Positions 1 to 64,000 of a DNA stretch of 64,000 bases are shown here, piece after piece. The stretch is from NCBI GenBank assembly GCA_048499675.1, contig JASNZL010000007.1, forward strand, positions 2,401 through 66,400, read 5' to 3'. The translations under genes and the position numbers were made by a program. This DNA comes from Candidatus Zambryskiibacteriota bacterium. GTDB taxonomy: Bacteria > Patescibacteriota > Minisyncoccia > Phycocordibacterales > WO2-35-19. Below the pieces are notes generated by a model. The model was given only the letters and a program-made list of their open reading frames with translations, ran no database searches and had not been told where the DNA came from. Each line of letters starts with the position of its first letter. The first letter of the stretch is position 1.

Positions 1-248
1 TTGCATTCAAAACAGTTTCAATATTCTTCTCCTTTTCTAAGCGACAAACCATAATCAATGTAAAAGGAAACGGCTTTTTAAAAGGTTTCTCCTTGAGGTC
101 CCTATTTTCTAAGGAGAGACCTTGGGAAACTTCCATCTTTATAGGCAAAACATCAATATTATTTGAAAAAGCTTGTATCGACTTTTTGATTCTTTCTGAA
201 ACAACTCTCACCCTGTCAGAATATTTCAAAGTAAATTCCGACATCATA
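1..248 (-). CDS. Hypothetical protein, partial (5' end in window, runs off the left edge); possible glycosyltransferase-like Rossmann domain
   Basis: Open frame on the minus strand from an ATG at 248 to position 1 with no stop. The translation (…FTLIMVCRLEKEKNIETVLNA) resembles the start of a GT4 C-terminal domain. It is absent from the ORF track because it is truncated. Confidence 0.3.
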
Positions 249-708
249 AACCTAATTTTGTTTAAGTGTGATGATTCCTTAAAATATTTGTGTCCTAAGT
301 CAGTGTGAATTTGAATGTGTAGCGGTAGACCATATATCAACTTTATAAATGCGCCAACAATGCCGGTTTCGAAAGGATCCTGGCACGAAATGACATAGTC
401 ATTTCGTGAATTTTTAATTTTTAATTTAGAATTTTTAATTATTTTTTTAATGATTAAAAGCGCATCAATGATGTAAAAAAGTTTGTTCCTTGAATTAGTC
501 GGATAAACAGTAATGTTTTCCCCTATTTTGAAACTTTGGATTTTTGATTTTGGATTTGTTTGTAATTTGGAATTTGTAATTTGGAAATTTTTTTTTGAAA
601 AGACTACAATATGTAGCTTTTCAAAAAGACGCCCATACTCAATCGCCCTCTTCCTCACCGCAGAATCCTCTTCAAACAATTTCCTGTCTGTTCCTATTGA
701 GATTACTT

Positions 709-1722
709 TCATATTTTTTTATATATATCAACAAATTCCTCTGCTATCTGATCCCAAGTATGCACAAAATTAAAATTTCTTACTTTTTCTTTTGCTTTCT
801 TATAACCATCTTCAGTAAGTAAATTTTGCACAGCTTCCTTTATTTCACCTTTATCTAATGGATCAACAAAAGTCCCAGCATCTTTTATCCTATCGTAAAT
901 TCCCACTTCTTTGGTACAAATAAACGGCCTGTTTAATCTTATAGCATCCATTATCATATTTGGACTTATATCACCCAGAGAAACCAGAATAACAGCATAT
1001 GCTCTAGACATTTTCTGCATAAATTCATTATATTTAAGATCTTGTTTAAAAAGAAATACATCTTGATAATCTTTTTTTATTTCATTAAAAACTTCCTCTA
1101 GAATATCGAAGTTTTTCCAGCTCAAATTTCGAGCTGAAGCAACAAACTCTTTTGAGTCAAAATCATAATCTGATTCTTTGGGACCATAACAGTTCTCTAT
1201 TATCCCTGTTTTATTTTTATCTATTTTGTATGCTTCCAAAAATATATTCCTTTGCCAATCAGTTGAAAATATCAATGTTGAAACATTTTTCAAAGTCCAA
1301 TTTGTAAGTTTGAAAACTACTTTTTCCTTTTGGGTAAAATAATTTTTTTCTGTTTTATAAAAGTTTCGGAGCAAGACTTTCTTTTTTGTTCTCTCAGAAT
1401 ATTGCTCCCAGAGGAAATCTCCACCGGTCCTTATCAAACTTTTTTTATTAAAAATTTTTGAGGCAAACACCGTGGGTAGTCCGACACTAAACGTATCTAA
1501 CGAAACCACATAATCACACCAAATTATTTTTCTTATAATTTTAAGAAAGAAAAAAAAGTGCCTTATACCAGTTGGCAACTTATCTTCTATTGTATAGGTT
1601 TCTACCCGAACCTGATGTCCTAAATTTTCTAAAGCTAACTTTAGGTTTTTGGCATATTGTGCAGGTCCTCCAATTTTTGGTGGGTAAATACCTGTTGTTA
1701 ATAATATTTTTTTTCTTTCCAT
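709..1722 (-). CDS. Glycosyltransferase (GT-B fold, family 1/4-like)
   Basis: Begins MERKKILLTTGIYPPKIGGPAQYA…, the typical GT-B N-terminus. It sits in an operon with an epimerase and a GT4 gene. Confidence 0.55.
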   Translation of the reverse strand: MERKKILLTTGIYPPKIGGPAQYAKNLKLALENLGHQVRVETYTIEDKLPTGIRHFFFFLKIIRKIIWCDYVVSLDTFSVGLPTVFASKIFNKKSLIRTGGDFLWEQYSERTKKKVLLRNFYKTEKNYFTQKEKVVFKLTNWTLKNVSTLIFSTDWQRNIFLEAYKIDKNKTGIIENCYGPKESDYDFDSKEFVASARNLSWKNFDILEEVFNEIKKDYQDVFLFKQDLKYNEFMQKMSRAYAVILVSLGDISPNMIMDAIRLNRPFICTKEVGIYDRIKDAGTFVDPLDKGEIKEAVQNLLTEDGYKKAKEKVRNFNFVHTWDQIAEEFVDIYKKI

Positions 1723-2678
1723 TATTTTTTTCTATTTTCAAACCATTCTATGGTTTTAATTAAACCTTCTTCAAATTTAATTTTTGGTTTATATTTTAGT
1801 ATTTTTTCTGCTTTTGATATATCTGCATACGTATGCAAAACATCTCCTTTTCTTGGTGGTCTTTTTTCTAAAAGTATCTTTTTGTTAGTATATTTTTCAA
1901 TTAACTTCTTGACCATATTTACAGACACCCTTTCTCCGTGAGCAACATTAAATACTTCACCATTTAATTTACTTTTAGATTCCATTGCTAACATATTTGC
2001 AGAAACAACATTATCTACATAACAAAAATCTCTAGATTGCTTACCGTTGCCTTCAATAAAGGCTTTTTTATTATTTGGAAAATATATAGATTCTAACCAA
2101 GCAGAGATAACGGTAGAATAGGCCGAGTCGCCGTACTGCCCAGGACCATAAACATTAAAATATCTAAGGCAAACCGTGTCTAAATCAAATAGACTAGCAA
2201 ATATCTTACAGAATATTTCATCTGAATATTTTTGACCTGCATATGGAGATTTCGGATCAGGAAAATTTTCTGATTCTTTTGTAGGCATTTTTTTTGCGCC
2301 TCCATATACAGACGAAGAAGAAGAGAGTATAAACCTCTTACAACCATACTTTACCGCCTTTTCTAGAATCATAACTGTTCCATACACATTAGCGAAAGTA
2401 GTCTTTGATGGATTCTCTACCGAAAAAGAAACTCTTGGTATGGCGGCAAAATGAAAAATGAAATCCGGCTTATGATTTGCAAATATTTTATCTATTTTCT
2501 TATCATCAGTAATTGATATTTTATAAAATATTATTTTTTTATTCACTTCACTCTTTCTCCCACTGGATAGATCATCAACTCCAACAATATCTATTTCAGG
2601 ATATTTTTTTATAAATTGGTTACAAAAATTACTTCCTATAAAACCAGCACAACCAGTTACTAATACAGTTTTTTTCAT
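1722..2678 (-). CDS. NAD-dependent epimerase/dehydratase (UDP-sugar 4-epimerase-like, SDR family)
   Basis: N-terminal Rossmann motif VLVTGCAGFIGSN; an epimerase-type YxxxK motif (YAGQK). Confidence 0.8.
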   Translation of the reverse strand: MKKTVLVTGCAGFIGSNFCNQFIKKYPEIDIVGVDDLSSGRKSEVNKKIIFYKISITDDKKIDKIFANHKPDFIFHFAAIPRVSFSVENPSKTTFANVYGTVMILEKAVKYGCKRFILSSSSSVYGGAKKMPTKESENFPDPKSPYAGQKYSDEIFCKIFASLFDLDTVCLRYFNVYGPGQYGDSAYSTVISAWLESIYFPNNKKAFIEGNGKQSRDFCYVDNVVSANMLAMESKSKLNGEVFNVAHGERVSVNMVKKLIEKYTNKKILLEKRPPRKGDVLHTYADISKAEKILKYKPKIKFEEGLIKTIEWFENRKK

Positions 2679-2688
2679 TATATATTTT

Positions 2689-3912
2689 TTAAAAATTAAT
2701 AAAGACTTCTTTCATTTGTTCAGCTATCAAATCCCAATTGTATTTTTGTTTTACCATATTAAAAGCATTTTCTACAACTTGGTTTCTGTTTGAATCATTC
2801 AAAACTCTATTGACAGTTTTCGCAATACTCTCTGGATTTTCTGGTTCACAAAAGTATCCAGTTTGCACTTCTATACCACTTTGCAGTGGCTTCGCGAGAT
2901 CTACGAGAAAATCTGGTATACCACCAACTGGTGTTGCAATCACAGGAATTTTACAAGCCATCGCTTCAACAAACGAAATGCCGAAACCTTCAGAAAGTGA
3001 TGGTCTTATAAAGATATCACAAGATTTCAAATATTTTGGAAGTTCATTGTGAGAAACAAATCCCAAAAAACAGATTCGAGCTTGGAGATTGGAGCTTAGA
3101 ACTTTTTGTTTTAATGCCTCCTCTAGAGACCCAGATCCCAAAATCACAAATTTAACATTGTCCGGTAAAAATTTTAAAGCATCTATCACATCTCCCACCC
3201 CATTTTTCTTCACCAACCTCGACGATGTCACAAGCGCAACATCATTTTCTTCCATTCCCATTTCCTTTCTGATTTTTTCTCGTTCTTCGTAACTCGTATT
3301 TCGTACCTCAAATTTATCCACATCTACTCCATTCGGAATTATGCTCACTTTCCCCTCATACCCAAACCTTTCCGCCCTATCTTTTAGAAACTGGCTAAGC
3401 ACTGTAAGATGATAAGTTCTTTTGAGAGCCATCTTCCAAGAAAAATTGATGAGACCAAACCAACGTTTGGCAAAATGTTCTTCTGAATCACCTTCTTGGA
3501 GGTTTAAAATTATTGGTACTTTATGTTTAGAAAAAATATTTGCAATATAAGCCCCCCCAGAAGCAAAGGTCGCCATAATGCACCAATAAAAATCATAATG
3601 ATTTATATTATTTAATTTTAGTGTTTTTAATGCGCCCCAAAAAGGGAGCAATATTTTATCCAAAGTTTTGAAACCAGATCCAACTCTATAAACAGAAACA
3701 TTCCCTATTTTTTCAAATTTTGGGAGTTTCCTATCAAATCGCGCTGTAATCATATCAAACTGTAGATCTGAAATCCTGTCTGTTATTTCTTTGACCGCCA
3801 CCTCTGCCCCACCCACAAATGGGTAATATGCCGTTGAAAATATGAGTATTTTTTTTGATTGTTCCACAGCATTAAGCATATCAAAAACACTCCCCCTTAT
3901 CCAATTATCCAA
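2689..3912 (-). CDS. Glycosyltransferase family 4 (GT1 superfamily)
   Basis: C-terminal EGFGISFVEAMACKIPVIATPVGGIPD motif, which is the EX7E/GT4 signature. Confidence 0.8.
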   Translation of the reverse strand: MDNWIRGSVFDMLNAVEQSKKILIFSTAYYPFVGGAEVAVKEITDRISDLQFDMITARFDRKLPKFEKIGNVSVYRVGSGFKTLDKILLPFWGALKTLKLNNINHYDFYWCIMATFASGGAYIANIFSKHKVPIILNLQEGDSEEHFAKRWFGLINFSWKMALKRTYHLTVLSQFLKDRAERFGYEGKVSIIPNGVDVDKFEVRNTSYEEREKIRKEMGMEENDVALVTSSRLVKKNGVGDVIDALKFLPDNVKFVILGSGSLEEALKQKVLSSNLQARICFLGFVSHNELPKYLKSCDIFIRPSLSEGFGISFVEAMACKIPVIATPVGGIPDFLVDLAKPLQSGIEVQTGYFCEPENPESIAKTVNRVLNDSNRNQVVENAFNMVKQKYNWDLIAEQMKEVFINF

Positions 3913-3978
3913 GGGCTACCCTTGGAAGAGTTTTACCCTTATTTTTCAACACCAAAAACATCCAAGGGTAGCCCTTGG
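3909..3978. repeat. REP doublet (REPIN-like): two 17-nt palindromes, CCAAGGGCTACCCTTGG and CCAAGGGTAGCCCTTGG, separated by a ~36-nt spacer
   Basis: Perfect 7-bp stem palindromes. The same unit recurs at 37036-37120 and 37843-37919 flanking the RAYT gene, and a variant occurs at 4599-4672. Confidence 0.8.
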
Positions 3979-3989
3979 ATGTTTTTAGT

Positions 3990-4238
3990 TTATTTGTAAT
4001 GATTCGTAATTTGAAAAACTTCCATCTCTCCATTTTTATCAACAAAACATAGGGCTCTGTATTTTCTATCTAAACGAAAAGAAAATATACCTCTCCACTT
4101 TGGCTCAAGTAGCTCAAAATTCAATGAGGGATGTTTATGATTTTCTACAAACAAAGTGGACCTTTTTATCCACTTTGTAAACAAATTTCTTTTCTTTAGA
4201 TAGGTAATTAATTCTTTTCTAAGAGGTTTTATCTGCAT
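3990..4238 (-). CDS. Type II toxin, RelE/ParE superfamily (YoeB/Txe-like)
   Basis: 82 aa with C-terminal …HPSLNFELLEPKWRGIFSFRLDRKYRALCFVDKNGEMEVFQITNHYK, matching the YoeB pattern (…FSRRI..HRLVY…YHY). It sits immediately downstream of a small partner ORF. Confidence 0.6.
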   Translation of the reverse strand: MQIKPLRKELITYLKKRNLFTKWIKRSTLFVENHKHPSLNFELLEPKWRGIFSFRLDRKYRALCFVDKNGEMEVFQITNHYK

Positions 4239-4240
4239 AA

Positions 4241-4450
4241 CTATCTACTATAACTTGATTTTTCTAAACCTTTTTGCAGATCTATAATAAATTCTTTGGA
4301 ATAAAGACCTGTTTTTTTAAAATCAGCAACAACGTCTTCAGTAGAGCTTTTGACAACAGCAGAAAAAAGTTTAGTTGCTATTTTCTTGTAAGCTTTTGAT
4401 TGCTCTTTTAGTTCTTTGTATTCTTTTTTGGATATAGTCACATTACTCAT
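4241..4450 (-). CDS. Putative antitoxin partner of the YoeB-like toxin
   Basis: 69-aa ORF ending 2 nt before the toxin start, the classic antitoxin-toxin arrangement. No recognisable family. Confidence 0.4.
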   Translation of the reverse strand: MSNVTISKKEYKELKEQSKAYKKIATKLFSAVVKSSTEDVVADFKKTGLYSKEFIIDLQKGLEKSSYSR

Positions 4451-4598
4451 TACTTTATTATATCATATTTTTATATATTCAGCCACAGCAAACTCCATTC
4501 ACCCCGTTTATCTCACAATTTTCAATTTTCAATTTTGAACCCACCCATTCATAATTTTCAATTTCCAATTTTCAATTTTCAATTAACCCAACACAAAA

Positions 4599-4672
4599 CA
4601 CACAGGGTAGACCTGTGTAGATTTTTGTCGTTATTTTTCAACACTTTCAATCACACAGGGCTACCCTGTGTG
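4599..4672. repeat. Degenerate REP doublet (CACACAGGGTAGACCTGTGTAG … CACACAGGGCTACCCTGTGTG)
   Basis: Variant of the CCAAGGGTAGCCCTTGG palindrome with the shared TTATTTTTCAAC spacer. Together with 3909-3978 it brackets the toxin-antitoxin module. Confidence 0.6.
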
Positions 4673-4725
4673 TTTTGGGGTATTTTTTAGAAATTAGATT
4701 AATTAGTAATTAGAGTACTTTTTCT

Positions 4726-6720
4726 TTATTCTCCCTTCAAAATTTTCCTCAATTCTTCTTCTGGGATTTCTTTGGTGTGCTTAGAGGCCGAAGGTTTAGG
4801 CTTGGAGGTTGGAGGTTCAAGATTGGGATTTTCTTGCTTTTTTTCTTTACTATCACCTTTTACCTCTAAGCTCTCAGCTTCCTTTTCGTTCTCCATCTTG
4901 TTTTTTATTTCCGAATTTAGAATTTCTGATTTGTTTCGGGTTTCGGATTTAGAATTTTGAATTTTACTCAACGCTTCTCTCAGCGCATTTATATTCTCAG
5001 GTTTTGCTTCTTTGTTTTTATTTTTATCTCCATTTTTTAACAAAGCTAGCGAGATTTTCTCCTCCTTTTTACCCGCTTCATTGTTATTGTTTTGGAATGC
5101 GGAAGCAGAAACTTGCGCATTCGAATTGCCGTTTTTTTCTTGAAGCGCTTTTGCTATTGCTTCTTTAAGTAAAGTATTTCCTTTCTGATTCTCTTTTTTT
5201 TCTTCTGCCTTTACTTTTTGTGCAACTTCGTTTTCTTTTATTCTTTCTTTACTTTCTTTACTAACATCTGTCCCATTTCTATCTTTTCTTTCATCTTCAT
5301 TTTTTGATTTTCCCGATTTGCCACCTCGGTCAGAACTATTCTTATACTCATTTGAATCACTCTGTTTGTTTCCTTTTGTTTTATCATTTCCGTTTTCGTT
5401 TCCGCTTCCGCTTTTTTGCTCACCATTATCAGCGCTGTGCCATTCTTGAATTTTCTTCTCCACCTCCGCTTTTGGATTTGCATAATAAGCACGAGAAATT
5501 TCTACTACTTTGTCTTTGATAGAAATTTCTGGTTTTGGAATTGGAGCAAGAGTTGTAGCAGAAAACGGTGACGAGGCGACTCCGTCTATCATCAATTTTA
5601 AGTAGATCTGTACAAATCCCAGATTGACCATATCTTCAGCTGTAAAAACTGGAGCAAACTCTTTTTCTAATATTTCCGCATCATACGAACCAACCCTAAA
5701 AGAAATCATAGTGCCCACGTTACCAAAAACGGCAGCCCTCACCTCTTCTGCCATTTGTTCTATGTATTGGTGGGTAATATTTAAACTGAGTTTGTATTTT
5801 CTGGCTTCAGATAATATGTCTGCAAAACTCTTGTTGGCAAAAGATTGAAATTCATCAACATAAAGGTAGAAACTTGGTAATTTTTTTAGTTCAGTTTCTG
5901 GCATATCGGCGCGAGACATAGCAGAGAGATAAATTTTGGTTACAAGCATAGAACCCAAGAGATTGGCATTGCTCTCCCCCACCAAACCCTTTGAAAGGTT
6001 TACTACCAAAATCTTTTTCTCATCCATTATCTTTCTGATATCAAAAGAAGACTTAGATTGACCAATTATATTTCGAATCAAAGGATTTGATGTAAATTGT
6101 CCAACTTTGTTTTGGATTGCGGGGACTGCTTCGGCGGCAAACCTATCGGTATAACCGGCGAATTCTTTTGTCCAATAATCTTTGACTGATGGGTCAGTCA
6201 CGTTTGCCACAACTTTGTTTCGATATGCTTTGTCCGAGAGCATTTTGTTTATACCAAGAAGAGTAGCCCCCGGATATTCAAGTAGGGCTAGGATTGTATT
6301 TTGCAATATATACTGCATTCTGTCTGAAAAACTTTCTTCTCCGAAAACTTTTTCAAAAGCACTCATAAGACCAGAGAGAACAAGGTGTCTTCGCATAGGT
6401 CCAACATCCTCCATCACATTAAAAGAAATCGGATACTCCGTATCAAAAGGTGCAAAATATATTACATCTTTCATTCTCTCTTCCGGGATATAATCCAAAA
6501 GCAAATCTGCCGTCTTGCCGTGCGGATCAAGGAAAGCCATACCATTGCCATTCTGAATATCTTGAATCGCCATATTCTCAAGCATTGTAGACTTACCCAT
6601 TCCAGTTTTTCCTATAGAGTAGATGTGGCGAAGTCGATCTGTGTCTTTTATGCCAAACTTGACTCGCTTGTTGCGAGCATCTGTTTCGGCGAAATAAGTA
6701 ATGTTGTTTCCTTCCATCAA
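4726..6720 (-). CDS. P-loop ATPase of the TraG/TraD/VirD4 (FtsK-HerA) superfamily, DUF87-like, with a ~260-aa low-complexity K/E/N/S-rich C-terminal tail
   Basis: Walker A SIGKTGMGKST, Walker B FYLYVDEFQSF, conserved QYIEQ region. No N-terminal TM helices. The C-terminus is a compositionally biased, disordered-looking tail. Confidence 0.55.
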   Translation of the reverse strand: MMEGNNITYFAETDARNKRVKFGIKDTDRLRHIYSIGKTGMGKSTMLENMAIQDIQNGNGMAFLDPHGKTADLLLDYIPEERMKDVIYFAPFDTEYPISFNVMEDVGPMRRHLVLSGLMSAFEKVFGEESFSDRMQYILQNTILALLEYPGATLLGINKMLSDKAYRNKVVANVTDPSVKDYWTKEFAGYTDRFAAEAVPAIQNKVGQFTSNPLIRNIIGQSKSSFDIRKIMDEKKILVVNLSKGLVGESNANLLGSMLVTKIYLSAMSRADMPETELKKLPSFYLYVDEFQSFANKSFADILSEARKYKLSLNITHQYIEQMAEEVRAAVFGNVGTMISFRVGSYDAEILEKEFAPVFTAEDMVNLGFVQIYLKLMIDGVASSPFSATTLAPIPKPEISIKDKVVEISRAYYANPKAEVEKKIQEWHSADNGEQKSGSGNENGNDKTKGNKQSDSNEYKNSSDRGGKSGKSKNEDERKDRNGTDVSKESKERIKENEVAQKVKAEEKKENQKGNTLLKEAIAKALQEKNGNSNAQVSASAFQNNNNEAGKKEEKISLALLKNGDKNKNKEAKPENINALREALSKIQNSKSETRNKSEILNSEIKNKMENEKEAESLEVKGDSKEKKQENPNLEPPTSKPKPSASKHTKEIPEEELRKILKGE

Positions 6721-6782
6721 TTCAATTATACAACTTGATAATAAATTAATCTAATTGTTCTAAACAAACCCCAATATATAAA

Positions 6783-7259
6783 TTAATAAGTATTACTAAG
6801 AAAAATATTCCAAATTTCTTGAGATAGTTTGCCAAATTTGGGCGGGTTATTTTTTGTAAACCAAGATGCTTCGGCTATTTCAAATTCATCTACCACCAAA
6901 TTATCTGTGTCGCTTTTTGCGTAATAAATATAAATATTGTCTTTTTTGCCCTCTTCAGTTGATAGAATTTTTGTTATAAATTTCAAATCACAAATATCAA
7001 GACCGACCTCCTCTTTTATTTCTCTAATTCCTGTTTGTTCTGGTGTCTCACCCTTTTCCATCCTTCCGCCAGGAAAAGTTATACTCCTTTTACCATAATC
7101 GTTTATTACATACAAAAATTTACCTTCGTTTTCTATTATCACTTTTACTCCAAAAGTTTCCGGTTTGAAAACGCGCCAATACAATTTAACAACTGGAAGT
7201 AGTATAGGAGTCACTAATTTAATTATTTTCTGTTTAAAAGACATATTTTTTGAAAACAC
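6783..7259 (-). CDS. NUDIX hydrolase
   Basis: Nudix box GGRMEKGETPEQTGIREIKEEVG. Confidence 0.8.
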   Translation of the reverse strand: MFSKNMSFKQKIIKLVTPILLPVVKLYWRVFKPETFGVKVIIENEGKFLYVINDYGKRSITFPGGRMEKGETPEQTGIREIKEEVGLDICDLKFITKILSTEEGKKDNIYIYYAKSDTDNLVVDEFEIAEASWFTKNNPPKFGKLSQEIWNIFLSNTY

Positions 7260-7382
7260 AGAGCCAAATTTTCAAAATTTTAAATTCTAAACTTTTTGTT
7301 TTTACTCAGTCCAATTCCTTATGATTGGTGTTTTTGATCTTATTCATTTCTTAGGTCAATTAGTTTAATTAGAGCAATTAGG

Positions 7383-8591
7383 TTAATTCCCCAAAAGTGC
7401 TTCCCGAGTATACTTGTTACTTGGATCCCAGAGCATCCACGACGTGAGTCCAACATCATATGTCGCTTGGATTTGAGCGCGAACCATCTCTGTCGTATAA
7501 GGCACCGGATAATCAAAATCTTGAAGCCAAGGGCGGAGCTGTTTTTTGTCCAACCTTTGTAAAACTTTGGCATTTGGAGTACTTGAAGCAATTTCTTCTT
7601 TTAGGAAATTGAGTTTTGATATTGCACCATTCATACTAAATTCTATGATTTCGTATGGAACTTTGTTTGGGTCAGGCCAACCATTAAATTTGGATGGATA
7701 GTGAGATGGATAAACCATCGGCGCTACAAAATCAAAGTGCATAAGAGCATATTCCAAAACTTGCCCTATCCCCAAATCATCTGTGTTGGTAGTCGTCATA
7801 CCAAACAAATCAGCTGATGTGACAATACCGCTATCATGAAGCGAGTTGTCTAAATACTCAAAAAATTGTCGGAGCATTTCCCTCTTGGTGGTACTTCCGG
7901 TATGTGAGAAATATATATCTTCCATATTTCCATCTGATGGAAAACGAATGTAATCAAAATTTATTTCATCAAACCCAATCGCGTACGATGACTTAGCAAT
8001 ATCTATCGTGTAATCCCAAAATGGTTTCGCTCCGACATCCACAAACGAAAGTCCTTTACGATCTTTCCAAACCGCCCCATCTGATTTTCTTTTGACAGCA
8101 TACTCAGGATAAGTTCTGCTGTAAAGAGGATCTTGAAATACGGTCAAACGAGCAATTCTATAAATATTTTTGTCATAGAGATACTCCAGAAATTCCTCCA
8201 GATCTTTAGTTTTGCAACCTGTACCATCCAACTTGTCTATTGATTCTATGCCCGTATCAAATGCCACTGTGCCCGTATAATCTTTGACATCAATTACTAT
8301 AGCGTTTAATTCGGTCTCTTCTATCAATTTTACCAACCTCTCTCTAATGCTAGGAGTTGCAACGACACACTGGGTCATATAAATCGCCTTGAGTGGTTCA
8401 GGAGTTTTTATGTGTTTAACCTCTTTTTTTTGTAGCGATTCTGTCGAATCAAGGACTTCCTGATTTGGATTATCTCCCTCATTATTTTCGAAAGAAACAG
8501 ATGATGGCATTAAAAAAGAAAAAACAAAAGCAACAAGAGCTCCGCCCCCAATGAAAAAACCAAAGATTCTGCCTCTATTGTTGATTGTCAT
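7383..8591 (-). CDS. Hypothetical membrane-anchored protein, possibly a glycoside-hydrolase-like TIM barrel (DUF4015-like)
   Basis: N-terminal TM helix followed by a ~350-aa domain with alternating hydrophobic beta strands and acidic residues (…AIVIDVKDY…FDEINFDYIRFP…). Weak resemblance to GH-like families. Confidence 0.3.
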   Translation of the reverse strand: MTINNRGRIFGFFIGGGALVAFVFSFLMPSSVSFENNEGDNPNQEVLDSTESLQKKEVKHIKTPEPLKAIYMTQCVVATPSIRERLVKLIEETELNAIVIDVKDYTGTVAFDTGIESIDKLDGTGCKTKDLEEFLEYLYDKNIYRIARLTVFQDPLYSRTYPEYAVKRKSDGAVWKDRKGLSFVDVGAKPFWDYTIDIAKSSYAIGFDEINFDYIRFPSDGNMEDIYFSHTGSTTKREMLRQFFEYLDNSLHDSGIVTSADLFGMTTTNTDDLGIGQVLEYALMHFDFVAPMVYPSHYPSKFNGWPDPNKVPYEIIEFSMNGAISKLNFLKEEIASSTPNAKVLQRLDKKQLRPWLQDFDYPVPYTTEMVRAQIQATYDVGLTSWMLWDPSNKYTREALLGN

Positions 8592-8907
8592 TTTTTGAAG
8601 TATCTTCTGCTATTTTGGTAAATTTCAAATCATCTTTTTTGATAGATGGAATAGCAGATTCTTCTGGCACAGTCTCTATGCTAGACGAACTAGTTGATAC
8701 TTCTTTTGGTGTAACTATTTTTGCTCGAGGCTTTCTTGTTGGTGGTTTTACACTAACTTTTTTTAGAATTATGGGATAGATATAAATACAAAATAATATA
8801 AAACCAGACAAAGAAATAATGTAATTTCTCCAAACGTTTGGAATACCAAAGAAAGGTACGAGTATTATCCAAATTGAAAAATAAATTATAAAGTTATTCA
8901 TAAACAA
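8575..8907 (-). CDS. Hypothetical small membrane protein
   Basis: Two N-terminal TM helices; overlaps the downstream gene by 17 nt, suggesting an operon. Confidence 0.3.
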   Translation of the reverse strand: MFMNNFIIYFSIWIILVPFFGIPNVWRNYIISLSGFILFCIYIYPIILKKVSVKPPTRKPRAKIVTPKEVSTSSSSIETVPEESAIPSIKKDDLKFTKIAEDTSKNDNQQ

Positions 8908-9331
8908 AGTTTATCACAATAGACCAAAAATCAAACTGTGAATTAGATATAGAGAATTTAAAAGTTAAAAAGGCGCAAGTTAGAAAGTTCATACACGACA
9001 CCAATACACCTGCCCGCAATGCTATCGCATACGCGTTGCAGGCGGGCGAATGTATTCGAATGACACGAATATAGAGTTAGAAAGTTAAAAAGTTTAGAAA
9101 GTAACCCACTAATCACACTAATACATGCGAATCATAGCGAATGGGAGATGGGAAAGGAATAAGCTTATTTAAAAATTTTAAATTGAAAATTGAATCATTG
9201 AAAATTTATTGCGTAAAGCAACGTTGTTGCCACGCAACTTTACGTTGGAAATTGAAAATTTTAAATTAAAAATTATATAAGTACTAGTAATTAGTGGGTT
9301 AAAATTGAAAATTAAAAAGAAAAAGAAAACG

Positions 9332-9374
9332 CCCCGTTCCGCTTTGGGCTCTTGCGAGCCCTTGCGGAACGGGG
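9332..9374 (-). terminator. Rho-independent terminator of the GC-rich gene
   Basis: Hairpin CCCCGTTCCGC…GCGGAACGGGG followed on the minus strand by TTTTCTTTTTCTTTTT. Confidence 0.7.
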
Positions 9375-9380
9375 AGTTTG

Positions 9381-10322
9381 TTAGTTGATTGTGCCGAGCT
9401 TCTCGGCAAAGGCGTGGTTGCCCGACCACTTCGGATCAACCATCTTGCGCCCGCATTCCTCTTCTTCGGAAGAGGGCGGGAAGATTTCGCACCCCTTCTC
9501 GATCACCCAATCGGGGGCGTTTTTCGCCTCAAGGGCCTCGAGGAGGTTTTCGACGAGCTTTTCGGTGTGCTCGTCAAGACCGTCGCCACGAGCGGTATCG
9601 TCGAGCGCGATTACCGCGTCGAGAACCTGACCCGCCTTGACGCAGAGCCAAGCGGGCAAACGCTCGTCTTTGTTCTCAGCAACCTGAGCGGTCGTCGCAA
9701 CGACCACCCCATCCTGCCCGAAGAGAAACTTCTCGAGCTCCTCGGTCGGAGCCTTCAAGAATACCTCTTTCGGGTTTGCCTCGTTGTGGAGGATGTAAAA
9801 TCCATTCCCCCACGCCTTAGCGACCGCCGGAAGGAAAACCTCCCAGAAGTCATTCCCGAGGAGATACTTCCCCTGGAAGACCCTCGTGACCAACTGGGTC
9901 GTTTTGGCGGGGTGAATATTTTTCCCCCCCAAGAAACCCCCAAGGAAGTTTTTCAACTTCCTGACGGGATCGTCGAGCTCGCGAGCGGAGCTCGTTTCGC
10001 TTGCGACCGGCTTTTTGGGAGCCGGAGTCGGAAGCGGAACCTGCGGGATGGCCGTAACCGGTTTCCGCGTCTCCTGCTCCATTTCGACCACTTCGAGCGG
10101 AGAGATCTCCGCCCTGATTGTCGCGGGCTTCGGGCGGAGGGCTTTCTCCAGCCCGAGCCAGAATTCGGGGTCCCCCCCGACAATCTGACGAATGGCGTCC
10201 GCCCTCGCCTCGGCGGGGGCGCCGAGGTTGTCCAAAGTTTGAATCGCCCCACGCATTTCCGCGAGACGCTTTTGAATGATTTGCTTCAGGCTTTTCATCG
10301 CCTTTTTTCTCCTTTTTTTCAA
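9381..10322 (-). CDS. Hypothetical protein encoded by a compositionally foreign (~58% GC) CDS
   Basis: 313 aa starting MKKRRKK… It has an AGGAG ribosome-binding site, its own consensus promoter and its own terminator. GC content is roughly double that of every neighbour. The overlapping ORFs on both strands are Arg-rich artefacts typical of high-GC DNA. Confidence 0.6.
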   Translation of the reverse strand: MKKRRKKAMKSLKQIIQKRLAEMRGAIQTLDNLGAPAEARADAIRQIVGGDPEFWLGLEKALRPKPATIRAEISPLEVVEMEQETRKPVTAIPQVPLPTPAPKKPVASETSSARELDDPVRKLKNFLGGFLGGKNIHPAKTTQLVTRVFQGKYLLGNDFWEVFLPAVAKAWGNGFYILHNEANPKEVFLKAPTEELEKFLFGQDGVVVATTAQVAENKDERLPAWLCVKAGQVLDAVIALDDTARGDGLDEHTEKLVENLLEALEAKNAPDWVIEKGCEIFPPSSEEEECGRKMVDPKWSGNHAFAEKLGTIN

Positions 10323-10381
10323 ACAACTAACACCAGCATCTGCTTATTACAAACAGAAGCCAAAATATCAATCTACCCTAT

Positions 10382-10410
10382 ATTATAGCAAATTGTGTAT
10401 AAAAAGTCAA
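10382..10410 (-). promoter_or_regulatory. Perfect sigma70 consensus promoter (TTGACT-N17-TATAAT) for the GC-rich gene
   Basis: Minus-strand read TTGACTTTTTATACACAATTTGCTATAAT. The -35 box abuts the upstream gene's terminator stem. Confidence 0.6.
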
Positions 10411-10434
10411 CCCCGCCGTTAACAACTGGCGGGG
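10411..10434 (-). terminator. Terminator hairpin of the 10435-11115 gene
   Basis: CCCCGCCGTTAACAACTGGCGGGG followed on the minus strand by a T-rich run. Confidence 0.6.
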
Positions 10435-11115
10435 TCATATTTTGATGCCTCTTATTCTCTTTTGAAAACATTCCGCAATCATTCTGCAGAACCGCTTCCT
10501 TTTTTCCCTATAAATAATGTATTCGGGAATGAGAACGAAGTGATTTATTTTTCTTGCTTTAATTCTTTCTTCTGTACCATTTTCTTTTGGCGCGTATTGC
10601 CAAAAGTCACTCCTTGGGTTAAGAATCCGAGTCCAGCCGGAAACGGTATCCTCACCACTTTTTTTCAAAAAAGATGACAGCCCTCCTTTATGAACAAAAA
10701 GGTCTGATTGGAAATTTTCCTCCGAATATGTCGGTGAATCCTTCTCCCAAAGATCTCGAAGCTTGGCAGAAAATTCAGTATCAAAGTTGAATAAATCAAC
10801 CATAATAAAGAACTTCGGAACTAACGGGAGATAGAACAGCGCATCGGTCTTATGGGACCAGTCTGCACTAGTTCCGGTTGTGGGGATAAAAGCGAGACCG
10901 CTTGAGTCAAGCCCCATTTTTTTAAGTTGGTTTCTCACACCGTGATACAAAAGTTTCGCAACATCTGTATCTGGGTGTTTATAACCCTCCCTTACAGCTT
11001 TGTTAATAATGAACCTAAAAGATCCATCAAAACTATTCAGATTATACCCGAATGCACCAAAATCATGGCGCCCAAGTACTAAATCCTCAAACGCTCTGCT
11101 ATTTTTATAGTGCAC
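10435..11115 (-). CDS. Hypothetical protein
   Basis: 226-aa ORF with host-like composition and no motif I can assign. Confidence 0.4.
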   Translation of the reverse strand: MHYKNSRAFEDLVLGRHDFGAFGYNLNSFDGSFRFIINKAVREGYKHPDTDVAKLLYHGVRNQLKKMGLDSSGLAFIPTTGTSADWSHKTDALFYLPLVPKFFIMVDLFNFDTEFSAKLRDLWEKDSPTYSEENFQSDLFVHKGGLSSFLKKSGEDTVSGWTRILNPRSDFWQYAPKENGTEERIKARKINHFVLIPEYIIYREKRKRFCRMIAECFQKRIRGIKI

Positions 11116-11213
11116 TTCAACACTCCCTTCTATTTACAACATATCAAAAATATTGCAAAAATGCAAGGTGGTCATTAAGGGCTAAGCGCGAGCCACTAAG
11201 CGCTAAAAAAAAA

Positions 11214-11537
11214 TTAGTTTTTTCCAATTGACTTAATGAATCCTCCCAACATACAAGATATTTCTTCACAAATTCCAATCATATTATCAAAATCCTTTTT
11301 GTTTATATAACTAAACTCTATAGCCAAAAATAGCATTGATTTTACTTCCCCGCATGAACCTTTTGATATGAAGGGAAATCTTTCTAACTCTTTGCTACCT
11401 TTTCTCTCTATTCCTTCTGCAATATTGTTCATTATAGAAACTGAAGCTCTTTGTATTTGATCTTTAAAACCGTAGTCTTTGCAATTTTTAAAAACCGAAT
11501 AGACAGAAAATGTTAACTCTTTAGATTTTAACCACAC
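11214..11537 (-). CDS. Four-helix-bundle protein (23S rRNA intervening-sequence protein / Avd-related family, TIGR02436-like)
   Basis: Contains …QIQRASVSIMNNIAEGIERKGSKELERFPFISKGSCGEVKSMLFLA…, matching the family signature. Confidence 0.65.
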   Translation of the reverse strand: MWLKSKELTFSVYSVFKNCKDYGFKDQIQRASVSIMNNIAEGIERKGSKELERFPFISKGSCGEVKSMLFLAIEFSYINKKDFDNMIGICEEISCMLGGFIKSIGKN

Positions 11538-11581
11538 TTTGTTTCTTCGAACCTCATTCTGATTGATTTAGTTCTTAGCGG

Positions 11582-12520
11582 TTAGCGGTTGGCTTTTAGC
11601 GCTTTATTCTTATTCATCGTCACAAGAAGTGGCGACCCGAAGAAAATAGAAGAATAGGTTCCAGCTGTTATACCTATTATTAATGCGAGTGAAAAATTTT
11701 TGATTGTTTCCGGACCAAAAAAGTATAATACCACTATAGCAAGAAGAGTTGTGACTGATGTATTTATAGAGCGTATTAATGTTTGACTTATACTGTCCCC
11801 TACTATTTGTTCAAAATCTTTGCCTTCTTTGAATTGCTCATTTTTTTGTAAATTCTCCCTAACTCTATCGAACACGACGATTGTATCGTGAACTGAAAAT
11901 CCGAGTATAACCAAAAGTGCTGTGACAAACAGGGTGTCCACTTCTGTACCCAACGTTCTACCAAGTATTGCAAAAACTCCCATTGGTATCAAAACATCAT
12001 GAAAGAGTGCAAGTACCGTAACAAAACCATAATCAAAAGAAGATAATTTTACTTCTGAATTTTTTACAAGAGCATCACCAGAAACTTTTCTAAATGCAAA
12101 AGCTACGAATAAAAGTATTGCTAGCAAAACAAGGACGATAGAGAGCCAAGATTTTTGAAGTGCTTCTTTACCCAAAATTGGCCCCACACTACTTGTATTT
12201 TCTCCAGAAACATTATACGTCCCACCAAAAGAAAGTCCGCTTACAATAGAATCTTTGCTATCTTGCTCCAACTCTTTTGTTCTTATTATAAAACCGTTGG
12301 GAGAAGGTCTGACAGATGCATCACCAATATTTTGCTGTGCGATAAATTCTCTAACTTTACCGATTTCTGGTTTTTCGCCTTCATAAGAAAGATTTATCAA
12401 AGTACCTCCAGTAAAATCTATACTTGGTTTAAGTCCAAAAAATAATATAGCAAAAATTGAACTCCCAAGAAGTATTGCTGAGATTATATAAAATATTTTT
12501 CTGTGTTTTACGATTGTCAT
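11582..12520 (-). CDS. secF: Protein-export membrane protein SecF
   Basis: N-terminus TIVKHRKIFYIISAILLGSSIF…IDFTGGT and a 6-TM C-terminal domain, directly downstream of secD. Confidence 0.85.
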   Translation of the reverse strand: MTIVKHRKIFYIISAILLGSSIFAILFFGLKPSIDFTGGTLINLSYEGEKPEIGKVREFIAQQNIGDASVRPSPNGFIIRTKELEQDSKDSIVSGLSFGGTYNVSGENTSSVGPILGKEALQKSWLSIVLVLLAILLFVAFAFRKVSGDALVKNSEVKLSSFDYGFVTVLALFHDVLIPMGVFAILGRTLGTEVDTLFVTALLVILGFSVHDTIVVFDRVRENLQKNEQFKEGKDFEQIVGDSISQTLIRSINTSVTTLLAIVVLYFFGPETIKNFSLALIIGITAGTYSSIFFGSPLLVTMNKNKALKANR

Positions 12521-12674
12521 ATGTTATTATTTTTCAATTTTCAATTTAGAATTTTCATTAAATTTTCAATGATCCAATTTTTAATTTTGTATTTTATTTA
12601 TAATTTTCTTTACGTTTTTTGTTTTGATTTTTGTTCTATAATTTTTTATTTGGGATTTGTTTAGTATTTCGGGT

Positions 12675-14063
12675 TTAGTATTTAGAATTTTGATTAGTAT
12701 TCGTGTTACTACTTAATGCAAACAAAATTGTTCTTGAGGCAGTTATTGCACTAAACATTGAAACTAAAACTCCAATAAAGAAAACAAGTGCAAAACCCTT
12801 AATCATTGGAGTTGACGCAAAGTAATAAAGTATAATCGCAGTAATAATACTGGAAATATTTGAATCTCTGATAGAACTCCATGCCCTGTGGAAACCTTCT
12901 TTGATTGCTTCGTATTTTGTTTTACCTAAAACTTCGCCTTGCGAAGTTCGGTCGACCGCTCCATTGGAGCGGTTTAGACCTTTTTTCAATTCTTCTTTTG
13001 TTCTTTCGAAAATCAAAATGTTTGCGTCTACAGCCATACCAATTGAAAGAATAAAGCCAGCAATACCAGCGGACGTTAGAGTGACTGGAATAATTTTGAA
13101 CAGAACAAGATTTATTATTGTGTATATTGCAAGAGCAAGAACAGCAACTACTCCCGGAAGTCTATACCAAGCAATTAGGAAAATTGAAACGATTATAAAA
13201 GCAATGATCCCAGCTTTGACGCTTGCGCTAACTGCTACCTCACCAAGAGAAGCGCCGATTGTCTCCGAACTAAGAAGTGACACCGGCATAGGAAGAGCTC
13301 CATAATTTAAATCTCTTACTACCTGTTTAGCTTGATCAGGAGTAAAGTCTCCCGTGATAACAGCTTCTCCACCTGCAATTTCTTCCCTTATAAATGGTGC
13401 TTCGATTAAATTACCATCCAAAAATATTCCTAGCACACTTCCAACATTTTCTCTTGTAATCTTTGCAAAAAGCTCTGACCCCTCGTCATTAAATCTCAGA
13501 CCTATAATCGGCATGCTGGCAATATTTTGATCAAATTGAATGCTTGCTCTCTCTAACATTCGTCCAGTGAGTCCTGTATCAAAAAAATATTCCCCTTCGT
13601 TATCCGCTTCAAAAACCTCTCCAGACCTTATTAGATTTTCACCATCCTTTGAAAGAAGTTTGAATTCCAAAATTGGTGTTTCGCCAATTCTTTTTATTGC
13701 TTCTTCGATATCAGTCACTCCAGGAAGCTCAACAATGAGTCTTTGTTCTTTTTCTCCTCCAAACATACCACCCTCCTCAACCTGAACAATTGGTTCAGAT
13801 ACACCAAAAAGATTTACCCTCCTTTCTATGGTATCTCTCAAAGATTGCATCGAAGAAGAAACGTCGCTTGGTGATATTTGGGAAATATCTGCTTTATATA
13901 CGAGCTGAGTTCCGCCAGATAGATCCAATCCCAGCTTAAATTTTTTGGTTGATTCTTCGGATTTTTCTGAATTCCACACAAAAAAACCGAGCGCTATTGC
14001 GCCGACTATCAAAATAATTGCAGAAAATCTGTATTTGTTCATATTAAGAATTCTAATAATCAA
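12675..14063 (-). CDS. secD: Protein-export membrane protein SecD
   Basis: LGLDLSGGTQLVY motif and SecD periplasmic and TM domains. Confidence 0.85.
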   Translation of the reverse strand: MIIRILNMNKYRFSAIILIVGAIALGFFVWNSEKSEESTKKFKLGLDLSGGTQLVYKADISQISPSDVSSSMQSLRDTIERRVNLFGVSEPIVQVEEGGMFGGEKEQRLIVELPGVTDIEEAIKRIGETPILEFKLLSKDGENLIRSGEVFEADNEGEYFFDTGLTGRMLERASIQFDQNIASMPIIGLRFNDEGSELFAKITRENVGSVLGIFLDGNLIEAPFIREEIAGGEAVITGDFTPDQAKQVVRDLNYGALPMPVSLLSSETIGASLGEVAVSASVKAGIIAFIIVSIFLIAWYRLPGVVAVLALAIYTIINLVLFKIIPVTLTSAGIAGFILSIGMAVDANILIFERTKEELKKGLNRSNGAVDRTSQGEVLGKTKYEAIKEGFHRAWSSIRDSNISSIITAIILYYFASTPMIKGFALVFFIGVLVSMFSAITASRTILFALSSNTNTNQNSKY

Positions 14064-14131
14064 TTAAACGATATTACTAAATAACCTATCACACTATCAC
14101 TCTTATTTCCATAGGTTATTTTTTGCTCATA

Positions 14132-15457
14132 TTATGTACCACTTCTTGAAAGAAGCGCCTTTATGGTTTTGAGGGCAATCTTCAAATCAAGCATAAATGA
14201 GCGGTTCTTTATGTAATACAAATCATAAGATAGTTTTCTTCTTGTTTTTTCGCTATCTGCATCAATTTTTGGTGGATCTGTGTGGTAAAGTTGTGCCCAA
14301 CCAGAAAGCCCTGGTTTAATCAAATGGCGTACATTGTAATAAGAAATCTCTGATTCATAGTGTTTAACCAAAGTGGGAATTTCTGGACGTGGTCCAATGA
14401 GTGACATATCACCGTTAAATATATTCCATAGTTGTGGTAATTCATCTATTCTTGTTTTGCGAAGCCACTTACCAACTCTTGTCACTTCATTACTCCCGTC
14501 TTCTTTCATGCTTCTAAATTTTCTTACTTTTATAATCTTATTATTTTTGCCTATCCTTTCTTGAATAAATAAAATACTACCTCTATCATCAATCTTTATT
14601 AAAAAAACAACAATCGGATAAAAAACTAAAGACACTAAACCTAAAACAGTAGAGATAAAAATATCCATTAGACTTTTTAAAAAGTCATAGGTGGTTCTTG
14701 ACTCAGTAGAAATATTTTCTAAAAACCAATTATACTTCACAAGAGAAAGTGGCTCTCTATCAAAAATATCTTCGTATATTTTGTACATATCTATAAACTT
14801 AACCTTAGAAAAAATTAGATTGTATAGATGGGGTAAAATTGGCTCTACTTTGTCGTTTTTTAGATCAATCGCAATAATCTGAACCTCTTCTGAATAAACT
14901 CTAGAGAGTATTTCTTCTTTGAAATCTACCCCCTCAACTTTGTTTAAATCTATTGATGAAATAAATTCCAAACCATATCTTGGATTATTATTCACCTCTT
15001 CGAGAAGCTCTTTCATCTCTTCTCCACTTCCTATTATTATCCCCTTTTGCTTTACACTTGGATGCAAAAACCTGTCTCCGTAGATTCTCCAAAGCAACAC
15101 AAAAGCAAAGGAAACGAGAAGATATATAAACAAATTTGTTTTTGGTGCAATGCCAAAATAAGGAACAAAATAGAAAAATAAAACAGCTATAAAACTGTTT
15201 GCAATTTGTGCATTAAAAACAGTACTTGGTAATCTACTTTTTAGTATCAAGGTGTGTTTTTCGTATAGTCCCGATATAAAAAAGACCAAAACCCAGACTC
15301 CTATGATAAATGTAAAAGGTTCAAAGTGTATGTCCCAAACTTTTTGACTTGGAAATTCCCAATATCTAAGAAGCAGTGTTAGCCAAAGTGAAAAATACAA
15401 GAGGAATATATCCCCAAGAAAAAGCGCAAAAGTTTCCTTTTTTCCTGCAATAGTCAT
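14132..15457 (-). CDS. Polyprenyl-phosphate sugar phosphotransferase (WbaP / bacterial sugar transferase family)
   Basis: C-terminal DELPQLWNIFNGDMSLIGPRPE motif and an N-terminal multi-TM region. Confidence 0.8.
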   Translation of the reverse strand: MTIAGKKETFALFLGDIFLLYFSLWLTLLLRYWEFPSQKVWDIHFEPFTFIIGVWVLVFFISGLYEKHTLILKSRLPSTVFNAQIANSFIAVLFFYFVPYFGIAPKTNLFIYLLVSFAFVLLWRIYGDRFLHPSVKQKGIIIGSGEEMKELLEEVNNNPRYGLEFISSIDLNKVEGVDFKEEILSRVYSEEVQIIAIDLKNDKVEPILPHLYNLIFSKVKFIDMYKIYEDIFDREPLSLVKYNWFLENISTESRTTYDFLKSLMDIFISTVLGLVSLVFYPIVVFLIKIDDRGSILFIQERIGKNNKIIKVRKFRSMKEDGSNEVTRVGKWLRKTRIDELPQLWNIFNGDMSLIGPRPEIPTLVKHYESEISYYNVRHLIKPGLSGWAQLYHTDPPKIDADSEKTRRKLSYDLYYIKNRSFMLDLKIALKTIKALLSRSGT

Positions 15458-15562
15458 TTTATAAAAGTATGCATTATATTGAAAAGTGCGTCAATATGTG
15501 TAAAAATAATAATTCGTATTAATTTTGTTGTATTTTGTATAAAATTTATAAAAATTAATCCC

Positions 15563-16711
15563 ATGACTTCGAGTGAAAACCTAAATAATAAAAAGAAAAT
15601 CCTTTTTGCAATAACCAAAGGAAACTTCGGAGGAGCACAAAGATATGTTTTTGACCTAGCAACATCCCTACCTCAAGACAAATTTGAAGTACTGGTAACC
15701 TGTGGTGAAGGAGAATTACTCAAAAATAAACTTAGAGAAAAAAACATTAAAGTTATTGATTTAAAATCTTCTCAAAGAGACATAAACACAAAAAAAGACA
15801 TTGGTACATTTCTAGAAATAAGGAGAATTATATTGGAAGAAAAACCAGACGTATTACATTTAAATAGTTCAAAAATTGGAGGGGTCGGCGCCCTTGCTGG
15901 CAGACTGTGTGGAGTCAAGAAAATTATTTTTACTTCTCACGGGTGGGCCTTTAATGAAAACAGGGGGTTGTTATCTAAATATTTAATCTTGTTTCTTCAT
16001 TGGCTCACAATAATGCTTTCTCATACAACAATAACCGTATCTCACAAAGCCAAGAGAGATATCGTATGGTTGCCCTTTATAAAAAACAAAATTAAAGTTG
16101 TTCACAACGGCATTTCTGATTTTGAAACAATAGAAAGAAATGAAGCCCGAAAAATTTTGGCTGGCGAAAATAATCAAAACAAAAAAATTATTTTTTCACT
16201 AGCAGAACTTCACAATAACAAAGGAATTGATATCGCACTCAAAGCAATTTCAATGTTACCTCAAGAGATAAAAAATGATTTGTTGTTTTGTGTCGCAGGT
16301 GAAGGAGAAGAAGAAGAAAATTTGATTAACTTAATAAAAAAATTAGAGCTCGAAAATAGCGTTATTTTGCTTGGTTATATAGAAAATGGTAAAAAACTTT
16401 TGGTTGGTGCTGACATATTTTTGCTCTCATCCAGAACAGAAGCTTTCCCTTATGTAATTTTAGAAGCTGGCATAAAGAGTCTGCCGATAATTTCTTCCTG
16501 TGTTGGTGGAATTCCAGAAGTCATACAAAATATGGAAAATGGAATTCTGGTCCATCCAAAAAATCCTAAAGAAATTGCTGAGGCCATTTCTTACCTAAGA
16601 GAACATCCTGGTTATGAAGAAAAGTTTAAAAAAGAAATTAAAAAAACCATTACAAATTTTTTCAATTTAGACAAAATGCTTTCTGAGACATTAGAAATTT
16701 ACTCATTGTAA
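15563..16711 (+). CDS. Glycosyltransferase family 4
   Basis: AFPYVILEAGIKSLPIISSCVGGIPE motif. The start is more likely the ATG at 15563 (MTSSENL…) than the upstream track start at 15479. Confidence 0.75.
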   Translation: MTSSENLNNKKKILFAITKGNFGGAQRYVFDLATSLPQDKFEVLVTCGEGELLKNKLREKNIKVIDLKSSQRDINTKKDIGTFLEIRRIILEEKPDVLHLNSSKIGGVGALAGRLCGVKKIIFTSHGWAFNENRGLLSKYLILFLHWLTIMLSHTTITVSHKAKRDIVWLPFIKNKIKVVHNGISDFETIERNEARKILAGENNQNKKIIFSLAELHNNKGIDIALKAISMLPQEIKNDLLFCVAGEGEEEENLINLIKKLELENSVILLGYIENGKKLLVGADIFLLSSRTEAFPYVILEAGIKSLPIISSCVGGIPEVIQNMENGILVHPKNPKEIAEAISYLREHPGYEEKFKKEIKKTITNFFNLDKMLSETLEIYSL

Positions 16712-16748
16712 ATTATTATAAAATTTTAAATTTAAAAATTAAAAATTA

Positions 16749-17885
16749 TTATACGGCGCCTATTATTTCATTTTTGGAAACTTCTCTATGAGCGGCTCTT
16801 GCGTACTGTTTTTGTCCCATCAGTATTCCAACCCCCAAAAACTCAGCAATCAAGTGAGAACCTCCATAACTCATAAACGGCATAGTAATACCAGTCACAG
16901 GGAGTAATCCTATATTCATTCCCACATGTATAAATCCGTGCACCATAAAAAGAGAAGCGAGTCCTAAACCATATAGTATTTCAAAATTTGAAGAACCTTT
17001 TTTGGCAATATCAAAAATCCTCCAAAAAACAACTCCATATAAACCAAAAATAATCACTACGCCTACATAGCCCCACTCTTCACTAAAAGCGGCGAATATA
17101 AAATCTGTTTCGTATTCCGGTAGGAATTTTAGTTTAGATTGACTGCCCATACCAACACCTTTGCCGAATATTTCTCCAGAACCCACAGCAATCATTGATT
17201 GGTGTGCGTTGTAACCTGCTCCAGTCAAATCAGCGAGTGGGTGTAAAAAAGATACAATTCTATCTCTTTGATAATCCTGAAAAACAAAAAACCATAGGAA
17301 AGTAAACGCGAGGACACCTGATACCAAAACAAAAATTAAATGTTTTTTTGATACACCAGAAAAGAGAATCATAAAAAACCACAAGAAAAAAATGATGACA
17401 GCAGAACCAAAATCTGGCTGGAGGAAAACAAGCAAAAACAAAACAAAAATGTAAAAACCAGAAACGATAATGTGGCGAATATTGGCGATTTCTATATGTC
17501 TTCTCGAAAAATATTTGGCAAGTATTATGAGTACAACAATCTTTGTGAATTCAACAGGTTGAATAGCAAATAAACCTAGGTTAAACCAACTCTGAGCACC
17601 TTTAAAAATAGAACCGAGAATAAAAAGAAGGAGGAGGGAGAAAACTGACAGAAAATAAATAAAAGTAACTGAGCCGGTTTTTCTAAGAAATCTCCAGTCT
17701 ACCAAGCTAGAAATAATTAACACAAAACTTGCAATCGTAATCCAAATTGCCTGTCTTCCAAAAAAATTGCTTTCATCAACAAAAGAATTCATAGTCAAAA
17801 GACCAGCAATAGAAATAAAAAATATCGCCCCAAACAAAAGCCAGTCAACAGAATATGCTATTTTCTTAAAAAAACTTATTTGCAT
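16749..17885 (-). CDS. SEDS-family peptidoglycan glycosyltransferase (FtsW/RodA)
   Basis: 10-TM protein with the conserved SEDS loop (…GAQSWFNLGLFAIQPVEFTKI…). Confidence 0.85.
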   Translation of the reverse strand: MQISFFKKIAYSVDWLLFGAIFFISIAGLLTMNSFVDESNFFGRQAIWITIASFVLIISSLVDWRFLRKTGSVTFIYFLSVFSLLLLFILGSIFKGAQSWFNLGLFAIQPVEFTKIVVLIILAKYFSRRHIEIANIRHIIVSGFYIFVLFLLVFLQPDFGSAVIIFFLWFFMILFSGVSKKHLIFVLVSGVLAFTFLWFFVFQDYQRDRIVSFLHPLADLTGAGYNAHQSMIAVGSGEIFGKGVGMGSQSKLKFLPEYETDFIFAAFSEEWGYVGVVIIFGLYGVVFWRIFDIAKKGSSNFEILYGLGLASLFMVHGFIHVGMNIGLLPVTGITMPFMSYGGSHLIAEFLGVGILMGQKQYARAAHREVSKNEIIGAV

Positions 17886-19316
17886 TTAAATTGAACTCCC
17901 GAATATCCTGTAAGTGATTTCTACTCTTGCAGGCACTTCTTGGCAAATATTTGATGATATGTTTTTGTATATCACATCAAGATTTTCGGTAGTAGGAGAA
18001 TGATAATAGTTACCTGCCACAGAAGCAAGCCTAGTCAAAAATGACTCGTTGATTTGATTACCAAGTCCAATTGTAAAAATATTTACCCCTTCCCTTTTTG
18101 TAATGCTCGCTTCTTCTCCGGCTAAATTTTCTGCATATTTTATATCGTCTTCTTCTGTGCCCCCATCAGGATTTCTTGGATTATTTGCAACACCATCAGT
18201 TAAGAGTATTAAAACTTTTGAAACTTCCCCACCCCGCGCCCTATCGGATAATAATTCTATTCTGGACAACCTTAAAGCATCATATATATTTGTAAACTGG
18301 GTTGTACCATTTTCTATATTTATCTTTTGGATTGAGTCTTTAACTTCTTCAAAATTATTTGAAAGCAGTGAATCTATTGGATTTTTTGCATCTGTTGCAA
18401 ATGAAACAACTCCAACTTTGTCTTTATCTCCCAGTCCATCAACAAACGATATGGCGGCATTTTTTGCATCAGTCATTGGTTGAGGAGGATTCATACCAAT
18501 CGAAGCCATTGAACCCGATCTGTCTAGAACCAACATAATGTCAGAAGGTTTATCACATTGCAATTCTTTTAAATCAAAAGGTTTGGGCCATGTGAAAAAT
18601 ATATTTGCACTATCGTTTCTTTTTAGCTCTTCTAGCAAAGTTCTAGAAGCTGCTATTGCGTTCCCAGACCCATCAAATATTGCAATAACGAACTCTATAT
18701 TTTTTATATCAAAAATATCATTATTTCTTATGGTTGCTTCTACCCTCGGGGCTGTATCCAATCTTAAAATTGGAGTATGAGTAATTCTAATGTCAGGATT
18801 TGGTAAGTCATTTTTCTTCCAAGAAATATTAGTGCCTATTTCAAAAACAGTTCGTCTTGGCCTCGTGTTTTCCGGTATAGTTATGTTGCCCTCAAAGACG
18901 CCGACTGTTCTATTTTTAGGAAGAATTGTTGCTCCTTTTCTTTCTGCGATAACCTGATTATTCTCACCATAAATAGTAAAACTGTATGGAAGATAATTTG
19001 CTTCTAAATTACTGTTTGGATTATCAACATACACAAGAGCGCTCCACACACCGGGTATAATTTCAAATAATCTTGGGTCCCAACGTATGATTGGTGGTAT
19101 AGCATCTCCGCTACAAACCCGCGCACAAGAACCACCACAATCAATGCCTGTCTCATCCCCATTTTGTATTCCATCAACACAACTTGGTGCCATGTACCAA
19201 AATTTCCAGAATATTACAAACGCAAAAAGTGAGAGTGCAAAAATAATCGCACCCATAATTAGATTTTTTCTTCTGGAGGCCCAAGGATTTATTCGGTTAG
19301 TGACTTGTTCTTCCAT
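17886..19316 (-). CDS. Membrane-anchored von Willebrand factor type A (vWA) domain protein
   Basis: N-terminal TM helix, a Cys-rich segment, and the MIDAS motif DIMLVLDRSGSM. Confidence 0.7.
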   Translation of the reverse strand: MEEQVTNRINPWASRRKNLIMGAIIFALSLFAFVIFWKFWYMAPSCVDGIQNGDETGIDCGGSCARVCSGDAIPPIIRWDPRLFEIIPGVWSALVYVDNPNSNLEANYLPYSFTIYGENNQVIAERKGATILPKNRTVGVFEGNITIPENTRPRRTVFEIGTNISWKKNDLPNPDIRITHTPILRLDTAPRVEATIRNNDIFDIKNIEFVIAIFDGSGNAIAASRTLLEELKRNDSANIFFTWPKPFDLKELQCDKPSDIMLVLDRSGSMASIGMNPPQPMTDAKNAAISFVDGLGDKDKVGVVSFATDAKNPIDSLLSNNFEEVKDSIQKINIENGTTQFTNIYDALRLSRIELLSDRARGGEVSKVLILLTDGVANNPRNPDGGTEEDDIKYAENLAGEEASITKREGVNIFTIGLGNQINESFLTRLASVAGNYYHSPTTENLDVIYKNISSNICQEVPARVEITYRIFGSSI

Positions 19317-19508
19317 TATTTAATTATAATTCAAAAGTTGTGAAGTATAAAGGAGTCAAAAAAATATGAGGTATTATTTTGAAACGGGATTTAGGATTTA
19401 GGATACAGAATATGGGATTAAGAGTATGAGGTATGGAAATATGGAATTCTAAGAAATAAATTCCACATCCCCCAACTGCCAAGGACGTGCCTTGACACTT
19501 ATGATAAC

Positions 19509-19529
19509 AATCAAAAAAACGTGACACCG
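19509..19529 (-). terminator. Rho-independent terminator at the end of the rRNA operon
   Basis: Hairpin CGTGACA-CCGAATA-TGTCACG followed on the minus strand by T7. Confidence 0.6.
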
Positions 19530-19568
19530 AATATGTCACGTAGAATCTACTTTAGATTAAAAACTTAG

Positions 19569-19868
19569 TTCTGCTTGCCCATCCGCAGCTTACTTTGACC
19601 TTCCATAGCCTTGTGCGGAGTGGGTAGCGAAGGTGGGGCGGCTACCTACTTCCCTTACAGGGACTGTCCACTCATTGGACTTTTTGTTCGCTCTACTCAC
19701 AAAAATCCTCAATGAGTCTTGCGCTTGGGGCCCCTTACCCCAAACTCACCCCTTTACGAGTGAGAAGCGAATACTTGGAGTATTTCAGAGCCGGAGCACG
19801 ACGGTGCGAGGCAGGGTCGCGCAAATTTTTAGCAAAAAATTATGCGTGACCGGGTATGACTTCAACAA
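19569..19868 (-). ncRNA. GC-rich structured element downstream of the 5S gene, a degenerate 5S-like duplicate with insertions, bounded by 24-bp direct repeats
   Basis: The 24-mer CTTTAGATTAAAAACTTAGTTCTG occurs at 19545-19568 and 19869-19892. The element carries 5S 3'-end fragments (CTCGTAAAGGGG … GGGAAGTAGGTAGCCGCC) interrupted by ~100-nt and ~60-nt GC-rich inserts. It is ~50% GC in a 30% GC background and lies inside the rRNA transcript, upstream of the operon terminator. Confidence 0.35.
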
Positions 19869-19896
19869 AATAAAACTTTAGATTAAAAACTTAGTT

Positions 19897-20002
19897 CTGG
19901 CGGCTACCTACTTTCCCCTTTACGAGTATCATCGGCACTATAGAGCTTAACTTCCGTGTTCGGAATGAGAACGGGTGTGGCCTCTATGTTAAACCACCAA
20001 AA
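19897..20002 (-). rRNA. rrf: 5S ribosomal RNA
   Basis: Minus-strand read …CCACACCCGTTCTCATTCCGAACACGGAAGTTAAGC…GTAGGTAGCCGCCAG. Confidence 0.8.
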
Positions 20003-20081
20003 CCAAGTTTTCAAATTAAATTAATTCCTTGAATACGGAGGCAATCGGTATGATTGCCACAAATTAACGGGCCAAAAGAAC

Positions 20082-20155
20082 TGGTAGGGCGTGTGGGATA
20101 TGAACCCACATCCTCTCCCTTATAGGGAGATGTCTTGCTCTTAGACCACCGCCCC
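20082..20155 (-). tRNA. tRNA-like element in the 23S-5S spacer with an encoded CCA and a non-canonical anticodon loop (CUAUAAG)
   Basis: The minus strand folds as GGGGCGG-TG-GTCT-AAGAGCA-AGAC-A-TCTCC-CTATAAG-GGAGA-GGAT-GTGGG-TTCATAT-CCCAC-ACGCCCT-A-CCA. All four arms form, but the implied anticodon AUA is not a known species. Confidence 0.4.
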
Positions 20156-20481
20156 ACAAAAGCGGAAAATTTCCGCATTCAAAGAATTAATTGTATTGTA
20201 GTCTTATAAGACAGGATAAAAAGTGGCTAATCCCGCAAAGCGGGATGCCTAAAATACTTTAGGCTTCTGAATTTCCTAACAGGATCGGAAAATTAGTACG
20301 CCTCGGCTCAACACATTACTATGCTTACACCTAGCGCCTATCAACGTGATCATCTCTCACGATCCTTAACGATTCCTAATCTTGGGGAGGGCTTCCCTCT
20401 TAGATGCTTTCAGAGGTTATCCTTTCCCGACTTAGCTACCCTGCGCTGCATTTGGCAACACAGCAGGTACACCAGAGGTCA

Positions 20482-20512
<31 letters not shown>

Positions 20513-20582
20513 ATCCCCTCAAGAATCAACGCCTGCAGTAGATAGGAGACCAACCTGTCTCACGCTTGTTACCACACATTAC

Positions 20583-21554
20583 TGTGTGCAATGGACTATA
20601 GCTTTTGCAAGTTTAAAGCTTGAAAGGCGCAAGTTTGAAAGTTTGGAAATTCCTAACTTTTTAACTTGTTAACTTTTTACTTTATAACTCACTTGTTGAC
20701 ATTTAGTCTCTACGGGTGTTTGTAAATTGTGTGGAAGGTCTCATTAAAAATGAGACGCGAAGAACATGGGGAGGGCCCTCCTTATAACCCTCCACACAAT
20801 TCACAAACTTCCCTCGGTATTCTCCTTTTTGCTTTTTACTCTAAGCTCTTAGCTTCAAGCTCTAAGCTCTTCAGGAATCTACCGATATAAGTCAACTTAT
20901 CCGTAATTTTTAATTTTGAATTTTCAATTTTAAATTTATTACGGCCGCCGTGATTTGATTGCTCTGCCCCGTGATTTGCGTAGCAAATTTTACGGGGATT
21001 CTACTATACTTTAATTACAAACTCTTGAGAATTTATAATTTTCCAAACGAAAAAATTTATAACAGTTCCGACAATTTTGTCGGGATTCCGACTTGTAAGT
21101 CGGAATTTAAATTACCTCTGAGGATTCAGATTGTACAAAGGATAAGCACGAAATTCTAAATCCGAAACTCGAAACAAATTCAAAATTTTAAAATTCAAAA
21201 ATTTTAAACGTTTCGGATTTCGATATTCGGATTTCGGATTTTCATCTGTACGGTCTGACGTGTCTACTCCACTATTACTAGTGGTACTGACTATACCTTT
21301 TCTCAAATTTTCCACTTTGAGAACTGACGTGTTAGCAAGCCAATTGGCTCGCTCTGCCGACATTTGTCGACAAGTCGATACGGGGATTACAATTTTTCAA
21401 AATTAGTATTGGAAATCACAAATTGCAATCTTCCCACGATATTATCCATTACTTAAATTATAACATCTAAGCATTCGGACTACACCGTTATGAGTCAGTT
21501 TACTATTCTTTTTATTTTATTCTCGATGTGAATTGGCTGGGCTCAAGAATCCTT
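20583..21554 (-). mobile_element. ORF-less intron-like insertion in the 23S (between GCTGGGT and AACAAGCGTGAGACAG; E. coli ~2593 region)
   Basis: The exon sequence is interrupted by ~970 nt. The insert contains an internal AT-rich repeat with hairpin flanks (21150-21250) and no credible ORF. Confidence 0.5.
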
Positions 21555-21572
21555 ACCCAGCTCGCGTATCTT

Positions 21573-21605
<33 letters not shown>

Positions 21606-21638
21606 TCTCCAGCCCCGGGATAAGATGAGCCGACATCG

Positions 21639-22467
21639 CTGTCGTATTGCCCCAATTACTTGAGGGGTCGGACTATATCTTCACCCTTATTTTATATAAA
21701 ATAAGGGGTTCGGCGTATTAGCATGAAGTCTAGCTTCACACTCCAACCACTTAAGGTTAAGTCTCTACGGGGTCATAACCCAATTTATATTTCATGGACG
21801 GAATAATATTATTTTCTATAATTCCAAATAATTTCGAAATACTAGATGTCTTAAATCTAATTCTGTAATACTCTTTATCTTTATTTAGAGTCCCCTCTAA
21901 ACCAAATTCTTTTAGAGACCGCAATAATTTCTCTTGGTCACTTTTTGAAAATTGTTGAGTATTCAGATACACATTATTTTTTCCACATCTACTTCCGTCA
22001 TCCATAAACCATACTGCCAATATTATTGGATCTAATTTTAGATCAGGAATACATTTTTTCTTATTCCTATAAAACAAATCCATCATTTTGGTAAATTCAG
22101 GATGTTGTTTGGTAAAGAATCTATATGCAATCCGCGCACCATTTCCTTTTCGAGATTTTGGTCCACTTCTTGATAAATTTTTTAAGATTGAGAATTTCCA
22201 TTCAACATACTCTTTTTGAGTTATTGAATGATTAACTTCCAAAAATGCATTTTTTCTTCCTTTTACTCGACGAATATATCCGTCTCCTAAAAGAGTTCCG
22301 ATAATAAATGACTTCTGTAATTGAGTTAGACTTCCCTCGGTATTGTCCATATTACTAATTATATCATTTGATATAACGCCTGTTTATGGAGTCCACCGAT
22401 ATAAGCCAAATTTTTTTATATGAGATTACTCTCATAGGCACCCCGATGTGTTGTAACAACAAGTTAA
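21639..22467 (-). mobile_element. Group I-like intron in 23S domain V (after …GGCACC; E. coli ~2449 site) encoding a LAGLIDADG homing endonuclease
   Basis: The exon resumes at CGATGTCGGCTCATC. The insert contains a 594-nt ORF. Confidence 0.65.
21757..22350 (-). CDS. LAGLIDADG homing endonuclease (two-motif type)
   Basis: LLGDGYI and WFMDDGS motifs; located inside the 23S intron. Confidence 0.8.
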   Translation of the reverse strand: MDNTEGSLTQLQKSFIIGTLLGDGYIRRVKGRKNAFLEVNHSITQKEYVEWKFSILKNLSRSGPKSRKGNGARIAYRFFTKQHPEFTKMMDLFYRNKKKCIPDLKLDPIILAVWFMDDGSRCGKNNVYLNTQQFSKSDQEKLLRSLKEFGLEGTLNKDKEYYRIRFKTSSISKLFGIIENNIIPSMKYKLGYDPVET

Positions 22468-23017
22468 GGTGCCGAACTCCGCCGTCGCTCTGGACGCTTA
22501 GGCGGAACCAGCCTGTTATCCCCGGAGTAGCTTTTGTCCGATAATCTTTTGCCGCGTCTAACGCGAACAATCGGTTCACTTAGCTCTGCTTTCGCATCTG
22601 CTCCTCATGTACGAGTTGCAGTTAAGCCAGCTTGTGCCTATACACTATCGCCATGGTTTCCATTCACGGCTAGCTGACCTTAATAGGCTCCTCCGTTACT
22701 CTTTGGGAGGATAGCGCCCCACTAAAACTGCCCACCAGACACTGTTTCTTTACGTTTTTGCCGTAGAGATTAGAAAATATATCAATACAGAGTGGTATTT
22801 CACTGACGACTCCATGCTCCCCAAAAGGAACACTTCAAAGTCTCCCACCTATGCTACGCAGTAAAAACATATCCTCAATGCCAAGTTGCAGTAAAGCTTC
22901 CGGGGTCTTTTCGTCTAACTGCAGGTAACCGGCATCTTCACCGGTATTGTATTTTCACCGAGCGAGTCCCCGAGACAGTTCCCCAGTCGTTACACCATTC
23001 GTGCGCGTCTGAACTTC

Positions 23018-23373
23018 ATGTCTCGTTTTTTGTTTGCGTTATCAATCGCAAACTTACGATTTCTCTTATTTCTAAGAGCATAGACTATATCTTCATCTTA
23101 AGAGAACCTATAAATTTTATCTTAAGAGTCGGCGTGTTATAACAATGTTTTCTCAAATTTAATTGAGGCATTTGCTATCCGTTCATTTCTGAACAAGTCG
23201 TTACGGGTTCACGATTTGTCCAAATTAATATTTGGTCACAAATCGCAATTCCCACGGTATTATCTTTCCTTCAACATTCTTATCCTTGAATAAGAACTCC
23301 AGTTAAGACTTCACCGTTATTAGCCGAATTTTTTCATCGAGATTACTCTCGAAGCTGGCAATTCAATTACCAG
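23018..23373 (-). mobile_element. ORF-less intron-like insertion in 23S domain IV (after GGTAGCGAAATTCCTTGTC; E. coli ~1931 site)
   Basis: The exon resumes at AAGTTCAGACGCGCACGAATGG. The insert is ~356 nt. Confidence 0.5.
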
Positions 23374-23399
23374 ACAAGGAATTTCGCTACCTTAGGACG

Positions 23400-24148
23400 A
23401 TTCATTTCTTTTTATTACTCAGTTAGTAGCTACTGAGAGCCTCATTGTCGCCAATGAGATCGGACTATATCTTCCCAAAATGATTTCTCGCTTTAGGTCT
23501 AGCGTATAGTCTCTGAGGATTTTCTGATAAGGAATTTTTATAATCTTTTAAATTATACTTCCTTGTTCTTCCTTTTCCTTCGTTCAATTTCTCTCGAAGT
23601 TCTACAACCTTTAACATTCCGTCATTACTTAAATGTTCTTTTTTGAAAACCATTTTTGCAATTTGGGAGAAGATTGAGAAATTTTTCTTCTTATTTGAAG
23701 AAAGAAAAGAATATTTTTCAAAGAAAGGTATTATCCTTTCTTCAATAGCGACAGGATTCTCTACTACGTAGTAGCAAACCCCGTCTTTTCGTTCTTGCAA
23801 TCTTCCACATCCTAAATGATGTTTCATTAACGCAAGAACAGTTTTGTCGCGTTGAGCAACATTTAAAGTCAGTACCACTTGCCATCCAAGAGAATGATCT
23901 TCTCTTTTTCTTAGTGAGACATTGAAGCTTCCTTCTCCGTCCACAAAGCCAGCAATATAGTTTCCTATATTTTGAGGAATTGACTTAAGCCACGAAATAT
24001 CTTTCATTTTTAATTCGTTGCTTATCAGAATCTTTCCTGCGGATTGTCTGCACCGCTACATTTTTACTGCCATTTCGATTTATGACGAGTAGTAGACGGA
24101 TACTCAGAGTTTCCCGCATTTAGCTAGATTTTATAACTACAATTATCC
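23400..24148 (-). mobile_element. Intron-like insertion in the 23S (after GGCGATAACTATAA; E. coli ~1917 region) encoding a LAGLIDADG endonuclease
   Basis: The exon resumes at CGTCCTAAGGTAGCG. The insert contains a 543-nt ORF. Confidence 0.55.
23465..24007 (-). CDS. LAGLIDADG homing endonuclease (single-motif type)
   Basis: YIAGFVDGEGSF motif; located inside the 23S insertion. Confidence 0.75.
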   Translation of the reverse strand: MKDISWLKSIPQNIGNYIAGFVDGEGSFNVSLRKREDHSLGWQVVLTLNVAQRDKTVLALMKHHLGCGRLQERKDGVCYYVVENPVAIEERIIPFFEKYSFLSSNKKKNFSIFSQIAKMVFKKEHLSNDGMLKVVELREKLNEGKGRTRKYNLKDYKNSLSENPQRLYARPKARNHFGKI

Positions 24149-24389
24149 TTATAGTTATCGCCGACATTCACCAGGGCTTACAACAGTCAGCATACATCAT
24201 GCTGAGTACGAGAATTTTCAATTTGAAAATTCATACGCAGTATGATGTACACCGCCATTGTTTAACCTTCTGGCATTGGTCAGGTGTCACCCCCTATACA
24301 TCCTCTTACGAGTTCGCAGGGAGCTGTGTTTTTGATAAACAGTCGCCAGGGATTCTTTAGCTGCGGCCCAACCGCACCTCGCTACGCTC

Positions 24390-24520
24390 GGGCGGAATTC
24401 TCAATTTTTAATTTTTAATTTTCATTCAATTTTCAATGTATTAATTTCAAGTTTTTAACATTGTAAATTAGAAATTATTTGAAAATTTTAAATTGTAAAT
24501 TTTAAATTCCGTGCCGAATG
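24390..24520 (-). repeat. AT-rich intervening sequence (IVS) in the 23S, family member with similar termini
   Basis: Flanked by CCTCGCTACGCTCGGGCGG and CCGTGCCGAATGCAATGAGGCACGG, with an interior of AATTTTCAATTTT-type repeats. Confidence 0.6.
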
Positions 24521-25089
24521 CAATGAGGCACGGTCGGGCAGGCCTTATACCGAAGGTACGGCCGCTTTTTTGCCGAGTTCCTTGGGGACCTCTCACTCGT
24601 TCGCCTTGGTCTTCTCGACCTGACTACCTGTGTCGGTTTACGGTACGGTCTATTTATGCTTAACCTTAGAAGATTTTCTTGGAAGCGTGCTTTACAAACT
24701 CTTATCTGCCGAGGCTTCAAATTGTCATACTGCTTGAGGTGCAATTAAATGCAGTCTTGCGGATTTACCTACAAGACACCCTTACAGCACAAACGCAAAT
24801 CCAATAATGCGCTTTGTATACTACACTCCGTCTCTCCATCGAACATAAACAGGTGCAGGAATATTAACCTGCTGTCCATCGGGTCCGACTTTCGTCATAC
24901 CCTTAGGCCCGACTAACCCTTCCCTGATTGTCATCGGAAAGGAAACCTTAGTCTTTCGGCGCGCGCAGTTTTCATGCGCGTTGTGGTTACTTGTGCCAAC
25001 ATTCTTACTTCGTAACGCTCCAGCATGGGTCACCCCTTTGCCTTCACAGCGGATACGAATACTCTCCTACCGCGCCAGCCACACTACGC

Positions 25090-25250
25090 TACGCTCCGTG
25101 CGCTGGAATTTTCAATTTAAAATTTTCAATTTTCAATCAATTTTCAATGTCTTAATTTTGAAATTTAGAAATTAAGAATTTAATCATTGTTTAGAAATTA
25201 GAAATTAAAAATTAGAAATTCCGCACGAAATGCAATGTAGTGCGGCCGAC
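25090..25250 (-). repeat. AT-rich IVS in the 23S, family member
   Basis: Flanked by CACTACGCTACGCTCCGTGCGCTGG and CCGCACGAAATGCAATGTAGTGCGG. Confidence 0.6.
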
Positions 25251-25318
25251 ACCCTCAGTTTCGGTACATAGCTTAGCCCCGATTATCTTCGGCGCAGAAT
25301 CTCTGAATGAGTGAGCTG

Positions 25319-25361
<43 letters not shown>

Positions 25362-25940
25362 CATTGTCGGAGAAATTTCACCACCTTAAGTGCACTTAGC
25401 TATGATTTAGGGACCTTAAATTGAGATCATGGGCTGTTTCCCTTTTGACGAACGGAGCTTAGCCCCCGCCGTCTAACTGCCACGCTTTCACCCACACACT
25501 AAGTTTTCGATAGTTTTCAACGCGCTTTGCGCAATCAAAAACTTAGTGTGCGGGTTAACTATTGGTATTCGGAGTTTGATAGGTCTAGCGAGATTTCTCC
25601 CTGTCCAGACCTTCCAGTGCTCTACCCCCAATAGGAACGCGTGACGCGAACCCAAAAGCTCTTTCGGAGAGAACCAGCTATTACCAGGTTCGATTAGCTT
25701 TTCACTCCTTACCACAGGTCATCCGAAGGAATCGCACGACCAACCGGTTCGGGCCTCCATCTCGCTTTCGCGAGACTTCACCCTGCCCATGGCAAGCTCA
25801 CCTGGCTTCGGGTCTAATGTATACGACATAAAATTTCGCGCTATTCACGCTCGCTTTCACTATGCCTAACGCGGGTCGACCGCTTCGGCTGCCACATACA
25901 TTAACTCGTTGGCTCATTCTTCAATAGGCACGCCATGACC

Positions 25941-26111
25941 GTCACACCTCGCTACACTCGGTGACGGAATTTTCAATTTAAAATTTAAAATTTAAAAATA
26001 ATTTTCAATATCCCAATTCTCAATTAAGAAAATGGAAATTTAATCATTATTTAGAAATTAGAAATTAAAAATTAGAAATTCCGTTGCAACGAATGCACTG
26101 AGGTGCAACGG
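25941..26111 (-). repeat. AT-rich IVS in the 23S, family member
   Basis: Flanked by GTCACACCTCGCTACACTCGGTGAC and CCGTTGCAACGAATGCACTGAGGTGCAACGG. Confidence 0.6.
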
Positions 26112-26166
26112 CTCTGACTCCTTGTAAGCATATGGTTTCAGGTCTATTTCACCGCCCTCACCGGGC

Positions 26167-26208
<42 letters not shown>

Positions 26209-26646
26209 TAGAAATATATTTAGCCTTACCGGTTAGTTCCGGCAGATTCCCCCGAGCTATTCGTGTCTCGAGGTACTCAAGAACAACAGCAAAAAAGATT
26301 ATTTGTTTTCGACTACGGGGCTATTACCCTCTGGGGCGCTTCTTTCCAGAAGCTTCTTCTAACAAATAATTTTGTAACTTTTCTCGTATAAATACGACGC
26401 TATCGTCTTACAACCCCCGCACACTCACTTTGTCATCGTTGCATTGTGTTTTTATAAAATTTCATTGCACATCCGATTAGCTACCGAATCTTAAATTTCG
26501 TTTACTATCAAAGATGCAACAAAACACAATGACAAAGTGAGTGTGCGGGTTTGGGCTTCTCCGCTTTCGCTCGCCGCTACTCACGGAATACTTTTTAGTT
26601 TCTTTTCCTCCTGGTACTGAAATGTTTTACTTCCCAGGGTAAGCTC

Positions 26647-26805
26647 CGTGCCTCACTACCGCTCGTCACAAAATTTTCAATTTTTAATTTTGTAATTTTC
26701 ATTGAATGTTCCAATTTTAGAATTTTCAAATTGAGACATTGAAAATTTATTGGAAACTGAAAATTGATACTTGAAAATTAGTGCTGAACGAAAGTGAAGC
26801 ACGGT
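26647..26805 (-). repeat. AT-rich IVS in the 23S 5' domain, family member
   Basis: Flanked by CCGTGCCTCACTACCGCTCGTCAC and GTGCTGAACGAAAGTGAAGCACGG. Confidence 0.55.
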
Positions 26806-27523
26806 CCTCGCAAAGCGAGGGGGTTTCCCCATTCGGAAATTTCCGGATCAAAGGTTGCTAGGCACCTCCCCGAAACTTATCGCAGCCACGCCACGTCCTT
26901 CATCGCTATTTCTAGCCAAGGCATCCACCATATGCTCTTAAATTTCCTATTAGGAAATTCAAAAACCACTTGTCCGATCATTTTAATTTAAAATGATTTA
27001 GGACTTAATTATCCTGTCTTACAAGACTACAATCATCCTGCAAGACCTTTGTCTCCATATGCCGAGCTTTTTTCTCCAGCATACAGAAACTACAATATCC
27101 TGATACAAAAAATATATCAGGAAGTCCACTTCCAACAAACAAAGACCCCTTCGACTCGCTACGCTCGCTCAGGGTAAACCCTCAGCAAAAAGAAGCTCAT
27201 CAAAAAGCGATGTTGTAGTGGAATGTACCCAGTAGTAGATTTTGGCATTGAGCAAGCTCACACATACGCAAGCGTATGTTATGCCAAAATTCACTACTGG
27301 GTTTATTTGTCAAAATACAATCGTTCCGAATTTTGTCTTCTCTACCCTGTTCTTAATTTTAGCAAGCTAAAATTAAGAACAGGATTTTGAATCATTATCT
27401 TACTCAAAAAAGAACAAAAAAATCCACTTCTCTCGAAGCGGGCTCAAACCAAGCCAAAGGGTTTTTTCTACCCTCTTTTTCGCTTCGTAGTTAAAAATCT
27501 CAATAACATAATTTGTGCTATCT

Positions 27524-27552
27524 AGTATACACATATAAAAAAAGCTGTCAAC
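27524..27552 (-). promoter_or_regulatory. rRNA operon promoter (TTGACA-N16/17-TATACT), ~570 nt upstream of the 23S with no 16S gene between
   Basis: Minus-strand read TTGACAGCTTTTTTTATATGTGTATACT. The leader contains long hairpins (27291-27330, 27350-27390). Confidence 0.5.
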
Positions 27553-27702
27553 ACAAATAGGATAGTTCAAAAGTTAGAAAGTATAAAGTTCTTAAAGTAC
27601 AAAAACAAGTAAAATAAGGGGGGGTCGGAACACAACTAGAAAGATAAGAACTTAAACAAAAATAGCGCATTGGGCGCTATTTTTGTTTAAGTTTTTTAGG
27701 AT

Positions 27703-28389
27703 TTAGTTTCTATCTGACATATCTTTACTTACCCTATCAATAACTCTAGAAGCCGCTTCCTGCCCACCGAGACCGAAGGCAAGTCCGAGACCCAAAGAGA
27801 GTGCTACTACCAAACCAGTAAATATAGTCTGAATAAAACCAACTGCTATACCAAGTTGTGACAAAGCCACAAGCACAGCAAAAACCCAGATTACCCAACC
27901 TGTAACTGTAGCCAAAAAAGGAGCTGATGATATCCCTGCTGATTTAGCAGATGATAAAACAATTTTTTTCATAGCATCACCAACCAATCCAGCTGCAATC
28001 AAAATCAAAACTGCAACAATTACTTGAGGCAAATAAGCCAATATGTCCCTCAAGAACATAGTAACCTGAGAAAGATTCAAGACTTCAAATGCTCCAATTA
28101 AGAAGACTAAAATAATGAACCATCTAACAAGACCACCAAGGAAAGATCCAGAATTTAGAGTAATTCCTCCCTTACCAAGGAAGTCTTCTACCCCTGCTTT
28201 CTTGAGACCTTCATCCACCCTAAGTGATTTTATTATTTGAGCAACAACTCTACCAAATAGAGAGCCGATACCCCAACCCAAAAACACTATCAAAAGAGCT
28301 ATTACCAAATTAGGCAGGAAACTAACTACACCCAACCACAAATTTGTGAAAGAGAGAGCTAGCACTTCACCCCAATTTTCTATAGTCAT
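27703..28389 (-). CDS. Membrane protein with duplicated 'conserved TM helix' repeats (MscS N-terminal-like)
   Basis: Two ~40-aa repeats (…LPNLVIALLIVFLGWGIGSLFGRVVAQIIKSL… and …LPQVIVAVLILIAAGLVGDAMKKIV…). Confidence 0.45.
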   Translation of the reverse strand: MTIENWGEVLALSFTNLWLGVVSFLPNLVIALLIVFLGWGIGSLFGRVVAQIIKSLRVDEGLKKAGVEDFLGKGGITLNSGSFLGGLVRWFIILVFLIGAFEVLNLSQVTMFLRDILAYLPQVIVAVLILIAAGLVGDAMKKIVLSSAKSAGISSAPFLATVTGWVIWVFAVLVALSQLGIAVGFIQTIFTGLVVALSLGLGLAFGLGGQEAASRVIDRVSKDMSDRN

Positions 28390-28625
28390 ATTTATTTAAA
28401 TTGGTTAATAATCTTATAATTACACAATAAATAATATACTATTTAAACCCTTTTTTCAACTATATTTGGGGATACCTAAAAAAGCTACTGAGGGTAGCTT
28501 TTGAATTTAAAATTTAAAATTATTAATTAAAAAATAAGACAAAATAAACTATTTATTTAAATTTATCCTCAATATCTAAATTGTCTGCACAAACAACCGA
28601 GCATAATTCCATCCTAATTTTCAAT

Positions 28626-29243
28626 TTATAACCCGAGTTTGTTTATTATTTTTTCGTGCGGGTAATCAAGAATATCCCTGATTAATTTATCAAAAACAGA
28701 GTTCCTGTAACTAAATTCAGATGTCTCAAACACAACATACCTTATCTCCTTCCCTATTTCAGATTCAATAGTTTTTATTATATTGTTTAAAGAATTCATT
28801 TTGAGATTATCGCCCACTACAAGCAAATCCGCTCTGGCCTCTTCATACTTTATAAATATTCCAGATATAACAAGTAATTGTATCTTGCCCGCTCTAGAAA
28901 TTTTCTCGATTATATCCTTGTGTTTGAAAGGATTAATATTTGAAAGGAATGATTCTATTGCTTCTAGATGCGGAAACTTGTGATCAAGCGTCCAGCCATT
29001 AACTCTTTTTTTGACTAGAACCATAGTTCTGTTCCTTTGTTGTCTGACTTCTTTGTTATAAGATTTTTGTCTTATAAAATTTATTTTTTCTAAATCCGAA
29101 ATTTCCTTCCTTGCTGAAGAGACCGATACCTTTGCTCTTTCTGCAGTTTGATACGCATCAAAAACCATTTCTGGATTCATTAGAAATAGTTTTATTATTT
29201 TTACTTTTGCGCTACTGCCGAATAGTTTTTCAAGTATGTCCAT
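28626..29243 (-). CDS. Hypothetical protein with an N-terminal winged-helix-like region
   Basis: 205-aa ORF with host-like composition; weak wHTH-like N-terminus. Confidence 0.3.
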   Translation of the reverse strand: MDILEKLFGSSAKVKIIKLFLMNPEMVFDAYQTAERAKVSVSSARKEISDLEKINFIRQKSYNKEVRQQRNRTMVLVKKRVNGWTLDHKFPHLEAIESFLSNINPFKHKDIIEKISRAGKIQLLVISGIFIKYEEARADLLVVGDNLKMNSLNNIIKTIESEIGKEIRYVVFETSEFSYRNSVFDKLIRDILDYPHEKIINKLGL

Positions 29244-29605
29244 GATACTCGCATTCTACCTTAATATTCACTTATTTCAAAAGGTTGATATTTATTTTGT
29301 TTTGTTTTGAAATATTCACTTCTACCCAATCAAAAAACTCCTTAGAGGAGTTTTTTGATTTTAACTCTAAGCTCCCCGCCTCGCCGGCAGGCAGGTTAGC
29401 TTCCAGCTCTAAGCTTATTTTAGTGTCACTTTGTCACAGATATTTTACTCGTCAGTCACTCAGAAATTTGTGCCTTCTTACAGAAGCTGTACACCTTTTC
29501 TGTTTTTATTTCGCAAGGCTCATAAAAACTATCAAAGGCCTTGCGAAGCTCCAAGTATTCGCTTCTCACCCCACCTCGCGCCGTCGCGCTCCGGTTCAAA
29601 GTCGC

Positions 29606-30061
29606 TTACTTAAGAGCAACTTTGCCTCCAGCTTCTTCAATTGCTTTCTTTAAGTTTTCAGCGTCTTCTTTTTTCATTCCTTCCGCGAGAACAACAGGAG
29701 CTCCGTCAACTTTATCTTTTGCGTCCTTCAAACCAAGAGCTAGGACTTCTTTTACAACCTTAATAACGGCAATCTTTTGTGCTCCCCCATCTGTTAGTTC
29801 AACTGTAAATGTTGATTTCTCTTCAGCGCCAGCTCCAACATCGGCAGATGCAGGTCCAGCCACAGCAACAGCGCTTGCACTTACTCCAAATCTATCTTCA
29901 AAAACCTTTACAAGTTCATGTAGGTCAAGTACTGACATTTTTTCTATTTCCTCAACAATTTTTGCAAATTTAGCAGGAACTTCTTTTTTAACTTCTTCTT
30001 TTTTTTCTTCTACCACAGGAGTTTCTGCAACTACTGCGTCATCTTTTTTTGTTTCGTCCAT
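29606..30061 (-). CDS. rplL: 50S ribosomal protein L7/L12
   Basis: C-terminal domain …KIAVIKVVKEVLALGLKDAKDKVDGAPVVLAEGMKKEDAENLKKAIEEAGGKVALK with an Ala-rich hinge. Downstream of rplJ. Confidence 0.85.
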   Translation of the reverse strand: MDETKKDDAVVAETPVVEEKKEEVKKEVPAKFAKIVEEIEKMSVLDLHELVKVFEDRFGVSASAVAVAGPASADVGAGAEEKSTFTVELTDGGAQKIAVIKVVKEVLALGLKDAKDKVDGAPVVLAEGMKKEDAENLKKAIEEAGGKVALK

Positions 30062-30176
30062 ATTTTTATAAATTTTTAATTTTGTAATTTTTAATTTTAA
30101 TCAATTTCCAATTTTTAAAATTTTCAAATTAAGACATTAAAAATTTAATGTAAAATTGAAAATTCTAAATTGAAAA

Positions 30177-30662
30177 TTATTTCTTCTCTGCTATTTGATT
30201 TAGAGCAATTGCATATCTCTGGATTGGAGAATTTATTATGTTTACAAACATTCCTCTTAGAACTTGCAATGAAGGAATAGAAGCGATGCTTACCATCTCT
30301 TCTTTTGTTTTGTATTCACCATCATAAATACCACCAACTATATTAATTTTATCTGCAAGTTTTTTTTGGAATGAGAATATTTCTCTCGCTGGAGCAAGCA
30401 AATCTTCTCCGTATGCAAGCGCTATCTCGCCTGACAGACTTGGCATTTCACCTTTTACCTTACTTTCATTTAAAACTTTTTTTATTAAAGTTTTTTTGGC
30501 AACTGTATAACCAACATTTTCTTTTTTTAGAGATCTTCTTACTTCTGAAGCATCGGCAACTGTGAGTTTATCAAAATTGACAAAAACTACAGAATTAGAG
30601 TTCCCTAAAAGATTTTCTATCTTTGAAACAATCTCTTGTTTCTTTTGTTTTGTTATGGCCAT
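30177..30662 (-). CDS. rplJ: 50S ribosomal protein L10
   Basis: N-terminus MAITKQKKQEIVSKIENLL…VVFVNFDKLTVADASEVRRSLKK. Confidence 0.85.
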   Translation of the reverse strand: MAITKQKKQEIVSKIENLLGNSNSVVFVNFDKLTVADASEVRRSLKKENVGYTVAKKTLIKKVLNESKVKGEMPSLSGEIALAYGEDLLAPAREIFSFQKKLADKINIVGGIYDGEYKTKEEMVSIASIPSLQVLRGMFVNIINSPIQRYAIALNQIAEKK

Positions 30663-30871
30663 GCTATCAATTTACAATTTTTAATTTACAATTTTCAGTT
30701 AATTTTCAATTTTTAAAATTTTCAAACTTAATTGAATTAATAAAAATTTGGTAACTGAAAATTACATCGACCAAGCCAGGGTAGCAATTTGAGAATTGCT
30801 TTTAGGTAGGGTATTTTATTACTCATTGATTATACTCAGAGTAAACCTACTGTCTCCAAAGCTGTTACGAA

Positions 30872-30900
30872 TATAATACTTTTTTTGTAGAATTTGTCAA
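30872..30900 (-). promoter_or_regulatory. Candidate promoter (TTGACA-N17-ATTATA) for the rplJ-rplL operon, followed by a ~210-nt leader
   Basis: Minus-strand read TTGACAAATTCTACAAAAAAAGTATTATA. The leader includes the GCAATTCTCAAATTGC hairpin, consistent with an L10-leader autoregulatory element. Confidence 0.45.
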
Positions 30901-31042
30901 TCCTGTAGTGAAAAATGGCATTGCTCTTTAAAAGAGCTCACCACCCTGTAAAAATATTTAACAAAATCAACACTTTGTTTATATAAATATATTTGTATCA
31001 AAATCTTTTAATGCCATTTTTCACTACAAGACTAACCCAGCT

Positions 31043-32527
31043 CTATCTAAATAAGTCCGCAAAGAAACCAAAAAAGTTGTTTACCAAACCTTTCTTTTTT
31101 GGGGCCTCATATATGATTTCATCCTGATTGTCTTCAGTATAAGCATCTCCGAGGACTTCTGCTTTGGGATTTATATTTGTTTCCGAGTTTGAAATGCCAA
31201 TTTGAGTATTGGGTTTATTGCTCACAGCTAATATAGGCGGATTTTTTTCTGTCACTAATTTTGCACTTATTGCCCTATCAACAACCAAAGATACTTCGTT
31301 CCAAATATCATCAGCCTGTTTTTGTATGTCTGACATTGGAACACTTGGTAAAGGGTCTACAATTTTAACAACCACTTTTCCGCGCGAATCTCTGAGTATT
31401 GTTTCTCCATTTGTCTGCTCCCCTTTTATAGAAAGCATGCTTTTATCAAGAGTTAATTTAGAATTTGGAAGCACAATAGTATCTGATTGGAAAATAAAAG
31501 CTTTATGGTTATGTGAGATTTTCCAATTAAATAAATTTAGCTCTGATTTTGAATTATTAAATATTTCTATATATTCGTCTCCAAGAGTTAGAGAAATATT
31601 TACATCACCAACCCTAACCTTAAACCTACTCACCGAATACACATCACCAGCTCTAGCATTTAAAACAACGGCATACTCTCCGGGGTATTTATAAGTATGG
31701 TTTACCGACTGACCAACTCCCACATTTCCATCACCAAAAGACCAGTTAAAATCTATTCTAGAATTCGGTACAGTATTTTTCTTGACCACGGCTTGAAAAT
31801 TGATTGGACTCCCAAGATTAATAAATCTATCACTACCTGACACAACCTCTAATTGAGAGCTAGCTGTAGAAACCGTAGAAAGACTTGAAGAACCTCCAGT
31901 TGTGCCCGAAGTTGTATTTGATGTTTGCGTACCAGCTGTTGTTAACGAAAGAACTTCGCCAGAGCTTGATTCATTTTTCTTGCCCGGTGTTGGAGTACCC
32001 GCAAACCAACTTCCTGATTCTGATTTTTGTAAAGAAAGACCATCGCCATTCGCACCCTGATCAGAAGAGTAAGAAACTTGATCTAATGTATTTCCGTCTC
32101 CATCTCTAATAGATAAAGTTGCTGTTGTGTTTGGTAAAGATATTGCACTAGAAAAAATTGTCCCAGCATATTGCCATTCAGACAAAAATTGTTCACCTTT
32201 TTTTGATATTATTGCGTATTCACCTGAACCAATCGTTTCGTCACCTTGAAACAAATTTAAGGTGTGAGCAGAGTTTATTACAAATCTCCATGAACCTTTT
32301 GATGTGCCTGTCAAAATATTTATCGGCTCACTTCCTGAATTATATATCTCTACCCATTCCCTATCAGTATCCGACCCAGAAAGGTCGTACATTATTTCTG
32401 TAATTATTATCTGTGCATGCAAAAGAGATGGTAAGAAAAGTATTGTAATCGTCAAAAGAATTTTTTTTGCGATATTTTTCATTTCTTTACTCAGCACGAG
32501 TTTGTTCAACATTGGCCGTCCCAGCAC
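31043..32527 (-). CDS. Secreted protein with two lamin-tail (LTD) domains
   Basis: Signal/TM N-terminus, then ITEIMYDLSGSDTDREWVEIYNSG… and …GDEYIEIFNNSKSELNLFNWKIS, the LTD signature. Confidence 0.55.
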   Translation of the reverse strand: MLGRPMLNKLVLSKEMKNIAKKILLTITILFLPSLLHAQIIITEIMYDLSGSDTDREWVEIYNSGSEPINILTGTSKGSWRFVINSAHTLNLFQGDETIGSGEYAIISKKGEQFLSEWQYAGTIFSSAISLPNTTATLSIRDGDGNTLDQVSYSSDQGANGDGLSLQKSESGSWFAGTPTPGKKNESSSGEVLSLTTAGTQTSNTTSGTTGGSSSLSTVSTASSQLEVVSGSDRFINLGSPINFQAVVKKNTVPNSRIDFNWSFGDGNVGVGQSVNHTYKYPGEYAVVLNARAGDVYSVSRFKVRVGDVNISLTLGDEYIEIFNNSKSELNLFNWKISHNHKAFIFQSDTIVLPNSKLTLDKSMLSIKGEQTNGETILRDSRGKVVVKIVDPLPSVPMSDIQKQADDIWNEVSLVVDRAISAKLVTEKNPPILAVSNKPNTQIGISNSETNINPKAEVLGDAYTEDNQDEIIYEAPKKKGLVNNFFGFFADLFR

Positions 32528-32645
32528 TACTTTCTATATACCTCGAAGTCAAAACAATAATCAATAAGCTGGTACAAACTATACACAAAAAACCAAAAGT
32601 GAATTTAAAAAAAGTTTTGTCTAAGTATTTCATAATTAAAATTAA

Positions 32646-32945
32646 TTAAAATCCGAAGTTAGATATTGAATTTCCGAAATAGAGAATAGATATTAATAGT
32701 ACGATAATAACCAAAGGAATAATGGTCCACCTTCTTGAACCTTCAGGGTCTTTTAGGTTAACTAGTAATATAATTACATTGATAATTATACCTACCAATA
32801 ATGCTGTGTTTGTAACCAGATTTATATTGTCATAACCCCACTTAAAATTATCTAATCTTGAATATGTGGCGTTAGTATAAGAAACAATAATAGGTATAAA
32901 AAAGAATACCATTTCATATACTAAATATTTTAAATTTTTTTTCAT
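32646..32945 (-). CDS. Hypothetical small membrane protein
   Basis: Three predicted TM helices. Confidence 0.3.
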   Translation of the reverse strand: MKKNLKYLVYEMVFFFIPIIVSYTNATYSRLDNFKWGYDNINLVTNTALLVGIIINVIILLVNLKDPEGSRRWTIIPLVIIVLLISILYFGNSISNFGF

Positions 32946-32969
32946 TTTATTGTAATCTGTTCTCTAAAA

Positions 32970-33335
32970 CTATTTAATACTTGTTGATGTGTTTGATTTT
33001 TTAGCTCTATACTTACTTCTAATTTTTGACACAAGATATACAACCATACCCCAATATAGCAAAAATAAAGGATTTAAAAATATAAATTGCGGTAAAGTAA
33101 TTTCTGAAACACTCGGAATTACATTTAAAATGGCTAGGCCTGCGACAATTACGGGAAGAGATAACAAAGATACAGCTCTAATGTAAAGATTTCCTGACTC
33201 ACACAACATACCACCATATCCACAATAATCTATCCCAAGAAAACCACAGGAAAAACAGTTCGTATATGTGTGTATGATAACAACAGATCCTCCGAGTGAT
33301 AGACCAAGTAATATTCCTAAAAAGAATTTTTTCAT
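32970..33335 (-). CDS. Hypothetical Cys-rich small membrane protein
   Basis: TM helices plus CFSCGFLGIDYCGYGGMLC. Confidence 0.3.
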   Translation of the reverse strand: MKKFFLGILLGLSLGGSVVIIHTYTNCFSCGFLGIDYCGYGGMLCESGNLYIRAVSLLSLPVIVAGLAILNVIPSVSEITLPQFIFLNPLFLLYWGMVVYLVSKIRSKYRAKKSNTSTSIK

Positions 33336-33349
33336 AATAAATTTTTTAA

Positions 33350-36300
33350 CTATAATAATGATTCAATTTGCTCTAAAATTTTAATGATTTCATTCGCATC
33401 AGTGTCACTCATTTTGCCACTATTTTGGTTTTTATTTATCATATTGTTTAATCGAGCAAGAGTGTTTGTAAGCATTTGTTTTTTCTCCAATCTTTCTACT
33501 CTGATTATGAGAGATGTTTCTAGTGCTGGTTTTATACTCAAACTTTCAATTTTGGTTTTTAAACTAAGTAATAAGTCAGGATCTAGTTGAATACTGTTTG
33601 ATACAGCATCAAGTTCGTTAATAATATTCAATATCTCTTCTGCACTATTAACCTCAATTCTACCATTTTTTGTTTTGTTATTTATGTCCTTCTCTATTCT
33701 TTCCAAAATTTTTACATTTTGTTCTTTTTTTCTTTCGATCTTCTTTTCTAAATTATTGATTCTTTTGAGTAAATTCTTTTTAATTTTATCCTTAATATTT
33801 AGGGAACTTATTTTATCTTTCAAAATTTGAAGCAAATCTGATAAAGAAGGGTTGGTATTATCAGGTAGTATTAACGAATCAATTTCACCATCGCCGTCTT
33901 CATCAATTTGAATTTTTGTTTTTAAAGGCTCTGAAGCTTCGACTACGAAGCTCGCCTGGGATGTTTCTGTAACTGGTATGTCAGTGAAGCTTGTTATGAG
34001 TTCAGGAGCATCGTCTACGAAATTCTTAATTTCAACCGTCACCTCTCCATTACCCGTACCCGAGAAAACAAAATCATAGGTACCTTCTTTAGGAAGAAAA
34101 ACATACTGACTATCCCCAAGCGCTATGAACGAACTACCAGGTATTTCCTCTTTTATTTGTAGGAATCCTAGCGATAAGTCTTGATTTGGTTCAACTCCAG
34201 TAAAATTACCATCACCATCATATGCACCTAATATTACCGGTGAATGTGTGCTGACCAACAACTGCTCACCCAGATCAGAAATTTGAGGTTTATAATTTGA
34301 TACATAATCAATGTTTTCAATTTGATTATTTTTAACCAAACATCTAATAATTTTCTGTGTAGGCCCAGCACTCAAAATATTACCATGTTGTGTATTTAGA
34401 GAAGATTTCTTATTATAATCTACTAGATTTAAATAATAAACTTCTCCTAGGTCAGGTAGCACTGCACTTGGATATACAACTGTGCTGTCACCTTCTTTTG
34501 TAAATAAAGCTTCATAACTCGGACTTCTGTGGTGATTTTTATATTCTATTCCTTTTAGAGTTGGTATCCCCCACCCAGCAACTTGAACCACTCTTATGCT
34601 TGAAGGCATTTTGTACTCATCATAAAATGCGTGAAGATTTTTGGAATGTTCTAGCAGATCACTTCGCAAAATTTCAGGTTTTAAAACTTCTGTACTACTT
34701 GGCTCTTCTCGAACAACACCTTCTCCGCTCAAAAATTCTGTAAAATCAAAATAGTTTGAAATACTATCTCCCCAATAATTGCGCCAATCTTCGGTAAAAC
34801 CCGCTTTGTTGTTGAATCTCATTACCGGATCAGAAACTCTTTCAAAATACAATTCTGAAGGGAGTAAATTAAAAGCACTTTGCATATTTTGACCAACTTC
34901 TCTCATGTCATATTTGCTAGCAATCATTCCCCCAACTATAGATTCCCCATCACCATGAAGTAGTGATCCGATCGCCTGCGGTGTGCCGAGTTGTGGTGTC
35001 CCCACCATTACAAATGATTCGATTAGATGACTCTTGCCCAACTCTTCCATTTTTTTGATTATTTCCTTGCCCAATAATCCCCCCATTGAGTGCGCAACAA
35101 TTGATACTTTTCCTGTGTTAGAATTTTGCGCTAATTCTTCTAATCTCTCTATCACATCGATGCGACCATCACTTTTTGTTTGAATACCATCATTAATTAT
35201 TTTTTCTGGAGAAAATCTCCAATCATATGCAAGAGGTAACCATTCTTTGATTGTGCTCGTGCCAGTATTTTCATCAATCGTAGACAAATTATCCATAAAT
35301 TCACTGAACTCAGAATAAACTTTTGTTTTATAAAAAGTGTCTATTATACCGTCTACCACTATCGGATACTTACTTGTACCATTTTCATTTATCTCAAGTT
35401 GAATTACGTCGTTACTAAACATAGCTGGTGGCCACAATCTATCATTCTCCTTTGTCACATTTACTTTTTCTAAAACACTACCCTTTATCCCAGGCAGAAA
35501 AATAACACTCGAACAACAACCCTTCTCACCGCTTAACGGATCGCTTGTGAGCCACGGATTAAAATCTACAAAATCAGAAACTCTATCACCTTCGCCCAAA
35601 GGATTTGAAGTGGCATTATATGGACCAGATTGTTTGCCCCAATAATTGTTTTTTGCTGAAACTAATTTTGTAGCAAAAAAAGTTTCGATTCCAATATTAT
35701 TATTTGCAATTTTACTTTGTTCAACAGAAATATTTGCATCATCAATAACAAATAATCCATGTTGATTGTTTTCTATTAAAGAACCTTCAACTGAAACATT
35801 TACACTTGGGTATCTTGCCCAAATTCCCGAGCCTTCAAAATTTTTTATTTTTATATTTTTTATATTTCCGCTTACCCCATCAAACACAAAAACACCCTCA
35901 CCTAATCCTCCATCAAAAACTGAATTTTTTATATTCAATTCTGTATTCTGGTAAGCAATGAGAGCTGAAGATGTGCCACCATTCAAAACATTTACATTAT
36001 CCAAATCAACTTTTGAATTTGTAAAAAAATATAGCCCATACTGTCCAGTATTATTTTTAATAGTGCTATTTTTTAGATTAAACTGAGAATCATTAAAAAC
36101 CATCAAGGAACTAGTGTTCTCAGTATGTAGATTATCAAAAAAACCAATTGATTCGTTATATAACATCAAAGCATCTCCTTTAGAATTTTTTATCTTAATA
36201 TTTTTGCCATCTACTATACTTTTATCGTATACAACAATACCTGCCCCAATCACATCTTCAATATTTAAATTTTGGACGAATATTTCTGAGTTACCATAAA

Positions 36301-36979
36301 TTTCTACTGAATTATTGGATAAAGAATCCAATGTAGACCTTATGTCAATTTTATTCAGATTTGATTTTGAATTTAATAAACTGATTGAATGATTTGTGTA
36401 TTCAAATGAAATGTCTTCCATCTTTACCGGACTATTCATAACAAATATACCCTCGTTGTTTTTATGAAATAGAACTTTTCCAAAATCAATCAGGTTTGAG
36501 TTTAAAATTGAAATCCCTTTATCTGAGTGTTTTATTATTGTATTTATGAAATAGGAATTTTCTAGGCTATTATAGAAATTAATTCCAGACCAATCCCCAG
36601 GAATCCCGTAGTCAAAATCTGGATTGTCGGGATTATTTGGAACAGATTCATCAAATACAGAAGTGAAGTATACCGGTTCCCCATCAACAGAACCTACTTC
36701 TATAGAGCCAAAAATATTGATACTGGTCCCATACTCAAACTTAACAACAACACCATTTTCTATTTTAAGTTTTGCACCAGACTCCACAATTAATGGTTCC
36801 ATTATCAAATATGGACTACCGAGAGTAGTCCATATTTGATCTTCTGTTATATATGATTCTGAAGAATCAATTATTGTTTCTGCAGACGAAAAACTTGGAA
36901 CAAATAGAGGGAGCGAAAAGACAACTAATAATATTGCTCGGAACATTTTATTTTTATTAAGTATAAATTTTATCACCAC
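33350..36979 (-). CDS. Large secreted protein: right-handed beta-helix repeats plus an alpha/beta-hydrolase (lipase/PGAP1-like) domain and a C-terminal coiled coil
   Basis: Signal peptide; repeated N/G-rich beta-helix units (…NSVEIYGNSEIFVQNLNIEDV…); lipase nucleophile elbow VSIVAHSMGGLLG; a heptad-rich C-terminus. Confidence 0.55.
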   Translation of the reverse strand: MVIKFILNKNKMFRAILLVVFSLPLFVPSFSSAETIIDSSESYITEDQIWTTLGSPYLIMEPLIVESGAKLKIENGVVVKFEYGTSINIFGSIEVGSVDGEPVYFTSVFDESVPNNPDNPDFDYGIPGDWSGINFYNSLENSYFINTIIKHSDKGISILNSNLIDFGKVLFHKNNEGIFVMNSPVKMEDISFEYTNHSISLLNSKSNLNKIDIRSTLDSLSNNSVEIYGNSEIFVQNLNIEDVIGAGIVVYDKSIVDGKNIKIKNSKGDALMLYNESIGFFDNLHTENTSSLMVFNDSQFNLKNSTIKNNTGQYGLYFFTNSKVDLDNVNVLNGGTSSALIAYQNTELNIKNSVFDGGLGEGVFVFDGVSGNIKNIKIKNFEGSGIWARYPSVNVSVEGSLIENNQHGLFVIDDANISVEQSKIANNNIGIETFFATKLVSAKNNYWGKQSGPYNATSNPLGEGDRVSDFVDFNPWLTSDPLSGEKGCCSSVIFLPGIKGSVLEKVNVTKENDRLWPPAMFSNDVIQLEINENGTSKYPIVVDGIIDTFYKTKVYSEFSEFMDNLSTIDENTGTSTIKEWLPLAYDWRFSPEKIINDGIQTKSDGRIDVIERLEELAQNSNTGKVSIVAHSMGGLLGKEIIKKMEELGKSHLIESFVMVGTPQLGTPQAIGSLLHGDGESIVGGMIASKYDMREVGQNMQSAFNLLPSELYFERVSDPVMRFNNKAGFTEDWRNYWGDSISNYFDFTEFLSGEGVVREEPSSTEVLKPEILRSDLLEHSKNLHAFYDEYKMPSSIRVVQVAGWGIPTLKGIEYKNHHRSPSYEALFTKEGDSTVVYPSAVLPDLGEVYYLNLVDYNKKSSLNTQHGNILSAGPTQKIIRCLVKNNQIENIDYVSNYKPQISDLGEQLLVSTHSPVILGAYDGDGNFTGVEPNQDLSLGFLQIKEEIPGSSFIALGDSQYVFLPKEGTYDFVFSGTGNGEVTVEIKNFVDDAPELITSFTDIPVTETSQASFVVEASEPLKTKIQIDEDGDGEIDSLILPDNTNPSLSDLLQILKDKISSLNIKDKIKKNLLKRINNLEKKIERKKEQNVKILERIEKDINNKTKNGRIEVNSAEEILNIINELDAVSNSIQLDPDLLLSLKTKIESLSIKPALETSLIIRVERLEKKQMLTNTLARLNNMINKNQNSGKMSDTDANEIIKILEQIESLL

Positions 36980-37035
36980 AACAATATAGGTTTATCAAAA
37001 TAGCTGTGGATAACTTTTTTAAATAAAACCTCACA

Positions 37036-37120
37036 GAACACACCAAGGGTAGCCCTTGGATAATTTTAATGTTGAAAAATAAGGGTAAAAACACACCAAG
37101 GGCTACCCTTGGTGTGTTTT
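37036..37120. repeat. REP doublet (ACACACCAAGGGTAGCCCTTGG … CCAAGGGCTACCCTTGGTGTGT) flanking the RAYT
   Basis: Same palindrome and GTTGAAAAATAAGGGTAAAA spacer as 3909-3978. Confidence 0.8.
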
Positions 37121-37129
37121 TGGTGTGTT

Positions 37130-37816
37130 TTAAGATATTTTTGGTATATTATCTTTAAAAAGAAGCCAGAAGTTTATAAAATCATCAAAATCAGAATCTT
37201 TAAAATAATCTGGAAAAACTTCTTTATTCAAAATTGTATGTTGTGGTCTTTTTTCACCAGTTGGATTTATATAGTCCCCATAACTTGAATATTTATAAGA
37301 ATCTAAATATTTTTTAACCATTTCTAAATTACTAATCCCGCCCTCCCTCCAATTAGGTTCAATGATTTTTACTGGATTTAAGTGAATATATGAAAATAAA
37401 TATTTTAAATATTCATCTCTTGTGACATGTTCAGCTTTGAATGGACCTTGAAAAAGTGATCCGTTTCTTTTGTATTTTTTATTAAAATACATTGAATATG
37501 AAGTTTGAATTTTTTCCATAAAAGAACTTACTCCGCCATCAAATTTTGCCCTAACTAATATATGAAAATGGTTAGGCATCAAACAATATGCTCCAATATC
37601 AACCAACGTCTCTTCTCTATCAAAAACAAATCTCATTTTTTTTGAAATATTTTTTAAAACAATTCTATTGACAGAATTAAAAAGATAGAGTGTTTCCAAA
37701 AATCTTTGGTGATCTTTGTCTGAATAAAAAATAATTCTTTTATCTGTTCCCCTATTGTATATGTGATAATATTCTTCTTGCGAAAATTTTATTTTTCTTT
37801 CCATACTAATATACAT
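37130..37816 (-). CDS. REP-associated tyrosine transposase (RAYT; IS200/IS605-like Y1 HUH transposase)
   Basis: HUH motif NHFHILV and catalytic-Tyr motif YIHLNPV. Flanked on both sides by REP doublets. Confidence 0.75.
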   Translation of the reverse strand: MYISMERKIKFSQEEYYHIYNRGTDKRIIFYSDKDHQRFLETLYLFNSVNRIVLKNISKKMRFVFDREETLVDIGAYCLMPNHFHILVRAKFDGGVSSFMEKIQTSYSMYFNKKYKRNGSLFQGPFKAEHVTRDEYLKYLFSYIHLNPVKIIEPNWREGGISNLEMVKKYLDSYKYSSYGDYINPTGEKRPQHTILNKEVFPDYFKDSDFDDFINFWLLFKDNIPKIS

Positions 37817-37842
37817 AAATTATATTACTATCCACAAATTAT

Positions 37843-37919
37843 CCAAGGGCTACCCTTGGATAATTTTAATATTGAAAAATAAAGACAAAAACACACCAAG
37901 GGCTACCCTTGGTGTGTTT
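37843..37919. repeat. REP doublet flanking the RAYT (two CCAAGGGCTACCCTTGG copies)
   Basis: Sequence match to the other REP copies. Confidence 0.8.
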
Positions 37920-37938
37920 GGGGGGAATTTGGCAATAC

Positions 37939-37966
37939 AAAAACCCGCCGTGAGGCGGGTTTTTGT
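37939..37966. terminator. Bidirectional rho-independent terminator
   Basis: AAAACCCGCCGTGAGGCGGGTTTTTG. Confidence 0.6.
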
Positions 37967-38014
37967 GAGCATTATCACTAACCGAAATCGGTGATAATCA
38001 CAAGTGCTCTTAGA

Positions 38015-39922
38015 TTAAGGGAAGCTTACGTCGTTAGTTCTCCAGTCAACTTCGCCAGCCATAAATGATGATGACTGTCCGTTGTTCCAGTGAACTGCTT
38101 CTAGACCAACTGAGTATAGACCGCTGTCTACGCCCGAACCATCCGCTGTTCTTCCAGGAACCTGGAATGTAACTGGGATAGTAATTTCGCTACCCTCTGC
38201 CAATGTACAGCTGTTTGTTCCGAATGTTGTACATGTTGAAGGAATAGTGAATGAAGTTGAAGTAGCAAGGTTCTCTGAACTTACTTGACCATTGTAGTAA
38301 AGCTTGAAGCTTGTTGAAGGACCGAATACTGGAGTTGCTGAAGCAACTGAACCTAGTAGTAGGTCACCGCCAACTGCTTTAACTTTTACATTGAATGTAG
38401 CAGTAAGAGTTGATGTACTTACAGGTGAACCGTTTGTTTGTGCAACACCTGAAGTTGAAATACTCTTTGATACCAAAGATACTTCAGCTCCAACATTTCT
38501 TACACCGATTGTGTAACCTTGTGCAGAACCTGTAGGAGTTACAGTGTCACCTTGTGAGTTTTCAGCAACTATGTCAGCTGCGTCGACATCTAGAGTAATA
38601 TTTCTGATTGTACCATTTGCATCTCTAACGTCAGCCTTAACTGTAAATGTTTTTGTTGAATCTTTTGCAACAGTAACATCTATGTCAGAGAATGTAGCAC
38701 CTACACCATTTGATGCTGAGTTGTCGATTTCTGTAGAACCATCAAATAGGTAAAGTGTTGTAACAGTAGCCAATCCTGAATCAGAGTAAACAATGTCTAC
38801 AGTAAGATCTGTGATCATAACTGCATCTTTCTCAGCTTTAACATCGAAAGTTAGCATTGATACTTTGTCCAATTCATCATCTGTTGAACCATCAGCAGCA
38901 ACTACATCCATTTTCTTTGGAGATGCATTGTTTAGAGATAGTTTCAAAGCAGCTGAATCAGAAAGACTCTTTTGAACTGAAACTGATCTTGTGATTGAGT
39001 TTGAACCAGCGTATTGGTCAATACCAGCACCATCAACACCTCTCACACCATTAGTGTCAAGCATTAATGTGTAGCTACCGATATCGCTTGTATCAACTGT
39101 GTTTCTTACATCAGCTTTGACAACGATAGTCCTTGAAGAATCCTTTGGAACAACTAGGTTGAAACCTGTGATTGTTACATAGTATCTTCCACCATCTTTA
39201 ACAACTGTTGAAGAATTTAGGTCAACTGAAGCAAGAGTGTTTCCCCCTTCAGTAACATACAATCTTGAATAAATTTTATTAAAGATTGTTGTAGCTGTAC
39301 CTAGATCCAATTTGATTCTTTGAATAGCAATGTCTGACTGTTTAGCATCCACTTTCATTCCTAAAACAGAAGCCATTGAATCTCCTTCGTATACAGTTGA
39401 AGCAATGCCTGCGCTTGATGAAGTAACAGCAAGTGTTCCTTCAACACCAGGAGTAGTGATACCAGCTCCAGGAGTTGTTGGGGTTGTTCCAGGTACTGTT
39501 GGAGTTGTTCCAGCCATTGCATTTACTTTAGCTCTAGTGATAGGGCCAAAGTATCCAACTGCAGGACTAATTCCTGCTTCTGCTTGGTATTTAGCCAAAG
39601 CAGATTGTGTCAAGGGACCAAAGTATCCATAAGCAACGCCTGCTGGCATTACCAAGTATCCTTTAGATACCAACCACTGTTGTAGAGCAGTAACCTCTGC
39701 ACCTGTTGAACCTATTGTAAGGTCGCTAGTAAACATCATTCCTGCACCTGTTGTTGGAGTTGTTCCAGCAATCTGTGCTTGAAGTTGAGCGATCATAGCA
39801 AGCAAGCTATTGATCTGAGCTGTAAGTTCAGCTGTTGTTTGAGCAGAAGCTGGAATAGCTACTGTACTCAAAACCATAGCAGCACCTAAAACTCCCGCGA
39901 AAAGTTTTGATTTTAATTTCAT
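38015..39922 (-). CDS. Secreted Thr/Ser/Gly-rich protein with an N-terminal peptidoglycan-binding domain (PGBD1) and Ig-like repeats
   Basis: Signal peptide; …GSTGAEVTALQQWLVSKGYL… and …GYFGPITRAKV (PG_binding_1 signature). Elevated GC (~45%) from the amino-acid bias. Confidence 0.55.
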   Translation of the reverse strand: MKLKSKLFAGVLGAAMVLSTVAIPASAQTTAELTAQINSLLAMIAQLQAQIAGTTPTTGAGMMFTSDLTIGSTGAEVTALQQWLVSKGYLVMPAGVAYGYFGPLTQSALAKYQAEAGISPAVGYFGPITRAKVNAMAGTTPTVPGTTPTTPGAGITTPGVEGTLAVTSSSAGIASTVYEGDSMASVLGMKVDAKQSDIAIQRIKLDLGTATTIFNKIYSRLYVTEGGNTLASVDLNSSTVVKDGGRYYVTITGFNLVVPKDSSRTIVVKADVRNTVDTSDIGSYTLMLDTNGVRGVDGAGIDQYAGSNSITRSVSVQKSLSDSAALKLSLNNASPKKMDVVAADGSTDDELDKVSMLTFDVKAEKDAVMITDLTVDIVYSDSGLATVTTLYLFDGSTEIDNSASNGVGATFSDIDVTVAKDSTKTFTVKADVRDANGTIRNITLDVDAADIVAENSQGDTVTPTGSAQGYTIGVRNVGAEVSLVSKSISTSGVAQTNGSPVSTSTLTATFNVKVKAVGGDLLLGSVASATPVFGPSTSFKLYYNGQVSSENLATSTSFTIPSTCTTFGTNSCTLAEGSEITIPVTFQVPGRTADGSGVDSGLYSVGLEAVHWNNGQSSSFMAGEVDWRTNDVSFP

Positions 39923-40573
39923 ATAATTTTTTCATTCACCCACCCTATTCTTTTATTAATAAAATTTTGAATTGGATAGATGATAATCGAGCAAGTATGC
40001 GGTTATTAAACACACACCCACCCGAACTAATAAATAATAATTGATTACTAATATAACCTTCACTCTTTTGTTTTGTTATGAAGAGTTTGCATAAAGCAAT
40101 CTCTAGACAAAAAACTAGAAGCAAAGTTTCTACCAAAAATTATTACTTCTGTAATCGACAAGAAATAATAATTTTAGAGAACAATTTTGAATGGGTACTT
40201 CTGTCTTTACTATAGTTAAGGGACAAAACTGAATTTCAGAAAATTATTTTTGCATATTTAATTGTCAAAGACCTCTTGCACTGATTTTAACGCCTTATTT
40301 CCACGCTTGCAAAATACAATGTGTGGATAAGGCATTGTTTTTAAGTATTGCATATTTTTTAAATAGATTCAACTAGACCCCCACCAATCCACAAATGTTC
40401 ACGAATCTTAACTAATAAAAGACAGAAGAGCAGACGGGGTACCAATCACACAAATATTCCAGATACTCCCGAATGCATTTAATAACGAAAAATTTTTATA
40501 AGCATTTAGGATTTTTATCTATTTTTTAATCTATAAATATTGGTTGATTAGGAAGATTCGTGAATATTAGTAA

Positions 40574-41317
40574 TTAGTGGGTAATTACTGAATAGCGGGT
40601 CCATCTACGCTCACCTGTTTTCTTTATTTTCCCCTCGTTTATTAAACTAATAAGTTCTCTTTGAACTGTCTTTTCGCTACAACCTATTATGTGTGGGACA
40701 ATGTCTTTTATGGTTATGTTATCGTGACTTTTAATGAAATTGAGGATGTTCATCTTTCTTGTCTCTTTTCTTTTGTGTCCGTTACCATTTACACCATTAG
40801 TGTTTGTTTTGTTTTCTACTTTATCAAAATTATTTTGACTTGAAGTTGTTTGCGTAATTTTAAGTGTCTCGCTTGATTCAGAAATACTAGGATTTATATT
40901 TTCTGTGTTGGTTGAATTCTTTAATATATCTTCTACTTTTATGTGATTATTTGAATTTAGACCAAGAGAAAAATTATTCAACTCTTTTATAAAAGATTCG
41001 AATTCTTCTTTTATTATCTTTGCGTTCATTTTTGAAATCATTCCAGCAATAGAAGATATATCGAGCATCGACATAAGCTCTAGTGAATTTTTTTCTATCT
41101 CCCCTATTTGTCTTTTTGTATCATAAAAATTTGCGTCTTTTAATCTAACAGACATAGAAACTATTTCTAAAGACAATTTTTTTATCCTGTTTCTGATTTC
41201 TTCGTTTTCGTCCATTACATTTGATACAGCAAAAACAGCCGCGGATAATCTGTACGACTTATTGTATAGACTCATAAAACCATTATTTTTTTGAATTGTT
41301 GTATCCATAAGAGACAT
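40574..41317 (-). CDS. Hypothetical regulator with a C-terminal winged HTH
   Basis: C-terminus …IKDIVPHIIGCSEKTVQRELISLINEGKIKKTGERRWTRYSV. Confidence 0.4.
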   Translation of the reverse strand: MSLMDTTIQKNNGFMSLYNKSYRLSAAVFAVSNVMDENEEIRNRIKKLSLEIVSMSVRLKDANFYDTKRQIGEIEKNSLELMSMLDISSIAGMISKMNAKIIKEEFESFIKELNNFSLGLNSNNHIKVEDILKNSTNTENINPSISESSETLKITQTTSSQNNFDKVENKTNTNGVNGNGHKRKETRKMNILNFIKSHDNITIKDIVPHIIGCSEKTVQRELISLINEGKIKKTGERRWTRYSVITH

Positions 41318-41371
41318 TATATAGGACGCTTATTTTAAGCCATTTTGACTTATATTTTAATACTGTCCTTT

Positions 41372-41465
41372 ATATTATATACCTTTTGTCCGTTATTGTC
41401 AAGTACTTATTTCTAGTCTTTTTGATGTCTCTTATATTATATTATTTTGTCCTTTTTGACAACAA
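41372..41465 (-). promoter_or_regulatory. Tandemly duplicated ~40-bp promoter/operator unit upstream of the wHTH regulator gene
   Basis: Direct repeats tcctttatattatataccttttgtccgttattgtcaagtac and tctcttatattatattattttgtcctttttgacaacaatc. The first reads TTGACA-N17-TATAAT on the minus strand. Confidence 0.45.
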
Positions 41466-41843
41466 TCTGCAAAGCTTATGGGATCGAACTGAGAACTTAA
41501 AGACTGGGTTATTAGAGTAAAATTACACAAAAGACAAACACCAGAGCACAAATAAAACACACGCAACAAATCACAAATTAGAAAGTGACCCAAATCGTTT
41601 TAATGCTAGTATTTGTGTTTTGTAATTTATTTGGGTTCTGGGTTTTGTTTATTGAATTTTTTAGAATAATTAGGTTAATTAGAAATTAGAATAATTACTT
41701 GTCCCCAGGAACTTTAGTGAAGTGGGAGAATAATTAACTTAAGAGTAGGTAGATAATGATTCCAATTCTCTTTACTTTCAGCTCTTAGATATCACCTTTT
41801 AACACTCTCAATCCCCTATATTAAAAAGCATAAAATATGTTAT

Positions 41844-44060
41844 ATGGTATTATGTTTTTGTATGGGAAGAAGAAAAAAAAGCGAAAACAAAGACAATAAT
41901 ATTATTAAATCTAGAGCCCTAAAAGAAGAGACTATATCTTGGATTCTTGCAATACTATTTTTTGTTCTATCTATCTTTTTTGTATTGGCGTCATTTGGCA
42001 AAGGAGGAAACGTTGGTGAAGTATTGTTTATGATACTCTACAAATTGTTTGGTTATGGATATTTCCTTATACCGGGAGTATTCATGATACTTGGAGTTTC
42101 TTTTGCAAAATCAATAAAACAATCTGTGAGCACCTCAAAATTTTTGGGAGCAACTCTCTTTTTCATTTCCTCTCTGGCACTCCTAGATTTTCTTTTTGCA
42201 CAATTCGACATGGTCAAAAAAGGTGGAATCGTTGGTAACGTTTTGCACAAACCACTTGTATCACTATTTGATGTTTATGCTACTCCAATCATTCTTCTTA
42301 GTTTGATAGTTATCAGTATAATTGTAATATTTGATGCTCCATTAAATTTGAATTCGATTTTTGGATTGTTTAGAAAAAAACAAATTGAAGACGAAGAGGA
42401 CGAAGAGGAAGATATAATAATTTCCGCACCTGAAGCCTCAAAAGAGGTTGCCAAAGAAAAAGCTCCGGCTCCAGTAGAAATAAAAATGAATAAACCTCAA
42501 AATTCTAACGAAGAATTGGGAGAACTTTCTATATTCAAAAATAATTTTCTTTCAAAACCTTTTACTCCCCCACCACTTAGTCTACTCGAAAGAGACAAGG
42601 GTAAACCCGAAGTTGGTGACATAAAAGCAAACGCAAATATTATAAAGAGGACTTTGCTTAACTTTGGGATAGTCGTCGATATGGATGAAATATCCATTGG
42701 ACCGTCCGTGACAAGATACGCACTAAAACCAGCAGAAGGAGTCAAACTCTCAAAAATACTCGGGTTACAAAACAACTTGGAGCTCGCTCTTGCGGCACAC
42801 CCTGTAAGAATAGAAGCCCCTATCCCTGGGAAGTCTCTTGTTGGTATTGAGATTCCAAATTCTGTAAAAACCACTGTGGGTCTCGCTTCCCTTTTGTCAC
42901 AGAGCGAATATTCTGGTTCAGAAAAACCACTAATGGTTGGGCTTGGTAAGAGCATCACTGGAGCGTCTGTCTTTGCAAACCTTGCAAAGATGCCTCACTT
43001 GCTGATTGCTGGTGCAACTGGTTCGGGAAAATCTGTTACGATTCACGTCATCATTAATTCCCTACTATTTAGAAACTCTCCTGAAAACCTCAAGTTTATA
43101 ATGATAGACCCAAAAAGAGTTGAGCTTACTTTGTACAATAAAATATCTCATCTTTTGACACCGGTTATTACAGATGCCAAAAAAGCTATCATGTCCCTCA
43201 AGTGGGCAGCAAAAGAAATGGAGAGACGATATGATTTGCTCGAAAAAAGCAAAGTGAGGGATATTGAGTCGTATCACAAAACAATTCTTTCTCCACATTT
43301 GGAGAGAGTAAAAAAAGGAAGCGCTGAGGAACCGCTTGATATTATGCCTTATATTGTAATAGTCATAGATGAACTTGCAGATATCATGCAAGCTTATCCT
43401 AGGGAACTCGAGGCGGCGATTGTAAGACTTGCTCAAATGAGTCGTGCGGTTGGAATCCACCTTATACTCTCAACCCAGAGACCGTCTGTTAATGTCATCA
43501 CAGGTTTGATTAAAGCAAACGTACCTACCAGAATCGCCCTTCAGGTCGCATCGCAATTTGACTCAAGAACAATCCTTGATAGCGCCGGCGCTGAAAAGTT
43601 GCTCGGAGCCGGTGATATGCTGTACCAATCTGGCGAAATGTCCAAACCAATTAGACTTCAATGTCCTTATATATCAGAATCTGAGGTAAAAAAGGTTGCT
43701 GAATATTTAGTAAAAAATTACGAGGACGAAGTGCCAACTGATATAAATATGGAGTCAGCACAAGACAAAAATGTTATTTTTGATTCTGTGATTGGCGGTG
43801 ATGACGATGTTGACGACGATTTGTATGAAGATGCTCGAGAAGAAGTCATAAAAGCAGGCAGAGCTTCTACTTCTTATCTACAAAGAAAACTCCGAGTGGG
43901 CTATGCGCGAGCGGCGAGATTAATTGATATTCTAGAAGAAAAGGGTGTGATTGGTCCTGGTGATGGAGCAAAGCCAAGAGATGTTTTAATCAAACCAGAA
44001 GGAGGTTTTGAAACAGATAGTAACGAAGAAGATAATTTTGAAAACAATGAGAGAATATAG
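41844..44060 (+). CDS. ftsK: DNA translocase FtsK/SpoIIIE
   Basis: N-terminal TM helices, Walker A GATGSGKSV, and a C-terminal gamma domain (…YLQRKLRVGYARAARLIDILEEKGVIG). The true start is probably the ATG at ~41862. Confidence 0.85.
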   Translation: MVLCFCMGRRKKSENKDNNIIKSRALKEETISWILAILFFVLSIFFVLASFGKGGNVGEVLFMILYKLFGYGYFLIPGVFMILGVSFAKSIKQSVSTSKFLGATLFFISSLALLDFLFAQFDMVKKGGIVGNVLHKPLVSLFDVYATPIILLSLIVISIIVIFDAPLNLNSIFGLFRKKQIEDEEDEEEDIIISAPEASKEVAKEKAPAPVEIKMNKPQNSNEELGELSIFKNNFLSKPFTPPPLSLLERDKGKPEVGDIKANANIIKRTLLNFGIVVDMDEISIGPSVTRYALKPAEGVKLSKILGLQNNLELALAAHPVRIEAPIPGKSLVGIEIPNSVKTTVGLASLLSQSEYSGSEKPLMVGLGKSITGASVFANLAKMPHLLIAGATGSGKSVTIHVIINSLLFRNSPENLKFIMIDPKRVELTLYNKISHLLTPVITDAKKAIMSLKWAAKEMERRYDLLEKSKVRDIESYHKTILSPHLERVKKGSAEEPLDIMPYIVIVIDELADIMQAYPRELEAAIVRLAQMSRAVGIHLILSTQRPSVNVITGLIKANVPTRIALQVASQFDSRTILDSAGAEKLLGAGDMLYQSGEMSKPIRLQCPYISESEVKKVAEYLVKNYEDEVPTDINMESAQDKNVIFDSVIGGDDDVDDDLYEDAREEVIKAGRASTSYLQRKLRVGYARAARLIDILEEKGVIGPGDGAKPRDVLIKPEGGFETDSNEEDNFENNERI

Positions 44061-44496
44061 ATTAGAAGAAGGATTTAATGTCAGATTGTTTGTTATCATA
44101 CTTTCGGCGTGTCTACTTGTTGTGTATGGACTTTTTAACGCTAGAAATCTTATCCTCGGCCCATCAATAGAAATTTGGAGTCCGATAACAAAAGAATTGA
44201 ACACGAGCGAAAACACAATAACTATCAAAGGTAATGTTAAGAATGCAACTTTTTTGCGAGTAAATGGTAGAGCAATGACAGTTGATGTGGAGGGAAATTT
44301 TAAAGAAAAACTTCTTTTGACACCCGGTTTTAATACAATTACCATCCAAGCCATTGATAGATTTAAAAAAGAAGAAAATGAAATAATAAAAGTATTTTAT
44401 GAACCCAAAATAGTGGCGGAAGAAAATTTAGAAACAGAAGAAAATTTCCTTAATGAAATTAGCAAAAAAGAAAATAGTGTAGATCGAGTAAATTAA
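44047..44496 (+). CDS. Hypothetical membrane-anchored protein
   Basis: Overlaps the ftsK stop. One TM helix followed by a beta-rich domain. The track gives a start at 44008. Confidence 0.3.
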
Positions 44497-44512
44497 TAAT
44501 TATTCCAAAAAT

Positions 44513-45601
44513 ATGGCAAAAAAAGAAAAAACAGTAAAAAATTCAAAAGAAACACCCTCAAAAGAGGACAGAGTTTTGGATGCGATAAGAGAAATAAAGA
44601 CAAAATTTGGAGATGATTCAATAATGATGCTTGGCGAAAAACCTCATCTGGATATAAATACAATCCCAACAGGTTCTATTGGACTTGATTCAGCGCTTGG
44701 TGTAGGAGGTGTGCCGAGAGGAAGAATAATTGAAATTTTTGGACCAGAATCAAGCGGTAAAACAACTCTTTCTTTACACATTATTGCGGAAGCTCAAAAG
44801 AAAAATGGAGTTTGTGCTTTTATAGACGCAGAACATGCTCTTGACCCAGAATATGCTGAGAGACTTGGAGTAAAAATAAATGAGCTTTTAATTTCTCAAC
44901 CAGATAATGGCGAGCAGGCTCTCGAAATAGTTGATTCTCTTGTTAGGTCAGGAAAAATTGATGTTATCGTTGTTGACTCTGTGGCAGCACTTACACCCAA
45001 AGATGAGATAGAGGGAGATATGGGTGCTCACCACGTAGGAAAACAAGCGAGACTTATGTCTCAGGCCTTAAGAAAACTTACAGCGATTGTTGCAAAATCA
45101 AAAACCGTTGTTATTTTTATAAATCAAATAAGAATGCAGATTGGTGTTATGTTTGGTAATCCAGAAACAACTCCTGGAGGAAAAGCGTTGAAGTTCTATA
45201 CTAGCGTACGTTTGGATATCAGACGAATTGCTCAAATAAAGAAGGGTGAAGAAATTATGGGTGGTCGTGTCAGAGTGAAAGTGGTCAAAAACAAAGTGGC
45301 GGCTCCATTTAAACAGACGGAGTTTGATTTGATGTATAACGAAGGAATTTCTAGAGAGGGTGAAATAATTGCTCTTGGAGAAAAAATGAAAATAATACAG
45401 AAATCTGGAAGCTCTTATGCATACGGAGAGACAAAGCTAGGTAGAGGCTATGACTCAACGAGACAATTCTTGAAAGAAAACAAAGATTTATCTGATGAAA
45501 TTTTGGAACAGATAAGAGAAGGATTGCATAAAAATGGTGGTTCGAGCGTGCCTGTATCCCCTTCTGAAAAAGAGGAGGCGGATGAAGCACCAGAAGAATA
45601 G
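44513..45601 (+). CDS. recA: Recombinase RecA
   Basis: GPESSGKTT Walker A and the full RecA core. Confidence 0.95.
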
Positions 45602-45692
45602 TAAGGAAGGTTTTAGTTTACAGAAACAGAAAATCAAGCTATAAAAAAGTCAAGTGGATTTTGGCCTTATTTTAGGGTATTATCAGTAATAT

Positions 45693-45716
45693 CCCCGCAT
45701 ATTTTGCGGGTTTAAA
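45693..45716 (+). terminator. Rho-independent terminator after recA
   Basis: CCCGCATATTTTGCGGGTTT. Confidence 0.55.
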
Positions 45717-45774
45717 TTGAGCAAAATGTGCGGGACGAAGATTTTTATTATCGCTTCGCTCATTAAAAAATGTC

Positions 45775-46335
45775 ATGCTTGAATACAACGAAATAACAGT
45801 TGGAAAATTTATAATATTTAACGAGGAACCCTGGGAAGTTATCGCTTCGCATGTTTTTCGCAAACAACAAAGGAAGCCAGTTAACGCTACAAAACTAAGA
45901 AATCTAATAACCGGAAGAATAACCGAAAACTCTTTTCATCAATCAGAAAAAGTAAAAGAAGCAGAGCTTGAATCAATGGATATAAAATTTATATATGAAG
46001 CCAAGGGAGAATACTGGTTCCACGAGGAAGGAAAGCCAGCAAACAGATTTGCTCTAAAAGAAGAGCAGATTGGTTTGGGTGCAAAATTCATAAAAAAAGA
46101 CACTGTGGTTAGAGCTATGATTTTTGATGATAAAATAATAGGTGTGAAGATGCCTATCAAGATTGAACTAAAAGTTGTGGAAGCGCCTCCGGCAATAAAA
46201 GGAAATACTGCTCAGGGCGGAAACAAAGTGGTCAAAGTAGAGACAGGCGCAACCGTAAACGCTCCCCTATTTATAAACGAAGGAGACACAATTAGAGTAA
46301 ACACTGGCACTGGTGAATATGTAGAAAGAGTCTAG
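45775..46335 (+). CDS. efp: Elongation factor P
   Basis: Three-domain EF-P. The loop around the modified residue reads FRKQQRKPVNATKLRNL and lacks the usual PGKG motif. Confidence 0.85.
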   Translation: MLEYNEITVGKFIIFNEEPWEVIASHVFRKQQRKPVNATKLRNLITGRITENSFHQSEKVKEAELESMDIKFIYEAKGEYWFHEEGKPANRFALKEEQIGLGAKFIKKDTVVRAMIFDDKIIGVKMPIKIELKVVEAPPAIKGNTAQGGNKVVKVETGATVNAPLFINEGDTIRVNTGTGEYVERV

Positions 46336-46339
46336 TTTA

Positions 46340-46699
46340 CTAAAAATTAAACTTACCTTTTAGATTTTTTCTTTCAGCAATATAAATAGATGTTGCTGAA
46401 ATAATTAGACCCAGAAGTAACCCTATGTCATTATGGGCGTTGTCTAATATTCTTTGGACGGAAACTATAAACAGGGTGAGTATTGAAAAAATAAAATATG
46501 GGACGCGCCATGATTTGTTTTGATCAACAAAAAACCACAAAACATAAAGAACAAAAAAGGTGGCGGTGAGGTGAAATGATGCATCAAACAAAATATTGCT
46601 CCCCCAGATTTTCATAGGTAAATATTTTAAAAGGAACAAACCACAACCCATCAAAACACCTGTTATTATTATTTTGTTTAATTGTTTTATCTTCTTCAT
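46340..46699 (-). CDS. Hypothetical membrane protein
   Basis: Four predicted TM helices. Confidence 0.3.
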   Translation of the reverse strand: MKKIKQLNKIIITGVLMGCGLFLLKYLPMKIWGSNILFDASFHLTATFFVLYVLWFFVDQNKSWRVPYFIFSILTLFIVSVQRILDNAHNDIGLLLGLIISATSIYIAERKNLKGKFNF

Positions 46700-46827
46700 T
46701 GATTTAATTATATAATATTTTTAAGTACATAAATAATATTAATCAGATTCTAAACAAAAAAAATACAAGGCATTGCCTTGTATTTTTTTACTGAAAGAAT
46801 TATTGGAAACTTACGGCTCAAGATATA

Positions 46828-47037
46828 CTATCGAGAAACATAAGGTAGTAGGGCCATAAATCTTGCTCTTTTTACAGCAACACTTAGCTTCTTTTGATAT
46901 TCTGCTGATACTCCTGTTCTTTTTTTGGATAATATTCTTGCGTGCGGATTAAGAAACTTTTTTAAAAGTTCAGTGTCTTTGTAATCCACATATTTTATTC
47001 CATTTTGTTTGAAATAACAATCTTGTTTTTTTGACAT
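46828..47037 (-). CDS. rpsR: 30S ribosomal protein S18
   Basis: …RARFMALLPYVS…; conserved rpsF-ssb-rpsR gene order. Confidence 0.85.
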   Translation of the reverse strand: MSKKQDCYFKQNGIKYVDYKDTELLKKFLNPHARILSKKRTGVSAEYQKKLSVAVKRARFMALLPYVSR

Positions 47038-47075
47038 AATTTTAAAATAATTAGTTTAATTAAAAATTAGAATAA

Positions 47076-47531
47076 TTAAAATGGTATATCTTCTGCATTT
47101 ATTTCTTCTTCTGGATACTCTATTGATGGCACTTCTTCTTTTTTGGTTTCCTTGTTTGAATCAAGAGAAGAATCATCGGCTTTGTTATATCCAGACGATG
47201 TACCACTTTTAGGGCCGAATTGTATTCTGTCAGCCACTATTTCTGTTCTGTATCTCTTTGTTCCATCTTGTGCATCCCAACTTCTTGTTTGAATTCTTCC
47301 TTCAACAAAAAGTCCATTTCCTTTGTGTATGTACTGTTTAACCAAATCAGCTTGTCTGCCAAATACCACAACATTGTGATAATCGGTAGACTCTTGTTTT
47401 GCTCCATTTTTGTCTTTCCATACCCTGTTTGTAGCAATAGAGAATTCACAAACTTGCATACCTGAAGGCAGAGATTTCAACTCTGGGTCTCGTGTTAGAT
47501 TACCGTAGATGATTGCTTTGTTTATATACAT
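47076..47531 (-). CDS. ssb: Single-stranded DNA-binding protein
   Basis: OB fold with MYINKAIIYGNLTRDPEL… and the acidic C-terminal tip DIPF. Confidence 0.9.
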   Translation of the reverse strand: MYINKAIIYGNLTRDPELKSLPSGMQVCEFSIATNRVWKDKNGAKQESTDYHNVVVFGRQADLVKQYIHKGNGLFVEGRIQTRSWDAQDGTKRYRTEIVADRIQFGPKSGTSSGYNKADDSSLDSNKETKKEEVPSIEYPEEEINAEDIPF

Positions 47532-47572
47532 TTTGTTAGAGATTAAATTTAATAATCAAACTCCCAAATAAT

Positions 47573-48076
47573 TTATAGCTCTTCATCTACTACAAGTTCA
47601 TCTATACTCTTATCTATCTCTTTTTCATCCAATTCCACTTTCTCTGCCAGATCCTTTTCATCAACAACTTCTGTTTCTTTTTCTTTTTTATAAGTTGGTG
47701 TTTTAAGAATAGAAATTGTGTTTTCTTTGACTGTCTTTATGATTAAAAATCTAAGTATATTCTCTAATGTTTCTACTTTATTTTTCAAACCAAGAACTTT
47801 TGATCTATCCATTTCAAACTTTATCCAACCAAAATAAGCCTTGTTGAATTTTAGACTCTTTGCATCAACTTTCTTGTCTATATCAAAAGCAAGTTGCTTT
47901 AGTGTTGGGTTACTTTCTGAAATAACGACTCCCTCATTATCTGAAATCAAAGTGTGAATTTTTGATACTTCAACTTGTAAATCTTCTTCGGGTACTGTAG
48001 GTAATATGTGGTACCCCAATTCATACACCTCTATATCTCCTAAATCTTTTGTTTTATCTTCCATAATAAACACCAA
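47573..48076 (-). CDS. rpsF: 30S ribosomal protein S6 with an acidic C-terminal extension
   Basis: Position upstream of ssb-rpsR and the S6 fold pattern (YELGYHILP…LAFDI…ILRFLIIK). Confidence 0.65.
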   Translation of the reverse strand: MVFIMEDKTKDLGDIEVYELGYHILPTVPEEDLQVEVSKIHTLISDNEGVVISESNPTLKQLAFDIDKKVDAKSLKFNKAYFGWIKFEMDRSKVLGLKNKVETLENILRFLIIKTVKENTISILKTPTYKKEKETEVVDEKDLAEKVELDEKEIDKSIDELVVDEEL

Positions 48077-48389
48077 ACGGCTCTAATGGTTAATTAGACA
48101 GAGGCGTTATATTAAAAGTGCCTCGGGCTTGGTTTAAAGGATAATAACATAAAAAAAGACCTTGTACAATACAGCACACAGACCCATGACTCCCCTTAGC
48201 GAACAAACGACAGAATTGTAAATAATAGATTGAAAGCCGAAATACGAGTTACGAGTTACGATAAAATTTTAAATTGAAAATTCAAAATTAATACATTTAT
48301 TAAAAATTTAATGGGTAAGATTAGTAGGTATTAGTAATTAGTGGACTACTTTTAAACATGCGCCTTTATGAACTTTCTAACTAACTCTA

Positions 48390-49193
48390 TTATTTTAAGT
48401 TAAAGAACCTTATTGCATTCTGAAGGAGTATATTTCTAACAGTTTCAAAATCTTCGCCTCTTATTTCTGCAATCTTTTTTACAATCAAAGGGACAAAAAA
48501 TGGTGAATTCCTCTCTCCTCTGTGAGGAGTTGGTGCAACGAAAGGTGCATCTGTCTCTGACATAATTTTTTCGATTGGAGTGTATTTTATATATTCATCA
48601 TAATCTTCTGTAAAAGTAATAACACCAGTAAAAGAAACAGAAAAGCCAATATCTAAAAATCTTTTTAGAATTTCCATATTGCCAGCAAAAAAATGCGCGT
48701 TGCCTTTTAGTTTTTCTCCTTCAATCTTATAGTGACTTTCTAAAATTTCTAAAGTATCAAGATATGCGTCCATATCATTCTTACTGGGCCTAATATGGAG
48801 CATTAGAGGCTTGCTTACTGATAAAGATAATTTGATATGTTCTTCAAATATATTCTTTTGTGCTTTTTTTATTTTTTCTTCGTCACCTTCCAATCTAAAA
48901 TAATCTAGACCACACTCACCTATTGCTACAACCTTAGGGTGTTTTGCGAGCTCATTAATTTGTTCATCAAAAATAGAATCTGGTTTTGTATATCCCGGAT
49001 GATCTCCTACGGAGGCAAAAAAATATTCATTTTGTTCTGCCAAGTCTATTGCTGATTTTGATGACAAAAAATCAGTCCCGATGGTAATCGTTCCTATTCC
49101 TGCTTCTTTTATTTTCTTTATTTCTTCTTCTCTATCAATATCAAACTCTGGGAAATAAAGATGCGAATGTATATCAAAATATTTTAAATTCAT
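48390..49193 (-). CDS. TatD-family metal-dependent hydrolase
   Basis: FDIHSHL N-terminal motif and ETDAPFVAPTPHRGERNSP C-terminal motif. Confidence 0.8.
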   Translation of the reverse strand: MNLKYFDIHSHLYFPEFDIDREEEIKKIKEAGIGTITIGTDFLSSKSAIDLAEQNEYFFASVGDHPGYTKPDSIFDEQINELAKHPKVVAIGECGLDYFRLEGDEEKIKKAQKNIFEEHIKLSLSVSKPLMLHIRPSKNDMDAYLDTLEILESHYKIEGEKLKGNAHFFAGNMEILKRFLDIGFSVSFTGVITFTEDYDEYIKYTPIEKIMSETDAPFVAPTPHRGERNSPFFVPLIVKKIAEIRGEDFETVRNILLQNAIRFFNLK

Positions 49194-49239
49194 AATTGTT
49201 GGTATACCTGATTATAAAGAATAGTTGTACTAAAGGAAA

Positions 49240-49261
49240 GGTTCCGCATTTCTGCGGAACC
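49240..49261 (-). terminator. Rho-independent terminator
   Basis: GGTTCCGCATTTCTGCGGAACC followed by TTTCCTTT on the minus strand. Confidence 0.55.
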
Positions 49262-49267
49262 GAATCT

Positions 49268-49639
49268 CTAAATATCCAGAACCTGCTTCAATTCGCTCGG
49301 AAAGATGCCGTACATTTCTTCTGGGCACCTTTCAATTACTGCTGTTGCCCCGCCACGTCTTGCTTTTGACAATTCTTCCTTGTTGGTAGAGAGAGCAAGG
49401 ACCGGCAATTTACCGTATTTCTTTCTGATATTTAAAGTGAGTGATACACCATCCATTGATGGCATATTTATTTCCGTGATGACTATTGAAACATTTTGGG
49501 TCTCAATAATATCGAGAGCTTGTAAGCCATTATTTGCCTCAAAGAATTCAAATTGGATTCCTTCAAATTTTTTGACTATAAAAGACATGAGTAGTCTTCT
49601 GGCTTGCTCATTGTCACCAACAATCAATATCCTTTTCAT
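49268..49639 (-). CDS. Stand-alone CheY-like receiver domain with an atypical phospho-acceptor site (Glu in place of Asp)
   Basis: Receiver fold (ILIVGDNE…VITEINMPSMDG…LALST…). The usual DxNMPxMDG aspartate is E in ITEINMP, and the first acidic pair is reduced to G-D. Confidence 0.65.
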   Translation of the reverse strand: MKRILIVGDNEQARRLLMSFIVKKFEGIQFEFFEANNGLQALDIIETQNVSIVITEINMPSMDGVSLTLNIRKKYGKLPVLALSTNKEELSKARRGGATAVIERCPEEMYGIFPSELKQVLDI

Positions 49640-49750
49640 CTTTCAAAACCTCCAACTAGAGAATAGCAAGAAGCAAATTGAATTTCAAATTTTAATCTTT
49701 TCTAGCAAATAGGGGTTTTTCAGGAGTTTTGTTTGCTTTTATTAATTCTT

Positions 49751-51142
49751 TTATTTTTGAAGAAGTTTCAGGAAGAAAAGGAGAAAGATTTTGGCAACTT
49801 CATAGAGCTCATTTACCAATTCTTCAATGACTTTTACTCCCTTGATTTTTTCCTCTGGAGTCCCCTTTACTAAAGAGAAAGGTTTTGTATCTTGGATTTT
49901 TTTATCCATCTCCCCTATTTTTTGCCAAATTACATCCATAGCTTTCTGCAAATCAAAATTTAGAATTGCTTCAGTATATTCTTTTGAAGTTTGTTCGTAA
50001 TTCGTATCTCGTACTTCGTATTTCTTATCTTCAGCCATCTTCATCACTCTTGAAACCAAATTACCCAGACCATTAGCAAGACCGGAATTATAAGAATCTT
50101 TGAACCTCTCCATCGTAAAAGGACTGTCTTCAAAACTTGAGATTTCTTTTAGGAGAAAATATCTCAAAGCATCTACTCCATATTCTTCTGATACTTTTTT
50201 TGGATCAACTACATTTCCTAGTGATTTTGACATCTTTACACCACCCTCCGCAGTAATATGTCCGTTTACTACAATTTTATCTGTATTTGAAATACCGCAA
50301 GCCATAAGCATTGCTTGCCACATCACCGCTTGGAATCGAGTATTGTCCTTACCACAGTATTGAAGTGGTGTACCACTTATCCAATACTTTTCAAAATTTG
50401 AATCGTCGCCACTTCCCCAACCCAAAGCGGTTATATAATTTGTAAGCGCATCAAACCAAACGTACATCACATGATCTTTGTCGTCAGGAACCTCTATACC
50501 CCAAGGCATTTTTGATTTTAATCTTGAAATACTGAAGTCTTGTAATCCTCTTTTTACAAAAGAGATTATTTCATTGTATCTAAATTGAGGTACAACAAAT
50601 TTAGGATTTTTATCATAAAAATCTAGGAGCTTGTCTTGAAATTTTGAGAAAGCAAAAAAATAATTCTCTTCTTCTATTATTTCCAAATCTCTGTTTGGAT
50701 GAACTCTACATCTACCATTTTCTAAATCTGAATCAGTCTTTTCTTCTTCACATCCTACGCAATACTTTGTTTTATAATTTTTTTTGTAGATGTATCCATT
50801 TGCTTTTACTTTTTTCCAGAATTCTTGAGCTCCTACTATGTGATTTTTATCTGTAGTCCTTATGTAATTAATATCTCTAGATACTCCAAAAGATTTTAGT
50901 TGTTCTTTAAAGTTTATAAAGGCTTCGTTTACAAATTTTTGAGGGTCTTTATTGTTTAGAATCGCTTTTTCGTATATTTTCATACCATGCTCATCTGTAC
51001 CGGTATTAAAAAAAACATCAAAACCATTTATTTTTTTATACCTATACAAAGCATCCGCCCTAATTATCTCAAGAGCGTGCCCCATATGGAGGTTTGCATT
51101 TACATAAGGAAGAGTTGTTGTTATATAGAATGTTTTAGACAT
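49751..51142 (-). CDS. metG: Methionyl-tRNA synthetase (short form without the C-terminal tRNA-binding domain)
   Basis: PYVNANLHMGHA and KMSKSLGN class I motifs. Confidence 0.9.
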   Translation of the reverse strand: MSKTFYITTTLPYVNANLHMGHALEIIRADALYRYKKINGFDVFFNTGTDEHGMKIYEKAILNNKDPQKFVNEAFINFKEQLKSFGVSRDINYIRTTDKNHIVGAQEFWKKVKANGYIYKKNYKTKYCVGCEEEKTDSDLENGRCRVHPNRDLEIIEEENYFFAFSKFQDKLLDFYDKNPKFVVPQFRYNEIISFVKRGLQDFSISRLKSKMPWGIEVPDDKDHVMYVWFDALTNYITALGWGSGDDSNFEKYWISGTPLQYCGKDNTRFQAVMWQAMLMACGISNTDKIVVNGHITAEGGVKMSKSLGNVVDPKKVSEEYGVDALRYFLLKEISSFEDSPFTMERFKDSYNSGLANGLGNLVSRVMKMAEDKKYEVRDTNYEQTSKEYTEAILNFDLQKAMDVIWQKIGEMDKKIQDTKPFSLVKGTPEEKIKGVKVIEELVNELYEVAKIFLLFFLKLLQK

Positions 51143-51156
51143 TTCTCAATACTACC

Positions 51157-52245
51157 TCAAGATTTCTTTTGAGCAAGCTCTCTTGCTTCAATTTTATTTT
51201 TTTCAAAATCATCAAGTAATTCCATAAGCATAGTAGCTATAGGGACGGCAATAATTATTCCCACAAAGCCCGCAAGCTTGCCTCCAATAATAAGAGCTAA
51301 AATTGAAATAATCGGGGGGACACCAACTATTTTTCTAACAACCAAAGGATAGATTAGCTGACTTTCAAATTGTTGGATTATCACATAAAGACCAACAACA
51401 AGGAGGGCGCTCGTCATTCCGTTGGTAATCAGGGCAATTGATACAGCTGGTATTGCCGCAAGAATAGGACCAAACAATGGAATAATTTCAAACATTCCAG
51501 CCAGAACTGCAAGAAGAAGAGCGTTTTCTACTTGGAGCAGAGTTAATCCTAGATAAGTAAGCATCGCCACAATTATTGCCAAAACTACCTGCCCCTGCAT
51601 CCATAAACCAATCTTCGCCTGAGATCGTCTCCATAAATCTAATATATAGTTTTCTTTTTTGTCTGGCACCACAATTCTTAAGAATTTTTCTACTCCATTT
51701 GCTTCTACAGACAGATAAAAAGAAAGAACAACAACTAGTAGAAAAGATAAGATACCACCAAAAACCCTGCTTGCCGTTGAGAAGAAACCTTGAGAAAGAT
51801 TAGAAACTGACTGATCTACTTGTTTTACAATTTCGGAAAGTGAAAAATTCTTTGAAAGACCCTCTAGTGCTCCGTTTGATGAAATAATTGGGTTATTTTG
51901 GAGAGGGTTCCAAACCTGTAGTTCACCTAGATAGCTTGGGAGACTCGACAAAAGACTAGCCGACTCACTGAGTAATGGCAAGAAAAGAAAATAAAATGCC
52001 CCAACCATAAGTACCGCCACAACTGAATATATCAAAAGTACTGCAAACACTCTCGGCACCTTTCTTCTAATAAACCACAATGTTGCTGGCTCAATAGCTG
52101 AAGCAATTATAATCGCTAGAATAACAACCAAAAAAATATCTCTCAGATAGAATATCGCAAAAAATGATAACCCTATCAAAATAGCTTTCAAAATTGTCCC
52201 CGAACTTATTTGTATTATTTTTTCTTCAGGAGATTTTATTACCAT
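51157..52245 (-). CDS. AI-2E family transporter (UPF0118 / PerM-like)
   Basis: 8-TM topology and family-typical N-terminus. Confidence 0.75.
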   Translation of the reverse strand: MVIKSPEEKIIQISSGTILKAILIGLSFFAIFYLRDIFLVVILAIIIASAIEPATLWFIRRKVPRVFAVLLIYSVVAVLMVGAFYFLFLPLLSESASLLSSLPSYLGELQVWNPLQNNPIISSNGALEGLSKNFSLSEIVKQVDQSVSNLSQGFFSTASRVFGGILSFLLVVVLSFYLSVEANGVEKFLRIVVPDKKENYILDLWRRSQAKIGLWMQGQVVLAIIVAMLTYLGLTLLQVENALLLAVLAGMFEIIPLFGPILAAIPAVSIALITNGMTSALLVVGLYVIIQQFESQLIYPLVVRKIVGVPPIISILALIIGGKLAGFVGIIIAVPIATMLMELLDDFEKNKIEARELAQKKS

Positions 52246-52247
52246 AA

Positions 52248-53576
52248 TTAAACATTATAACTTATTTTTTCTGAAAAGTAAGTTATAAGTTCATTTTGAT
52301 TTATCCTAACCTGTTCTCCACTGTCTCTATCTCTTACAGTCACTCCCAAATCTTTTTCTATTGTGTCAAAATCAATAGTAACGCAAAATGGAGTTCCGAT
52401 TTCGTCTTGTCTTCTGTATCTTTTGCCTATGTTTCCGTTGTCATCGAATTCGACAGAAACAAATTCTTTTTTTAGTAGTTTATAAATCTCTCTCGCCTTT
52501 TCTACTAATTCCGGTTTATTTTTTAGAAGCGGGAAAACCGCAATCTTAACAGGTGCTATTTTTGGTGGGAATTTTAAATAAATTCTTTTTTCTCCACCCA
52601 TCTCGTCTTCCCTATATGAAGAAACGAGTACTGCAAGCAAAGTTCTACCATGACCCATTGATGGCTCAATCACATGGGGAATAAATTTTTCTTTCGTAAG
52701 ATCATCTGTATAAGAAAGATCCACTCCTGAACCTTCAGAATGTTTTTTTAGATCATGGTCGGTTCTATAAGCCAAACCGTAGAGCTCCTTCCTACCAAAA
52801 GGCCAGTCAAACTCAAAATCAATTGTTCTTTTTGAATAGTGAGCTCTGTCCTCAGGGGAAACTTCTAGTTCGTGAGTCATATCTTTGTCTATACCAACCC
52901 TTTCTATCCACCTCCACATCTCTTTTCTCCAAAATTCATAATATTTTTCCCATTCAGATTCTCTCACAAAAAATTCAAATTCCATTAAATCAAATTCTCT
53001 AACTCTAAAAAGAAAATCTCTAGGAGCAATCTCGTTTCTGTATGCTTTGCCTATTTGAGCTAATCCAAAAGGAATTTTCGGTCTTATGGTATCCAAAACA
53101 TTTTTAAAATTTACAAACATCCCTGGAGCAATCTCTCCCCTTAGATACGCTATACTGTCAGAAGAGCTCCCCATATTCAAAGGGAACATAAGGTTAAAAG
53201 CTTTTTCGTCACCAAGTCCCCCTCCACAGAGAGGACACTTTTTTGAGTCTAAATATTTTTTATCCAAATGATCTGCTCTAAATCTGTGATGGCATTTATG
53301 ACACTCAATCATTGGATCTGTAAAACCAGAAAGGTGGCCACTTGCTCTCCAAACCGCTTCTGGCATTATTGTTGGGGTAGATATACCAAAAATGTTTTCT
53401 TGCTCTTTGACAAAATGACGCCACCACAAATCTTTTATGTTATGAGAAAGTTCTGCGCCATATGGTCCATAATCCCAAGTTCCAGCCATCCCACCATATA
53501 TGTCAGAACCTTGAAATACAAATCCTCTCCTCTTACACAGAGATACAATTTTTTCCATTTTGTTTTCTTCTTTCAT
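52248..53576 (-). CDS. glyQS: Glycyl-tRNA synthetase (alpha2 dimeric, class II)
   Basis: …FQGSDIYGGMAGTWDYGPYG… and the class II motifs. Confidence 0.9.
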   Translation of the reverse strand: MKEENKMEKIVSLCKRRGFVFQGSDIYGGMAGTWDYGPYGAELSHNIKDLWWRHFVKEQENIFGISTPTIMPEAVWRASGHLSGFTDPMIECHKCHHRFRADHLDKKYLDSKKCPLCGGGLGDEKAFNLMFPLNMGSSSDSIAYLRGEIAPGMFVNFKNVLDTIRPKIPFGLAQIGKAYRNEIAPRDFLFRVREFDLMEFEFFVRESEWEKYYEFWRKEMWRWIERVGIDKDMTHELEVSPEDRAHYSKRTIDFEFDWPFGRKELYGLAYRTDHDLKKHSEGSGVDLSYTDDLTKEKFIPHVIEPSMGHGRTLLAVLVSSYREDEMGGEKRIYLKFPPKIAPVKIAVFPLLKNKPELVEKAREIYKLLKKEFVSVEFDDNGNIGKRYRRQDEIGTPFCVTIDFDTIEKDLGVTVRDRDSGEQVRINQNELITYFSEKISYNV

Positions 53577-53625
53577 AGTTCTTTATTTGTAGCATTTAAA
53601 AGAGGTTGTTTCAAATATAGAAACT

Positions 53626-55575
53626 CTACCTGACCACAATATCATTTCCTTGTTTATAGGTTGGATCTGAAGAAAAATTAGTTGTAACACTAGGCACTTT
53701 ATAATCTATTCTTCCGTTAGTTACCCTATCAACACCAGAAATTCTAGCTTCTCCCAAAATTGTTGGCGATTGTCCGACTTGGCTCAAACTAGGTAATAGT
53801 TCTACTTGGAAATAAACTTCCTTTTTTGATGAAGTAAAACCGGTATTAGGAAGAACCGAGCCCGCCCTCCAAACAATTTCGTTTGTTGGTTGATTATAAG
53901 AAACAGACTCAGAATTTGGACTATACAAATTTGTCCAAGTAACATATGGAGGAAGCGTAGCTCTAACTTCTACGTTGCCTGCCTGATTAAAAGAATTTTC
54001 TAAGCTCCAAACGATAGTATATGTTGTTTTTGCCTCAGCTTTGGGCGGTATTGGACCCGTATTTTCTATATTTCCAATCGATCTAACAACCCTTGAAGTT
54101 AAGTTCAAATCGGTTGATAAAACTACTTTGCGTATATCTGTTGATACTATTCTTTCAACTGATCCTGTATCAGAAACCCTTTCCCCTCTCACTGTAACCA
54201 ACATTTCTATTTCTGGATTTTGTCCCCGCGGAATATCTGAGTAAGCTAAAGACCCTAATCTAAAATTGAGAATTTCTGATGACCCCGGACCAAAATCTGA
54301 AAAACTAGAAATGGCACGCTTGTCCCAAGTGATGGTGTTGTTTGAAGATTGATAAAATCCTCCACCGCTTGGTTGTACAACATTTCTATTTAATGCTGGA
54401 CCTTTTAACTCCACCTCCACCGAAACATCAAAAATTCTTTCGGGTAGATTGTTTACAACTCTAACATCGACAGGAAACTGAGCACCTCCCCTAACAGAAG
54501 AATCTTCAGCTCTGCCAGAAACGAGCACACTAAGTCCAATGAAAGGTCTTTTTATTAAAATAGATTCGATTGATTCTCCAAGAGAAACATTTATCATTCT
54601 TTCATCGTCTGGGTTTGCTGTTCCGGTATTTATCCTAAAAACTCTCTCTTCGTTATCTTGACCAACAATCGTCCCCCTGATTGATATGTTTTTCTTGTCT
54701 CCTGAATTAAAGTTAGAAAACTTCCAAATACCATCCCCAAAAGTTGGCGCTGGGGTAGCCCCAATAAAGTTAAAACCAAAAGGATATTCTACACTAACCA
54801 AAAAATCATTGATTCTATCTGAAGAATTAGATGCGACCTCAATATTAAAAACTACTTCTTGATTTGAATTAACCTCCTTGGGGTATGTTGGTGTAATAAT
54901 TACAGGAGCAGAACTTATTGTTACAGTATAATTTTTTTCTTTATAGAATAGAGCGCTTGAATTTTCCACCCTATACTCAAGAGATATTTTTATTTCTTTT
55001 TCGGTATCTTTTTCTCCAAAAAATACAGGCTTAATAACTTGAGTATAATTTTGACCGGGGCTTATTGACTCAAGAGAGAATCTTTCTCGATTTAAGTCTT
55101 GCGACAAATCGTTTAAAGATTTTGTTCCAGAAGGATATTCAACCAAAAGAGATGCCGAGTCTAGTCTTATATTGTTATTGTTTATTATTTGAATATCAAA
55201 GCTTGTTTCTTGACCCCCAGCTACAGAAATTGGACCGACAATTTTTATATCAACATTTTTTGATGACACAAAATTCATTCCCCCCATAAATACAAAAACG
55301 GCTATTCCAGCAGCAATGATAAAAAATACCACTGATAATATAAATATTTTATTTAGTATGTTGTGTTTTTTTTGAGCCACTTTTGACATTCTAGAAGCTA
55401 ATTCATCGAAGCTGTTGTTTGGGGTTTCCTCTTTCCAGTTACTTTCAACTTCAATAGGACTATCATCGTCTTTAAAATTAGACCTGCCATCATCTATTAT
55501 ATCTGGAGAATTCCTTGAATAAAGACGTTTTTCTACTCGATTGAGTTTTTCTCTTTTTTCGCCATCATATTGCAT
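53626..55575 (-). CDS. Hypothetical single-pass membrane protein with a large extracellular beta-rich domain
   Basis: Charged cytoplasmic N-terminus, one TM helix, then a ~550-aa S/T/N-rich region. Confidence 0.4.
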   Translation of the reverse strand: MQYDGEKREKLNRVEKRLYSRNSPDIIDDGRSNFKDDDSPIEVESNWKEETPNNSFDELASRMSKVAQKKHNILNKIFILSVVFFIIAAGIAVFVFMGGMNFVSSKNVDIKIVGPISVAGGQETSFDIQIINNNNIRLDSASLLVEYPSGTKSLNDLSQDLNRERFSLESISPGQNYTQVIKPVFFGEKDTEKEIKISLEYRVENSSALFYKEKNYTVTISSAPVIITPTYPKEVNSNQEVVFNIEVASNSSDRINDFLVSVEYPFGFNFIGATPAPTFGDGIWKFSNFNSGDKKNISIRGTIVGQDNEERVFRINTGTANPDDERMINVSLGESIESILIKRPFIGLSVLVSGRAEDSSVRGGAQFPVDVRVVNNLPERIFDVSVEVELKGPALNRNVVQPSGGGFYQSSNNTITWDKRAISSFSDFGPGSSEILNFRLGSLAYSDIPRGQNPEIEMLVTVRGERVSDTGSVERIVSTDIRKVVLSTDLNLTSRVVRSIGNIENTGPIPPKAEAKTTYTIVWSLENSFNQAGNVEVRATLPPYVTWTNLYSPNSESVSYNQPTNEIVWRAGSVLPNTGFTSSKKEVYFQVELLPSLSQVGQSPTILGEARISGVDRVTNGRIDYKVPSVTTNFSSDPTYKQGNDIVVR

Positions 55576-55587
55576 AATCTAATGATA

Positions 55588-56205
55588 TCATATTAAATTG
55601 CTCTCCTTCAATGATTCATTAATAAGTCTAATTATCTTTTGTCTGTTTGGGGCAATCAGCAAAAGGTCCTCGTCTTCTATAATAGAAGAATTTATAGGTA
55701 TTAAAATGTCTGGATCGCTTCTCATATAACCAAAAATTTTTAATATTTTTAAGAGAACAAGACATTCCAAAAGTTGAATTGACTCTTTTTTTGCATTCTC
55801 AAGGTATAGCAAAAAATTATAAACAACATCAAAGAGCAAAATGTTTAATTCCTCTTCTCCTGATAACTTTTTGATAAGGTTTAAAATATTTATAGAAACA
55901 TTTAATTTATCCCTGTCGTTTTTAAAAATTTCAAATATATTTTTTTCTGAGGAAACACTAACAAGCTTCCATTCATTTCTACCTTTTACAATAGAAAAAT
56001 TTCCAAAAGAGAAGTCTTGGACTCCATATCTCATTTTTGAGTTTATTTTTCTTGCACTTTGAACTTTTGCTCTGATCAGACCAAATCTTTCGGTCAGGAT
56101 ATAAATTTTTAGACTTGAATCCCCTTCCGGATAACTCTTGAGAACTATTCCTTTTGTGTGATGCTTGTGGTACATGAAATTAGTTGGAAAGTTGAAAAGG
56201 TGCAA
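55588..56205 (-). CDS. recO: DNA repair protein RecO
   Basis: N-terminal OB-fold pattern (…TKGIVLKSYPEGDSSLKIYILTERFGLIRAKVQSARK…). Confidence 0.55.
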   Translation of the reverse strand: MHLFNFPTNFMYHKHHTKGIVLKSYPEGDSSLKIYILTERFGLIRAKVQSARKINSKMRYGVQDFSFGNFSIVKGRNEWKLVSVSSEKNIFEIFKNDRDKLNVSINILNLIKKLSGEEELNILLFDVVYNFLLYLENAKKESIQLLECLVLLKILKIFGYMRSDPDILIPINSSIIEDEDLLLIAPNRQKIIRLINESLKESNLI

Positions 56206-56416
56206 GTTTAAAAGTTAGAAAGGCATAGTTGTAATTATTCTAATTTCTAATTAACCTAATTTCTAATAAAATACCAAGGAACAAATCCCAGAATCCAAAT
56301 AAATTACAAAGCACAAATTTCAAATTTTACTAAGTTTTGGGCATTTGTATTTTGAATTTATTAATTGTTTCGGATTTTGGATTTAGTATTTATTTTAAAT
56401 TCGTGTGATTAGCGGG

Positions 56417-59400
56417 TTATTTTATTTTAATTTTGAATTTATAATTTCCAATTTTTATTTCTTCTCCATCCACGGCACCCAAACTAAATTCGATAATATT
56501 TGTGGGTTTTGAAATAGTAGAAAAATTTGATTCAAAAAACTTTTTTCCTTCTTCACTTGTTTCAATAATAAGTTCTATTTTGTCATTTGGTACTAAACCT
56601 TTTTCTTTTCTTAATTCCTGAATACTTCTTATAAACTCTCTCGCATTCCCCTCTTCTTCCAATTCCTTTGTTATTTCCGTATCCAACCAAACTTCTTCCT
56701 CCATGTTTCCATCAAAAGCCACTTCCTTAACATTTACCTCCTCTTTAATTAGGTTTGTGTGTTCTTCCTTATTTTTTAATTTTGAATTTTTAATTTTTAA
56801 TTTATTTAACGGTTGTCTCACTTTTATTCCTGCGCTATTTCTTTTTTCCATCGCTAGCGAGACTATTTTTCTCACTTCTTCCATTTTTTGATTTAATTCT
56901 TCATCCGCTACAACATTCTCAAGCGTAGACCACTCTTCCAAATGAACACTTTCTTTTTTGTCTCCAAAATTCAAATCTTTATAAATTGTTTCTGCAAGAA
57001 AAGGCATAAACGGCGCAAGAATTTTTGAAAGTTCTATCAAAACAAAAAGTGTGGTTTCTCTTGCTTTCTTTTGATCTTCAAAATCTTCTGATTTAAACCT
57101 ATCTCTTGATCTTCTCAAATACCAAGTTGAAAGGTCTTCCACAAACCCTCTTATTGGCCGACCCGCTTTGACGGTATCGTATTTTTCTAAATTGAGAGTC
57201 ACTTCAGTGTGCAATTCTTTTAGTCTTGAAAGGATCCATCTGTCCAAAACATTATCCGAGTTTGTATTTGGTTTTATGTTGCTCTCGTATGTTTTATAAA
57301 AAGCTACAACGTTTAGTAAAATATTTATAAGTCTTTGGTAGACTTCCTTTACATCGTCATCCCTAAAATTTAAATCTTCTGCCTGCATAACAACGGATGT
57401 CATAAGGTAGTATCGCAAGGCGTCAGCTCCATATCTATCAATTATCACAAGAGGGTCTGTATAATTGCCTTTGGACTTGCTCATTTTCTCACCATCGCTT
57501 GCAAGAATTGTTCCTGTCGTCACGACATTTTTGAATGGTTCATGGCCAAAAATTCCAACCGCAAGCGCATGCATATAATAAAACCACGTCCTTGTCTGGG
57601 CAATATACTCAGCAACAAAATCTCCGGGGCTTCTTTTTTCAAACTCCTCTTTATTTTGAAATGGATAATTGTATTCAGCAAAAGGCATTGAGCCAGACTC
57701 TACCCAACAGTCAATAACTTCGGGAATTCTTGTGAGTTTGCTTCCATCCTCATCTACAAGCTCTATTTCATCAATGTACGGTCTATGTAAATCAATCTCG
57801 TAGTTTTTGTTATGTGGAAGCGGGACAAAGTTTAGTTCTCCAAATTCTGCTGTTTTAAATCTGTATTGTTTTTTTTCTTTTATTTCTTTTCTTTGTTCTT
57901 TGTCTAAAACGTAAGCAGAACCAAAGAGAGCATTTATTGTGCCCTGATGACTAACTATTAAAATATTTTTACCTTTATATTTATTCTCTAAATCGTATAT
58001 AAAATCTCCGACTCGTATATGGAGACTATCGAGAGACTCTACACCTTCTATATTTTTTTCATACTTTTCTCTTTCTGTTTTGAAGTTGCTATCAAACTCT
58101 TTCCAAGTTTTGCCTTCATAATTTTTACCAATTTGGTATTCAGTTATTCTCTCATCTACCAAAATATTTTCTTGATTCAGACCAAAATGCTTAGCTATAA
58201 TTTCTCCAGTTTCTACACATCTTGTTAAAGGCGAAGTAATGATTAAATCTATTTTTTTGTTTTTTATATCAGATGCAACTACCGAAACTTCTCTTTGGCC
58301 CTCCTCCGTTAAATGAAAAACATTATTGGGATCTGCGTTTACGAAGTCTTTTAGATTAGCTTCTGACTCTCCATGTCGCATTACAAAATATTTGTTTCCA
58401 GATTTCTTGACATATTTTTTTAATTCTTCTACTCCGCTTATAACTTTTACTTCTCCTTTATCATTCTTCCATATAGGTAAAGGTGAGGCCCAAAATCTAT
58501 TTCGGCTAATTGTCCAATCTGGCGCTTTTTCTACTATATCTCTAAATCTTCCATTTTTTAAGTGAGCCGGAACCCAGTTTATATTTTCGTTTTTGGAAAG
58601 CATTTCGCTTTTTATTTTTTGAATATCTATAAACCAACTCGAGAGCGCGTTGTAAATAAGTGGAGTGGAACATCTGTAACAATGTGGGTAAGAGTGAGTG
58701 TTTGGTTTTTTATCAAACAAAAGACTTCTTTTCTCCAAATCTTCTATGACCATTTTTTCTGCTTTTTTGATGTAGACACCTTTTACGAATTCCGGAGCAT
58801 TGTCGTTGTAGTGACCATTTGAAAGAAGGAGCGGGACCATTGGCAAATCTGCTTTGAGACCTAACTGGTAGTCGTCTTCTCCATAAATTACAGCGGTGTG
58901 CACAATGCCTGTCCCCTCTTCCGTATTTACAAAATCAGCTGACAAAACATACCACGCTTTTTTGCCTGTATTTTTTACTGCATCCAAATGATAAAGTGGC
59001 TCGTATTCTAAACCAGCCAAATCTTTGCCTTTTATTTCTTTTTTTATTTCATATTCTTGCCCACCGAAAATACTTTCTACTCTATCTTTTGCCAATATGT
59101 AATTTTCTTTAGTGCTTAGTGCTTCGCTTTTTTTAACTTCGACTATTACATAATCAATATCGTCCCCCACCGCCAAAGCAACATTCGCTGGAAGTGTCCA
59201 TGGGGTTGTCGTCCAAGCCAACAGATAGCTATTTTTAAATTTTTCATTTTTAATTTTAAATTTTATAGTGACCGCTTCTTCTGTGACATCCTTGTATGAA
59301 TTATCCATAGCAATCTCTGCTTTTGAGAGAGGAGTCTCACATCTTGGACAATAGAGCAAAACTTTCCTGCCCTCGTAGAGCATTCCTTTTTTTTGGATAT

Positions 59401-59881
59401 GGGAAATCGCCCACCAAACACTCTCGGTATAGCTTGTATCCATCGTCTTGTAGGAATTATCAAAATCTACAAAACGAGCAAGTCTATCTATATATTTTTT
59501 CCAATCGTTAACATAGGTCAAAACTTGAGACCTACATTCTTCGTTGAACTTTGCAATCCCCATCTCCTCTATATCTTTTTTGTGTTTGAGTCCGAGTTTT
59601 TTCTCTACTATGTTTTCTACTGGAAGTCCGTGACAATCCCAACCCCACCTTCTGCGAACATTGTAGCCCTGCATAGTTTTGAAACGCGGGAAAAGATCTT
59701 TGGCGGTTGAACCGAGTAAATGTCCGTAGTGAGGTAATCCTGTTGCAAAAGGGGGTCCATCATAAAAAACAAACTCCCCTTTAGGTGAAGGTTTCTCTAA
59801 TGTTTTTTCAAAAATTTTATTTTCCTGCCAAAATTTTAAAATTTCTTCTTCTTGCTGTGCAATTTTACTTTTTTCTGTCAT
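56417..59881 (-). CDS. ileS: Isoleucyl-tRNA synthetase carrying an inserted histidine-phosphatase (PGAM-like) domain
   Basis: HYGH and KMSKS class I motifs, CP1 editing domain and anticodon-binding domain. Residues ~497-690 form a complete RHGE…SHQG histidine-phosphatase domain (FVMRHGESEANL … LIVSHQGTINAL). It is inserted between …WTISRNRFWASPLPIW and …DCWVESGS. Confidence 0.85.
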   Translation of the reverse strand: MTEKSKIAQQEEEILKFWQENKIFEKTLEKPSPKGEFVFYDGPPFATGLPHYGHLLGSTAKDLFPRFKTMQGYNVRRRWGWDCHGLPVENIVEKKLGLKHKKDIEEMGIAKFNEECRSQVLTYVNDWKKYIDRLARFVDFDNSYKTMDTSYTESVWWAISHIQKKGMLYEGRKVLLYCPRCETPLSKAEIAMDNSYKDVTEEAVTIKFKIKNEKFKNSYLLAWTTTPWTLPANVALAVGDDIDYVIVEVKKSEALSTKENYILAKDRVESIFGGQEYEIKKEIKGKDLAGLEYEPLYHLDAVKNTGKKAWYVLSADFVNTEEGTGIVHTAVIYGEDDYQLGLKADLPMVPLLLSNGHYNDNAPEFVKGVYIKKAEKMVIEDLEKRSLLFDKKPNTHSYPHCYRCSTPLIYNALSSWFIDIQKIKSEMLSKNENINWVPAHLKNGRFRDIVEKAPDWTISRNRFWASPLPIWKNDKGEVKVISGVEELKKYVKKSGNKYFVMRHGESEANLKDFVNADPNNVFHLTEEGQREVSVVASDIKNKKIDLIITSPLTRCVETGEIIAKHFGLNQENILVDERITEYQIGKNYEGKTWKEFDSNFKTEREKYEKNIEGVESLDSLHIRVGDFIYDLENKYKGKNILIVSHQGTINALFGSAYVLDKEQRKEIKEKKQYRFKTAEFGELNFVPLPHNKNYEIDLHRPYIDEIELVDEDGSKLTRIPEVIDCWVESGSMPFAEYNYPFQNKEEFEKRSPGDFVAEYIAQTRTWFYYMHALAVGIFGHEPFKNVVTTGTILASDGEKMSKSKGNYTDPLVIIDRYGADALRYYLMTSVVMQAEDLNFRDDDVKEVYQRLINILLNVVAFYKTYESNIKPNTNSDNVLDRWILSRLKELHTEVTLNLEKYDTVKAGRPIRGFVEDLSTWYLRRSRDRFKSEDFEDQKKARETTLFVLIELSKILAPFMPFLAETIYKDLNFGDKKESVHLEEWSTLENVVADEELNQKMEEVRKIVSLAMEKRNSAGIKVRQPLNKLKIKNSKLKNKEEHTNLIKEEVNVKEVAFDGNMEEEVWLDTEITKELEEEGNAREFIRSIQELRKEKGLVPNDKIELIIETSEEGKKFFESNFSTISKPTNIIEFSLGAVDGEEIKIGNYKFKIKIK

Positions 59882-59955
59882 TCCTCAATAGTAGCCGATT
59901 TCTCTCACTTTTTCAAAAGATTTTGTATTTTGTTTTCTATCTCTTGTGCTTAATC
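59879..59955. repeat. Direct repeat copy 1 (~75 bp, includes GAGGAA-ATG of ileS)
   Basis: cattcctcaatagtagccgatttctctcactttttcaaaagattttgtattttgttttctatctcttgt, repeated at 60451-60527 with one mismatch. Confidence 0.85.
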
Positions 59956-60060
59956 AAAAAATATTTCACCACAAATGGTTGACTTTCAACTTAGTTTGTG
60001 TATACTAATCATACAAAGTGCCGAAAGGCTCCGAGAAGCCCCGCGAGAGCGGGGTTTCGA

Positions 60061-60453
60061 CTATCTGATAAAATTTCTCAATTTTTCTCTCATTTTTACA
60101 AAAATATCTGGAGCGATTTCATATAATTTTCTTTTCAATCTTTTTACACTCACAAGCTTCATTTGAGCCAAAATAACAGAAACTTTTTGATTATTTGGGT
60201 CTGTAAAATTGAAGTAAAAATCAAATTTCTTTTGTTTAGTAGAAAGTGGAACACACCAAAACATATGATTGTTAAATTTCTTAATAACAAGGACTGGTCT
60301 TGAAAAATTATCACCGCTTCCATTTTGCTCATACCCAATATTTTTACCAATTGAAGACATCCAAACTTCCGCTTCTTTCGGAAAATAATTAGGAGAACCA
60401 TTTTCAAACTGTATTTTCTTTTTAAGTTCGTTCCATGAGTCGTATTCGTTCAT
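60061..60453 (-). CDS. PemK/MazF-family toxin (mRNA interferase-like); no adjacent antitoxin
   Basis: …EAEVWMSSIGKNIGYEQNGSGDNFSRPVLVIKKF…CVPLSTKQ… matches the PemK/Kid pattern GEIW…G.EQ.G.RPVLIV…VPVTS. Bracketed by the ~75-bp direct repeats. Confidence 0.6.
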   Translation of the reverse strand: MNEYDSWNELKKKIQFENGSPNYFPKEAEVWMSSIGKNIGYEQNGSGDNFSRPVLVIKKFNNHMFWCVPLSTKQKKFDFYFNFTDPNNQKVSVILAQMKLVSVKRLKRKLYEIAPDIFVKMREKLRNFIR

Positions 60454-60527
60454 TCCTCAATATTAGCCGATTTCTCTCACTTTTTCAAAAGATTTTGTAT
60501 TTTGTTTTCTATCTCTTGTTTAATCGC
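60451..60527. repeat. Direct repeat copy 2 (overlaps the last 17 codons of the RT gene and supplies GAGGAA-ATG of the MazF-like gene)
   Basis: See copy 1. Confidence 0.85.
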
Positions 60528-61484
60528 AAACTGATTTCCATGTTTCAATAATCCACAATATGAAGTGAGCACATTTACATTTTCACTCTCTTTTAATGCC
60601 TTAGTTACTCTTCTTTTAGTACTTGTCCTTAAAACTCTATGATTAGGAAAATGAACCCAACCCAAAAAATCAAGTCCAGAATAAATTGTCTTTATAAACA
60701 CTTTATCCGGATGAAATTCTAGCTTTAATTTTTTTTGAAGAAAATTGGAAATTTTTGGCATAAGGTTTAACAGAATATTTTTATCACTATCAAAAATAAC
60801 AAAATCATCAGCGTATCTAATATAATATTTAATTTTTAGTTTATGTTTTACAAACTGATCAAATTTATTCATATAAACATTGACCAAAAGTTGGGAAGTT
60901 AGATTACCCAAAGGGAGACCTGTATTTGGTTTACCAATTGTATTAAAACTTTCAATTACTCTCTCCAATAACCAAACTATGTCTTTGTCTTGTATATATT
61001 CATTTAAAATATTAATCAAAATCTCGTGATTTATTGAAGCAAAAAACTTTTTTATATCGCACTTCAATATATAACATTGTTTTGTATTATTTTTTGATAC
61101 TTTTGTACCAAAAAATCTAAATCTATTTATAGCCCTATGTGTTCCTTTGTTTAATCTGCACGAATAAGAATCATATATAAAAAGTTGGTCAAAATATGGG
61201 TATAAAACTCTATGTATGGCGTGGTGCAAAAGACGATCCCTTACACTTGCCTTGTGTATGTTTCTTGGTTTTGGGTCACTTATATTAAACGCTTTGTATC
61301 CATCATGTTTGTATGTTTTGTTTTTGAGAGCATGGTGTAAATCAATAATGTTTCCTGATAAATTTAGAGCAAACTCCGCGACATCTTTTTTATCTTTTTT
61401 ACCTTTTATGAATTCCTGCCATGATTCAAAAAGATTTTTAATTGATATAATATTTTCATAATCAATTTTAATTAAATTTTTCAT
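60477..61484 (-). CDS. Diversity-generating retroelement (DGR) reverse transcriptase
   Basis: Start MKNLIKIDYENIISIKNLFESWQEFIKGKKDKKDVAEF (DGR-RT N-terminus). Motifs SVRDRLLHHA, CDIKKFFASINHEIL, the DGR hallmark GLPLGNLTSQ (SQ in place of the SP of group II RTs), and YIRYADDFVIF. No maturase or endonuclease domain. The track ORF is extended artefactually to 61535 through the 5'-UTR hairpin and G11. Confidence 0.85.
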   Translation of the reverse strand: MKNLIKIDYENIISIKNLFESWQEFIKGKKDKKDVAEFALNLSGNIIDLHHALKNKTYKHDGYKAFNISDPKPRNIHKASVRDRLLHHAIHRVLYPYFDQLFIYDSYSCRLNKGTHRAINRFRFFGTKVSKNNTKQCYILKCDIKKFFASINHEILINILNEYIQDKDIVWLLERVIESFNTIGKPNTGLPLGNLTSQLLVNVYMNKFDQFVKHKLKIKYYIRYADDFVIFDSDKNILLNLMPKISNFLQKKLKLEFHPDKVFIKTIYSGLDFLGWVHFPNHRVLRTSTKRRVTKALKESENVNVLTSYCGLLKHGNQFAIKQEIENKIQNLLKK

Positions 61485-61869
61485 ATGAATACCAATTCTA
61501 CCCCCCCCCCGAGGATTACCACAAGTAATCCTCAAAGAAAAAGAAACGTATATTCTTTGGCAAAGATTACATAAAAATTTTCCAAAAGTTGAACGATTTG
61601 GTTTAGGACAAAAGATCGAAAATTTGTTTCTTTCTATTTTGGAATTAACTTTTTCTTCCGCCTATTTATCCCTCGAACCTAAAATATTGATGCTTGGCAA
61701 GACTATATCTCGACTTGATGTCCTTAAATTTTTTATTCAGATTGCTTGGGAGAATAAACTAATTTCAACAGAACAACACATTGCACTTTCAAACAACTTA
61801 GAGGAAATTGGCCGACAACTCGGTGGTTGGAAAAAAGGTTTAAAAACAAAACTCCCACCTAAAAAATGA
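61485..61869 (+). CDS. avd: DGR accessory variability determinant (Avd-like four-helix-bundle protein); N-terminus disrupted or phase-shifted by a C11 homopolymer
   Basis: The frame beginning at TTG 61558 gives …VYSLQRLHKNFPKVERFGLGQKIENL…LISTEQHIALSNNLEEIGRQLGGWKK, matching the Avd/TIGR02436 pattern. An ATG at 61485, head-to-head with the RT start codon (CATATG), would join this frame if the C-tract were 10 or 13 nt long. Confidence 0.55.
61501..61534. promoter_or_regulatory. C11/G11 homopolymer plus a 9-bp-stem hairpin (GAGGATTAC-CACAA-GTAATCCTC) in the 5' region shared by divergent avd and RT
   Basis: Direct sequence observation. This is the only long homopolymer in the window. Confidence 0.7.
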
Positions 61870-61885
61870 TGGGAGAAATGACTAG

Positions 61886-62005
61886 TTTCGGGACGACAAT
61901 CCGATGACGGTTGTCGCCATTCCACACATTGTCGTTCGAGAAGTGGTTGACGTTAGCGTTCGGCTTACCATCACTGTTCAGATTCACGTTAGCAACGAAG
62001 AATTT
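61886..62005 (-). repeat. DGR template repeat (TR)
   Basis: ~120 nt matching the VR at 62317-62436 with 20 mismatches. Every mismatch is at a position that is A in the TR (minus strand). The TR reading frame is rich in AAC/AAT codons (…NVNLNSDGKPNANVNHFSNDNVWNGDNRHRIVV). Confidence 0.85.
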
Positions 62006-62240
62006 GTGCAATAAATCTTCCATTACACCACTTATCAAATCATGATGAGTTGAATATTATCCGGGACATAAAAGTCCGCCAATTTAGCGCACCAACTAAT
62101 TATTTTTTATTTATAAGAATATACCCACTCTTTTGTAAGACTTATCCGACAAAATTCTCAAACATATTTTTATACAACTATGGCACCAAAGCCATGACCA
62201 TGGCACTTTGCATATATTGCAAATTTAGTATAACAAAAAT

Positions 62241-62278
62241 CCCTCAGACCCGCCCACAATTAGGAAAGGGTCTGAGGG
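62241..62278 (-). terminator. GC-rich hairpin 24 nt downstream of the VR/target stop (DGR-type cruciform and/or terminator)
   Basis: CCCTCAGACCC-N16-GGGTCTGAGGG followed by a T-run on the minus strand. Confidence 0.55.
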
Positions 62279-62301
62279 ATTAAGAATTAGAGGGTTAAGA
62301 G

Positions 62302-62931
62302 CTAAGCTACGAGGGTCTGCGGGACGACAAACCGATGACGGTAGTCGCCAAGCCACACAACGTCGCCCGAGAAGTGGTTGACGCAAGCGTCCGGCCCACC
62401 AGCACCGTACAGATGCACGAAAGCAACGAAGAATTCATCGCCCACCTTGAACAAAAAGAAGGTGGCGTATCCGTCAGTGCGGAGCCACTTCTTGTGGTTT
62501 TCCACAAAAGCAACGATTTGCTCCTGGGTCAGACAAAGATCGTCCCGTTCGCGACCAAGACTGCCGAAGATAGTTTTAAAATCGCCATCCTTGACCATCT
62601 CGTAGACCTCAACGGGAGTTTCCGGCTTTGCCTCCCCTGGGACATCCAAACCCCAGTTTTTGAACTCGGAGTCAATGCCCAAAGTGAACACATCACCGGC
62701 GGAAGAGACCATCCTTTGGCCGGTCGTGGCACGGATCGCGATTCGCTTTCCGCCGGAGATGAGGCGGAGAATTGGTTCTACCTCGACCTTCACCCAGCAG
62801 GGTTCCTTGCGGAGGAACTTTTTGAACTCTGCAATCCACTTGGTCCCGTCGGGACCAGACAGCTTCTCAAAAAAATCTGTGATTGCTCCGGCCACTTCAG
62901 CCAGAGTGTTTGTGCCGAGTACGCTTGACAT
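62302..62931 (-). CDS. DGR variable (target) protein, small and cytoplasmic, with the VR in its last ~40 codons
   Basis: 209 aa with no signal peptide. The VR is at 62317-62436 (…FFVAFVHLYGAGGPDACVNHFSGDVVWLGDYRHRFVVPQTLVA). The CDS is ~53% GC, against ~30% for the RT and avd. Confidence 0.75.
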   Translation of the reverse strand: MSSVLGTNTLAEVAGAITDFFEKLSGPDGTKWIAEFKKFLRKEPCWVKVEVEPILRLISGGKRIAIRATTGQRMVSSAGDVFTLGIDSEFKNWGLDVPGEAKPETPVEVYEMVKDGDFKTIFGSLGRERDDLCLTQEQIVAFVENHKKWLRTDGYATFFLFKVGDEFFVAFVHLYGAGGPDACVNHFSGDVVWLGDYRHRFVVPQTLVA

Positions 62932-63032
62932 AGTCAGCTCCTTCTCCTATTTAAAGCATAGGTGCTATTTTGGCTCTATCTATAATATACACCTAAACAC
63001 CCCTGTTTGTCAAGGGGTAAAACATCTTTGTT

Positions 63033-63908
63033 TTAGAGCGTATTTAGAAATTTTTTTATCTCCTCAAACTCCTCTGGCAAAGCCGATTCTACTTTTATAT
63101 GAGTTCCGCTTGGTAATTCCAATTTTATAGAAACGGCATGAAGCATTAATCTTTGCTTTTTCTTATCGTAACTCGTATCTCGTAACTCGTGCTTCATGCC
63201 CCCATATACTTTATCTCCTACGACAGGGTGCCCTATTGATTTCAAATGGACTCTAATCTGATGAGTTCTGCCAGTTTTTGGTTTTACTTCTACATAAGCC
63301 CCCACTTCGCCAAGGCTACGCGGGGTAAATAACCCTTGAGCTAAAACCTTGTATCCTGTGACCGCTTCCCTCAACTCCCCTTTTGCTCCATACTCTGCTG
63401 ACCACTTTCTAAAATCAGAAGCGCTCCGCCCAATTGGTTTGTCTATCACCCCTTCCAATTTATCTTCATTAAATTTACCCCAAACTACAGCGTGATAAAT
63501 TTTCTCTACTTTTCTAGCTTGGAATTGCTCTTTGAGATATTGATGAGCTTCTTTGGTTTTTGCAACCAAAATAACTCCACTTGTATCTTTGTCCAGTCGG
63601 TGCACTATCCCCGGTCTTTTTATGACTTCACCATTTTGTAAAATTTGTTCTTCCCCAACATCCTTAAGTTCTGGGTAATTTTGAAGAATCCAATCAGTCA
63701 AAGTTTTTTCTTTGCTCCTACTATCGGAACCTGCCCCGCGATCTGCGTCAGCTGATTTTGCGGAACCTGCCCCGCGATCTGCGTCAGCTGATTTTGCGGG
63801 GCTTGCCCCGCGATCTGCGTTAGTAGATTTTGCGGGGTGAACCAAAAGCCCACAAGGTTTATCAAGAGCCAATATATATTCGTCTTCATACAATATTTTT
63901 ATTTCCAT
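63033..63908 (-). CDS. RluA-family pseudouridine synthase with an in-frame 3 x 36-bp GC-rich tandem repeat insertion
   Basis: VHRLDKDTSG catalytic motif and RTHQIRVH motif. The repeat at 63727-63834 encodes (AKSADADRGAGS)x3. Confidence 0.8.
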   Translation of the reverse strand: MEIKILYEDEYILALDKPCGLLVHPAKSTNADRGASPAKSADADRGAGSAKSADADRGAGSDSRSKEKTLTDWILQNYPELKDVGEEQILQNGEVIKRPGIVHRLDKDTSGVILVAKTKEAHQYLKEQFQARKVEKIYHAVVWGKFNEDKLEGVIDKPIGRSASDFRKWSAEYGAKGELREAVTGYKVLAQGLFTPRSLGEVGAYVEVKPKTGRTHQIRVHLKSIGHPVVGDKVYGGMKHELRDTSYDKKKQRLMLHAVSIKLELPSGTHIKVESALPEEFEEIKKFLNTL

Positions 63909-63955
63909 TACAATACTATGCCATATTTTAAAATTTATGGTATATTGTCTGTTAT

Positions 63956-64000
63956 GCGCGCTTAGCTCAGTTGGTTAGAGCGACTGTTTTACACACAGTA
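63956..64000 (+). tRNA. tRNA-Val (anticodon UAC), 5' part, truncated by the window end
   Basis: GCGCGCT-TA-GCTC-AGTTGGTTA-GAGC-G-ACTGT-TTTACAC-ACAGT…. Confidence 0.7.

Follow-up and report, generated by a model that had tools for sequence, protein, structure and literature searches.

Toxin–antitoxin pairs of types I, II and III provide the closest described systems for the locus considered here. In the type II systems MazEF and PemIK (Kid-Kis) the toxin is partnered by a MazE/PemI-like protein. In type I systems the toxins are short hydrophobic peptides, and some of these systems – txpA/RatA and bsrG/SR4 of B. subtilis – have a convergent antisense RNA that overlaps the toxin gene at its 3′ end. 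In type III systems (ToxIN, CptIN and TenpIN) the toxin is an endoribonuclease of Kid/MazF-like fold that a structured RNA inactivates by binding to it; this RNA is encoded as a tandem repeat array upstream of the toxin gene, on the same strand and with a terminator between the two.

The module found in the window (the whole 64,000-nt stretch of DNA that was analysed) resembles each of these in part. Like MazF and PemK, its putative toxin is small (130 aa), chromosomal and matches the Pfam PemK_toxin family above threshold; unlike them, it has no MazE/PemI-like protein gene upstream or downstream, either here or in relatives, it is very distant from characterised MazF and unusually conserved, and its predicted partner is a convergent small RNA (sRNA). 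As in type I systems, the toxin and sRNA genes converge at the 3′ end (terminator) of the toxin gene and the sRNA has a strong predicted promoter of its own, but the protein appears to be soluble and of nuclease fold, the overlap (judged from predicted ends) is essentially the terminator hairpin plus the stop codon, and the sRNA is conserved far beyond the needs of cis-antisense pairing. The likeness to type III systems lies in the predicted fold of the nuclease, with a faint match to CptIN (16.8 bits vs a cutoff of 90, E 0.0047). Being so far below the cutoff, this match leaves the protein outside the ToxN, CptN and TenpN families; moreover, the sRNA is encoded once, downstream of the toxin gene and on the other strand, and the repeat search found no tandem repeats near the toxin gene.

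The toxin gene lies between ileS and the reverse transcriptase (RT) gene of a DGR. This RT belongs to a real DGR: it matches RVT_1, is accompanied by bAvd and has an adenine-specific TR/VR pair, 20 of the 21 mismatches in the TR/VR core falling at TR adenines. In its RT, bAvd, adenine-specific TR/VR and target gene with a C-terminal VR the element is like other CPR DGRs; it differs in that the DGR is here only the neighbour and insertion site of the module. A general link between such toxins and DGRs was considered and rejected, since among the toxin loci only L041 and L042 have a nearby RT, and these RTs are distant (35–39% identical). Features of the region are collected in the table.

Features of the RT–toxin–ileS region (window coordinates; extents of the RNA, promoter-like and donor-derived features are predictions)
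Feature	Position	Strand	Remarks
ileS (IleRS)	56417..59881	-	inserted histidine-phosphatase domain; start in copy 1; compare L045 and L046 (ileS N-termini)
Repeat copy 1 (ileS side)	59878..59955	-	70-nt core 59878-59947, then gapped GATTAA extension
Copy 1 promoter-like site	TTGAAA (59916-59911), 17 nt, TACTAT (59893-59888)	-	6 nt to ileS ATG (59881-59879)
Putative donor-derived tail of insert	59956..59978	-	CCATTTGTGGTGAAATATTTTTT on minus strand; resembles post-module sequence of L012 and L001
Predicted sRNA promoter	59979..60006	+	TTGACT (59979-59984), 16 nt, TATACT (60001-60006); predicted start ~60013
Predicted sRNA, ~55 nt, convergent with toxin	60013..60066	+	covariance model, structure and strand test; ends predicted
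sRNA 5′ single strand		+	ACAAAGUG
sRNA hairpin 1	60020-60022/60027-60029	+	GAAA loop; followed by linker CUCCGA
sRNA hairpin 2	60035-60044/60049-60058	+	GAGA loop; 2 nt from toxin stop codon (60061-60063)
PemK/MazF-superfamily endoribonuclease-like protein gene, 130 aa	60061..60453	-	Pfam PF02452 (PemK_toxin)
Repeat copy 2 (RT side)	60450..60527	-	live RT 3′ end and toxin ATG
Copy 2 promoter-like site	TTGAAA (60488-60483), 17 nt, TAATAT (60465-60460)	-	6 nt to toxin ATG (60453-60451)
DGR reverse transcriptase (RVT_1)	60477..61487	-	ATG at 61487; ORF open to 61535; 3′ end overlaps copy 2
bAvd	61507-61869	+	DGR accessory
TR	61889-62004	.	84% identical to VR
VR	62320-62435	.	3′ end of target gene 62302-62931(-)

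The RT–toxin and toxin–ileS junctions carry two copies of the same sequence. A repeat search of the window returned a direct repeat of 75 nt (59873-59947 vs 60445-60519; 96% identity, spacing 572 bp), and a 70-nt pattern, with up to three mismatches allowed, occurs at exactly two sites (59878-59947 and 60450-60519) against a chance expectation of 0.00 (100 shuffles). Within this core there is a sole mismatch, which falls in a -10-like hexamer: TACTAT in copy 1 and TAATAT in copy 2. The near-identical repeat in two copies that had been reported in the initial annotation is thus borne out. Its outer limits (59955 and 60527) can be reached, but only through a 2-nt indel (GATTAA-gc-ACAAGAG vs GATTAA-ACAAGAG), with which the repeat extends to ~76–78 nt. 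Copy 2 had further been described as holding the last 17 codons of the RT plus its stop: the stop (60477-60479) and the RT tail are indeed there, but the tail amounts to 13 full codons ungapped, or 16 with the gapped extension. Translated in the RT frame, copy 2 reads ...FAIKQEIENKIQNLLKK*, while copy 1 reads ...D*AQEIENKIQNLLKK* and contains the in-frame TAA already described, the mark of a dead RT tail. Both copies end in GAGGAATGA, which supplies the ATG of the toxin gene in copy 2 and that of ileS in copy 1, again as annotated. The repeat was not found in the other ~165 related loci fetched.

The initial annotation also regarded the toxin gene as a secondary insertion at the RT–ileS junction and proposed a search of related genomes for a junction lacking it. 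Such junctions were found. In a relative known from a metagenome (L045), whose RT is 85% identical, the repeat sequence is present once and the RT tail runs straight into ATGACAGAAAAAAGCAAAATTGCACAGCAAG, that is, into ileS; in a second relative (L046; RT 74% identical) the RT is followed after 18 nt by ileS, with no toxin between. The single-copy junction of L045 agrees with copy 1, TACTAT and ileS codons included, and both copies in the window have TGA where L045 reads TAA. In the more distant relative L001, ileS is preceded by neither a DGR nor a toxin gene, and the toxin gene lies ~5 kb away. Homologues P0122-P0124 and P0143 share the RT tail that the repeat encodes, so the tail is native to this family of RTs. 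Because the RT is directly joined to ileS in L045 and L046, a reading in which a toxin-plus-sRNA module was inserted at this junction, with duplication of ~76 bp, is supported. The right-hand junction of the insert with copy 1 would lie at or beside GATTAA(gc), where two extra bases, gc, are present.

Taken as a whole we consider it likely that a toxin–sRNA module of ~494 bp was inserted at the RT–ileS junction, that 76 bp were duplicated in the process, and that the sRNA is a possible antitoxin. The genome is of the Paceibacterota type within the Patescibacteria/CPR. In its ancestor the DGR RT would have run straight into ileS, its last codons overlapping a leaderless-type promoter (TTGAAA-17-TACTAT) that ended 6 nt short of the ATG of ileS. 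The donor segment of ~494 bp – carrying the gene for a MazF/PemK-fold nuclease from about its second codon, together with a convergent gene for a ~55-nt sRNA and its promoter – would have entered exactly at the ileS ATG, and ~76 bp of the junction would have been copied on insertion, giving a unit of 572 bp. The toxin ORF begins at the duplicated start codon of ileS, to which it is fused, and the N-terminus is ~4–5 codons shorter than in the toxins of the closest relatives. With its empty site in hand, the locus offers a clean natural example of insertion into a very tight junction with nothing broken: the 76-bp duplication would have preserved the native RT C-terminus in copy 2, provided the incoming ORF, fused in frame, with a second ileS promoter and its ATG, and retained the original ileS promoter in copy 1, downstream of the G+C-rich hairpins of the module, which would otherwise block read-through into ileS.

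Microhomology is evident at both junctions (ATGA at one, GATTAA at the other), and among the ORFs and domain matches between RluA and ileS there is no recombinase gene. Because of this short shared sequence and the lack of a nearby recombinase gene, the most likely route would be a microhomology-guided double template switch or illegitimate recombination, rather than the action of a transposase or integrase. Insertions by template switching or by Campbell-type single crossover similarly place a foreign segment between direct copies of local sequence, with short homology at the junctions; the one we infer here differs in being unusually tidy, all four genes staying functional.

Direct repeats that flank a compact 0.5-kb unit, in a genomic context that differs between genomes, could instead be the ends, attachment sites or target-site duplication of an element or cassette moved by a transposase or integrase. 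Target-site duplications of transposons and IS elements are short (2–15 bp) and go together with a transposase and terminal inverted repeats. The 76 bp found here far exceed such duplications, the unit is not bounded by inverted repeats, no recombinase or transposase ORF lies between RluA and ileS, and the repeated sequence belongs to the locus itself, where the empty site has it once, and is not carried by the module elsewhere: movement of this kind is very unlikely. Just as improbable, in our judgment, is an RNA-mediated origin, in which the DGR RT or some other RT would have copied a read-through RT–ileS transcript, switched to a leaderless transcript of the toxin gene and then returned to the first template, yielding a chimeric cDNA that recombined into the chromosome. 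Microhomology and extra bases at junctions are typical of template switching by RTs, habits that the junction microhomology and the two extra bases (gc) match; in addition, the left junction coincides with the toxin start codon, where a leaderless mRNA would be predicted to begin, and the insert follows directly on the 3′ end of the RT gene of an apparently active DGR. However, selection for an expressed, in-frame fusion combined with the ATGA microhomology would equally produce the coincidence with the start codon, ~95 nt past the hairpins of the toxin gene are included, so that a read-through transcript would be required, and the RTs of DGRs are known for their strict template specificity.

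The remaining explanations concern the direction of the event and whether it took place at all. The final structure taken alone is symmetric and would permit the reverse polarity, with the RT–toxin arrangement ancestral and the promoter region of the toxin gene later duplicated before ileS. We give this scarcely any credence: L045 and L046 have the RT directly followed by ileS with the toxin absent, the single copy in L045 matches copy 1 rather than copy 2 (TACTAT and ileS codons), and the native toxin genes of >60 relatives have unrelated upstream sequence from which the repeat is absent. Nor does an assembly artefact seem at all probable. The window is part of a metagenome-assembled contig, and repeats can mislead assemblers, so that mis-joined strain variants might have created the duplication; yet each junction is unique and functional, the toxin being fused in frame and the RT tail and the start of ileS left whole. 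There is a one-base difference between the copies, and the toxin-flanked structure would require two independent chimeric joins.

A further question concerns expression of the genes downstream of each copy. The initial annotation had placed a ribosome-binding site in the repeat. This can hardly be upheld: GAGGA touches the ATG and is thus too close to it to serve as a Shine-Dalgarno site, and such a motif is present before few genes of the window, most having none. What the repeat looks like is a leaderless-type promoter, TTGAAA-17-TA[A/C]TAT-6-ATG, and its -10 spacing (TA[A/C]TAT-N6-ATG) is that found before the native toxin genes of relatives (TGnTAAAAT-N6-ATG) and before ileS of L001 and L046 (TGnTATATT-N6-ATG). 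Toxin and ileS would then be expressed from leaderless transcripts, and the shared geometry suggests that promoters 6 nt before the ATG may be the normal mode of expression in this genome – a reading that affects how gene starts and 'ribosome-binding sites' in CPR are interpreted. Co-transcription of the toxin gene with the RT, which had been thought probable, is possible because no terminator separates the two, but it is not needed, since copy 2 has a promoter-like site of its own.

The toxin gene is present in single copy in the window, with the RT upstream (23-nt gap) and the sRNA, then ileS, downstream. The match of its product to PF02452 covers residues 29–128 (34.5 bits vs a cutoff of 23.1, E 2.6e-8); the match to the NCBIfam MazF model is weak (22.9 bits vs a cutoff of 120). 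A single-sequence search of the PDB gave no match, and a profile search gave MazF/EndoA only, weakly (E ~0.4). The AlphaFold2 model, built with 20 close homologues, consists mostly of beta strands with a C-terminal helix, but its pLDDT (48.7) is too low to support a fold search, and the fold is therefore assigned from the Pfam match and the weak alignments. In the profile alignment to 4MDX (E only 0.39), Arg52 is aligned to the RPVLV Arg and Thr72 to the ITAQ Thr of B. subtilis EndoA/MazF, which we take to be the catalytic residues of that enzyme; both positions are invariant among 20 homologues. Homologues of the toxin are 60–84% identical; at amino-acid identities of 66–84% synonymous sites are saturated, third-codon positions being only 41–59% identical. 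The homologue of L001 is 84% identical, compared to 48–57% for IleS in the same relative. Such conservation goes well beyond what a typical selfish toxin shows.

The absence of an adjacent cognate antitoxin, as originally claimed, holds for a protein: in ~65 distinct homologous loci no conserved upstream partner is found, upstream ORFs being absent or unrelated in size and spacing. It does not hold for RNA. A predicted sRNA gene, convergent with the toxin gene, abuts its stop codon in the window, and the same holds for all full-length homologues examined (36 of 36 in genome loci), with ~85 nt past the stop codon conserved. The covariance model matches the window once, at 60008-60076(+) (77.6 bits, E 7e-16). 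In 116 distinct sRNA sequences 99.4% of cells are paired and seven pairs show double changes, a result that none of 500 shuffles equalled; RNAalifold independently returns the same structure. Orientation was assessed by a strand test: read on the + strand the sequences contain 28 G.U and 9 non-pairs, read on the toxin strand 7 G.U and 30 non-pairs, and the fold z-score is -3.9 on the + strand vs -1.9 on the - strand. The loop of hairpin 1 is of GNRA type in all 116 sequences (UUCG in divergent members), and the RNA core is almost invariant, in contrast to the third-codon positions of the toxin. The predicted sRNA promoter matches the consensus at 10 of 12 positions; across 126 loci TTGAC is found in 106, TAnnnT in 123 and a TGn extension in 94, with variable spacer sequence. 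No Rfam 15 family reaches its gathering score in the region, the chance match to RsmY being on the wrong strand (17.3 bits vs 57, E 0.42). The sRNA sequence was not found in the literature, and, among the papers listed on MazF/PemK or RNA antitoxins in CPR, titles and abstracts contain no description of the module. The predicted RNA is a previously undescribed, extremely conserved small-RNA gene, and the 'orphan' MazF-like gene has a constant RNA companion that matches no Rfam family.

The + strand transcript, with its GNRA-capped hairpin and a terminator hairpin abutting the toxin stop codon, would thus be the constant companion of the toxin. That it is an RNA antitoxin or regulator of the nuclease is a reading we hold at a little short of even confidence; its target might be the protein, to which it would bind as a pseudo-substrate, or else the toxin mRNA, with whose 3′ end it would pair. 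The broader proposal, which we put forward tentatively, is that nuclease and convergent ~55-nt GNRA-hairpin RNA form a new toxin–antitoxin or nuclease–RNA partner system, in which a single-copy, independently promoted RNA replaces the MazE-type protein, and which is spread across Patescibacteria and old enough for synonymous sites to have become saturated beside a nearly invariant RNA; the window would then capture the module relocating within the genome, possibly by way of RT-made cDNA. If the sRNA is the antitoxin, then MazF-superfamily toxins would not be limited to protein antitoxins, and one of the most conserved small proteins of CPR, bacteria of ultra-small size, would have an RNA partner open to experiment.

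A different, somewhat doubtful reading is that the PemK-like protein serves no addiction module and is instead a conserved housekeeping nuclease for RNA processing in Patescibacteria, with the sRNA as its substrate, cofactor or an independent regulator, and that the insertion moved an ordinary two-gene unit. The stand-alone sRNA and the high conservation of the protein – greater than that of IleS, and with synonymous sites saturated – fit such a housekeeping RNA–protein pair, as do the single copy per locus, the lack of copies in viral contigs and the lack of a match to the toxin among PADLOC defence models. Toxin-less copies of the sRNA occur at ~16 distinct loci, alone or beside unrelated small genes, with no conserved alternative protein partner (neighbours are DUF2283, unknowns and, once, an unrelated coiled-coil ORF). 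Against this, the presumed catalytic Arg and Thr equivalents of MazF are invariant, genomic context varies between relatives as for mobile modules, and among full-length homologues examined the protein never occurs without the RNA whereas the RNA survives alone, the asymmetry expected of a toxin and its antitoxin; we know of no housekeeping enzyme with the MazF fold.

Outside the full-length homologues, a distant toxin paralogue (35% identical) in L079 has no detectable sRNA copy adjoining it, and the sRNA core pattern was not matched in viral contigs. The possibility that the sRNA is a gene for a small peptide was considered and rejected: 17 of the 116 sequences have a GUAA loop, which closes the only frame with a GUG start by a UAA at its third codon, and changes in loop length also shift the frame.

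On the minus strand, in the order RT, 130-aa ORF, ileS, a toxin-like gene lies between two 75-nt direct repeats (identity 96%, spacing 572 bp), whose 70-nt core differs between the copies by a single base (TACTAT vs TAATAT). A 70-nt pattern (≤3 mismatches) matches exactly two sites and none in 100 shuffles, which confirms the duplication at the RT–ileS junction noted in the initial annotation; its outer limits for the repeats can be reached, but only with a 2-nt indel (GATTAA-gc-ACAAGAG). The further claim, that copy 2 carries the RT tail and copy 1 a disrupted RT frame, is borne out by translation: copy 2 gives the RT end, ...FAIKQEIENKIQNLLKK-stop, and copy 1 reads D-stop-AQEIENKIQNLLKK-stop. 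Both copies end in GAGGAATGA, the source of two start codons (toxin and ileS).

Coordinates of the features discussed
Feature	Position	Strand	Basis
tRNA-Tyr	20082-20155		ARAGORN; Rfam
23S rRNA gene	22429-26953
ORF with LAGLIDADG homing-endonuclease domain	23465-24007	-
ileS (class I tRNA synthetase)	56417-59881	-	Pfam
Direct repeat, copy 1	59873-59947		Repeat search
sRNA gene	60008-60076	+	Covariance model, 77.6 bits
PemK_toxin ORF, 130 aa	60061-60453	-	Pfam, 34.5 bits vs cutoff 23.1
Direct repeat, copy 2	60445-60519		Repeat search
DGR RT (RVT_1)	60477-61535	-	Pfam
C10 homopolymer	61501-61510
DGR target gene	62302-62931
ORF antisense to DGR target gene, 197 aa	62335-62928
RluA-like pseudouridine synthase gene	63033-63908
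Three tandem 36-nt repeats	63725-63832

The tail KQEIENKIQNLLKK is an original part of RTs of this family: P0122, the nearest homologue (85% identical), has an identical C-terminal end, and those of P0123, P0124 and P0143 are similar. On the contig encoding P0122 (L045) the repeat sequence is single-copy, the RT tail running into GAGAAATCGGCTACTATTGAGGA and then ATGACAGAAAAAAGCAAAATTGCACAGCAAG, the start of ileS; on that encoding P0123 (L046; 74% identical) the RT is followed by 18 nt and ileS (MSEKSKIAQQEEEILKFWQ). These toxin-less junctions argue that the RT abutting ileS is the older state and that the toxin is an insertion: the core of the initial reading, secondary insertion with duplication, is thus supported by an empty-site allele. 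TACTAT is common to copy 1 and L045, and the TGA of both window copies corresponds to TAA in L045, which places the duplication in the window's own lineage. Nor is the repeat a widespread leader, since it is absent from all other related loci compared. In L001, a more distant relative in which no DGR was found, ileS directly follows a pseudouridine synthase gene and the toxin homologue lies ~5 kb off.

The insertion, at the ileS start codon, comprises ~494 bp of donor DNA and ~76–78 bp of duplicated junction (572 bp), and leaves the RT tail intact, the toxin start in frame and the ileS start intact. Template switching or illegitimate recombination is favoured as the route, given ATGA and GATTAA microhomologies and no recombinase; an att-site or transposon origin is unlikely. 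A cDNA route is equally improbable; in its favour, the left junction adjoins the RT gene and coincides with the 5' end predicted for a leaderless mRNA of the toxin. The reverse polarity, against which the arrangement in L045 and L046 stands, is very unlikely, as is an assembly artefact.

On the minus strand the repeat reads TTGAAA, 17 nt, TA[A/C]TAT, 6 nt (TGAGGA) and ATG. Its GAGGA, in contact with the ATG, had been taken as a ribosome-binding site, a reading that is not upheld: a Shine–Dalgarno motif touching the ATG is too close for interaction, and such a motif is missing from most of the window's 41 gene starts, many of which have TAnnnT ~6–7 nt upstream of the ATG. This pattern suggests frequent use of leaderless mRNAs in the genome. 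Native toxin genes of relatives begin TGnTAAAAT-N6-ATG, and ileS of L001 and L046 TGnTATATT-N6-ATG. From these motifs we infer that the repeat is a predicted promoter for leaderless or near-leaderless mRNA, and that through the duplication the incoming ORF would have acquired its own copy of promoter and start codon from ileS; both promoter copies would then be active and yield leaderless mRNAs for the toxin and for ileS. Co-transcription of the toxin with the RT, as first proposed, is possible, there being no intervening terminator, but is not required if the repeat is promoter-like.

DNA-level conservation extends over the ~85 nt that follow the toxin stop codon in L001 and L005 (a second genome), and likewise in 36/36 full-length homologues (37 GTDB genome loci; proteins 60–84% identical). 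Read antisense to the toxin gene, the element has a predicted promoter – TTGAC (-35), 16–17 nt, TGnTATACT (-10), then about 5 nt – followed by an RNA part, UACAAAGUG-CC[GNRA]GG-CUCCGAGAA-ACCCCGC[loop]GCGGGGU-UUCGAGUUU. At least 120 metagenome stretches match a 24-nt part of the sRNA core, and no viral contig does. Among 116 distinct sRNA sequences, 99.4% of cells in the two hairpins are paired, with both-sided changes at 7 pairs (65 cells): 0/500 shuffles reach these values, slid controls are 26–56% paired, and RNAalifold predicts the same two-hairpin structure on its own. The + strand gives 28 G.U and 9 non-pairs, whereas the toxin strand would give 7 and 30; fold z-scores for the window RNA likewise favour the + strand (-3.9, against -1.9 for the minus strand). 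The loop of hairpin 1 is GNRA in 116/116 (GAAA 81, GUAA 17, GCAA 17, GGAA 1), with UUCG in divergent members. Promoter hexamers are kept (TTGAC 106/126, TAnnnT 123/126, TGn 94/126) while the spacer and pre-RNA bases vary.

A peptide gene is excluded: the GUAA loop places an in-frame UAA, and changes in loop length shift the frame. Rfam has no matching family, and with a covariance model derived from the alignment a single copy is found in the window. The repeats bracket exactly this module, the toxin ORF and the sRNA gene plus promoter; after it the donor sequence continues for ~23 nt, which resemble post-module sequence in L001 and in another relative, L012.

The 130-aa protein is, judging by its profile matches, a distant member of the MazF/PemK superfamily. 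NCBIfam matches are weak, both to MazF (E 6e-5) and to CptIN (E 0.0047), a family of type III toxins. A profile alignment, also weak, to EndoA of B. subtilis places the protein's Arg52 and Thr72, both invariant in its own family, on the Arg of RPVLV and the Thr of ITAQ, which we take to be the catalytic residues of EndoA. The wider family comprises 1825 cluster representatives at 50% identity. The protein is 66–84% identical to homologues with only 41–59% third-codon-position identity; IleS of the L001 genome is only 48–57% identical.

Of 163 sRNA elements, 129 adjoin a PemK ORF that ends at the terminator hairpin; a further 12 are found at the end of a contig, and the ORF is missing beside 22 (about 16 distinct). 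At the loci examined the protein always came with the sRNA. PemK-less copies with intact promoters occur at L128/L148 and at some 14 more loci (L054, L078, L120 and L063 among them). A degraded toxin remnant at L128 (46% identical over 107 aa) suggests that the toxin can be lost and the sRNA retained. L005 has a second, paralogous sRNA (7837–7908; 64.8 bits) 1.4 kb from the toxin-linked copy, convergent with a 100-aa coiled-coil (DUF7310-like) ORF rather than a PemK gene; paralogues also occur in L006, L007 and L051. The alignments point to an unreported sRNA, supported by covariation, that accompanies a highly conserved MazF-like protein in organisms across the Patescibacteria: a full-text literature search, several papers in it being represented by title and abstract, yielded no description of the sRNA or of its pairing with such a protein.

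The initial annotation saw no adjacent antitoxin. This holds for proteins – toxin homologues have no conserved protein partner upstream – but the adjoining sRNA gene is a candidate RNA antitoxin. That the sRNA is an RNA antitoxin, and would control the nuclease, is a tentative proposition a little short of even; it fits the one-sided occurrence of the pair, the missing protein antitoxin, the convergent gene order and a promoter that looks strong and constitutive. The main rival, that the pair is a housekeeping nuclease–RNA unit, is somewhat less likely, and draws on the extreme conservation and the toxin-less sRNA copies. Under the antitoxin reading, the near-invariant single-stranded segments ACAAAGUG and CUCCGAGAA suggest protein recognition rather than mere antisense pairing, and a type III-like pseudo-substrate mechanism is slightly favoured over type I-like antisense. 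The G+C-rich hairpins would stop transcription both ways, so that ileS would depend on copy 1.

Among known systems, type II MazEF agrees in its toxin, but the module has no protein antitoxin and is not a member. Type III ToxIN/CptIN is similar in spirit (an RNA partner for a MazF-like nuclease), but the upstream tandem-repeat array that defines it is missing. The type I pairs txpA/RatA and bsrG/SR4, with convergent 3'-overlapping RNAs, agree in the predicted gene geometry and differ in toxin type.

Several features elsewhere in the window deserve mention. The C10 run lies between the divergent starts of the RT (ATG 61487, -) and bAvd; the sole ATG available upstream for Avd (61485, +) is shifted by one base from the bAvd frame, and C9 would give in-frame MNTNSTPPRGLPQVILKEKE... 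The same G-run is evident in relatives' annotated RT N-termini (MVILGGGGKIGIHMKN), and the run has two readings: a sequencing error in the homopolymer, or a switch that turns the DGR accessory protein on and off by strand slippage. Pfam finds no match to the DGR target gene, and the long mechanical ORF antisense to it probably just reflects the higher G+C content of the region. IleS carries a histidine-phosphatase (His_Phos_1) domain (residues 499–663) inserted mid catalytic domain, as in L001 (1157 aa). The 23S rRNA gene spans 4.5 kb vs a 2.9-kb model and contains the LAGLIDADG ORF, so one or more introns are likely. The tRNA-Tyr that ARAGORN predicts beside the 5S rRNA gene has an unusual anticodon, ATA; Rfam supports a tRNA at this site. 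The 36-nt repeats, in the N-terminal part of the RluA-like gene, encode a repeated ...KSADADRGAGSA... segment.

Follow-up and report, generated by a model that had tools for sequence, protein, structure and literature searches.

In the window, a 64-kb stretch of DNA from a Candidatus Zambryskiibacteriota bacterium, the ATG at the head of avd, the accessory gene of a diversity-generating retroelement (DGR), is followed by a run of cytosines and is out of frame with the rest of the gene. Is this gene damaged, wrongly assembled, recoded during its expression or reversibly switched? The DGR itself is genuine, with a reverse transcriptase (RT), an Avd and a TR/VR pair all present, and it is of the Avd-type with architecture B3. 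The RT gene (60477-61484, minus strand) encodes a protein of 335 residues that starts with MKNLIKIDYENI. The assignment of this protein to DGR RTs combines its match to Pfam RVT_1 (9.9e-25) with the motif LGNLTSQ in its translation, which fits the DGR-type pattern [ILV]GxxxSQ. The template repeat (TR, approximately 61889-62004, minus strand) was located by TR/VR alignment, and the VR (about 62320-62435) lies in a target gene on the minus strand (62302-62931) that encodes 209 residues. The aligned TR and VR differ at 25 positions, all of them TR adenines within the repeat, indicating that the window DGR has been active. The exact 209-residue target protein is also encoded on a Logan contig, L161, the only contig recovered by protein look-ups; those with the RT (forms of 335 and 352 residues) and with the MazF-like protein recovered none. 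A search of IMG/VR found no viral relatives.

In its gene order, TR-(avd)-RT, and in the inversion of avd onto the other strand, the locus matches exactly the architecture B3 described for CPR DGRs (Wu et al. 2018, PMC5758913). The head-to-head layout is therefore not new, and homologous RTs are arranged head-to-head with avd in nearly all of 160 related loci. That survey does not mention a homopolymer, a frameshifted avd or phase variation (PMC5758913). A terminator-like hairpin with a T-run (61852-61875, minus strand) directly follows the TR on the RT/TR strand and overlaps the 3' end of avd. If it is functional, the TR RNA would end there, and transcription of the RT would depend on a separate promoter within avd. 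It is plausible that the putative promoters of RT and avd each lie inside the opposite gene.

The first-pass annotation of this DNA described the two start codons as abutting, and direct reading of the sequence bears this out. The RT ATG lies on the minus strand at 61482-61484 and the plus-strand ATG at 61485-61487; together they form CATATG (61482-61487), a junction that also occurs in 20 unique relatives. The avd ATG begins a five-codon leader on the plus strand (ATG AAT ACC AAT TCT A, 61485-61500), and in this copy the leader is not in the frame of the Avd body. The homopolymer then starts 16 nt past the A of this ATG, as first described. It is a C10 tract (61501-61510, plus strand; G10 on the RT strand) at codons 6-9 of avd, and we consider it a candidate slipped-strand switch. 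Its length had been counted as C11, one base too many, and its distance to the RT start is 16 nt instead of 14. On its 3' side the tract borders directly on a perfect hairpin, whose stem of 9 bp and loop of 5 nt (GAGGATTAC CACAA GTAATCCTC) encode RGLPQVIL; its stem is as first reported, while its position is 61511-61533, one base off the original 61512-61534. The C10 tract is the sole G/C run longer than 7 in the 64 kb, which have a GC content of 35.5%, and only 0.006 C runs of C10 or longer are expected in them by chance. CCC is the rarest proline codon in the window (12% of proline codons). The tract thus has what is expected of a mononucleotide contingency locus, namely a run of about 7 or more in 5' coding sequence that goes beyond base composition.

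Reading the frames through the tract changed several details of the original proposal. The ATG frame continues for 29 codons, not 14, to a TAA at 61572-61574. The Avd frame had been thought open only from a TTG at 61558; it is in fact open from 61489, right after a TGA at 61486-61488, and the TTG at 61557-61559 belongs to the ATG frame. The Avd reading frame (61489-61869, plus strand) comprises the body from the tract to the stop codon at 61867-61869, and its first ATG, GTG or TTG is the TTG at 61624. C10 and C13 had been named as the lengths that fuse the ATG to Avd. The correct lengths are C9 and C12: C10 yields the 29-codon peptide, and loss of one C (C9) or gain of two (C12) places an Avd of 127-128 residues in frame with the ATG. 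A change in tract length therefore switches between full-length and truncated products, and in-frame products exist in relatives.

The out-of-frame body encodes a recognizable Avd. It scores 54.4 bits with Pfam bAvd (2e-14), above the 40-bit cut-off, and 57.8 bits with NCBIfam DivGenRetAVD (1.1e-15), below the 80-bit cut-off. A profile search of the PDB by sequence matched no Avd; the fold search did. The AF2 model is a four-helix bundle (pLDDT 92) with helix 1 starting from 61522, and Foldseek aligned it to the Avd of the Bordetella phage BPP-1 (PDB 4DWL) with TM-scores of 0.77-0.89, although the sequence identity of the two proteins is only about 15%. The window DGR further resembles that of BPP-1 (PDB 4DWL, 8UB7) in its RT, its four-helix Avd and its adenine-specific TR/VR differences. 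In the model, the prolines encoded by the run lie in a disordered N-terminal tail (residues 1-11) just before helix 1, where changes of length in steps of three should be tolerated. If translation began instead at the TTG at 61624, the only canonical start further downstream, helix 1 and half of helix 2 would be lost.

Comparison with related loci provided insights into the function of the tract. Our comparison set contained 136 unique related avd loci, drawn from many Patescibacteria. A C-run of at least 7 is present at the same codon position in 122 of them (about 90%), just before the conserved motif R-x-L-P-x-V-I-x-K-E-K-E. The run measures C7 in 4 loci, C8 in 11, C9 in 33, C10 in 48, C11 in 17, C12 in 7, and C14 and C15 in 1 each, so that C10 is the modal length overall. 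Only 37 of the 122 (30%) have an upstream ATG that is in frame through the run. When the nearest open ATG was considered, which was possible in 116 loci, 37 were ON, 46 needed a change of -1 or +2 (OFF1) and 33 a change of +1 or -2 (OFF2), with no departure from a uniform distribution (p = 0.32). In each of the 84 out-of-frame loci, avd stays open for 113 codons or more beyond the run, so these copies are not decaying pseudogenes. Of the 11 relatives without any repeat, 10 are in frame (Fisher p = 1e-4). The comparison thus supports the original suggestion of an Avd made switchable by slipped-strand mispairing in a homopolymer at the start of its gene: the run is conserved, ranges in length from C7 to C15 and leaves 30% of the loci in frame.

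The in-frame relatives also show where avd starts. They begin at the upstream ATG and encode MNTN[SF]TP(1-3)RGLPQ; in P0001 (MNTNSTPPPRGLPQ...), P0002, P0003 and P0007 the run is read as one to three prolines after the same ATG. Orthologues that lack the homopolymer and start internally had been named as the finding that would speak against a switch, and this is not the pattern observed. These comparisons bear on a further possibility, that avd starts at a non-canonical codon (ATA at 61489 or ATT at 61495), is ON as it stands and does not use the ATG at 61485. The Avd frame does open at 61489, and among CATATG-clade loci with C10 an in-frame ATT is conserved. However, AATT is equally conserved in C6, C9 and C12 relatives, in which it is out of frame, the ATG is clearly used by the in-frame relatives, and a Shine-Dalgarno sequence is absent; in the window we found none at either RT or avd. 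Such a start would also leave unexplained the OFF2 states and two variants of the repeat. In one relative (L136), (CA)10 replaces the poly-C at the same position of avd and is out of frame. In the pair L014/L112, a run of G11/G10 splits the RT ORF, and avd there has no tract and is in frame. That different kinds of repeat recur independently in this system is also a point for the switch. We find a non-canonical start hardly credible.

An indication that the tract length itself changes comes from several pairs of assemblies that are identical over 3.7-6.4 kb save for the length of the run. L011 and L099 align over 6,367 bp, L078 and L139 over 4,040 bp, and L104 and L116 over 3,843 bp; none of the three alignments has a mismatch, and the single gap in each corresponds to the tract. 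In total 18 flank-identical groups were found, about 13 of which were judged from contig names and lengths to be independent assemblies, and the tract length differs in 8 of these. The repeat number thus varies between identical flanks among the relatives, and the run is often the sole difference between otherwise identical kilobase-long assemblies, in further agreement with the switch proposed at first. Other G/C runs of at least 8 are rare, with only 2 in 672 kb of related loci.

An Illumina consensus is least reliable at homopolymers, and some of the single-base differences between low-coverage assemblies could be errors. The annotation had itself raised a simple assembly error as the alternative; on the corrected count, the true sequence would then be C9 or C12 and avd would be intact. 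Long G/C homopolymers are error-prone in short reads, and C9 is one base from the assembled sequence. On the other hand, the Logan contig L161 (SRR21762701), which was built independently, matches the window at 100% identity over 60490-63754 (3,265 bp) and also has C10. C10 is modal in ten separate species of the CATATG clade, and the out-of-frame share of the 122 independent relatives, 70%, is much higher than a consensus error rate could plausibly be. A consensus error is therefore very improbable. The two assemblies that agree on C10 may share the same reads, and L161 is the one other assembly from the window's own population.

An out-of-frame copy could also yield Avd by recoding at the level of expression. 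The slippery C-run and the hairpin would promote a +1 ribosome shift on CCC_C, or slippage of RNA polymerase, giving a constant low amount of Avd in every DNA frame, and serve as an attenuator that fixes the Avd:RT stoichiometry instead of an ON/OFF switch. Slippage by +1 occurs readily at CCC-C and in poly-proline stretches, a tendency that favors this explanation together with the modal length of C10 and the intact downstream ORFs of all out-of-frame copies. It is also favored by the loci with unambiguous starts (CATATG and MxQLNF classes), which are distributed non-uniformly: 13 are ON, 21 of 37 are in the state that needs a +1 ribosomal shift (OFF1) and only 3 of 37 need a -1 shift (OFF2). 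The excess of OFF1, which requires loss of one base at the DNA level, could reflect partial rescue by +1 ribosomal slippage instead of a true OFF state.

The hairpin right after the run is a further point for recoding in the window's clade. It folds with -13 kcal/mol (z = -5.2), and in the 'GAG' sub-clade 90% of the cells of the stem are paired, changes on both sides occur in 4 of 9 pairs and the covariation score is above all 500 shuffles. Nevertheless, the hairpin is missing in most other clades and from about 60% of the tract-bearing loci. The frame relation is not fixed across homologues either (37/46/33 overall and 13/21/3 for unambiguous starts); 30-35% of the loci need no shift, and no common offset is shared by the rest. 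A recoding site tuned to its length should not tolerate length differences in otherwise identical sequences, which do occur here. For RNA polymerase, rC:dG hybrids are the least slippage-prone, and this weakens the transcriptional version. Recoding is thus rather unlikely as the main function of the run; it can coexist with DNA-level switching as a form of leakiness.

Other roles for the hairpin were considered. It does not resemble an intrinsic terminator, as it is followed by an A-rich stretch on the plus strand and by the G-run on the minus strand, neither of which is a U-run. Scanning 60000-63200 against Rfam yielded no known RNA family, just sub-threshold noise for RsmY elsewhere. A DGR target-recognition signal, in which a GC-rich IMH is followed by a hairpin, was rejected: there is no TR homology beside the run, and the orientation is reversed relative to the VR strand. 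In imperfect stems, G:U and A:C pairs number 5 and 3, which favors neither strand as the user of the hairpin.

Both the G-run and the hairpin may serve additional functions on the RT strand. In the extreme case the run would act mainly on that strand, with G10 as a spacer in the RT promoter or as part of a 5' RNA structure, and the frame of avd would be a by-product or a coupled output. A -10-like hexamer, TAGAAT (61495-61500, minus strand), lies immediately 3' of the G-run and could belong to a speculative RT promoter. Its spacer to TTGTGG (61519-61524) is 18 nt, and would be 17 nt at G9. Such a hexamer directly follows the G-run in 37 of 114 unique loci, compared with a per-position background of 3.3%, and in the window's clade the RT ATG is 10 nt after it, with neither gene having a Shine-Dalgarno sequence. 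In addition, the G-run in the RNA of the RT strand pairs with CUUUUUCUUU, extending the hairpin to 20 bp (-23.9 kcal/mol, z = -4.9), and the terminator-like hairpin after the TR suggests that the RT needs a promoter of its own. The distribution of the run among relatives speaks against a primary role on this strand. The run keeps its place in the Avd coding sequence, while its distance to the RT start varies from 4 to 111 nt (median 20), and in L014/L112 it lies inside the RT ORF and not in a promoter. Only a few clades have the hexamer, which may be due to common descent; the -35 candidate matches at 3 of 6 positions and is not conserved, and a consensus promoter scan found nothing at the run. 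The 5 to 3 count of G:U and A:C pairs likewise gives this strand no preference. We consider a mainly RT-directed function quite unlikely. The G-run was also rejected as a Shine-Dalgarno sequence for the RT, given a distance to the ATG of 16 nt in the window and 4-111 nt in the relatives.

What can be seen directly, namely the tract, its conservation, its length polymorphism and the scatter of frames in relatives, and the intact ORFs downstream, is best accommodated by a slipped-strand contingency tract that toggles Avd and hence mutagenic retrohoming, a reading to which we assign a probability of roughly 0.55. The C10 at codons 6-9 of avd would be a hypermutable simple-sequence contingency tract, to which slipped-strand mispairing during replication adds cytosines or from which it removes them. 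Each gain or loss would move the upstream ATG into or out of frame with the four-helix bundle of Avd, and the tract would thereby turn diversification of the neighboring target gene ON and OFF, stochastically and reversibly. The copy in the window would be OFF, one single-C deletion away from ON. The step from Avd to diversification relies on the requirement for Avd together with the RT in mutagenic retrohoming, which is established only in the Bordetella phage DGR. By analogy with it, loss of Avd would silence the window DGR. From the sequence comparisons we infer that the changes in the tract occur at the DNA level and are probably reversible within populations.

The proposed switch resembles the polyG/polyC contingency genes of Campylobacter jejuni, Neisseria and Haemophilus. 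In these AT-rich genomes, too, a G/C homopolymer of ~8-12 nt lies close to the 5' end of an ORF; close relatives differ in its length, which centers on 9-10, a one-base change switches the frame, and added residues are tolerated at the site of the tract. They control surface structures or restriction-modification enzymes and vary between strains of one species, whereas here the gene is an accessory factor of a hypermutating retroelement and the tract is conserved across a gene family in many orders. The organism here is moreover an uncultured Patescibacterium, in which switching is proposed from sequences. Phasevarions (mod DNA methyltransferases) offer a second parallel: a simple-sequence repeat in one regulatory or enzymatic gene controls, in a hierarchical and stochastic manner, a whole downstream system instead of one structural product. 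There the expression of a methylation-dependent regulon is altered, and here the effect would be on the targeted mutation rate of one target gene. Homopolymers between head-to-head divergent genes are also known from promoter-spacer phase variation (Bordetella fim poly-C, Neisseria porA/opc poly-G, H. influenzae hifA/hifB), and the run in the window could likewise alter -35/-10 spacing. Unlike those spacers, it lies inside the avd coding sequence, and the promoter elements around it are weakly supported and unconserved across clades. In BPP-1, avd is on the same strand and upstream of the TR, and we know of no report of a homopolymer in it; the window avd is inverted between TR and RT and carries the C-run and the hairpin.

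We judge it about as likely as not that, in a large clade of Patescibacteria (CPR) DGRs, diversity generation is itself phase-variable. A conserved hypermutable repeat would then switch hypermutation of the target gene stochastically, a two-tier form of evolvability in which the repeat is usually the poly-C of avd and occasionally (CA)n or a poly-G in the RT. We found no description of homopolymers, frameshifted avd genes or phase variation in the searchable DGR literature, which does not take in the main paper on CPR DGRs (Paul et al. 2017, Nat Microbiol). The new element is the poly-C tract of variable length and frame in the relatives. DGRs create huge targeted protein diversity, and how cells restrain or time such risky mutagenesis is an open question; a recent study in Bacteroides states that DGR regulatory mechanisms 'await discovery'. 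If true, the switch would be the first mechanism proposed for the regulation of DGR activity in uncultured ultra-small bacteria. A conserved contingency tract in avd would provide a simple heritable switch, with most cells keeping a fixed receptor- or ligand-binding variant and a minority re-entering diversification.

With ~70% of avd copies out of frame in consensus assemblies, gene callers miss or truncate the gene, so that surveys could be skewed where they count DGRs as 'Avd-less' or incomplete. The copy of the window avd on L161 was called as a fragment of 59 residues, and those of relatives were called from an internal TTG.

The plus-strand frame that faces the reverse transcriptase (RT) gene in the window matches Pfam bAvd at 2e-14 and NCBIfam DivGenRetAVD at 1.1e-15, the latter under its curated cut-off. 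AlphaFold, given 49 homologues, models this Avd with confidence (pLDDT 92) as a four-helix bundle, with helices at residues 12-28, 33-57, 62-88 and 94-119 when numbered in the frame starting at 61489. The model superposes on the Bordetella phage Avd (4DWL, and 8UB7 for the RNP) with TM values of 0.77-0.89. Residues 1-11, which include prolines encoded by a C homopolymer, are disordered in the model. The RT gene (minus strand, 60477-61484), which matches Pfam RVT_1 at 9.9e-25, is accompanied on the same strand by a template repeat (TR, ~62004-61889) that aligns to the 3'-terminal part of a 209-aa target gene, where the variable repeat (VR) lies at ~62435-62320. All 25 mismatches between TR and VR inside the repeat fall at TR adenines, and the element is therefore a genuine diversity-generating retroelement (DGR) with past activity. 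The order target-TR-(avd)-RT, in which avd is inverted, is the 'architecture B3' of 90% of the CPR DGR set in Wu et al. (2018; PMC5758913), so the head-to-head placement of avd and RT was already known. On the TR/RT strand, a terminator-like hairpin with a T-run (61852-61875, minus) directly follows the TR, overlapping the avd stop codon; it might terminate the TR RNA ahead of the antisense-avd stretch, or belong to the DGR RNA structure. About 25 nt past the target-gene stop, a GC-rich inverted repeat of 11 bp (CCCTCAGACCC...GGGTCTGAGGG) precedes a T-run (62241-62278, minus); it is either a terminator or the post-VR hairpin of some DGRs. A PemK/MazF-like toxin gene (60061-60453, minus; Pfam 2.6e-08) lies directly downstream of the RT gene on the same strand.

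The RT and avd starts abut in the sequence CATATG (61482-61487), as the first-pass annotation had described: the RT start is the complement of CAT and directly adjoins an ATG on the plus strand. Read directly, 61475-61600 is AATTTTTCATATGAATACCAATTCTA-C10-GAGGATTACCACAAGTAATCCTC-AAAGAAAAAGAA..., with the C10 homopolymer at 61501-61510 (plus), 16 nt from each start codon. That annotation had counted C11, placed 14 nt ahead of the RT start, and because of the one extra C its stop codon, TTG position and in-frame lengths were also wrong. With C10 the ATG frame runs for 29 codons, not 14, and stops at a TAA (61572-61574). The Avd frame opens at 61489, right behind a TGA, rather than only at a TTG at 61558, and its first ATG, GTG or TTG comes at 61624. 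Fusing the ATG with Avd requires C9 or C12, not C10 or C13. The reported hairpin with a 9-bp stem is present, with a 5-nt loop, at 61511-61533 instead of 61512-61534. Apart from the C10 tract, no G/C run in the window (35.5% GC) exceeds 7, the expected number of runs of at least C10 is 0.006, and CCC is the rarest of the window's proline codons (12%). The run is no chance event. An assembly error in its length, which had been offered as an alternative, is very unlikely: C10 is also found in a Logan contig (L161; SRR21762701) that was assembled separately and matches window 60490-63754 with 100% identity.

A protein search with the Avd frame gave 239 relatives. The closest full-length ones start MNTNSTPPPRGLPQVILKEKE, MNTNFTPPRGLPQ... 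or MNTNFTPRGLPQ..., which corresponds to the window's ATG leader joined to the Avd body through 1-3 prolines; this comparison of N-termini had been proposed in the first-pass annotation, and it places the start at the leader ATG. Initiation of Avd at a non-AUG codon is highly improbable. Related loci were collected from GTDB genomes (80; by title nearly all Patescibacteria/CPR groups) and from metagenomes (80, many of them from Hainich groundwater), 160 in all. Because retrieval relied on C-terminal motifs, the state of the 5' end had no influence on it. Wherever the upstream sequence suffices, RT and avd are almost always arranged head to head. A C-run of at least 7 is present in 122 of 136 unique loci, immediately ahead of a conserved R-x-L-P-x-V-I-x-K-E-K-E, and the flanks are otherwise highly divergent. 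The lengths are C7 (4 loci), C8 (11), C9 (33), C10 (48), C11 (17), C12 (7), C14 (1) and C15 (1). In only 37 of the 122 (30%) does an upstream ATG read in frame across the run without a stop. When loci are classed by their nearest open ATG, 37 are ON, 46 are OFF1 (needing -1/+2), 33 are OFF2 (needing +1/-2) and 6 have no ATG; the split among the three frames is indistinguishable from uniform (p = 0.32). All 84 out-of-frame loci keep at least 113 open Avd codons past the run, with a median of 119, equal to that of in-frame loci, and are therefore not decaying pseudogenes.

The tract also varies between otherwise identical sequences. It is the sole difference, as one gap and 0 mismatches, between L011 and L099 (6,367 bp), L078 and L139 (4,040 bp), and L104 and L116 (3,843 bp), the last pair representing two different size fractions from a single Hainich well; L086 and L091 have C9 and C11 with 1 mismatch. 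Among 18 flank-identical groups, ~13 were judged, by contig name and length, to be independent assemblies; tract length varies in 8 of them. Other G/C runs of at least 8 number only 2 in 672 kb of related loci. One of them lies in the lineage of L014 and L112, whose avd is tract-less and in frame. Here the RT ORF is broken into two frames by G11 (L014, around 2412) or G10 (L112, around 2413), just ahead of the GLPIGN motif, and this run is the sole difference over 3,715 bp. Fourteen unique loci have no run of at least 7; 11 of these are without any repeat and 10 of the 11 are plainly in frame, a rate that differs from tract-bearing loci (Fisher p = 1e-4). L136 has (CA)10 at the avd position of the poly-C (about 110-130) and is out of frame, L010 has (AC)5 (about 3011-3022) and is in frame, and L068 has an interrupted C5AC4. 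As separate observations, the 108-kb Hainich contig ERZ1292625.181 carries two copies of this avd (L082, L084), and the L082/L003 copy adjoins a mere RT fragment (residues 269-326), still with a C9/C10 run and the hairpin.

This pattern fits the simple-sequence signature of the contingency loci of Campylobacter and Neisseria: a nucleotide-level homopolymer in a tolerant N-terminal tail, length varying even among identical genomes, frames scattered across relatives, intact downstream ORFs, repeat-less relatives in frame, and independent repeat types within one system. Slipped-strand switching of avd at the DNA level, as suggested in the first-pass annotation, is therefore the most likely mechanism (probability roughly 0.55). 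Mispairing at the tract would toggle Avd, and through it mutagenic retrohoming; by analogy with the Bordetella system, loss of Avd would silence the DGR. The window copy would be OFF, and a single deletion would turn it ON. The main rival, rescue at the level of expression, appears unlikely. Unambiguous starts (CATATG and MxQLNF classes) split into 13 ON, 21 needing a +1 shift and 3 needing a -1 shift, a skew that could reflect +1 ribosomal slippage on CCC_C aided by poly-proline stalling and the hairpin. However, it is equally explicable by a mutational equilibrium near C9-C10, with ON lengths being multiples of three, and both the lack of a fixed frame offset among relatives and the length variation between identical sequences argue against a dedicated frameshift site.

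The tract is a family-wide feature and the hairpin an accessory, clade-specific one, found in only ~40 of 115 tract-bearing unique loci, a sub-clade whose post-tract codons start with GAG. Covariation clearly points to selection on the hairpin within this sub-clade. Pairing is seen in 90% of cells, compared with 82.5% in shuffles and 28-57% in slid controls, and 4 of 9 pairs have changes on both sides (for example GGATTA/TAATCC, GAATTA/TAATTC, GAAGCA/TGCTTC and GATTGC/GCAATC), some of them paid for with an amino-acid change (V to A, for instance). Covariation scores 0.27, compared with 0.146 in shuffles, and none of 500 shuffles attains it. Wobble counts (G:U 5, A:C 3) give no indication of the strand that uses the hairpin. 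In RT-strand RNA (61485-61550, minus), a predicted pairing of G10 with CUUUUUCUUU, which is antisense to the conserved KEKE codons, would lengthen the hairpin to a 20-bp structure (-23.9 kcal/mol, z = -4.9) whose end is 16 nt before the RT AUG. A role of the run on the RT strand is nevertheless quite doubtful. TAGAAT follows G10 and TTGTGG precedes it, 18 nt upstream, and 37 of 114 loci have a -10-like hexamer at this offset, where the per-position background is 3.3%; but only some clades have the hexamer, the candidate -35 element is weak, and the position of the run is fixed relative to the Avd codons, whereas its distance from the RT start ranges over 4-111 nt.

Poly-G/C phase variation is known, as are DGRs and their B3 architecture. 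What we class as new is a probable contingency switch on a hypermutation machine, conserved across a large CPR clade. The DGR papers searched in full text, a set that does not include the key study of CPR DGRs by Paul et al. (2017), make no reference to homopolymers, avd genes with frameshifts or phase variation; a 2024 preprint on Bacteroides DGRs states that mechanisms controlling retrohoming await discovery. The proposed switch is testable at once from existing reads. Gene callers shorten out-of-frame avd, and DGR surveys may therefore under-count or mis-size Avd. The window's copy is called as a 59-aa fragment (L161 1886-2065), and three relatives (P0006, P0010, P0012) are called from a TTG within the hairpin, giving proteins that begin LPQ.

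Two further features of the window lie in other genes. The isoleucyl-tRNA synthetase (1154 aa; 56417-59881, minus) has a His_Phos_1 histidine-phosphatase domain (residues 499-663, E = 3e-29) inserted inside its class I synthetase core. A 36-nt tandem repeat (63725-63835; 3.1 copies, 92% matches) encodes in-frame SAKSADADRGAG-like repeats in an RluA-type pseudouridine synthase gene (63033-63908, minus).
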